From NCBI GenBank assembly GCA_031385555.1, contig JANNBP010000285.1, forward strand, positions 1-43,023: a stretch of 43,023 nucleotides of DNA, read 5' to 3'. Below, one piece after another: positions 1 to 43,023 of this stretch (position 1 is its first letter; every line of letters begins with the position of its first letter). Under the pieces are notes generated by a model. That model worked only from the letters and a program-made list of their open reading frames with translations. It had not been told where the DNA came from and ran no database searches. The stretch is from Deltaproteobacteria bacterium (lineage in GTDB: Bacteria > Myxococcota_A > Polyangia > Haliangiales > Haliangiaceae). The translations under genes and the position numbers were made by a program.

Positions 1-942
1 AACCTCGATCTCCTCCACCCGTTCGACACCACCCAGGACGAGAACACGGGTGAGTTCACCGCCGTGTCGGTCAGCGTCGGCGGCACCGGCCTCGACGCGT
101 TCGTCACCGACGTGACCACGAGCGAGATCACGCTCCAGGCAACGGCGGACATCGACGCGACCACGGGTCCGTTGACGATCACCTCCGGCACGGACGTCTC
201 GCCTGCCGGCAATCTCGACGTGGCCGCGCGCACCGCGATCCCGCTGGTGCTCGGCACCCCCGCAACCGCGACGCTCGACAACTCGGCGCTCTATGAAGTC
301 GACCTCGCCACAGCGCAGTTGCTCTCGCTCTCGGTTACCTCCGCGGATGAGAACGCAGACGTCGCGTACACGCTCCTTCCGGCCAGCGGCAAGTGGGCCG
401 ATGTGACGTCGGGCTTCTCGTCGGCGGATAACCTCGTGACCGCCCCTGGTGACAAGTTCTATCTGTCGGTCCTCGATCTCGGCTTGCTCAGTGGCTACAG
501 CTACACGATCAGCGCTGACGGTCTAGCCCTGCCCGCGAATGCAACGGCGGAAGTCGAGCCGAACGAGACGTCGGCGGCGGCCACCGCCGGTACCGGTGGC
601 GTCGTTCACTTCACCGGTGCGCTCGCCAACGATGCGGACGTCGACTTCTACAAGGTGACCGTGACGAATGTTCAGACGATCCGCGTGGTCACCACGGCCG
701 GCGACGGAGCCACCGACACGCAGATCTCGATCTTCAACCCGAACGGCACCACGCTGACCAAGGACGCCAACGGTGACGACATCGACGGCTTCGACGTTGG
801 CGTCGGCGACGACGTGACCACGGATACGCTGACGCCGGGTACTTACTTCATCAAGATCGAGGCGTCGGCGTTCGCGGTGTTCTTCGGCTATGCGCCGGCG
901 AACGATCCGTACGACGCCATCGTCATCGTCGAAACACCCTGA
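1..942 (+). CDS. Secreted repetitive protein with a C-terminal pre-peptidase (PPC)-like domain. It is 5'-truncated by the window edge.
   Basis: The frame is open from nt 1, before the first ATG at 64. The C-terminal ~110 aa (DVDFYKVTVTNVQTIRV...GTYFIKIEASAF) resembles the bacterial PPC beta-sandwich domain. GC3 is high. Stop at 942. Confidence 0.5.
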   Translation, partial: NLDLLHPFDTTQDENTGEFTAVSVSVGGTGLDAFVTDVTTSEITLQATADIDATTGPLTITSGTDVSPAGNLDVAARTAIPLVLGTPATATLDNSALYEVDLATAQLLSLSVTSADENADVAYTLLPASGKWADVTSGFSSADNLVTAPGDKFYLSVLDLGLLSGYSYTISADGLALPANATAEVEPNETSAAATAGTGGVVHFTGALANDADVDFYKVTVTNVQTIRVVTTAGDGATDTQISIFNPNGTTLTKDANGDDIDGFDVGVGDDVTTDTLTPGTYFIKIEASAFAVFFGYAPANDPYDAIVIVETP

Positions 943-1065
943 ACACAACTGCCGACTGCGCCACGCCTCAATGGGGCGAAGCGCGGCGAGAAGCGCCGCT
1001 GGGTGTTATGCCAGCGGCGTTCTTGTTTTGAGCAGACCACGCAGCAGGGCAACGTCAGAGAGTGC

Positions 1066-2403
1066 TTACTTGCTCTCCAACTCGCGATTCGCGCTGACGT
1101 CCGGAGACGTGGTTGCTGCCGAGATGGACGGCGACTTGCCGCTCGGCGTGTAGGTCTGCAAGAACCCGATACTGCCGCCGCCGGCGCCCACTCCAGCTCG
1201 CCCGACGCCGGCCGGGTTATCGAGAGCCCCACCAGTTCCACCTCCGATGCGTCCACCGTTCGCGGGGGACGTCGTATGGGTGCCGTTCAAACCGCGACTG
1301 CCGGGCTGAGTGAACGTGCCCTGCAAGTTCGTGAAGGGCGATCCACCACCACTGCCACCATTCGCGAACAACGCGCCCGTGATTTCGATGCCAACACCTT
1401 GAAGCACGATGTACCCACCACTGCCTCCACCGTGTCCTCCAGCCTGGATCGTCGTCGGGTTCACCAGCGTTGCACCTGCTCCACCACCACCGCTCACGGA
1501 GATCCGACCGTCCACCCGAATCGTGCCGCGGCAGGAGATCAACGTTGCAGCACCGCCACCGCCACCACCATCAGCACCACTACCTCGGATCCCGCCGACG
1601 AGCGAAGGCAGGTCCGCCGGGTCGGTGGTGGCGGGTCCGCCGTTCGCGGCGCCTCCATCTCCCGATGCAGCGCCTCCGTGGCCGCCATCCGTGGCAAAGC
1701 CCGCACCGCCACCGCCGAGACTATTGGTGGGCGTGCCGCCAGAACTCGACAGTCCACCGCCTGCTCCGTTCGTCGAGTCGTTGGCGTCGATCTCCAGCGC
1801 ACCGGCGATGGCCAGGTCTTGATCGGCCACCAGTGCGAGGGCCCGACTCCCTGACACCTGAACGAGGTCGCTGGTAGGGACCGTGATCGTGTTCGCGTGC
1901 ACGACACAGATCTCGGTACCGTCTGACTGCGGCGCGATCGCGCTGCACAGCAGATCGACCGAGGTATCGAAACTCGTCGACAACACGAGATCTCTGGATT
2001 CTAGCGTATCGCAGATGTCCGGCAGATACCGAGGGACGATCGCCGTATCGCAGCTGCCCGCTGCGCAGAACCCTTCGCCACACTCCTCATTTGTCGAGCA
2101 AGGGACGCACTGTCCTTCCGAGCAGACTCCCGAGCACTCCAAGCTGGCCTCGCACTCGAAGCATTGTCCATCCGCGCCGCAGTGGGGGAGGGTTGTTGGA
2201 CAGTCTGCTTCCGTCTGGCAACTGGTCTCGGTGCAGCGATTGAACAAGCACGTGAGACCTTCTGCGCAATCGGTACCTAGCGGTAACCCGAACGCGTCGC
2301 AGTCCTCTTGCGTCGTGCAGCACGCCTCCGGGTTCTTCTTCGTACACGCGACCCCAGCGGTTCCCACGAGCAACAGCAACACCATCAACGCCACAGACTT
2401 CAT
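1066..2403 (-). CDS. Secreted lipoprotein with Myxococcus-type cysteine-rich repeats and a long glycine-rich C-terminal region
   Basis: The internal Met gives a signal peptide with a lipobox (MKSVALMVLLLLVGTAGVAC). The N-terminal 120 aa contain repeated C-x-DC-x-G-x-C modules of the TIGR02232-like myxo disulfide repeat. The rest is Gly-rich (GGGGAG, GGHGG runs). Confidence 0.6.
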   Translation of the reverse strand: MKSVALMVLLLLVGTAGVACTKKNPEACCTTQEDCDAFGLPLGTDCAEGLTCLFNRCTETSCQTEADCPTTLPHCGADGQCFECEASLECSGVCSEGQCVPCSTNEECGEGFCAAGSCDTAIVPRYLPDICDTLESRDLVLSTSFDTSVDLLCSAIAPQSDGTEICVVHANTITVPTSDLVQVSGSRALALVADQDLAIAGALEIDANDSTNGAGGGLSSSGGTPTNSLGGGGAGFATDGGHGGAASGDGGAANGGPATTDPADLPSLVGGIRGSGADGGGGGGAATLISCRGTIRVDGRISVSGGGGAGATLVNPTTIQAGGHGGGSGGYIVLQGVGIEITGALFANGGSGGGSPFTNLQGTFTQPGSRGLNGTHTTSPANGGRIGGGTGGALDNPAGVGRAGVGAGGGSIGFLQTYTPSGKSPSISAATTSPDVSANRELESK

Positions 2404-2501
2404 CCAGCTACGATACGGGAACCACGCACTGAATTGCATGGGCGTGCACTTCGACCGATGCGCGAGAAGTTGCGAACTTCCTCACAACCGCTCGGAATAC
2501 C

Positions 2502-3665
2502 TCAGACCACGACGAGCTGCGGGCTCCGCCGCGCCGTCGCTGCGGCGGGCAACGCGAGCTGCGCCGGCGCCGGCAACGCCAGCGGCTCGCCCTTCTGCGA
2601 GCGCCAGCCATCGAAGCGGCTCGCGATGTGCGCGAACGCGATCGGACACGTCGCCGCGCATGGCTTCGGCGCGTGGAACTCGCGACGGATATCCTCGACG
2701 GTGTAGTCGAGCAGCGGCTTGCCCGCCGCCGACATCCGCGGCGTGCACAGGTGCACGAGCCCGTCCTGGCAGATCATGAAGGTGCGCGCACCGGCCCGGC
2801 GCTTCCAGGCGACGGTGCCCTGGTCGAGCAGTGTCTTGGTGAAGTCGTCGTCGACGAACGCGGGGAGACGGCGGCCGAGGTTGCGGATCTCGTCGTAGGC
2901 CGCGCGCGTCGCCGCATCGGTCGGCTTGAGCTCGCCGGTCTCCTCGCGGACGAGCGAGCAGTTGGAGTCGAAGCCGTAGGCGACCACGGTGCGGGCGACC
3001 TCGAGCGCCTCCTCGGGAGGCGAGGAGCCGAGGACGGTGTTGATGCGGACGCGGAACTTCGCGTGGCGCGCGAGCAGGCGGAGCTTCGGGCGGAGCGGCT
3101 TGAGGGACTTCTTCGAGACGTCGTTCGGGCGCGCGTTGTCGATCGAGAGCTGGAGGGCGTAGAGGCCGGCCTGGTTGAGGCCTTCGATGATCTCGCGCGT
3201 CAGGAGATAGCCGTTGGTGTTGAGGAACGGCTCCATGCCCTTGTCGCGGATGTAGCGAACGAGCTCGACCGCGTCGGGATGGAGGAGCGACTCACCGCCC
3301 GTGAGCGTGACGAAGACCGAGCGCAGCTTCGCGAGGTGATCGATGCGCGCCTTGAGGATGTCCGTCGGGACCGGCTGGCTGACCTTGTCGTATTCGAAGC
3401 AGTAGCCGCAGGACAGATTGCAGCGGCGCGTGATCACGAGGTGCGTGACGATCGGGCGATCTCGGTCGAGCGCAGCCGCGGCGAGGCGGGCGGCGAGGCG
3501 GGCATCGCGCAGGGGTTGCCAGCTCTTGCGGTGGGTAGGCTCGTCGACGTCGTGCATGGTCCGACCACCAAGCCAGATGCATGCCGCACCGAGTTTCGCG
3601 AGGTTGCGCGTCGGATCGTTGGCCCGTTCAACGCCGAGCGTCAGACGGTCGACAGCGTGTCCCAA
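2502..3665 (-). CDS. Radical SAM enzyme with a Cys-containing C-terminal auxiliary (twitch/SPASM-like) extension. The start may instead be the internal Met at 3557.
   Basis: A CX3CX2C motif (ITRRCNLSCGYCF) is followed by a GGE-like motif (TLTGGESLL). Additional C-terminal cysteines are present (CQDGLVHLC, CAATCP). It lies on the same strand as, and ~100 bp upstream of, the Cys-rich lipoprotein. Confidence 0.8.
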   Translation of the reverse strand: MGHAVDRLTLGVERANDPTRNLAKLGAACIWLGGRTMHDVDEPTHRKSWQPLRDARLAARLAAAALDRDRPIVTHLVITRRCNLSCGYCFEYDKVSQPVPTDILKARIDHLAKLRSVFVTLTGGESLLHPDAVELVRYIRDKGMEPFLNTNGYLLTREIIEGLNQAGLYALQLSIDNARPNDVSKKSLKPLRPKLRLLARHAKFRVRINTVLGSSPPEEALEVARTVVAYGFDSNCSLVREETGELKPTDAATRAAYDEIRNLGRRLPAFVDDDFTKTLLDQGTVAWKRRAGARTFMICQDGLVHLCTPRMSAAGKPLLDYTVEDIRREFHAPKPCAATCPIAFAHIASRFDGWRSQKGEPLALPAPAQLALPAAATARRSPQLVVV

Positions 3666-3690
3666 CGTTCACGACACCCTATGATGCGGT

Positions 3691-4710
3691 GTGCAGCGTT
3701 TCGCGTGGGTGTTGATCCTCTGTGTGGCGTGCGGGAAGAAGAAGGAGGAACCGAAGCAGGACCCACCTCCGGTCGTGACGCCCGATGCGGCGGTGGCAAC
3801 GCCCGAACCGCCGAAACCGGATGCGCAGACCGGGCGCCCCCTCGACGACAAGGCACCCCCACCGATCTCGAAGCCCGTCGACGGCGAGTGCACGCGCAAG
3901 AATGAGGACGTCGCGCTGGTGCTCGCGTGCGAGTACCGCTGCCGGGAGAAGAAGGAAGCCGAGGCGTGTGCGGTGGGGGCGAGCAAGTTCTACAAGGGCG
4001 ACGGCATCAAGGCAGATCCCAAGAAGGGCGAGGAGCTGGTTCGGCTCGCGTGCGAGCTCGAGAACCCCGAGGGCTGCGTCTATCTCGCGCGCGTCGACAC
4101 CGCGAAGGCCGACGAGCTGACCGCGAAGGCGACGACGTACTACGAGCGCGACTGCACCGCCGATCAGGCGCTCGCCTGTCTCGACCTCGCGGATCGCACG
4201 AAGAGCTTCGACGAGGCGCGCGCGAAGACCGAGTACAAGAAGGGCCTCGACCTCGCGATCACCGGCTGCACGGCGGGTGACGGCACGCTGTGCTTCGCGG
4301 CTTCGAAGATCCTCGATGCCGGCGGCCTCGGGATCGACAAGGACGTGATGCGCGGGGCCGAGCTGCGCAAGCGCGCGTGCGAGACCGGCCACGCCGCGAC
4401 GTGTCTGCGGTTGTCGACGGAGACCGACAAGGCGGACAAGCGCGAGCCGTTGATCGACAAGGCCTGTGCTCTCGGCCTGCTCAAGGCATGCAGCCAGCTC
4501 GCCCAGGAGCTCGTCGCGAAGAACACCACGCGCGGCGCGAAGGCGATCCAGCGCGCCTGCGAGCTCGGTGATGGCGAGTGGTGCGTCCGGATCGGCGAGG
4601 ACGCGGCGAAGGCCGGCGAGAAGGACAAGGCGATCGAGATGTTCACCAAGGCATGCAAGCTCGGCTCGACCCACGGCTGCTCGCAGGCGAAGCAGCTCGG
4701 CGCGAAGTAG
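3691..4710 (+). CDS. Sel1-like repeat lipoprotein with one disulfide-type Cys pair per repeat (Helicobacter Hcp-like)
   Basis: Signal peptide plus lipobox (VLILCVACG). Seven or more ~36-aa repeats each carry a Cys-x7/8-Cys pair (ACELENPEGCVYLA, ACETGHAATCLRL, ACELGDGEWCVRIG, ACKLGSTHGCSQAK). The gene is divergent from the rSAM gene. Confidence 0.7.
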   Translation: MQRFAWVLILCVACGKKKEEPKQDPPPVVTPDAAVATPEPPKPDAQTGRPLDDKAPPPISKPVDGECTRKNEDVALVLACEYRCREKKEAEACAVGASKFYKGDGIKADPKKGEELVRLACELENPEGCVYLARVDTAKADELTAKATTYYERDCTADQALACLDLADRTKSFDEARAKTEYKKGLDLAITGCTAGDGTLCFAASKILDAGGLGIDKDVMRGAELRKRACETGHAATCLRLSTETDKADKREPLIDKACALGLLKACSQLAQELVAKNTTRGAKAIQRACELGDGEWCVRIGEDAAKAGEKDKAIEMFTKACKLGSTHGCSQAKQLGAK

Positions 4711-4911
4711 CAACGCACGAGCGCTAGGCGGTCGCACGGAGATCGACCTCGTCGGCAACGCGCGAACGTCGATCGGTCGCACGAGAATCGTCGACGATCG
4801 CGATCGCGACTCTGCTGTCGCGTCTCGATCCTGTTGCGAAGAACGCGGGGATCGCAGCGTCGCGAAACCACGAGAGCGACGCGTGGCGGCGGCCTTGCAA
4901 TCGTGCCCGTC

Positions 4912-6036
4912 ATGCAAAGACTCGCTCGCAACGCCCTCCTCTCCTCGCAGCTCCTCTCCTCGCTGGCGGCTTGTACGAAGATGGACACCGACCCTGACGT
5001 CGACGTCGAGAAGGTGATCACGATCTCGACAAACACCGTGCCCGATTTCATCGCCGTCCGCGACGACGCAGATGGGCGATGGCTCGCGCCGACCCTGATC
5101 GGTCCCAACACCTTCACGTTCGTGGCGACCGGGGCCTATCGCGTGACTGTGGCTTGCGACGGAGCTGACCGTCGGGTCGAGCTGTTCCAGATCGCGCGCA
5201 CCCTCGGCGACGACACCACCGTCGACGTCCGTTGCGACAGCTCGGACACCACGGAGCTGACGACGACGATGGTGCAGCCCGGGACGGTCAGCGTCGGCGA
5301 CTACAGCGTGGCTTCGAGCGAGCCGAACTGGGACGTCGTGCTGGAAGCGAACCCGGGCCGCCACACCATCGCCGCGCACGACGACGCGCGCATGCTGATC
5401 CTCCGCGACGTCGAGGTCACCGTCGAGGGATCGACGATCCCGCAGCTCGATCTCGATGCTGGGTTCGGCTTGATCGCCGGCGAGCTGACCACCGACGCGT
5501 TGTTCGACGAGTCGGTGCGAGCGCAAGTCCTCCTCGAGCTCGGCGACACCATCGTGTCCGTGCACGACGGGGATCCGTCGACCGCTCGGTTTGTTCCAGC
5601 TAGCGAGCTGGTGGGCAGCGAGCACCAGTACATCCACGTCTCGGCCCATCGCATCGCTTCGAGCCGCTTCGTCTCGTCCAAGCGCACCGGCAGTCAACGG
5701 CTGACGCTGCCAGCGCCGATGACCGGGACCTTCGCCGTTGTGGGAAGCGACCTGACCGCCACGTGGAAGACGTCGTTGTCGGGGAGCGTCGCGGTACGGT
5801 GGCAGGCGTTCTCGCCCTTCGAGAGCAAGCTCTGGGACTATCAGCTGACCGCGAGCGAGAGCTACGCATCGGCGCTCGGTGAGACCACAACCCTCGAGGT
5901 CGAGTCGATCACCGACCTACCGCCGACCCTCGCGTTCGACAGCGCCACCACGCAGCAGAACCAATCCGTCTCGATCACGGACGACCTGGGCGATGGCGAG
6001 ACTGTGGGTGTCGAGGTGCGTGCCTCGGTCAACTAG
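4912..6036 (+). CDS. Lipoprotein of unknown function
   Basis: The internal Met gives a signal peptide plus lipobox (LLSSLAAC). High GC3. The overlapping 672-aa antisense ORF is Arg/Ala-rich and judged spurious. Confidence 0.55.
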   Translation: MQRLARNALLSSQLLSSLAACTKMDTDPDVDVEKVITISTNTVPDFIAVRDDADGRWLAPTLIGPNTFTFVATGAYRVTVACDGADRRVELFQIARTLGDDTTVDVRCDSSDTTELTTTMVQPGTVSVGDYSVASSEPNWDVVLEANPGRHTIAAHDDARMLILRDVEVTVEGSTIPQLDLDAGFGLIAGELTTDALFDESVRAQVLLELGDTIVSVHDGDPSTARFVPASELVGSEHQYIHVSAHRIASSRFVSSKRTGSQRLTLPAPMTGTFAVVGSDLTATWKTSLSGSVAVRWQAFSPFESKLWDYQLTASESYASALGETTTLEVESITDLPPTLAFDSATTQQNQSVSITDDLGDGETVGVEVRASVN

Positions 6037-6048
6037 GGTAACCCCAGA

Positions 6049-6081
6049 GCTCGCCTGGGTCGATCCGAAGGCCAGGCGAGT
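6049..6081. terminator. GC-rich hairpin (9-10 bp stem, 13-nt loop) in a convergent intergenic region
   Basis: gctcgcctgg ... ccaggcgag(t) form an inverted repeat 13 nt downstream of the 4912-6036 stop. There is no T-tract, which is typical for high-GC genomes. Confidence 0.35.
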
Positions 6082-6191
6082 GATGGGGAACGGGTGGCGA
6101 GTCCTCGAGCCGGGGACCCCGAATACAATCGACCCGTGAGCGGGAGAAGGCGAACTCCCAATCCCTGAGCTCAACTTGGAGGACAGAGAAT

Positions 6192-6210
6192 CTTCCGGCG
6201 AAGCCGGAAG
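6192..6210. terminator. Perfect 8-bp stem with a GAA-loop hairpin, downstream of the minus-strand sigma-factor gene
   Basis: cttccggc gaa gccggaag. It lies ~50 bp 3' of the 6262 stop on the minus strand. Confidence 0.35.
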
Positions 6211-6261
6211 GTCGAGGTCAACCGAGGTGAGCTCTGGGGTTGGAGGTCACGAGTCGGTGGA

Positions 6262-7053
6262 CTACCGCAAGATCCGCGTCAACGTGACATCGACCTGGCT
6301 CTGGACCGCACGCACCACGCTGTCGAGCTCGGCGGGAGGCAGCGCGAGGTCGGCGGCGAGCAACTCGCGGGTGCGCTCGCCGAGCGTGTCGCGAATCGCC
6401 TCGAGCCAGCGTGCTGCGGTCGCGCGATGGACCTTGTAGAGCGCGCCGATGTCGTCGATGGACGAGCCCTCCAGCACGTGGAGCTTGAGCAGCGTGCGGT
6501 CGCGTGGGGTGAGCTCCTCGATCGCGCGCTCGAACGCGGACTCGAAGTGCTTGCGGTAGCGCTGCTTCACGAGCTCGAGCTCCGGTGCCACGGCGCTCGC
6601 CAGCATCGCGGCCGTCTCCGCGCCCGCCTCCATCGGCACCTCGCGTCCGACCTTGCGCTGCAGGCTGATCGCCGTCCGCACCGAGATCACGCGCACGAGG
6701 CCCTCGAACGTGCCCTGTCCTGCGTAGCGCGTGAGCTTCGGGGACTCGCCGTCACCTACGACGAACAGCTTGGTGCGGACGAGCTGGAGCACGTCCTCGA
6801 TCGTGCTCGCGGACAACTTCATCGGCGAGAGCGCCGGCCCGATCGCCGGGAAGTACAGGGCCTCGAAGCGCGCGAACGCGGCCGGATCGCCGGCCTCACA
6901 CGCACACGCGAGATAGAGCTCGCCGGCATCGAGAGCACCCCCGGCTCCGCTCAGCTTCTGCGTGACGATCCTGGCGAACACGTCGCGATCGAGGTCAAGC
7001 CCCGGGTGGCGCTGACGACCCTGCTCGTAGAGCTCCGCGACAGTCTCGCTCAT
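6262..7053 (-). CDS. ECF-type sigma-70 family sigma factor
   Basis: A C-terminal region-4 HTH is present (LTPRDRTLLKLHVLEGSSIDDIGALYKVHRATAARWLEAIRDTL). The N-terminal region-2-like segment contains YLACACEAGDPAAF. The start is taken at MSETVAELYEQ, and the upstream Met at 7077 is also possible. Confidence 0.7.
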   Translation of the reverse strand: MSETVAELYEQGRQRHPGLDLDRDVFARIVTQKLSGAGGALDAGELYLACACEAGDPAAFARFEALYFPAIGPALSPMKLSASTIEDVLQLVRTKLFVVGDGESPKLTRYAGQGTFEGLVRVISVRTAISLQRKVGREVPMEAGAETAAMLASAVAPELELVKQRYRKHFESAFERAIEELTPRDRTLLKLHVLEGSSIDDIGALYKVHRATAARWLEAIRDTLGERTRELLAADLALPPAELDSVVRAVQSQVDVTLTRILR

Positions 7054-7104
7054 CAGGCGAACGTAGCAGCGGCGCACCGCGCGACGATCGTAGACTGCAC
7101 GATA

Positions 7105-9939
7105 GTGCGACCGTGCTTCGACGACCTGGCCCTGCTCGGGCTCGTGACCGGTTCCTCGGCCGCGTCACCTGCAGCCGAGGAGCATCTCGCGGAGTGCGAG
7201 ATGTGCCGCGCCGCGGTCGCGATCCTGATCCGTGCAGGTCACTCCGCGAGGCCGGAGGCGCTCTTCCCTCCACGTTTCCCACCGGGCACGCGGATCGGTC
7301 GCTACGAGGTGCGCGAGCACCTCGGCAGTGGTGGGATGGGTGTCGTGTACGCCGCACGCGATCCCAAGCTCGATCGCACGGTCGCACTCAAGATCGTGCG
7401 TGCACCTCGGCTCGCGGACCGCTCGTTGCGCGAGGCGCAGGCGATGGCGCGGCTCGCCCACCCGAACGTGGTTGCCGTACACGACGTCATCACCCAGGAC
7501 GACGAGCTGGTGATCGTCCTCGAGCTCGTCCCCGGCCTCACGCTCACGCAGTGGCTCACCCGGCCACGCACGTGGCGCGAGATCGTCGACGCCTTCGTGC
7601 AAGCAGCGCGGGGGCTCGACGCAGCGCACGTCGCGGGGCTCGTCCACCGTGACTTCAAGCCGTCGAACGTGTTCGTACGCGACGATGGCGGCCGCGTCCA
7701 GGTCGGCGACTTTGGCCTCGCGCGCCTGATCATCGCGCCCCCCGAGATCGTCGACGACAACCGCAGCGAGCCGAGCTCGACGATCACGCAGGAGGGAGTG
7801 CTGGTCGGGACACCGCACTACATGGCCCCCGAGCAGAGGTCCGGCATCAGCGACGAGCGCAGTGACCAGTACGCGTTCGCGATCGCGCTTCGAGAGGCGC
7901 TCGCCGAGGCGACGGACGCCGCGCTCGTACCGCGCGACCTCGAGAACGCCGTCGCACGCGCGAGCTCGCACGACCCGGTGGACCGATTTCGGAGCATGGG
8001 CGCGCTCGAGGCCGCGCTTGCAGCCGTCCGGACGCCACGACGCAGCCGGGGCAGGCTCGTCGCCGCCGTGGCGCTCGTCGGCCTCGCGCTGGGCGGTGTC
8101 GTCTATCTTCTCCCGAGCGCGCGGAGCGCCTCACCGGCGCCGCCGGAGCACGTCGTCGCGATGTTGCCGTTTGTGGATCACACGAAGGAGACCGAGCTCG
8201 ACTTCACGCATGTCGGGCTACCCCGCCTGCTCGGCACCGAGCTTCAGCGTGCCGGGCTTCGCGTGATCGGGACGTACGAGCTCCGCGATCGAGCCGCCGA
8301 TCCACCGGCGAACGACGACGTCGTCGCATGGCGCGAGCTCGCCGCGACTTCCGGCGCAGATCTCACGGTGTCGGGTTCGCTCACCAGCGATGGTCGCGAC
8401 GTCGTCGTGGCATTCGCACTCGCACGGATCGACGGGCTGCCGCTCGGGGTGTGGAGCGTTCGCGGCACACCGTCGAGAGTTCCGGATCTCGTCGGCGCGC
8501 AGGCCGGGAGCGTCGTCGCCGCCACCGGTCACGTGGCAGCGGTAGCCAGCGCCCCCCGCGACTTCGCCGTCGAGCGGGATCTGTCGCTCGCGATCGACGC
8601 GTTCCAGCAGCTCCAGCTCGCTGCGTCGCGCACGCTGCTCGAGAGCGTGCTCCGCCGCGAGCCGCAGCGAGCCGAGGCGCTGTACTACGCCGCGCTCGTC
8701 GTCTGGTGGAACAACGAGGCCGAGCAGGTGATCCAGCTCGCCGGCGAGCGAGCGCTCGCATCTAGCCTGCTCCCCGAGCAACGCGGCGTCATCTCCGCCC
8801 TGGTCTCGCTCGTGGCCGGCGACCGCGATCGTGCGATCGAGCAGCTGCGGCGACTCGAGGAGCAGTTTCCGACGAGCTCGCACGTCCGGTACCTCCTCAG
8901 CGAAGCGCTGTTCCACGGCGGCTATCCTGCAGAGGGCATCGCGGTGTATCGCCAGCTCACCGAGCTCGCGCCCCGCTGGCACCTCGCGCTCGTCCACCCG
9001 CTGACCTACTACGCCGTGCACCGCGACGACGCCGGCATGCGATGGGCGGTCGCGCGGCTGCCGCTCCTCGACGAGCCCACCGCCGTGGTCTGGCGGCATC
9101 GCGACGAGATCATGCGCGGCGATCTCCGAGGCGCGTTCCGGACCATGCTCGTCGAGCGCGACGCCGCCCGCGGGCGGGGCGAGCCCTACCTCGGGGAGAT
9201 CGACCTGGTCTCTCTCGCGATGGTACTCGACGACGACGCCTCGCTCGACGCGACCGCGCGTGCGATCCCTGTCGTCAGCTTCGCGCTCGCGCTGCGCCGC
9301 GGTGATCTCGAGGCCGCGCATGCGGCGTTCGGCGTGATGCTGGAGGCGCGCGCGACCGATCGCCAGTACCGGTTCACGCTCACCCACGCCCTGCCGCTGG
9401 TGGTGGTCTCCGGAGACACCGTCCTGATCGAGCGCGCCGTGCGCCTACTCGACGTGGCGATCGGCAGCTCGCGTCCGAGCATCGACGAACAGCTCGGGCG
9501 CCTGGTTCTTCGCGGGGCGCCAGCGAGCGAGCTCGGATCGTCGATTCCCGAGGTGGTGACACTCGCACGGGCGATGTCGAGCCGCTCGCCAGACCCCGCG
9601 TTGTGGCGGCGCGCGTTCGAGCTGTCTTCCGATGGCCTGTTCGTCGTCGCCGGGCGCTTCCAGCTCGCGCGTGCGTTGGCTGCAGCCGGTGATCACGCGG
9701 GCGTCATCTTGCAGTGCAAGCCGATCCTGAGCCCGCACTATCTCGATCTCGCGTTCGGCGCTGCGATCCCGGCTTGCCTCGCGTGGACGGCCGCTGCCCA
9801 CGAGGCGCTTGGCCAGCGCGACGCCGCGCTCGTCGCCTATCGTCGCCTCACCGCGATCCGCACCGCATCCGACGCGCTTCATGTCCGTGCGGTCGCCGGC
9901 ATCGCGCGGCTCGCCGTCACGGCACCGTCGTCCCCTTGA
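7105..9939 (+). CDS. Ser/Thr protein kinase with an N-terminal zf-HC2 anti-sigma-like domain and a C-terminal TPR-like region
   Basis: GTG start gives MRPCFDDLALLGL...EEHLAECEMCRAAV, an HxxxCxxC anti-sigma zinc motif. Hanks kinase motifs are present: GSGGMGVVY, VALK, HRDFKPSNV, DFGLAR, APE. A TM segment (LVAAVALVGLALGGVVYLL) is followed by ~600 aa of helical-repeat region. Confidence 0.85.
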   Translation: MRPCFDDLALLGLVTGSSAASPAAEEHLAECEMCRAAVAILIRAGHSARPEALFPPRFPPGTRIGRYEVREHLGSGGMGVVYAARDPKLDRTVALKIVRAPRLADRSLREAQAMARLAHPNVVAVHDVITQDDELVIVLELVPGLTLTQWLTRPRTWREIVDAFVQAARGLDAAHVAGLVHRDFKPSNVFVRDDGGRVQVGDFGLARLIIAPPEIVDDNRSEPSSTITQEGVLVGTPHYMAPEQRSGISDERSDQYAFAIALREALAEATDAALVPRDLENAVARASSHDPVDRFRSMGALEAALAAVRTPRRSRGRLVAAVALVGLALGGVVYLLPSARSASPAPPEHVVAMLPFVDHTKETELDFTHVGLPRLLGTELQRAGLRVIGTYELRDRAADPPANDDVVAWRELAATSGADLTVSGSLTSDGRDVVVAFALARIDGLPLGVWSVRGTPSRVPDLVGAQAGSVVAATGHVAAVASAPRDFAVERDLSLAIDAFQQLQLAASRTLLESVLRREPQRAEALYYAALVVWWNNEAEQVIQLAGERALASSLLPEQRGVISALVSLVAGDRDRAIEQLRRLEEQFPTSSHVRYLLSEALFHGGYPAEGIAVYRQLTELAPRWHLALVHPLTYYAVHRDDAGMRWAVARLPLLDEPTAVVWRHRDEIMRGDLRGAFRTMLVERDAARGRGEPYLGEIDLVSLAMVLDDDASLDATARAIPVVSFALALRRGDLEAAHAAFGVMLEARATDRQYRFTLTHALPLVVVSGDTVLIERAVRLLDVAIGSSRPSIDEQLGRLVLRGAPASELGSSIPEVVTLARAMSSRSPDPALWRRAFELSSDGLFVVAGRFQLARALAAAGDHAGVILQCKPILSPHYLDLAFGAAIPACLAWTAAAHEALGQRDAALVAYRRLTAIRTASDALHVRAVAGIARLAVTAPSSP

Positions 9940-10594
9940 GCGCGAGCTCGGGCGGGGTGCAGCTTCCGGCACCGTTGATCGCGATCGGCATCGTGCCGTC
10001 GTGCTCGAGGGACGTCGCGGACGCGTGGTAGCGGACGAGGAACGTCGCCGCCGGAGTCGCCGGACGCAACTGCACCACGGTCGTCCCGACGACCTCGAAG
10101 CGTGGCGTCGAGGCCGGTCCGAGCCCGAGGTCTATGCCGAAGTTTGCACCGGTTCCGAGGGTCACGGTCAGCGGCAGATCCTTCGTGGTGTTCGGCAGGA
10201 CAGAGCCGAAGTCGAGGACCGGCGGATCGAAGGTGACGGGGATGCCGATGCCGAGCATCGTCACCTCGATCGCGACCGCATGGTCGGGGCTGACCAGCGT
10301 GACAGTGCCGGCTGCGGAGGGCCGATAGATCGTGGCGCTGATCGGGAGAATCTTCGCTCCGAGCGGCGGGATCACGAGCTCTGGCTGCACCTCGATCTCG
10401 GGGAGGTCCGAATCGATCGCGAGCACGAGCTCCTCGTCATTGGGGTTCTCGATGCGGATCAACTTCGACTCCTTCGCACCGCACGTGACCGGACCCAGCG
10501 CGAGGCGGCTGTCCGAGACTCCAAAGGGTGTGTGGACCGGTTCGACCGCATCGGTACATCCCACGAGTAGTACGAGCGTGACGTATGACTTCAT
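9917..10594 (-). CDS. Lipoprotein with a beta-sandwich domain, possibly DUF1573 / choice-of-anchor-D-like
   Basis: Internal Met with lipobox (MKSYVTLVLLVGCTD). No catalytic motifs were seen. The family assignment is tentative. Confidence 0.45.
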   Translation of the reverse strand: MKSYVTLVLLVGCTDAVEPVHTPFGVSDSRLALGPVTCGAKESKLIRIENPNDEELVLAIDSDLPEIEVQPELVIPPLGAKILPISATIYRPSAAGTVTLVSPDHAVAIEVTMLGIGIPVTFDPPVLDFGSVLPNTTKDLPLTVTLGTGANFGIDLGLGPASTPRFEVVGTTVVQLRPATPAATFLVRYHASATSLEHDGTMPIAINGAGSCTPPELALKGTTVP

Positions 10595-10841
10595 GACCAC
10601 CGTGCAAAGCAACGCCCGAGCCACGCGCAACCCGTCGAAATCCGCTGGGGCGCCTGCGTGGTAGCGACCCCCGTGGCGGAACGAGGACACGCGATTTTCA
10701 CGCGCGACTTTCTCCGCGACGTGCGTTGCCCGAGCTCGATCACCGCGAACGTCACGGGCTGGAAGCCGGCGCGCTTTGCGTCAGCCCGAAACCGACAACG
10801 GCCAGCAGAGCGCTGGCCGTCGACGAATCTCGAGATCGCGG

Positions 10842-12395
10842 TTAGCGAGACATGCCGAGCTCGGACGCCTTGAGCTGCGGGCGCTTCGGGTCCGGCCAGT
10901 CGATGTGGAAGAACTCGCCACGCGGGGCATCGACGCGCTCGTAGGTGTGTGCGCCGAAGTAGTCGCGCTGCGCCTGGAGGAGGTTCGCGGGCAGCGTCTC
11001 GGCGCGGTAGCTGTCGAAGTACGACAGCGCCGACGCGAACACGGGGACCGGCGTGCCGTCGAGCGCCGCGCGGGCGACGACCTTGCGCCAGTTGTCCTGC
11101 GTCTTCTTCACCTGCTCGACGAAGTACGGATCGACGAGGAGGTTGTCGAGGTTCGGGTTCTTCTCGAACGCCTCGGTGATCTTCTGGAGGAACCGAGCGC
11201 GGATGATGCAACCACCGCGGAAGATCTGAGCGATCGCCGCGAGGTTGAGGTTCCACTTGTACTCGATCGATGCCTGCGCGTAGAGCTCGAAGCCCTGCGC
11301 GTAGCAGCACAGCTTGCTGCAGTAGAGCGCGTCGCGGACGGCTTCGACCGTGATCTCGACGCCCTTACCGAGGCCCAGCGAGCCGCCCGACAGGATCTTC
11401 GACGCGCGAACGCGCTCGTCCTTCTGGCTCGAGATGATGCGCGCGAACACGGCTTCGGCGACCGACGCGGCGGGGATGCCGAGATCGAGCGCGTTGACCG
11501 AGGTCCACTTGCCGGTGCCCTTCTGGCCGGCGGTGTCGAGGACGACATCGACGAACGGCTTACCGGTGACCGGATCCTTCTGCTGCAGCACGTCCGCGCT
11601 GATCTCGATCAGGAACGAGTCCAGGTCGCCCTGGTTCCACTCCTTGAGGATCGTCGAGATCTCCGCCGGGGTCTTGCCCAGCGAGTGGCGCAGGATCGAG
11701 TAGGCCTCGCAGATCAGCTGCATGTCGCCGTACTCGATGCCGTTGTGCACCATCTTGACGTAGTGACCGGCGCCGTCGGGGCCGATGTACGTGGTGCACG
11801 GGACGCCGCCCTTGATGGGCTTGCCGGGCGAGGCACCCGTGAGGGGCTTGCCGGTCTTCTCGTCGACCTTCGCGGCGATCGCCATCCACACGGGCTTGAG
11901 GATCTCCCACGACTCGGGCTTGCCGCCCGGCATCAGCGAGGGTCCGAAGCGCGCACCTTCCTCACCACCGGAGACGCCCGAGCCGACGAACAGGAGACCC
12001 TTTTCGGTCAGCGCCTTTTCGCGGCGGATGGTGTCGGTGTAGAGCGCGTTGCCGCCGTCGACGACGACATCACCCTTGTCGAGGTGCGGCACCAGCGAAT
12101 CGATCACCGCGTCGGTCGGGCCGCCGGCCTTGACCAGGATGATGATGCGACGCGGCTGCTTGATCGACTTGACGAAGTCCACGAGCTCGGCGCCCGGCAC
12201 GAGACCGCCACCGGTGTCACCGAACACGCTCGGCGGGTTGTCGTCGACGAACTTCTGCGTGGTCGCAGTGGTTCGGTTGTAGACGGCAACCTTGAAGCCG
12301 TGGTCGGCCATGTTGAGGACCAAGTTCTGGCCCATGACGGCGAGTCCAACGAGTCCCACGTCGGCGCTATTCGGAGCTGGTTTCGCGAAGCCCAT
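10842..12395 (-). CDS. gnd: 6-phosphogluconate dehydrogenase (NADP+, decarboxylating)
   Basis: The N-terminal Rossmann motif is [30 protein letters not shown]. Conserved Gnd blocks are present ([31 protein letters not shown]). Length 517 aa. Confidence 0.9.
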
Positions 12396-12467
12396 GTCAT
12401 CTCCCTCGATTCAAAGAGGCGCAGCATCCCGGATCGCCCGAAGGCGATCAAGCAACCGGCTGGTCGA

Positions 12468-13271
12468 TTACGTCCACGCAGGGACGCCGGGAACGATCAG
12501 GCGGGAGACATCGACGTCGACGTTGAAATACTGCAGTAGCGCTGCCTGCAGCTCCGCGCGATCCGCGAGCGGGCGAGCCACGCCGTCGACGGTGAGCTGG
12601 TCGTTCAACAGCCGCACCGTGTCGCCACCGACGAACATCCGCAGCATCAGCTTGTCGAGGAAGTGCGACTGCGGATAGGTCGCCGTGTAGTGGTTCGCCA
12701 TCACGAAGTCGATCGGATGGTCGACCGCCATCGGCGTCACCCACGCGTCGATCACCGCATCGGGAGTGCGGACCTTGAGTGTCCACTCGCCGCCATCGAT
12801 CGACCGCTCGAGCCAATACGTCATCTCCTTCGCCGCTCCTGGACGGGCAGTCACCTCGGTACCGTCGAGCGGGACCGGCACCATCGGCGCGAGGCTACCG
12901 AAGCCGGGGTCGAGCGCGAAGCCACCTTCGGGCAGCTCGACCGTGAGGAGCATGTGCGTGCGTGGGGCTCGCTCCTTCGGCGTGTCGACGGTGACGCGCG
13001 CGGAGTGACGCAGGACGGTGAAGCCGAGCCGCTCGAGCACCGCATGGAACAGCGTCGCCTGCTCGAAGCAGTAGCCGCCGCTCCTGCGATCGATCAGCTT
13101 GGCCTGGAGGTCCGCGAGCGCGAGGGACGGCGGGCGGTGGAGCAGGACGTCGAGGTTCTCGAACGGGATGGCGGTCATGTGCGCGTGGAGCAAGCCGCGC
13201 AGCGTCGTCAGCGTGGGCGACACCGGCTCGGTCCAGCCGATCCTCTCGAAGTAGCGATCGAGGTCGATCAT
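12468..13271 (-). CDS. Arylamine N-acetyltransferase (NAT family)
   Basis: The true start is the internal MIDLDRYFERIGW. The NAT signature PFENLDV and the catalytic-Cys block GGYCFEQATLFHAVLERLGF are present. It overlaps the upstream GNAT gene stop by 4 bp. Confidence 0.85.
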   Translation of the reverse strand: MIDLDRYFERIGWTEPVSPTLTTLRGLLHAHMTAIPFENLDVLLHRPPSLALADLQAKLIDRRSGGYCFEQATLFHAVLERLGFTVLRHSARVTVDTPKERAPRTHMLLTVELPEGGFALDPGFGSLAPMVPVPLDGTEVTARPGAAKEMTYWLERSIDGGEWTLKVRTPDAVIDAWVTPMAVDHPIDFVMANHYTATYPQSHFLDKLMLRMFVGGDTVRLLNDQLTVDGVARPLADRAELQAALLQYFNVDVDVSRLIVPGVPAWT

Positions 13272-13726
13272 GCGAGCTCCAGGTGGAAGAACTGGTTGAA
13301 CTCGCTCCCGACGTAGTCGCCGAACGCCGGCCCGCTGGTGAACCCGTAGCGGCGGTACATCGCGATCGCCGCCTCGAACGCCTCGCCCGATCCGGTCTCG
13401 AGGGAGAGCCGCGTGTAGCCGCGTGCGCGCGCGACCTGGACCAAGTGCTCGAGCACGAACTTGCCTGCGCCACGCCGGAGATGCCGCGAGGTGACGCGCA
13501 TCGACTTGAGCTCGCCGGTCGTGGCGTCGAGCTCGTTGAGCGCCCCGCACCCGAGCAGATCATCACCGTCCCAGACCGTGAAGAAGCTGATCGACGGTTG
13601 CTGGAGCCCGGAGAGATCGAGCGCCGAGACGCACCCGACGGGCGAGCTGGCGTGCATCCCGGCGAGGTGCTCGCGCAGGAGGTCCTGCACGCGCGGATCG
13701 GAAAACTCGCCGCTGCGGATCTCCAC
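13268..13726 (-). CDS. GNAT family N-acetyltransferase
   Basis: Acetyl-CoA-binding motif region (RHLRRGAGKFVLEHLVQVARARGYTRLSLET...AIAMYRRYGF). 152 aa. Confidence 0.8.
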   Translation of the reverse strand: MEIRSGEFSDPRVQDLLREHLAGMHASSPVGCVSALDLSGLQQPSISFFTVWDGDDLLGCGALNELDATTGELKSMRVTSRHLRRGAGKFVLEHLVQVARARGYTRLSLETGSGEAFEAAIAMYRRYGFTSGPAFGDYVGSEFNQFFHLELA

Positions 13727-13756
13727 ACGACGAGCATGCCTTAGATTTTCCTCTGG

Positions 13757-14308
13757 ATGATCACGCTACGAGCTCCCTCGCCCGACAGGCTCGCGGCCTT
13801 CGTGGCAGCACAGGCGTCCACCGCCATGACGTACGCGGAGGTCGGCGCCACGCGGGGCGAGCTCCCGGCCGGGTACACGATCGATCGCCGGCGCGAGGTC
13901 GTCGGCCCGGCCTCGGCGTTCGACAGGGCAAAGACCGCGATCGATCAGTGGCAGCTGCAGCGCGGCGCGGGGATGACGATCCATCCGATCGAGCGGCCGC
14001 GCGAGGGGCTCGTCGTCGCGCTGGTCGCGAAGGTCGGTCCGTCGTATGCGACCAGCGCGTGCAAGGTGGTCTACACGGTCGACGAGCCCGAGCGGTATGG
14101 CTTCGGCTACGGCACGCTCGGAGATCATCCGGTCAGCGGTGAGGAGCGGTTCGTCGTCGAGCGCGAGGGCGATCGGCTCGTCGTCGAGCTCGTCGCGTTC
14201 TCTCGCCCCAGGTCGTTGCTGTTCAAGCTCGGCGGTCCGATCGCGCGCCGCAAGCAGCTCTCGCTCGGGGCCGCGTACGTCGAGGCACTGCGCCGGTTCG
14301 TCGCGTGA
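13757..14308 (+). CDS. Hypothetical protein, DUF1990/UPF0548-like
   Basis: 183 aa, high GC3, no TM segment. The family call rests on recollected motif similarity (YAEVGAT...GFGYGTL) and is tentative. Confidence 0.45.
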   Translation: MITLRAPSPDRLAAFVAAQASTAMTYAEVGATRGELPAGYTIDRRREVVGPASAFDRAKTAIDQWQLQRGAGMTIHPIERPREGLVVALVAKVGPSYATSACKVVYTVDEPERYGFGYGTLGDHPVSGEERFVVEREGDRLVVELVAFSRPRSLLFKLGGPIARRKQLSLGAAYVEALRRFVA

Positions 14309-14493
14309 GTCGAGCTCCGCAGCAAGCCTGGCGGTCGGCTGTTTGCGATCGCCGCTAGGCTCGCGTCAGGAAGCGTTGTCGGCGGCTCGCTGGTCGTCTG
14401 GATCGATCGAGCCGTCGGGGCCGTGCTCGCGGCCGATCCGTCGCGCTGACTCGAGGCCTCGCTCGCCGCGCCCCGATGGGGGTACGCTGCCGC

Positions 14494-15156
14494 ATGTTCG
14501 CCGAGCTCCTGCACCTCTGTCGCAACGCTCCCGGCGCCCTCAAGCTCAAGCGCGAGCTCCCGCAGGACGAGCTCTACGCCGAGCTGATCGGTCGCGCCGA
14601 TCGGGCCGGGCTCGCGGATCGCCGTCGTGCGCTGGTCGCCGACCTATGCGGTCGCGTGGTCGAGATCGGCTGCGGCACCGGCGCGATGTTTCCCTATTAC
14701 GAGGACGCGGACGTGCTCGGCATCGAGCCCGATCCGGCGTTCGCCGCGAAAGCGCGGGCCGCGGCCACCGGCCGGATCGAGGTTCGCGAGGGCAGCGGCG
14801 AGGCGCTCCCGATCGAGGCGGGAGCGATGGACGCCGCCGTGCTCGCGCTCGTCCTGTGTTCCGTGCCCGATGACGACGCGATCTGTCGCGAGGTCGCGCG
14901 CGTCGTCAAGCCGGGCGGCGCCGTGCGCTTGATCGAGCACGTGCGCAGCGAGAAGCGTGTCGCCGGCGCCCTGATGAGAGCCGTCGATCCGTTGTGGTGC
15001 TGGATCAATGGACAGGGCTGTCATCTCGATCGCGATCCGGTGCCGGCGCTCGAGCGGGCGGGGCTCCGGATCGAATCGATCGACGCGTTTCAGATCTGGA
15101 GCGCGGGCATCCCCGCGTTCCCGATGCGTGCGATCCGCGCGCGTCGGTACGGTTAG
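14494..15156 (+). CDS. Class I SAM-dependent methyltransferase
   Basis: Motif I is VVEIGCGTGAMF. An acidic post-I region and motif II/III are also present (AVLALVLCSV, VVKPGGAVRLIEH). An alternative start at 14476 is possible. Confidence 0.75.
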   Translation: MFAELLHLCRNAPGALKLKRELPQDELYAELIGRADRAGLADRRRALVADLCGRVVEIGCGTGAMFPYYEDADVLGIEPDPAFAAKARAAATGRIEVREGSGEALPIEAGAMDAAVLALVLCSVPDDDAICREVARVVKPGGAVRLIEHVRSEKRVAGALMRAVDPLWCWINGQGCHLDRDPVPALERAGLRIESIDAFQIWSAGIPAFPMRAIRARRYG

Positions 15157-15544
15157 CGGACAGCTCTCACACCGTGGGTTGCGTCGGCACTTCGCCGCAG
15201 AGGCGAAACTGGGCGGGAGCAAATCGCGATGTGACGAGCTGGCGCAGCCTGCACGATTGCCGGGAACACGACAGCACTTGCTGCTGCGTGTCGCGAATGA
15301 CAGCTGCTCTCTACTGATGGTTCGTCAGCATCGACCGAAACCGGCGCGCGCCTCCTACATCGACACCCGAGCACAACACACCGACCGACCAGATTTGTGC
15401 TCGCGCTTACGAGTGATCGAACGCACCGAAGCCAACCGTTCACGGTCTACACGTAGGCTCGCCCTTACTGACACAGCGTCAACAAGGAATTGCGCGTGGT
15501 GTGCAACGCACGCTGGCACCCGCGGTGAACGAGCAACGTTCGCC

Positions 15545-17779
15545 ATGCGCACGCTCAAGGGTTTCCTTTTGATCTCGATCGCAGCGAGTTGTCAGCAAGG
15601 GGCGCCGGGTGGAGGGGAGAGTAAAGACGACCGGAGCGATCTCTCGGATGTGGACACGGCGCTCTCGCAGCTGCCGGATGTAACCGTGGTCGAGACGCAT
15701 CTCGATGGCTTGCCGCGCTTCATCGTCGGCGAGCTCGCGAAGGTCGGGGACATGCAGACCGATGACATCGCGGCCGCCGATCAGGCGTTGCGAGGATCTC
15801 TCGGCCCGGTGCTCCCGGTGTTCCGGCTGACAGGCGGCGACCTGGTGCTGCGCAAGATCAACACCGACGACGAGGGCAACCGGCACTTCCGGTACGACCA
15901 GGTGGCAGGTGGCATGCCCGTGATCGGCGGCGAGCTCGTCGTCCACGTCGACGTCAAGGGCGCGATCAACGCGGTCAACGGCTCGGCCCGCGGCGATCTC
16001 GGCAACCTCGGCACCAGCCCGATCACCGAGACCACGGCGATGTCGACGATCGGCCACGACATCCGGTTCGCCGGTCTCACCGTCGCCAGCCCGCGGCGCG
16101 TGATGATCCAGACCGACGACGGCGTACTCCACGCGGCGTACGAGGCGATCGCCACGGGCTCGCGCAACGCCACGCCGGTGCGCGACAAGGTCTACGTCGA
16201 TGTCGACACCAACACGGTGATCGCGCAGTACCCGACGGTCCACACCGCGCGCAATCGCAGGATCTATAGCGCCAACAACGGGACCTCGTTGCCGGGCACG
16301 CTGAAGCGCACCGAGGGCCAGGCCGCGAGCGCCGACACCACGGTCAACGTGTCGTACGACGGAGCCGGCAATACCTACGACGCGTACGCGGCGTTCTGGA
16401 ACCGCGACTCCTATGACAACGCGGGCGCGACGCTCACGCAATCGGTGCACTACTCGACGAACTACTGCAACGCGTTCTGGAACGGGACGCAGATGGTGTT
16501 CGGCGACGGCGACTCCTCGCAGGGTTGCGGCTCGCTGGCGCTCAGCCTCGACGTCACCGCGCACGAGATGACGCACGCGGTCACCGAGAACGAATCCGGG
16601 CTGGTCTACAGCGGCGAGTCCGGCGGCATCAACGAGGCGCTGTCCGACATGTTCGGCGCGTTCGTCGAGGCGTGGACCGACGGCGGCAAGAACGGGACGC
16701 TCGCGAACAACGCCGGCGTCTGGCTGATCGGCGACGAGGTGCTGCCGCCGTATCTCCGCAACATGTGCGATCCGGCCGCCGACGGTGCCTCGAGGGACGT
16801 GTGGTCGAGCACGCTCGGCAACGTCGACGTCCACTACTCGTCGGGTCCGGCGAACCTGATGTTCTGTCTGCTCTCGAAGGGCGGCACGCATCCGCGCGGC
16901 AAGACCACGAACAACGTGCCCGCCATCGGCATGGAGAAGGCGATCCGCATCGTCTACAAGGCGCAGGTCGACTACCTGACCTCGACGTCGAAGTACGCGA
17001 ACTTCCGCACCGCGATGGAGCAGGCTGCGACGGCGCTCGGCGAAGGCGCGGCGACCAAGGATGCCGTCGGGTGCGCGTTCGCCGCGATCAGCGTCGGCAC
17101 CGCGCCGGCGAGCTGTGGTGGTACGCCTCCGCCCCCGTCGCCGACCGACGGCGTGCTGACGAATGGCGTCGCGCAGACCAACGTGTCGGGTGACACGGAT
17201 AGCCAGCGGTTCTGGAGCATCGATGTCCCGGCCGGCCAGACCCAGCTGACGATCAGCATCACCGGCGGCTCGGGCGATGCCGACCTCTACGTGCAGTCGG
17301 CGACCAAGCCGACGCTGACGGCCTACCAGTGCCGCCCGTACAAGAACGGCAACGTCGAGAGCTGCGTGTTCTCGCCGCCGACGCAGGGCAAGTACTACGT
17401 GATGCTGCACGCCTATAGTGCATACGCGGGCATCACGCTGACCGGCGCGTACAGCGCGAACACGCAGACCGGCGACCCGTACCTGACGAACGGCGCGGCG
17501 GTGACCGGCGTGACCGGCGCGGCGAACAGCGCGACGTACTGGCGGATCGCGACGCCTGCCGGCAAGACGCTGACCGTGACCACCTCGGGTGGCACCGGCG
17601 ACGCCGACCTCTACACCAAGTTCGGCACGCGCCCGACGACGACGAGCTACACCTGCCGCCCGTACAAGACGGGCAACGCCGAGACGTGCAGCCATCCGAG
17701 CACGAGCGCGGGTGACTACTACATCATGGTGCGCGGCTACAGCGCCTTCTCGGGGCTGCAGCTGATCGGCAGCTACTAG
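15545..17779 (+). CDS. Secreted M4 (thermolysin-like) zinc metalloprotease with two C-terminal PPC domains
   Basis: Signal peptide plus lipobox (LLISIAASC). An N-terminal FTP/PepSY-like propeptide is present. HEMTHAV ... GGINEALSD are the M4 zinc ligands. Two ~100-aa repeats (...GDADLYVQS...CRPYKNG...YYVMLHAYSAYAG... and ...GDADLYTKF...CRPYKTG...YYIMVRGYSAFSG...) are PPC domains. A 388-bp leader precedes the start. Confidence 0.9.
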   Translation: MRTLKGFLLISIAASCQQGAPGGGESKDDRSDLSDVDTALSQLPDVTVVETHLDGLPRFIVGELAKVGDMQTDDIAAADQALRGSLGPVLPVFRLTGGDLVLRKINTDDEGNRHFRYDQVAGGMPVIGGELVVHVDVKGAINAVNGSARGDLGNLGTSPITETTAMSTIGHDIRFAGLTVASPRRVMIQTDDGVLHAAYEAIATGSRNATPVRDKVYVDVDTNTVIAQYPTVHTARNRRIYSANNGTSLPGTLKRTEGQAASADTTVNVSYDGAGNTYDAYAAFWNRDSYDNAGATLTQSVHYSTNYCNAFWNGTQMVFGDGDSSQGCGSLALSLDVTAHEMTHAVTENESGLVYSGESGGINEALSDMFGAFVEAWTDGGKNGTLANNAGVWLIGDEVLPPYLRNMCDPAADGASRDVWSSTLGNVDVHYSSGPANLMFCLLSKGGTHPRGKTTNNVPAIGMEKAIRIVYKAQVDYLTSTSKYANFRTAMEQAATALGEGAATKDAVGCAFAAISVGTAPASCGGTPPPPSPTDGVLTNGVAQTNVSGDTDSQRFWSIDVPAGQTQLTISITGGSGDADLYVQSATKPTLTAYQCRPYKNGNVESCVFSPPTQGKYYVMLHAYSAYAGITLTGAYSANTQTGDPYLTNGAAVTGVTGAANSATYWRIATPAGKTLTVTTSGGTGDADLYTKFGTRPTTTSYTCRPYKTGNAETCSHPSTSAGDYYIMVRGYSAFSGLQLIGSY

Positions 17780-17825
17780 AAAATATTCCGTGACGATCGT
17801 GCGCAGCGGGACGACAGTCTCCCGC

Positions 17826-18209
17826 ATGCGCACGATTCTCGTTTCGGTGGTGTTGTCGTTGTCCGTCCCAGCCTTCGCGGATGCCCCGAAGGAGAAGCCC
17901 ACGGCACCGGCGAAGGTAGAAGACAAGTTCCCGATCCCGAAGGACGCCACCGGCGGTGAGGCGGCCCCGGGCGGCGGCGGCAAGATCCTGATGTACAAGG
18001 TGCCGCGCGGCAAGACGGTCGTCGCGGCCGAGGTCAAGGAGTCGCTGACCAAGGGCGGCTGGAAGATCACCAACGACGGTACAGCGTCACCGTCGGGTCG
18101 CTCGATCCGCGTCGAGGTGACATCGAAGAGCGGCAAGCTCTACAAGGTCAGCTTCACGGGCGTCGACGACAAGGAGAGCGCGATCATCCTGACGCTGCCC
18201 TCGCTCTAG
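17826..18209 (+). CDS. Small secreted protein, unknown function
   Basis: Internal Met with signal peptide (MRTILVSVVLSLSVPAFA). 127 aa, Lys/Gly-rich, high GC3. Confidence 0.5.
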   Translation: MRTILVSVVLSLSVPAFADAPKEKPTAPAKVEDKFPIPKDATGGEAAPGGGGKILMYKVPRGKTVVAAEVKESLTKGGWKITNDGTASPSGRSIRVEVTSKSGKLYKVSFTGVDDKESAIILTLPSL

Positions 18210-18216
18210 TGCCTAT

Positions 18217-18413
18217 CGGGGACAGGATCTACCCCTCCATCCTGTCGGGATTACACAGCTTCTGGACGCAAACGTAAAATCGCAATGTCCGGATCCCGGA
18301 CGACGAACCGATTTTACGTTCGTGTCTAAACCACGAATGATCTCGCCAGCCTGCGGGGGTAGATCCTGTCCCCGATCAACGAGCGGGGGAAATCCTGTCC
18401 CCGATCAACGAGC
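18217..18413. repeat. MITE-like or operator-like element. It has perfect 19-bp terminal inverted repeats, a nested inner palindrome, and a duplicated 22-mer.
   Basis: cggggacaggatctacccc (18217-18235) is the exact reverse complement of ggggtagatcctgtccccg (18356-18374). Inner IR: aacgtaaaatcg (18271-18282) pairs with cgattttacgtt (18309-18320) around the palindrome gtccggatcccggac. atcctgtccccgatcaacgagc occurs twice (18363-18384, 18392-18413). Local GC is ~50% against ~70% in the flanks. Confidence 0.5.
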
Positions 18414-18579
18414 TTGTGTAGTGCCGGCGTTGCGGAAGCCGGATCGGATCGCGGTGCTGTTGCTGCAGCTCTCGATCGAGAGCTCGCGCAGGAACACGAG
18501 CGCGCGCGCGAGGTTGTCGACGCTGCAGTTCGCGCCGAACAGACATGACAGGTTCGCGTCAGGTTTCGTAGGCTGCAGC

Positions 18580-19545
18580 ATGCGCGCCCTCGCACTCCTC
18601 GCGGTCACCGGTTGCGTGACCTCGATCCATCCGCGCGGCGGCACGCTCGAGACCACGCCGCCTCGGTTCGAGGCGAGCTCGCAGCTCGGCACGTTCTCGC
18701 TGAGCGAGGCGCTTTCGCAGGGCCACGTCGCGATCGTGTTCTATCGCGGCTTCTGGTGACCCTGGTGCAAGCACCAGCTCGGTGAGCTGGCCCGGGTCGC
18801 GAAGAGTGGAGCGTTTCGCCAGCGTGGGGTGACGCTGGTCGCCATCTCGCGCGATGACGTCGACGACTCGCGCAGCTTCGCGCGCGACTACGGCATCGAG
18901 TTCCCCTTGATCAGCGATCTCGACGGCGCGATCTCGAAGGCGCTCGTCGGGATCGACGACCAGGATCACTCGATCCCCGGCGTCGTCGTGATCCGGCGCG
19001 ACGGCGTGATCGCGTTCCGTCAGATCGCGAAATCGAAGGACGATCGGCTGACCGCGCGCGCGCTGCTCGAGGCGATCGATCGCAGCCTCGGCACCTCGGG
19101 CGAGCTCGCCCGGACGCGACATCCCGCGCTTGAACGGGCGCAGCTGCGCCTCGAGACCGGTGGAGGGCAGGTACGGATCGAGGATCGGTGGCAGGCGACC
19201 GGCGTCTCGAGGTTCGGCATCCTGATCCCGCTGCAGCGCTATCTGTTCGCAGGCGCCGCGATCGCGAGCGAGTACCGGGAGGCGCGGCTGTCGCTTCAGG
19301 GATCGATCGGCGTGCGCGTCCCGATCCTCGCCGACCTCGCCGCGATCCAGCTCTCCGGTGAGGCCGGGTTGCCGATCAGCGCACCGGGCGTCTACGCAGG
19401 CCTGAGGCTCGGGCTCTGGTTCGCGTGGACGCCGCGCTGGGCCGTGAACCTCGACGGCACCTTCGGCGTGCACGATGCCGGCCGCGTCGATGCGCTGCCA
19501 GGCTGGTCGGCATCACTGGGCGTCGCGCGCTTGCTCGGTCGCTAG
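18580..19545 (+). CDS. Candidate selenoprotein: a lipoprotein peroxiredoxin-like (AhpC/TSA / redoxin fold) protein with an in-frame UGA (Sec) at 18757-18759 and a C-terminal ~200-aa extension
   Basis: ORFs 18322-18759 and 18829-19545 are in the same frame, separated only by a TGA, with no other stop. Read-through gives AIVFYRGFW-U-PWCKHQLGEL...GVTLVAISRDD...FARDYGIEFPLISDLDG...VVVIRRDGVIAF. This is the Prx/redoxin FYRGxWCPxC-...-FPLLSD-...-DG pattern with U at the first (peroxidatic) Cys. The start at 18580 gives a signal peptide plus lipobox (MRALALLAVTGC). Confidence 0.6.
18760..18780 (+). other. Candidate bacterial SECIS-like stem-loop immediately 3' of the in-frame UGA
   Basis: ctggtg caag caccag (18762-18777) forms a perfect 6-7 bp stem with a G-containing apical loop, starting 3 nt after the TGA. 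A second hairpin, gcgaa-N11-ttcgc, lies at 18799-18819. Confidence 0.35.
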
Positions 19546-19578
19546 AAGTGGGCCGGCGACTGCGACGAGCTCGCGTCG

Positions 19579-21519
19579 CTACTGCGAGATCACGCCGAAG
19601 CTGATCATCAGCGCGACCGCGATCCCCATCAGCGACTCGCCGGCGATCAGGCCCGACGCGATCGGCACCACGTGCGCACCCTGACCGCGGCGGTTCATCA
19701 GCTCGCCGATCGCGGCACCGAGGAACATCACGATCGCGTTGGCACCGGGGATCACCATGGCGATGCCGAGGCCGTTCGCCGAGGGGATGAACGCCTTGAC
19801 GTGCTTCGGCGCGTACTTCTCGATGATGGCGAGCACCGTGCCGATCACGAGGCCGACCACCATCGCCACCTGCACCGACGGCTGCAGCGAGCCGAGCCCG
19901 TTGACGAACGCGCGCGACACGCCCTCCCAGACCAGACACGACGGCGCCGGCCACTCGCTATCGCCGAGCACCGCAGGGTCGGGGATGATGATGCGGAACG
20001 CGGGCACGATGAACATCGCGCCGGCGATCACACCGAACAGCTGCGCGTAGACCTGGTGCCGCGGCTTCGCGCCGAGGAGCCAGCCGGTCTTCATCGTCGT
20101 CAGCAGATCGGCGGCGTGCAGGCCGATGCCACCGGTGACGTTCGCCGACATGATGTTGCCCGTCAGGTTGCCCGGCGTCAGGCCGCCGAACACCATCTGG
20201 GTGACGGGCCCGAGGGCCTTGGTCGGGGTGATGTCGGTCTCGCCGGTGACGCGCGAGGCGACGAAGCCCATCAGGATCGCGAGGAAGGCCGCGATCACGC
20301 CGGCCCACGGCGGGATCCCGAAGATCCACGCCATCAACAACACGACGATCGGCGTCAGGATCAAGAAGCCGACGGGGAACCACGAGCCGGGCACCTCGAC
20401 GTCCTCGATCGTGAGCTCGCCGGCGGGTTTCGCGACGGGCTTGCCGCGACTGAACAGCTTGCCGATGCCGGAGAACGAGCGACCGAGCGCGCGCCAGTCG
20501 AGGGCGAACGACGTCAACCCGGCACTGACGAGGATCGCGGCACCCGGCCACAACGTCCATTGCACGATCGTCTTGTAGTTCGTCTTCCCGTCGACGAGCG
20601 CCGCGACGTACCCCTGGTCGACGAGCCACGGTGCGAGGACCGCGTAGGTGATGATCGAGCCGAGCAGCAGGGACCAGCCGGTGCGGAAGCTCATCAGCGC
20701 GCCGGCGCCGAGCAGCACGACCTCGACGTTGATGTAGAGCGTCCACGACAGCATCGCGTAGCCGCCGAACTCGAACGGGAAGTCGATGTGCTCGGGGAGG
20801 ATCTTGAACACGCTGACGCCGGCCTTGATCCCGACGCCGACCAGGAACGCGATCCCGAGCGCCTTGAGGGCGCTCCTCGCCTTGCCGCCATCGCCGGCGT
20901 TGTGCATCGAGCGGATCGTCTCGGCGGTCGCCGTGCCGGTCGGGAACGCGAGCCCCTCCTGGTTGATCAGCTGGCGCTTGATCGGGATCGCGACGAACAC
21001 ACCCATCGCGGCGATCACCGCGAACCAGATCATCATCTGTCCGGTGCCCGGACCTTCTTGCGGGGCACGAGACAGCAGGAACGTGCCCTCGAGCGCGTCC
21101 CACAGATGCGGGACCAGCAGCGGCGGCGTCAGCACCATGAGTAGCGCGCCGTAGGCGGCCATGTTGCCACCCGCGGTCATGTACCCGGCGCCCGAGGCGA
21201 CCGTGGTGAGCGCGTTGTTCTCGAGCGCGCCGAGGGGCTTGGTCAGCTTCGCGGCCGAGGTCAGCTGGAACACCCCGAACGCGAGGATGCAGGCGGTCAG
21301 CGTGACTCCTAGGGACCATCCCGTCTTGAAGAACACGTAGAGGTTCGACAGGCACATCACCGCGCCGATCACGACGCCCCAGATCACCGCACGAACTGTG
21401 AGGTTCGCCTCGTTGGGCTGATAAACCTCGCGCAGCCAGCGAGCTTCCGGGTCTTCGGTCGCGGCCGTCGCCGGATCGACCTCGACTCGCAACGTCTTGG
21501 AGGTAGGCGTCCGGGCCAT
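19579..21519 (-). CDS. OPT-family oligopeptide transporter
   Basis: 646 aa with ~16 predicted TM segments. N-terminal OPT-family blocks (REVYQPNEANLTVRAVIWG, NLYVFFKTGWS) are present. High GC3. The two overlapping plus-strand ORFs are Arg/Asp-rich artefacts. Confidence 0.85.
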   Translation of the reverse strand: MARTPTSKTLRVEVDPATAATEDPEARWLREVYQPNEANLTVRAVIWGVVIGAVMCLSNLYVFFKTGWSLGVTLTACILAFGVFQLTSAAKLTKPLGALENNALTTVASGAGYMTAGGNMAAYGALLMVLTPPLLVPHLWDALEGTFLLSRAPQEGPGTGQMMIWFAVIAAMGVFVAIPIKRQLINQEGLAFPTGTATAETIRSMHNAGDGGKARSALKALGIAFLVGVGIKAGVSVFKILPEHIDFPFEFGGYAMLSWTLYINVEVVLLGAGALMSFRTGWSLLLGSIITYAVLAPWLVDQGYVAALVDGKTNYKTIVQWTLWPGAAILVSAGLTSFALDWRALGRSFSGIGKLFSRGKPVAKPAGELTIEDVEVPGSWFPVGFLILTPIVVLLMAWIFGIPPWAGVIAAFLAILMGFVASRVTGETDITPTKALGPVTQMVFGGLTPGNLTGNIMSANVTGGIGLHAADLLTTMKTGWLLGAKPRHQVYAQLFGVIAGAMFIVPAFRIIIPDPAVLGDSEWPAPSCLVWEGVSRAFVNGLGSLQPSVQVAMVVGLVIGTVLAIIEKYAPKHVKAFIPSANGLGIAMVIPGANAIVMFLGAAIGELMNRRGQGAHVVPIASGLIAGESLMGIAVALMISFGVISQ

Positions 21520-21589
21520 TTATCTGCGCGAGGTTAGCCCGATGTCAGAGGTTTCGTGCAAGCTTCCGCCCCTCATGGAGACCAACCAG

Positions 21590-21850
21590 ATGACCGACAC
21601 CGAAACCGAGACCCCGACCAGCACCGAATCCGCCGTCGCCCGTTTTGCCGAGCTCCAGGCCCTGGTCGCCGGTATGGAGGCCGATTTCGTGAAGTTCTAT
21701 AGCGGTGGCAACAAGGCCGCCGGCACCCGCGTTCGCAATGCGATGCAGGAGCTCAAGACCTTCGCGCAGACCGTCCGCAACGAAGTGTCCGCGATCAAGA
21801 ACGAAGGCGGCACCAAGGCCGAAGGTTCTTCTTCGGACTCCGACGCGTAA
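21590..21850 (+). CDS. Histone H1-like / Hc1-family nucleoid-associated protein (small)
   Basis: GGAGA sits 8 nt upstream of the ATG at 21590. FYSGGNKAAGTRVRNAMQELKTFAQTVRNE resembles the chlamydial Hc1 N-domain (GNKAAAQRVRTESIKLEK). The C-terminal tail is acidic and Ser-rich. Confidence 0.5.
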   Translation: MTDTETETPTSTESAVARFAELQALVAGMEADFVKFYSGGNKAAGTRVRNAMQELKTFAQTVRNEVSAIKNEGGTKAEGSSSDSDA

Positions 21851-21980
21851 CGAGCGCAGGGCGGCCGCGTTCTCGCAGTCGTCCGCCAGGAGCTTCGCCC
21901 CTCGCGGCGACGTGATCCTCGACCACCACGGCCGAGGTTGAAGTGCGGCGGAGCCGGTTTCCCGAGAAATCGCCGCTATA

Positions 21981-22247
21981 GTGCCGCCCATGAGTGACCA
22001 CCCCACCGACTTCGTCGGCTCGGTCTCCGACGCGATCACCGATGGCATCAAGACCAAGATCCCCGATGCCGTCGTCTCGGTGAAGGGTGGCGGCGGCCAC
22101 TACACGATCGAGGTCGTGTCCCCTGTGTTCGCCGGCAAGTCGATGCTCGAGAACCAGCGCCTCGTCCTCGGCTCCATCAAGCACCTGATCAACGGTGCGG
22201 CGCCGCCGGTCCACGCCGTCGACTCGCTGATCACGCGCGTGCCCTGA
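21981..22247 (+). CDS. BolA family protein
   Basis: GGGGHYTIEVVSPVFAGKSMLENQRLV matches the BolA signature (GGGxH...VVSxxFxGxxxxxRHRxV). 88 aa. Confidence 0.8.
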   Translation: MPPMSDHPTDFVGSVSDAITDGIKTKIPDAVVSVKGGGGHYTIEVVSPVFAGKSMLENQRLVLGSIKHLINGAAPPVHAVDSLITRVP

Positions 22248-22261
22248 TTTATTGTCGACGC

Positions 22262-24166
22262 GTGGTCAGCAGCGGTCGACGTTGCGGGACCTGCGGGTCG
22301 CTGTCCGCGGGGTATAAGACCGGCGTGGTTCGCTCGCTGGTCTTCGCGCTGGTCTTCGCGCTACAGGTCGCCTGCGGGCATCCAGCGAGACCGGTCACGC
22401 CGTTGCCGCGCGATCCGAGCTCGTTCGCGGATCCCGCGAAGGTCGCGATCACGCACGTCTCGCTCGATCTCACCGTCGACTTCACCGCGCGCGTCCTCCA
22501 CGGCACCGCGAAGCTGACGGTCGCGCGCCACGATCCGAAGGCGCCGCTTCGCCTCGACACGCAGGATCTCGCGATCGAGTCCGCCGTCGACTGCGCCACG
22601 AGCAAGCCGCTCGCGTATGCGGTGGATCGGCGTCACCCGTTCCTCGGCAGCTCGCTCGTGATCCAGCAGCCGAGCGAGTGCGTCGCGATCGCGTATCGCA
22701 CCTCACCCGGCGCTCGCGCGTTGTTGTGGATGGAGCCCTCCGGGACGGCAGGCAAGCAAGCGCCGATGCTGTTCACGCAATCGCAGGCGATCCTCGCGCG
22801 CAGCTGGGTGCCGCTCCAGGACACGCCGTCGGTGCGCTTCACCTACGACGCGGTGCTCCACGTGCCCGCCAAGCTGTGGGCGGTGATGTCGGCGACCAAT
22901 CTCCAGCGCCCACCCGCCGACGGGGTGTGGCACTTCGAGATGAAGCAGCCGATCCCGTCGTACCTGATGGCCCTCGCCGTCGGAGACTTCGCGTTCAAGG
23001 CGATCGGGACGCGCACCGGGATCTACGCCGAGCCCTCGATCGTCGAGGCCGCCGCCGCGGAGTTCGGCGAGGTCGACGCGATGATGGCGACCGCCGAGAA
23101 GCTGTACGGCCCGTACGCGTGGGGCCGCTACGACATGCTCGTGTTGCCGCCGAGCTTTCCGTACGGCGGTATGGAGAATCCGCGCCTGACGTTCCTCACG
23201 CCGACGGCGATCGTCGGCGACCGAACGTTGGTGTCCTTGATCGCGCACGAGCTCGCGCACTCGTGGTCCGGCAACCTCGTCACCAACCGCACGTGGGCCG
23301 ACTTCTGGCTCAACGAAGGGTTCACCACCTACGTCGAGCGCCGGATCATGGAACAGCTGCGCGGGCGCGACTACGTCGACATGCAGTGGTCGATCGGTCA
23401 TCGCGAGCTGCTCAAGGCGTTCGCCGAGACCAAGCCCGCGGATACCAGGCTCGCCCTCGAGATCTCCCCCGATCGCGATCCCGAGGATGTCCCCGGCAAT
23501 GCCGCGTACGAGAAGGGCGCGCTGTTCCTGCGCACGCTCGAGGAGGCCTTCGGCCGTGACGTGTTCGACGCGTTCGTCCGTCGCCGCTTCGAGCGCCTCG
23601 CGTTTTCGTCGACCGACTCGGTCACCTTCGAGGCCGACGTTCGTCGCGAGCTGATCGACGCGCACCCCGGCACGTTCACCGTGCAGCGGCTCTCCCTATG
23701 GCTGCACGGGACGGGCTTGCCCGACGGGGCTGCACCGAGGTCGTCGCGCCGCGTCGCCGAGCTAGATGCGATCGCCCAGCGCTTCCTCGCCACCGGCGAG
23801 CTGTTCGAGACCACCGGCTGGAGCACGCTCGACTGGGTCGTGTTCCTGCGCGCCTTGCCCGCGACGATGGTGCTCGGTCGGCTGCAAGCGCTCGATGCGA
23901 AGTTCAGGCTGACCGCGCAGAGCAATCCCGAGGTCGCGATGAACTGGTTGCCGTTGATGGTGCGTGCCGATGGCAAGGAAGCGATCCCCGCGATCGAGGC
24001 CTACCTGACGACGATCGGTCGCCGCCGCAACCTCGGTCCGCTCTACAAAGCGCTCGTCGACAAGGGTGGCAGCTGGCTCGAGCTCGCGCGCGCCACGTTC
24101 GAGAAGGCCAAGCCGATGTATCACCCGACGGTGCGCGAAGACTTCACGCGCCTGCTCGCGCGCTAG
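22262..24166 (+). CDS. M1-family zinc aminopeptidase (LTA4 hydrolase/aminopeptidase-N-like), secreted lipoprotein
   Basis: The GxMEN exopeptidase motif is FPYGGMENPRLTF. The HExxH-x18-E motif is HELAHSWSGNLVTNRTWADFWLNEGFTTYVE. A lipobox-like N-terminus (FALQVACG) is present. The start is uncertain. Confidence 0.85.
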   Translation: MVSSGRRCGTCGSLSAGYKTGVVRSLVFALVFALQVACGHPARPVTPLPRDPSSFADPAKVAITHVSLDLTVDFTARVLHGTAKLTVARHDPKAPLRLDTQDLAIESAVDCATSKPLAYAVDRRHPFLGSSLVIQQPSECVAIAYRTSPGARALLWMEPSGTAGKQAPMLFTQSQAILARSWVPLQDTPSVRFTYDAVLHVPAKLWAVMSATNLQRPPADGVWHFEMKQPIPSYLMALAVGDFAFKAIGTRTGIYAEPSIVEAAAAEFGEVDAMMATAEKLYGPYAWGRYDMLVLPPSFPYGGMENPRLTFLTPTAIVGDRTLVSLIAHELAHSWSGNLVTNRTWADFWLNEGFTTYVERRIMEQLRGRDYVDMQWSIGHRELLKAFAETKPADTRLALEISPDRDPEDVPGNAAYEKGALFLRTLEEAFGRDVFDAFVRRRFERLAFSSTDSVTFEADVRRELIDAHPGTFTVQRLSLWLHGTGLPDGAAPRSSRRVAELDAIAQRFLATGELFETTGWSTLDWVVFLRALPATMVLGRLQALDAKFRLTAQSNPEVAMNWLPLMVRADGKEAIPAIEAYLTTIGRRRNLGPLYKALVDKGGSWLELARATFEKAKPMYHPTVREDFTRLLAR

Positions 24167-24278
24167 ATCATCGGCTTCGCGCCGCGGCCGCGCTTCGCAG
24201 GGCGCGGTGCATGCCGTCGGGCCTCCGTGTTTTCGCTGCCTTGCGTAGCTGCCCTCGTCACGTCCCCCCAACCGAGAT

Positions 24279-24313
24279 CGTTATAACGACCATAACGGAC
24301 TTCGTTATAACGA
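24279..24313. promoter_or_regulatory. Two copies of a perfectly palindromic 12-mer, TCGTTATAACGA, 24 bp apart, in an AT-rich pocket
   Basis: tcgttataacga occurs at 24278-24289 and at 24302-24313 and is self-complementary. Related ataacgg and ctaacga half-sites lie between and after the copies. The site lies in the convergent intergenic region between 24166 and 24426. Confidence 0.4.

Positions 24314-43023: not shown

Follow-up and report, generated by a model that had tools for sequence, protein, structure and literature searches.

What is the low-GC, palindromic stretch of DNA that lies directly upstream of a selenoprotein-type redoxin gene in the 43,023 nucleotides analysed here (hereafter the window)? 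The first-pass annotation, made from the sequence alone, had left three answers standing, namely a MITE or small IS remnant, a long structured RNA and a multi-site operator in the promoter region of the redoxin gene. We assign the element, with a probability of roughly 0.8, to the REPIN-like, RAYT-associated non-autonomous mobile elements, presumably mobilised in trans by a transposase encoded elsewhere. For the locus this outcome is deflationary, since it turns a candidate regulator of the selenoprotein gene into a mobile insertion.

Structure and folding of the element

The element is preceded by the stop codon of a 139-aa ORF (18207–18209) and ends 166 nt upstream of the ATG of the redoxin gene (18580). 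Its main body (18215–18376) is a 162-nt imperfect palindrome, the longest inverted repeat of the 43-kb window, with arms of 68 paired nt (75% complementarity) separated by 26 nt and a perfect 21-bp inverted repeat at its ends (18215–18235, ATCGGGGACAGGATCTACCCC; 18356–18376, GGGGTAGATCCTGTCCCCGAT). All strings quoted in the first-pass annotation were recovered at the places given for them, i.e. CGGGGACAGGATCTACCCC at 18217 with its reverse complement at 18356, and the inner strings AACGTAAAATCG at 18271, CGATTTTACGTT at 18309 and GTCCGGATCCCGGAC at 18287. The 19-bp perfect terminal inverted repeats that it described are real, but the perfect match extends to 21 bp and the structure is larger than was thought. 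The tandem 22-mer (18363 and 18392) was likewise recovered and forms part of a 29-bp duplication of the right end (18356–18384 and 18385–18413, 93% identical). The low GC content also held (core 52.5%, whole window 66.6%), as did the count of three GGGGACAGGAT boxes, all of which fall inside the element (0.63 expected by chance in the 43-kb window). These three 'sites' are the two ends of the element plus the partial duplication of one end. The features of the region are as follows.

17790–18209 (+): upstream 139-aa ORF, its last two codons and stop (18202–18209, ...SL*) coming from inserted DNA
18202–18214: left junction, from which point the orthologous loci offer no counterpart (blastn breakpoint), containing the new stop codon and the left TAGTGCC (18207–18213)
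18215–18282 (+): left arm, from the family end ATC-GGGGACAGGATCTACCCC to the inner-stem half AACGTAAAATCG; aligns to the left half of the family consensus
18283–18308: central spacer or loop, holding the small palindrome GTCCGGATCCCGGAC (18287–18301)
18309–18376 (-): right arm, an inverted copy of the left arm, from CGATTTTACGTT to GGGGTAGATCCTGTCCCC-GAT
18374–18384: right-end extension GATCAACGAGC, subfamily-specific; on contig L047 the same 11 nt stand after the element
18385–18413 (-): partial third copy, in which the outermost 29 nt of the right end are duplicated in tandem (GGGGGAAATCCTGTCCCCGATCAACGAGC), 93% identity
18414–18485: lineage-specific DNA of unknown origin, 72 nt, including the right TAGTGCC (18419–18425)
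18486–18523 (-): remnant of a 151-aa gene (MGKIGFWQLLLDD...CERCP), conserved in relatives and otherwise deleted here
18528–18579 (+): conserved stretch before the redoxin gene, inherited from the ancestral locus and outside the element
18580–19545 (+): redoxin (AhpC/TSA) gene with an in-frame TGA at 18757–18759 (FW-U-PWC), a neighbour of the element and not part of it

Folded as RNA, the element was far more stable than its shuffled counterparts on both strands (z = -8.9 on the plus strand and -6.1 on the minus strand), and the same was true of single-stranded DNA (z = -8.5); none of the shuffled sequences folded as well in any of these tests. Among the checks proposed in the first-pass annotation, folding thus went far beyond chance, while the covariance search of Rfam with the window and 12 family loci gave no match at gathering thresholds and only chance-level hairpins up to E 10. 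One sigma-70-like promoter match (18252–18280) was found inside the element.

The insertion site in related genomes

An ENA metagenome contig (L001; ERZ28573539, scaffold_5061) matches the window at 99.95% identity. The redoxin of the window has 23 clear orthologs (42–95% identity); gene callers split orthologs at the same in-frame TGA codon. Seven orthologous loci (L005–L011), with redoxins 65–90% identical to that of the window, were compared. The GGGGACAGGAT box was found in none of the seven, and the family profile described below had no match in their 42 kb. In six of them the DNA before the redoxin gene instead holds, on the minus strand, a conserved gene of 151–152 aa (MGKIGFWQLLLDD...CERCP), of which L005 shows the first 102 codons before its contig ends; the seventh (L008) starts too near the redoxin gene to show it. 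In four loci (L006, L007, L010 and L011) the stop of this gene abuts or overlaps that of the small upstream ORF.

Homology between the window and these loci breaks at 18201, returns at 18486–18523 and resumes from 18528. At the left breakpoint the upstream ORF ends in ...ILTLPSL* in the window versus ...ILTLP* in the orthologs, and DNA homology to L006 stops at 18201. The returning segment of 38 nt is what is left of the 151-aa gene, being 86.8% identical to positions 123–160 of L005 (E = 1.6e-7) and 85.7% identical to L009, colinear and in the same orientation. Further right, 18528–18603 is 80.5% identical to L009 (E = 9e-14) and 18549–18603 is matched by L006. The interval 18202–18485 is therefore lineage-specific DNA that replaces most of a conserved gene and, since it is absent from the orthologous loci, a conserved operator or leader of the redoxin gene is excluded. 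Its last 72 nt (18414–18485) had no match in the orthologous or other compared loci, their only counterpart lying in the near-identical L001.

The element is thus not a dedicated redoxin regulator; it was a mobile element that reshaped the region upstream of the selenoprotein gene, and no regulator was acquired there. The insertion would have taken place where two convergent genes once abutted and would have come with the loss of most of the 151-aa gene, the inserted DNA now supplying the upstream ORF with its last two codons and stop. If the element affects neighbouring transcripts at all, for example by forming a stable hairpin at the 3' end of the upstream mRNA, this would be incidental.

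A dispersed family of intergenic hairpins

The first-pass annotation had proposed to look for further copies in the genome as the mark of a MITE; on metagenome contigs such copies were abundant. The 18-mer GGGGACAGGATCTACCCC occurred on 101 contigs in a scan of JGI metagenomes, with similarity among the contigs reaching far beyond the 18-mer itself. A whole-element profile (E < 1e-5) recovered 108 elements on 83–84 contigs or loci, including 83 of the 101 contigs with the 18-mer; these are counts over metagenome contigs, from which copy number per genome is not measurable. The profile covers 18218–18373 of the window (E = 8.8e-24). End pairs lying within 60–260 bp of each other numbered 78, 47 of them spaced at 140–149 bp, and the modal length was 143 bp. 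The family is bounded by GGGGACAGGATC...GATCCTGTCCCC and has the consensus GGGGACAGGATCTACCCC-YGYAA-...-TTCTGG-N4-AAACGCGCATTT-(loop)-AAATGCGCGTTT-...-GGACCCCGGATCCTGTCCCC.

Family copies populate intergenic space in Haliangiales/Kofleriaceae-like Myxococcota. They lie beside unrelated genes in both orientations and abut stop and start codons, often following stops, and one copy follows an RNase P RNA gene. Tandem duplications of the element together with its flank are common (L013, L017, L043, L058, L063 and L108). When the 21-mer that includes ATC was searched against species-representative genomes, three single matches were obtained, a number near chance level; one of them (L004, a Haliangiales MAG), with 25 nt in common directly after a stop codon, was later found by the profile to be a diverged full-length element. 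The 18-mer had zero matches in 2.9 million viral contigs, and the element was not found in plasmid, phage or viral-contig collections.

The window copy belongs to a subfamily with GATC before GGGG, in which the CTACCCC-type end often occurs on both sides and the outer extension reads GCNCTTGNNGATC / GATCNNCAAGNGC. One contig (L068) has its inner stem in common with the window (AAACGTAAAA-CG / CGATTTTACGTT). Several members of this subfamily came from a single sample (Ga0075163), which also yielded L005, the locus whose redoxin is closest to that of the window among the seven compared (90% identity).

Target-site duplication was sought in the flanks of 56 distinct elements, where direct repeats were no longer than in shuffled-pair controls. 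An excess of CG dinucleotides abutting the elements is an extension of the palindrome. The exceptions were L087 (18 nt, of the long type seen occasionally) and the window copy, which is surrounded by the 7-bp direct repeat TAGTGCC (18207 and 18419).

Conservation of the hairpin

When 42 distinct elements were aligned, columns 1–18 and the final 11 columns did not vary, a degree of end conservation that is inflated because the loci had been selected for an exact 18-mer. The inner stem behaves differently, its sequence varying between subfamilies while complementarity is kept (e.g. AAACGCGCATTT/AAATGCGCGTTT, AAACGTAAAATCG/CGATTTTACGTT and AAATGACAA/TTGTCATTT). Compensatory double changes affected 11 of the 25 consensus inner-stem pairs, in up to 14 sequences per pair. 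Such changes may reflect selection on the hairpin or conversion of one arm by the other, and in both cases the palindrome is preserved.

A typical 143-bp copy folds strongly as single-stranded DNA (z = -6.1), whereas segments inside single arms folded no better than shuffled sequences (mean z = -0.5 and -0.1), so that the structural unit is the whole doublet. The arms measure ~65 nt, their outermost 12 bp forming a perfect terminal inverted repeat, and most copies combine two arm types (CTACCCC versus CCGGGGTC). The tetranucleotide GTAG is confined to ends of the CTACCCC type (as GGG-GTAG-ATCC), where it lies 11 nt from the terminus with no stem-loop after it. Since the arms are not palindromes and GTAG is confined to one end type, these units are not classical REPs.

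A Y1/HUH transposase gene between the same ends

At six loci (L036, L070, L085, L100, L103 and L110) inverted family ends lie 820–940 bp apart around a single ORF of 216–262 aa, which is stop-interrupted in L103. A Kofleriaceae MAG (L114) carries GGGGACAGGATCCGGGGG and its complement, with GGGGACAGGATC ends, around a 231-aa homologue, and in a Myxococcales MAG (L113) a homologue of 42% identity is flanked by several copies of a co-varied end, GGGGACAGGCTC. The proteins of the six loci match the Pfam family Y1_Tnp (IS200-like; E = 4e-12 to 8e-5). Their best NCBIfam model is NF047646, 'REP-associated tyrosine transposase', at 33–62 bits and hence below the curated cutoff of 80, and their best PDB match is the E. 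coli TnpA-REP (4ER8), at a weak E = 0.003. The HUH motif NHVH and the tyrosine motif Y.D.N..RAG (YxDxNxxRAG) are invariant; HHxxLRGNNRRxLF, RYAQxRN and GKLxEER are also kept in the alignment.

A profile search returned at least 2,701 homologues at E <= 1e-20, among them proteins named 'transposase [Kofleriaceae bacterium]', '[Myxococcales bacterium]' and '[Gemmatimonadaceae bacterium]' and one named 'REP-associated tyrosine transposase'. Homologues on plasmids are rare (22 of 72,556 records, all <45% identity). The gene lies between leuS and mglA in L103 and L110 (74% identity) and between an S9 peptidase gene and a TtcA-like gene in L085, L070, L100 and L113, with L085 and L100 sharing 61% identity at the same chromosomal position. 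Identical neighbours at 61–74% identity fit a pattern of vertical inheritance at a fixed locus, as judged from these comparisons of sequence and gene order. The 18-nt end has been kept identical while the transposases diverged to 41–47% identity, and among the motif loci six transposase-bearing units stand against 108 short elements (>10:1). No RAYT gene was found in the 43-kb window or on the contigs of its 'GATC' subfamily, so the link between the window element and the transposase rests on shared ends.

Taken with the established biochemistry of HUH Y1 transposases, from which we infer mobilisation of single-stranded DNA in trans, these observations suggest how the family may spread. A chromosomal RAYT-type Y1/HUH transposase, itself encoded between the same ends, would recognise the conserved ends and hairpin on single-stranded DNA, for example at the replication fork, cut and rejoin them without duplicating the target, and so copy the hairpin in trans to new extragenic sites. 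The window element (~18202–18413) would be one such product, consisting of two inverted ~68-nt family arms and a partial tandem copy of one end.

Alternative explanations for the origin of the element

We call the element REPIN-like and not a classical MITE because its partner is a Y1/HUH transposase and because target-site duplication is lacking; the earlier MITE or IS-remnant reading was nonetheless right in essence, the element belonging to a multi-copy dispersed family and being missing from the orthologous site of relatives. A classical MITE would be moved by a DDE transposase that recognises the 12–21 bp terminal inverted repeats, and the perfection of these repeats, more typical of DDE-type MITEs, together with a size of 130–160 bp and the TAGTGCC repeat around the window copy, which can be read as a target duplication, speaks for it. 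Against this, flank repeats across the 56 elements stay at the level of shuffled pairs, and no DDE gene was seen between family ends, the longer units encoding only the Y1/HUH transposase; we regard such an origin as very improbable. A stronger competitor, though still an unlikely one, is that the elements are miniature derivatives (PATEs or MITEs) of a still-selfish insertion sequence of the IS200/IS605 type, in which the transposase has not been domesticated and, with its miniatures, spreads and dies out like ordinary ISs. The full-length units do resemble compact ISs of ~820–940 bp with inverted ends around one Y1 ORF, their proteins score below the RAYT equivalog cutoff, and the stop-interrupted copy in L103 is of a kind often met in decaying ISs. 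However, the transposase sits between the same neighbours at 61–74% identity, short elements outnumber transposase units by more than 10:1 in the compared loci, the element is missing from plasmid, phage and viral collections, and the ends of classical IS200/IS605 elements are not inverted repeats.

Readings that tie the element to its neighbour fare no better. A cis-regulatory role for the redoxin gene, whether as a GGGGACAGGAT-box operator or as a structured leader or small RNA, was suggested by a position 166 nt upstream of the start, three boxes, a very stable fold and the sigma-70-like match. Yet the box occurs in 0 of 7 orthologous loci, a protein-coding gene occupies that place in the six that cover the interval, and the conserved upstream segment (18528–18579) lies outside the element; the family copies stand beside unrelated genes in both orientations, and Rfam gave no match at any threshold. 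The multi-site operator of the first-pass annotation is accordingly unsupported, and so is its structured RNA in so far as this was meant to be specific to the redoxin gene; we put the chance of such a role marginally below that of the DDE-type MITE. The remaining possibility, a fortuitous palindrome that arose through a single inverted duplication while the 151-aa gene was being lost, drew on the single copy in the window and on the rearranged site. It is refuted, with a negligible residual probability, by the full-length alignment of both arms to a family present on 83 other contigs (E = 8.8e-24). The REPIN-like reading is the one we retain.

Several further element classes were considered and rejected. 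For a tRNA 3' end or att site, an integron attC, a CRISPR repeat, a dif site and a retron msd, either the consensus features or the partner were missing, as judged from the sequence (spacers and a reverse transcriptase in the case of the CRISPR- and retron-type readings), and the element is accounted for by its family. A Tn3-type inverted repeat of 38 bp that begins with GGGG would be accompanied by a 5-bp duplication, but the flanks, CTATC and GATCA, differ.

Comparison with known repeat–transposase systems

REPIN–RAYT systems, in which REP doublet hairpins are paired with a REP-associated tyrosine transposase, are known in Pseudomonas, Enterobacteria and Neisseria, and their hallmarks are many short extragenic hairpins, the same repeat around a Y1/HUH transposase gene, a fixed locus for that gene and the lack of target duplication (PMC3116915; PMC5581495; bioRxiv 10.1101/2021.07.10.451892). 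The literature discusses such systems as replicators that persist for long periods and are inherited vertically, and nearly all of their characterisation comes from Gammaproteobacteria and Neisseria; only RAYT Groups 2 and 3 have been linked to REPINs (PMC5581495; bioRxiv 10.1101/2021.07.10.451892). The myxobacterial family resembles them in its ~100–150 bp extragenic elements with two inverted arms, a hairpin and many copies; in the inverted repeats that flank a Y1/HUH gene (L036, L070, L085, L100, L103, L110 and L114, with a variant end in L113); in a transposase that keeps its locus in relatives, as seen in two lineages on metagenome contigs in which copies per genome are not countable; and in lacking both target duplications and occurrences on plasmids or phages. 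Its tandem clusters recall the BIMEs and REP clusters of E. coli.

The differences are also clear. The hosts are Haliangiales/Kofleriaceae-like Myxococcota and not Gammaproteobacteria, and the transposases do not reach the NCBIfam RAYT cutoff, being remote from E. coli TnpA-REP. The ~65-nt arms are not palindromes, unlike the classical REP, a short palindrome with a GTAG or CGTC head, and the family adds an outer 12-bp perfect terminal inverted repeat, two arm types and an end kept across transposases of 41–47% identity. We therefore say that family and transposase work like, and probably are, a REPIN–RAYT system, a guarded wording owed to the textbook departures (long non-palindromic arms, a terminal inverted repeat, GTAG in one end type) as well as to enzymes below the equivalog cutoff, a window subfamily with no RAYT of its own, the bias from selecting on the 18-mer and uncountable copies per genome.

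With IS200/IS605 elements and their PATEs the family has in common a Y1 HUH transposase, hairpins at the ends and no target duplication. IS200/IS605 elements, however, end not in terminal inverted repeats but in subterminal hairpins placed in direct orientation on a single strand, and they are multi-copy and found on plasmids, whereas the gene described here is apparently fixed at conserved loci. Correia elements or NEMIS of Neisseria and other MITEs are similar as intergenic elements of ~100–160 bp with terminal inverted repeats, placed near gene ends, that form hairpins when transcribed and can supply promoters, terminators and coding tails. In the present family no target duplication is seen and a RAYT-like gene lies between family ends, whereas Correia elements come with a duplicated TA target and without a linked Y1 transposase.

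The kind of element is thus known, while the family and its host clade appear to be new. The end sequence was not found in the literature searched, whose coverage is incomplete, so that this is absence of evidence only; none of the results listed paired REP elements with myxobacterial names, and two broad REP/HUH surveys do not mention myxobacteria. A widespread ~143-bp hairpin repeat family of myxobacteria has apparently gone undescribed. Whether it is the first REPIN–RAYT-type system native to Myxococcota (Haliangiales/Kofleriaceae), with a candidate RAYT lineage outside the curated equivalog and remote from E. coli Group 2, we judge to be an even bet. Such a repeat–transposase pairing in large-genome Myxococcota would widen the host range of REPIN–RAYT systems. 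It would also allow RAYT substrate recognition to be tested in a second and independent lineage, since the 12–18 nt end stays constant here and the inner stem does not. The family should be useful to REPIN researchers and also to annotators of Myxococcota genomes, since it explains low-GC palindromic intergenic islands in Myxococcota MAGs that are otherwise flagged as candidate RNAs or operators.

Two further observations concern the copies. The inner motif of the main subfamily (CTGGCAC-N5-GCGCA) might be read as sigma-54-like; the window copy is without the -12 GC. Copies also lie exactly at gene ends and sometimes duplicate the overlapping 3' ends of convergent genes or donate stop codons or short C-terminal tails (...GTGSTP...); here they accompany the loss of a conserved gene.

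Insertion borders and family copies at gene ends

A 7-bp direct repeat, TAGTGCC (window 18207–18213 and 18419–18425), encloses the entire insertion. Because the element family taken as a whole lacks a target duplication, this pair may reflect chance, or microhomology from a rearrangement. The window and the near-identical metagenome contig L001 differ at seven positions in 13.5 kb, four of which (window 18011, 18017, 18415 and 18417) lie within ~200 nt of the element, on both sides, two of the differences being immediately 3′ of its right end.

Where family copies lie between convergent genes, the overlapping gene ends are in some cases duplicated on either side of the element. Such is the arrangement in contig L087, where 18 nt (GCTCGCCACTCAGCGCTC) are present twice, flanking the family copy, so that the 3′ ends of both convergent genes stay intact. 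Other copies display a tandem duplication of complete units of flank plus element. The two copies of the 24-nt coding flank duplicated in L058 differ at synonymous positions only. The RNase P RNA gene that precedes the tandem elements of L013 matches Rfam RF00010 with 294 bits.

Family copies with duplicated flanks, and tandem elements, in metagenome contigs
L087, 1171–1357: duplicated flanks
L058, 2398–2716: duplicated flanks
L108, 4071–4389: duplicated flanks
L013, 3812–4120 and 4135–4510: two tandem elements directly after the 3′ end of a bacterial gene for RNase P RNA

Neighbouring ORFs can also run into an element end, from which they gain a tail (...GTGSTP...) and a stop codon. Examples come from two loci where family ends enclose a RAYT-like transposase gene: L085, in which an S9 peptidase terminates HLLGTGSTPRTR* through the element-derived tail, and L036, with two such ORFs. 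Similarly, the 139-aa ORF upstream of the element in the window gained SL*.

ORFs with an element-derived tail
L085, about 12669–12705
L036, about 7035–7065
L036, about 7886–7916

At another locus with an enclosed transposase gene, L103, a stop codon breaks the RAYT-like gene (2250–2897, in the leuS–mglA interval) and leaves an ORF of 132 aa. L110 has an intact ortholog, and the L103 copy may be decaying.

In the inner motif of the main subfamily, CTGGCAC-N5-GCGCA (e.g. L108 4115–4135), GG and GC are spaced as in a sigma-54 −24/−12 promoter. The −12 GC is missing from the corresponding window copy (18263–18283, TGGACG-CAAAC-GTAA). Window 18252–18280 holds a sigma-70-like match, TACACA-17-TAAAAT.

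Redoxin gene and other genes in the window

The redoxin gene (window 18580–19545) contains an in-frame TGA at 18757–18759, at the first Cys of its CxxC motif (FW-U-PWC), with a short hairpin, CTGGTG-CAAG-CACCAG, 3′ of it. Gene callers cut all fetched orthologs (L005–L011, 65–90% identity) in two, as ORFs of 59–61 and 233–238 aa. The split falls at the same place in each, so the clade as a whole seems to have kept the selenocysteine codon.

In relatives, the redoxin gene adjoins a gene for a conserved 151–152 aa protein (MGKIGFWQLLLDD...CERCP) with a C-terminal zinc-ribbon-like CxxC...CxxC and no Pfam match. A 38-nt remnant (window 18486–18523) is what is left of this gene, which has no second copy elsewhere in the window.

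Gene for the 151–152 aa protein beside redoxin
L006, 4236–4691
L010, 3705–4163

An 813-aa ORF (window 26542–28983, minus strand), with precomputed Pfam matches to MVP_shoulder and, faintly, Vault_3, is a predicted bacterial gene of major-vault-protein-like type. At window 21497–21850 (plus strand), a gene for an Hc1-type histone-like protein (PF07432) adjoins an OPT transporter gene, and the two are also neighbours in L005, L008 and L010.

Follow-up and report, generated by a model that had tools for sequence, protein, structure and literature searches.

Does the lone TGA at 18757–18759 end a short gene, or is it read as an amino acid inside a longer one? The ORFs at 18322–18759 and 18829–19545 of the window (by which we mean the whole 43,023-nt stretch of DNA analysed) occupy one frame in the ORF listing, split by this single codon. 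The preliminary description had proposed reading through it, and every motif quoted there recurs in the read-through translation (FYRGFW*PWCKHQLGEL, VAISRDD, FPLISDLDG and VVIRRDGVI). The reading that we favour, at a probability of about 0.82, is that a single gene encodes a selenocysteine (Sec)-containing, thioredoxin-fold redox lipoprotein with an outer-membrane barrel anchor.

18580–19545, + strand: putative complete selenoprotein gene from the read-through translation, 321 codons including Sec60, with a TAG stop at 19543–19545
18757–18759, + strand: TGA probably read as Sec, U60; TGA in 60 of 60 motif-holding loci, Cys homologs in the same column
18829–19545, + strand: gene-caller product in place of the complete gene, annotated 'redoxin domain-containing protein', 238 aa from an internal GTG start

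The 5′ ORF had been taken from GTG 18322; we move the start to ATG 18580, since orthologs carry stops shortly 5′ of the equivalent Met. From there to 19545 the translation holds one internal stop only, the TGA at codon 60, and the read-through protein, of 321 aa and about 33 kDa, begins MRALALLAVTGC and ends ...LLGR. Third-position GC content in the gene frame is 0.90 on the 5′ side of the TGA and 0.88 on the 3′ side, with values of 0.63 and 0.58 for the two other frames 5′ of it. Scanning both strands of the window yields four in-frame TGAs with coding-like flanks, only one of which, the present codon, resembles a real protein. The other three (24673, 25226 and 37823) give Cys/Arg-rich, low-complexity translations, and we judged them to be probable antisense-frame artefacts.

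Public annotation holds only the 3′ part. All 23 close database homologs are 186–244 aa long, covering the C-terminal 58–74% of the read-through protein, and every one is cut at the same point; MBA2544496.1 at NCBI, again a 'redoxin domain-containing protein', is an example. At one related locus (L067) gene callers give two products, of 112 aa and 238 aa. Because each public copy that we found carries the annotation of a truncated fragment, selenoproteome surveys have been blind to the family, and its architecture has gone unnoticed.

Joining the two halves restores a recognizable enzyme fold around the TGA.

18661–19017, + strand: thioredoxin-fold (AhpC/TSA, 'Prx-like') redox domain, residues 28–146 by Pfam
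18757–18768, + strand: putative redox motif U60-P-W-C63 (UxxC), second Cys invariant, U aligned to the first Cys of WCPFC/WCPHC

The contiguous AhpC/TSA-type thioredoxin fold proposed at the outset is borne out by a Pfam match to PF00578 (AhpC-TSA) that runs across the TGA, from residue 28 to 146 (E=3.8e-21; 75.7 bits, cut-off 26). PF08534 also matches (E 1e-14), and the fold extends past the Pfam boundary to approximately residue 170. Sequence searches of the PDB return MPT53/DsbE, ResA and TlpA-like proteins as best matches, then peroxiredoxins. In the AlphaFold model of a full-length Cys homolog (P0063) the redox domain has a pLDDT above 90, and Foldseek finds it as close to BCP/AhpE peroxiredoxins as to ResA, with BCP, AhpE and PrxQ at the top and these matches at ~1e-9 to 1e-8. 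No NCBIfam family exceeds its cut-off for the read-through protein; the best is the SelL-related redox protein NF040769 (35.3 bits, cut-off 120), and ResA and DsbE reach 28.8 bits (cut-off 170) and 26.8 bits (cut-off 123.15).

The alignments locate the Sec within this fold. Opposite U60, MPT53 (1lu4) and ResA (3c71) have the first Cys of their WCPFC/WCPHC motifs, and the Pro before the following strand is also common to these alignments. Set against the TPGC motif of E. coli BCP, U60 falls on the Thr and C63 on the peroxidatic Cys. By alignment, then, the Sec is the N-terminal member of a UxxC motif of thioredoxin type and does not take the place of the peroxidatic Cys. The preliminary description was right to put the TGA at the first Cys of W-C-P-x-C; the peroxidatic role that it gave the residue does not hold, the Sec aligning with the Thr of PxxxTxxC.

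A true Sec-peroxiredoxin, that is, a periplasmic selenoperoxidase whose Sec would attack peroxide to form a selenenic acid resolved by Cys63, is in our estimation unlikely. It would accord with AhpC-TSA as best Pfam match and with the peroxiredoxins heading the Foldseek results; a UxxC centre might in principle reduce peroxides in the manner of GPx, and PMC3322552 documents an envelope peroxiredoxin fed by ScsB. Yet the defining PxxxTxxC/U is absent: the window reads R-G-F-W-U-P-W-C, with Arg for the Pro and Sec for the Thr, leaving the Sec three residues ahead of the peroxidatic position. NCBIfam peroxiredoxin models score far below their cut-offs (PrxU 16.7 bits against 270, PrxQ 27.6 against 260 and BCP 22.3 against 140). 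Alignments that are weak in this region place no Arg in the catalytic Arg column of BCP/PRDX2; the stretch reads HSIPGVVVI, its Pro aligning with that of MPT53, as in thioredoxin-type oxidoreductases. Because the Sec aligns to the N-terminal Cys of MPT53/ResA and to the peroxiredoxin Thr, 'Sec-peroxidase', the label first attached to this protein, is not the best supported.

Whether the codon specifies Sec at all is a question for comparative genomics. Each of the 60 related loci in which the motif is present has TGA at the codon 60 position, and coding sequence is conserved to either side: the lipobox and FYRGxW are kept 5′ of the TGA, and the remaining fold and the barrel 3′ of it. Protein identity across these loci spans 34–95%, and their 60-nt stretches around the codon fall into 53 distinct sequences. 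Their sources are metagenome contigs and metagenome-assembled genomes (MAGs), the MAGs bearing the labels Haliangiales, Kofleriaceae, Myxococcales and Deltaproteobacteria; every one of the 19 genome loci comes from a MAG with one of those four labels. JBBQJJ01, JAQBQE01, DASXFD01 and DATJXL01 are examples of MAGs with an ortholog.

More distant homologs have Cys in the TGA column (P0063, P0083, P0079, P0106, P0111 and P0024–P0030), the substitution for which the preliminary description had advised looking, and one has Ser (P0067). The Cys forms differ in build. P0063, P0083 and P0079 are full-length and repeat the lipobox–redoxin–barrel arrangement; P0106 and P0111 are lipoproteins lacking the barrel; and P0024–P0030 are cytoplasmic proteins with FYRGxWCPxC. 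The DNA of P0083 has TGC at the Sec codon position, and the second Cys of the motif (C63) is invariant in our alignment (A3). Full-length Cys or Ser forms account for only ~4 of 53 family representatives (E<=1e-30). GCA_016704525.1 is an example of a genome with a Cys form.

A stretch immediately 3′ of the TGA is conserved as a potential RNA structure.

18774–18790, + strand: candidate bacterial SECIS hairpin, 7-bp stem 18774–18780/18784–18790 (CCAGCUC/GAGCUGG), loop GGU at 18781–18783

The hairpin starts 14 nt 3′ of the UGA, inside the coding sequence, and its UGA-to-loop distance is 21 nt; bSECISearch works with a range of 16–37 nt. All seven pairs form in 53 of 53 distinct sequences. The loop is GGY throughout, its third nucleotide being the sole freely varying base of the hairpin (T:C 27:26). 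Synonymous-site entropy in the stem is 0–0.33 bit, against ~0.9 as typical, and the stem Leu codon is CTC in 50 of 50. Covariation amounts to a single event in a single clade (L018/L019), where one G-C pair, 18777 with 18787, has become A-U. A Cys-form gene (L065) lacks the 3′ arm. Some of this conservation reflects the protein, since the QLGEL residues are also kept in some Cys forms. The computed energy of the hairpin is −11.1 kcal/mol; the local fold of 18757–18830 is not more stable than that of shuffled sequence (z=0.10), which makes the evidence comparative rather than thermodynamic. Rfam gave no match, either over the whole window at the gathering threshold or over 18730–18850 at E<=10, a null that is uninformative because the SECIS elements of bacteria are short and differ between lineages. 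An additional lower helix (columns 20–21 with 47–48 of alignment A2) pairs in 98% of cells with zero compensatory change, and we do not claim it.

The conserved hairpin thus fits a candidate bacterial SECIS, the element that the first inspection had suggested seeking here. Zhang and Gladyshev set out three comparative criteria for new bacterial selenoproteins: an in-frame TGA conserved in at least two sequences, two or more homologs with Cys, and a stem-loop after the UGA whose apical loop is small and includes G (PMC1088965). All three apply to this gene.

Neither selA, selB, selD nor a gene for tRNA-Sec appears anywhere in the 43 kb of the window or among 30 related loci (ARAGORN on the window and the 30 loci for tRNA-Sec, Pfam on 20 window ORFs for SelA/SelB/SelD). 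Selenoprotein genes are on record for cultured relatives: three in Haliangium ochraceum, six in Plesiocystis pacifica and two to three in Myxococcus (PMC5029168, Supplementary Table S2), from which it follows that cultured Myxococcota decode Sec. Beyond that table, our literature search on Myxococcota and Haliangium selenoproteins returned nothing specific. Kinase, radical-SAM, TonB-receptor and vault-protein-like ORFs of the window, each carrying the corresponding Pfam domain, end in TGA. The codon therefore terminates other genes here and the code is not reassigned.

These data bear on a second alternative, in which a near-cognate or suppressor tRNA reads the UGA as Trp, Cys or Gly and the hairpin is a mere stimulator of read-through. 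The lack of a curated SECIS family matching the hairpin would suit such a scheme. Against it, the codon falls exactly at the redox-active Cys position of the homologs, and a Sec/Cys pattern at a redox position is a selenoprotein hallmark (PMC1088965). The use of TGA as a stop in neighbouring genes, the Sec trait of the lineage, and the small G-containing loop and placement after the UGA, both as described for bacterial SECIS elements, also count against it, and we regard it as very improbable. That the TGA is a real stop, through pseudogenization, sequencing error or the presence of two genes (one for a lipopeptide of 59 aa, the other for a protein of 238 aa), is how gene callers annotate it everywhere and is scarcely credible: the codon is fixed at identities down to 34%, where a decaying pseudogene would show TAA, TAG or frameshifts rather than purifying selection on both halves; a split would cut the thioredoxin fold at its active-site motif; the downstream starts that callers predict vary between orthologs; and the identical 966-nt gene, TGA included, is present both in a scaffold from ENA and in a Logan assembly, one of them possibly the window's own source.

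On this comparative evidence the in-frame TGA almost certainly does encode Sec, in the active site of a redox lipoprotein. The core proposal of the preliminary description, a selenoprotein gene of the AhpC/TSA-type redoxin class, is upheld by the conservation of the TGA, the Cys homologs, the hairpin and the identical copies in other assemblies. Of the refuting conditions that it listed, neither a true stop in orthologs with nothing conserved beyond it nor a sequencing error at the codon was borne out.

The redox domain is flanked by two predicted membrane elements.

18580–18615, + strand: predicted lipoprotein signal peptide MRALALLAVTGC, lipobox V-T-G-C at 18604–18615, predicted lipidated Cys12
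19141–19542, + strand: C-terminal 8-stranded β-barrel, predicted outer-membrane anchor, residues ~188–321 (AlphaFold, Foldseek)

The signal peptide and lipobox had been spotted in the window before, and the orthologs bear them out: a lipobox-like xx[GASTN]C lies 44–54 residues before the Sec in 50 of 51 distinct ortholog N-termini, the 51st reading AMGC. By this consensus the N-terminal V-T-G-C is probably a lipobox. The residue at lipobox +2 in orthologs is V, G, I, S, L or A, and never D or K.

A C-terminal extension had also been announced and is present, at ~170 aa past the thioredoxin fold rather than the ~200 aa first given. We submitted the C-terminal 238 aa of the window protein with its homologs (alignment A1) to AlphaFold and, separately, the full-length Cys homolog. 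The first model has eight antiparallel strands at a pLDDT of ~90, and the second the same 8-stranded barrel (pTM 0.81). Foldseek against the PDB matches the barrel to NspA, a de novo transmembrane barrel, the OmpA transmembrane domain, OmpX, Ail and OprF-N, with a probability of 1.00, and the dyad hydrophobicity of the strands reveals alternating hydrophobic and polar faces. No Pfam outer-membrane barrel family matches at E<=0.1. The window protein ends ...ARLLGR, without an aromatic β-signal. A C-terminal Phe is the classical ending of outer-membrane proteins, and more distant members of the family have one (P0083 ..TWAF, P0067 ..ALLF, P0073 ..GFLF and P0078 ..VRLF). The extension is accordingly predicted, from these models, to be an outer-membrane barrel of the OmpA/OmpX/NspA kind.

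How does this architecture compare with known systems? By domain and motif, the protein appears to belong to the known 'Prx-like thiol:disulfide oxidoreductase' kind of selenoprotein and not to the canonical Sec-peroxiredoxins. The Prx-like family is defined by PF00578 together with a UxxC/UxxU motif (PMC9312934, PMC13188914). Its members ('Prx-like protein' or 'Prx-like 1', type WP_010940744.1) resemble the present protein in having PF00578, UxxC in place of TxxU, Cys homologs and a SECIS-like hairpin directly after the UGA; the present clade adds the lipoprotein signal and the C-terminal 8-stranded barrel. Fusions described for Prx-like selenoproteins involve PP2C, Secretin_N-like and unknown Cys-rich domains (PMC2398784), and neither of the two additions is among them.

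TlpA, ResA, DsbE(CcmG) and MPT53, the closest solved structures by sequence, share the W-C-P-x-C site, the Pro loop and an envelope location (predicted in our case). Unlike them, the present protein has Sec for Cys and a barrel anchor instead of an inner-membrane helix; it also lacks a cytochrome-c-biogenesis gene context, and its NCBIfam scores for this group are far under the cut-offs. With PrxU (TxxU) and the BCP/PrxQ/AhpE peroxiredoxins it has the overall fold and Pfam family in common, but not PxxxTxxU, its Sec sitting at the Thr position. SelL/PRX_like2 (NF040769) shares its FYRGxWCPxC-type motif with the nearest cytoplasmic Cys homologs (P0024–P0030); the present motif is UxxC, not UxxU, in a protein predicted to be exported and fused to a barrel. 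The modelled barrel resembles the OmpA N-domain, OmpX, Ail, NspA and OprF-N in its eight antiparallel strands and alternating hydrophobic faces. Whereas the soluble domain of OmpA is C-terminal and binds peptidoglycan, that of the present protein is N-terminal and a redox enzyme, and the window protein differs from small outer-membrane barrels in having neither a terminal aromatic residue nor a sequence family match.

Returning to the favoured reading of a Sec-containing redox lipoprotein with a barrel anchor, we infer Sec insertion, how the protein sits in the outer membrane, which way electrons flow and what it acts on, in the following scheme. SelB and tRNA-Sec, recruited by the downstream hairpin, would recode the UGA at codon 60 to Sec, as the comparative evidence suggests. 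The protein would be exported by its lipoprotein signal peptide and acylated at Cys12, and the C-terminal 8-stranded barrel would embed in the outer membrane, leaving the redox domain periplasmic beneath it. The Sec of U60-P-W-C63 would be the exposed attacking nucleophile, directed at an oxidized substrate such as an envelope-protein disulfide or sulfenate, or a peroxide. Cys63 would resolve the intermediate, giving an intramolecular selenenylsulfide. Re-reduction would come from a periplasmic reductant fed by a membrane electron transporter of the DsbD/CcdA/ScsB type; DsbD/ScsB-type transporters are documented to reduce TlpA-like and Prx-like proteins of the envelope (PMC3322552). Pfam detects neither DsbD nor CcdA among the 20 window ORFs. 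Neighbouring genes are common only to closely related genomes, with no conserved neighbourhood indicating a partner, and hence offer no operon clue.

Recoding of this sort is textbook biology, and Prx-like selenoproteins with UxxC became known in 2004–2005; the gene extends known biology without overturning it. A fusion of a redoxin to an outer-membrane barrel is absent from the selenoprotein reviews and envelope-redox papers that we searched. Tentatively, and at somewhat less than even odds, this may be the first family of outer-membrane selenoenzymes with a thioredoxin fold to be recognized, its UxxC domain tethered at both ends to the periplasmic face of that membrane, by an N-terminal lipid and a C-terminal barrel. 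In such an architecture the selenol, a highly reactive group, would lie at the outer membrane. Sec is nearly fixed in preference to Cys across dozens of diverged Myxococcota MAGs, which suggests that selenium chemistry has been selected for at this codon. If the outer-membrane reading holds, a previously invisible selenoprotein would be added to lineages thought to hold only two to six, and there would be an unexplored redox activity at the myxobacterial outer membrane, for example in the repair of oxidized outer-membrane proteins or lipids.

The ORFs at 18322–18759 and 18829–19545 share one frame, and translating 18580–19545 (+) gives a continuous frame whose single internal stop is the TGA at 18757–18759 (U60): MRALALLAVTGC...VAIVFYRGFW*PWCKHQLGELAR...VAISRDD...FPLISDLDG...PGVVVIRRDGVIAFRQI...LLGR*. 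In this frame GC3 is ~0.9 both before and after the TGA, against ~0.6 in the others; with the stop replaced by Cys, Pfam AhpC-TSA spans it (residues 28–146, E = 3.8e-21), bearing out the preliminary description of one redoxin frame split by a TGA. Judged from sequence comparison, the true start is ATG 18580, because orthologues carry stops directly before the equivalent Met. Four in-frame TGAs with coding-like flanks occur across the window, of which only 18757–18759 resembles real protein. Elsewhere in the window TGA acts as an ordinary stop: several ORFs that end in it have Pfam hits (kinase, radical SAM, TonB-dependent receptor, MVP-like).

When 5.8 billion proteins were searched by word index, 23 close homologues emerged (42–95% identity, 186–244 aa), all 23 matching just the C-terminal 58–74% of the read-through protein; such uniform truncation is the signature of gene callers halting at one point everywhere. 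DNA was then retrieved with peptide patterns well 3′ of the TGA, a position that leaves retrieval unbiased for Sec versus Cys, giving 19 loci from GTDB species genomes (all MAGs, with Haliangiales, Kofleriaceae, Myxococcales or Deltaproteobacteria labels) and 45 from metagenomes. TGA occupies exactly this codon in 60/60 loci long enough (53 distinct sequences), with TAA, TAG, TGC and TGT there in none of the 60. The context is FYRG[FHYTSAV]W-TGA-[PL]WC[KRLV]xQLGELA, with a conserved N terminus of lipoprotein type before it. This conservation, and an identical 966-nt gene in two more public assemblies, effectively excludes a pseudogene, a sequencing error or two separate genes. Public calls at one related locus (L067) are split into a 112-aa N-terminal product (448–786) and a 238-aa product (856–1572), and NCBI MBA2544496.1 is only a truncated 'redoxin domain-containing protein'; misannotation recurs among the family members examined.

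Fourteen nucleotides 3′ of the UGA begins a hairpin, CCAGCUC-GGY-GAGCUGG (18774–18790; −11.1 kcal/mol in isolation), whose 7/7 pairs form in 53/53 distinct sequences. Shifting the 3′ partners by 1–3 columns drops pairing from 99.6% to 17%–54%. Only one stem pair varies, G-C becoming A-U by compensatory change in the clade of loci L018 and L019; the covariation is this single event, and changes in the stem Gln and Leu codons make up the compensating pair. Across 50 distinct genes, synonymous sites of the stem are otherwise frozen (His CAC 47/47, Leu CTC 50/50, Glu GAG 50/50), against ~0.9 bit of synonymous entropy at other equally conserved residues (conserved Leu columns 0.58–1.53); the third loop base is free (T:C, 27:26 among 53 sequences). 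Some Cys forms likewise conserve the QLGEL that this stretch encodes, and one Cys-form gene (locus L065) has a 3′ arm mutated to GAGAUCG, abolishing the hairpin. Stability of the 74-nt local fold did not exceed that of shuffled sequences, and Rfam had no match to the hairpin region or the window. Bacterial SECIS elements are described as stem-loops directly after the UGA whose small apical loop includes a G (PMC1088965); by its sequence the hairpin has these features and is a candidate SECIS. RNA-level constraint may extend 5′ of the UGA as well: at 18742–18747, a few codons before it, Arg is CGC in 50/50 (0.67–1.31 bit at other conserved Arg columns) and Tyr is the AT-ending TAT in 44/50, in a gene with GC3 of ~0.9.

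A full HMM search, run against 1.84 billion cluster representatives, gave 437 relatives at E ≤ 1e-3, 53 of them at E ≤ 1e-30.

Residue at the TGA column among HMM relatives
Most matches, fragments of 180–260 aa, some starting MWCKHQLGEL directly after U: truncated, presumed Sec
Full-length lipobox, redoxin and barrel, P0063 (WCPWC), P0083 (WCPWC) and P0079 (WCPSC): Cys
Full-length lipobox, redoxin and barrel, P0067 (WSPWC): Ser
Barrel-less lipoproteins P0106 and P0111: Cys
Cytoplasmic FYRGxWCPxC proteins P0024–P0030: Cys

Cys-containing homologues thus exist at this column, as had been sought, and P0083 DNA reads TGC in place of the TGA. In the alignment of relatives, the motif's second Cys never varies. 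P0067 (362 aa) keeps lipobox, redoxin and barrel as an SxxC variant that would be without the N-terminal nucleophile. No tRNA-Sec, SelA, SelB or SelD was found in the window or 30 related loci. Selenoprotein gene counts in Peng et al. 2016 (PMC5029168, Supplementary Table S2) are 3 for Haliangium ochraceum, 6 for Plesiocystis pacifica, 2–3 for Myxococcus and 10–12 for Anaeromyxobacter; the Sec trait is therefore present in Myxococcota.

The closest solved structures by sequence are extracytoplasmic MPT53/DsbE, ResA and TlpA-like thiol:disulfide oxidoreductases, followed by peroxiredoxins. The Sec lines up with the leading, nucleophilic Cys of their W-C-P-x-C, and the Pro of HSIPGVVVI with a Pro of MPT53. 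Against E. coli BCP, FYRGFWUPWC aligns with FYPKAMTPGC; relative to PxxxTxxC, Sec therefore takes the place of Thr, C63 the peroxidatic position and Arg that of Pro. By fold, the redox domain of the full-length Cys homologue P0063 is equally close to BCP/AhpE/PrxQ and ResA (Foldseek 1e-9 to 1e-8). No NCBIfam model reached its cut-off (SelL-related 35 vs 120, ResA 29 vs 170, PrxU 17 vs 270). The Sec at Thr and the PrxU score reject a canonical Sec-peroxiredoxin identity. By domain and motif (PF00578 with UxxC), the gene is a member of the Prx-like selenoproteins; of the earlier interpretation, the selenoprotein redoxin stands, while its Sec moves from the peroxidatic to the thioredoxin-type position.

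AlphaFold, given the C-terminal 238 aa and 23 homologues, predicts eight long antiparallel strands (residues ~188–318 of the full protein, pLDDT ~90), for which the best Foldseek PDB matches are NspA, a designed transmembrane barrel, the OmpA transmembrane domain, OmpX, Ail and OprF-N (probability 1.00 each). The C-terminal extension, previously described only as unusual, is thereby reassigned as a predicted outer-membrane barrel. A full-length model of the Cys homologue P0063 (pLDDT 85.6, pTM 0.81) shows the 8-stranded barrel again, preceded by a signal helix and a confidently predicted thioredoxin fold. In most strands a hydrophobic face alternates with a polar or small one. The classical C-terminal Phe is present in more distant family members; the window protein ends in LLGR, and Pfam outer-membrane barrel families gave no match to it. 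The proposed lipobox holds: VTGC in the window, the lipobox pattern in 50/51 distinct orthologues (AMGC in the 51st), with +2 never Asp or Lys. In even-stranded outer-membrane barrels both termini face the periplasm, so the redox domain is predicted to hang beneath the outer membrane, with a lipid anchor at one end and the barrel anchoring the other.

The gene is flanked upstream by an M4 peptidase and a small ORF and downstream by a convergent OPT transporter. No neighbourhood is conserved across the family, and the gene therefore appears to stand alone.

Other features of the window
64–942, +, PPC-domain ORF at the window start
15008–17779, +, M4 metallopeptidase of the thermolysin type, secreted, carrying an FTP propeptide plus two PPC domains; lies immediately 5′ of the selenoprotein gene
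19579–21519, −, OPT oligopeptide transporter
22262–24166, +, M1 aminopeptidase
25773–26516, −, MshEN-domain ORF adjoining the next
26542–28983, −, 813-aa ORF with eukaryotic Major Vault Protein domains (MVP_shoulder, E = 2.1e-26; Vault_3, 4.6e-7)

Genes for extracellular proteolysis and peptide uptake abound in this region. To our knowledge, bacterial vault-protein homologues are uncommon. Upstream of the gene lie a long imperfect inverted repeat (arms 18215–18282/18309–18376, 68 nt each, 75% complementary, 26-nt gap) and, in the same intergenic region, a 29-nt tandem duplication (18356–18384/18385–18413, 93% identical). The 15-mer ATCCTGTCCCCGATC has three copies in 18215–18413 and one elsewhere with two mismatches (0.09 expected by chance); these repeats may represent either a regulatory structure or an element of MITE/REP type.

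Alongside the conserved TGA, Sec/Cys pairing, hairpin, folds and lipobox, all established at the sequence level, we propose that SelB and tRNA-Sec would decode UGA60 via the hairpin, and that the protein would be exported, lipidated and inserted in the outer membrane. Sec60 would attack an oxidized substrate and Cys63 resolve the intermediate, giving a selenenylsulfide, and the site might be recycled by a reductant fed from DsbD/ScsB/CcdA; a documented analogy is ScsB, which has envelope TlpA and Prx substrates (PMC3322552). The physiological chemistry is probably of thiol-disulfide type (probability about 0.6), acting on a protein disulfide or sulfenate. A dedicated peroxidase with a peroxide substrate is unlikely.

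Both the recoding and the class of UxxC Prx-like proteins are already known. Prx-like selenoproteins have been described fused to domains of other kinds (PMC2398784), and the sole outer-membrane barrel selenoprotein in a 2026 review is of the unrelated MtrB/PioB type. What is new is the lipoprotein–redoxin–barrel architecture, the misannotation that recurs consistently among the public-database copies found and the near-exclusive use of Sec across an uncultured Myxococcota clade.
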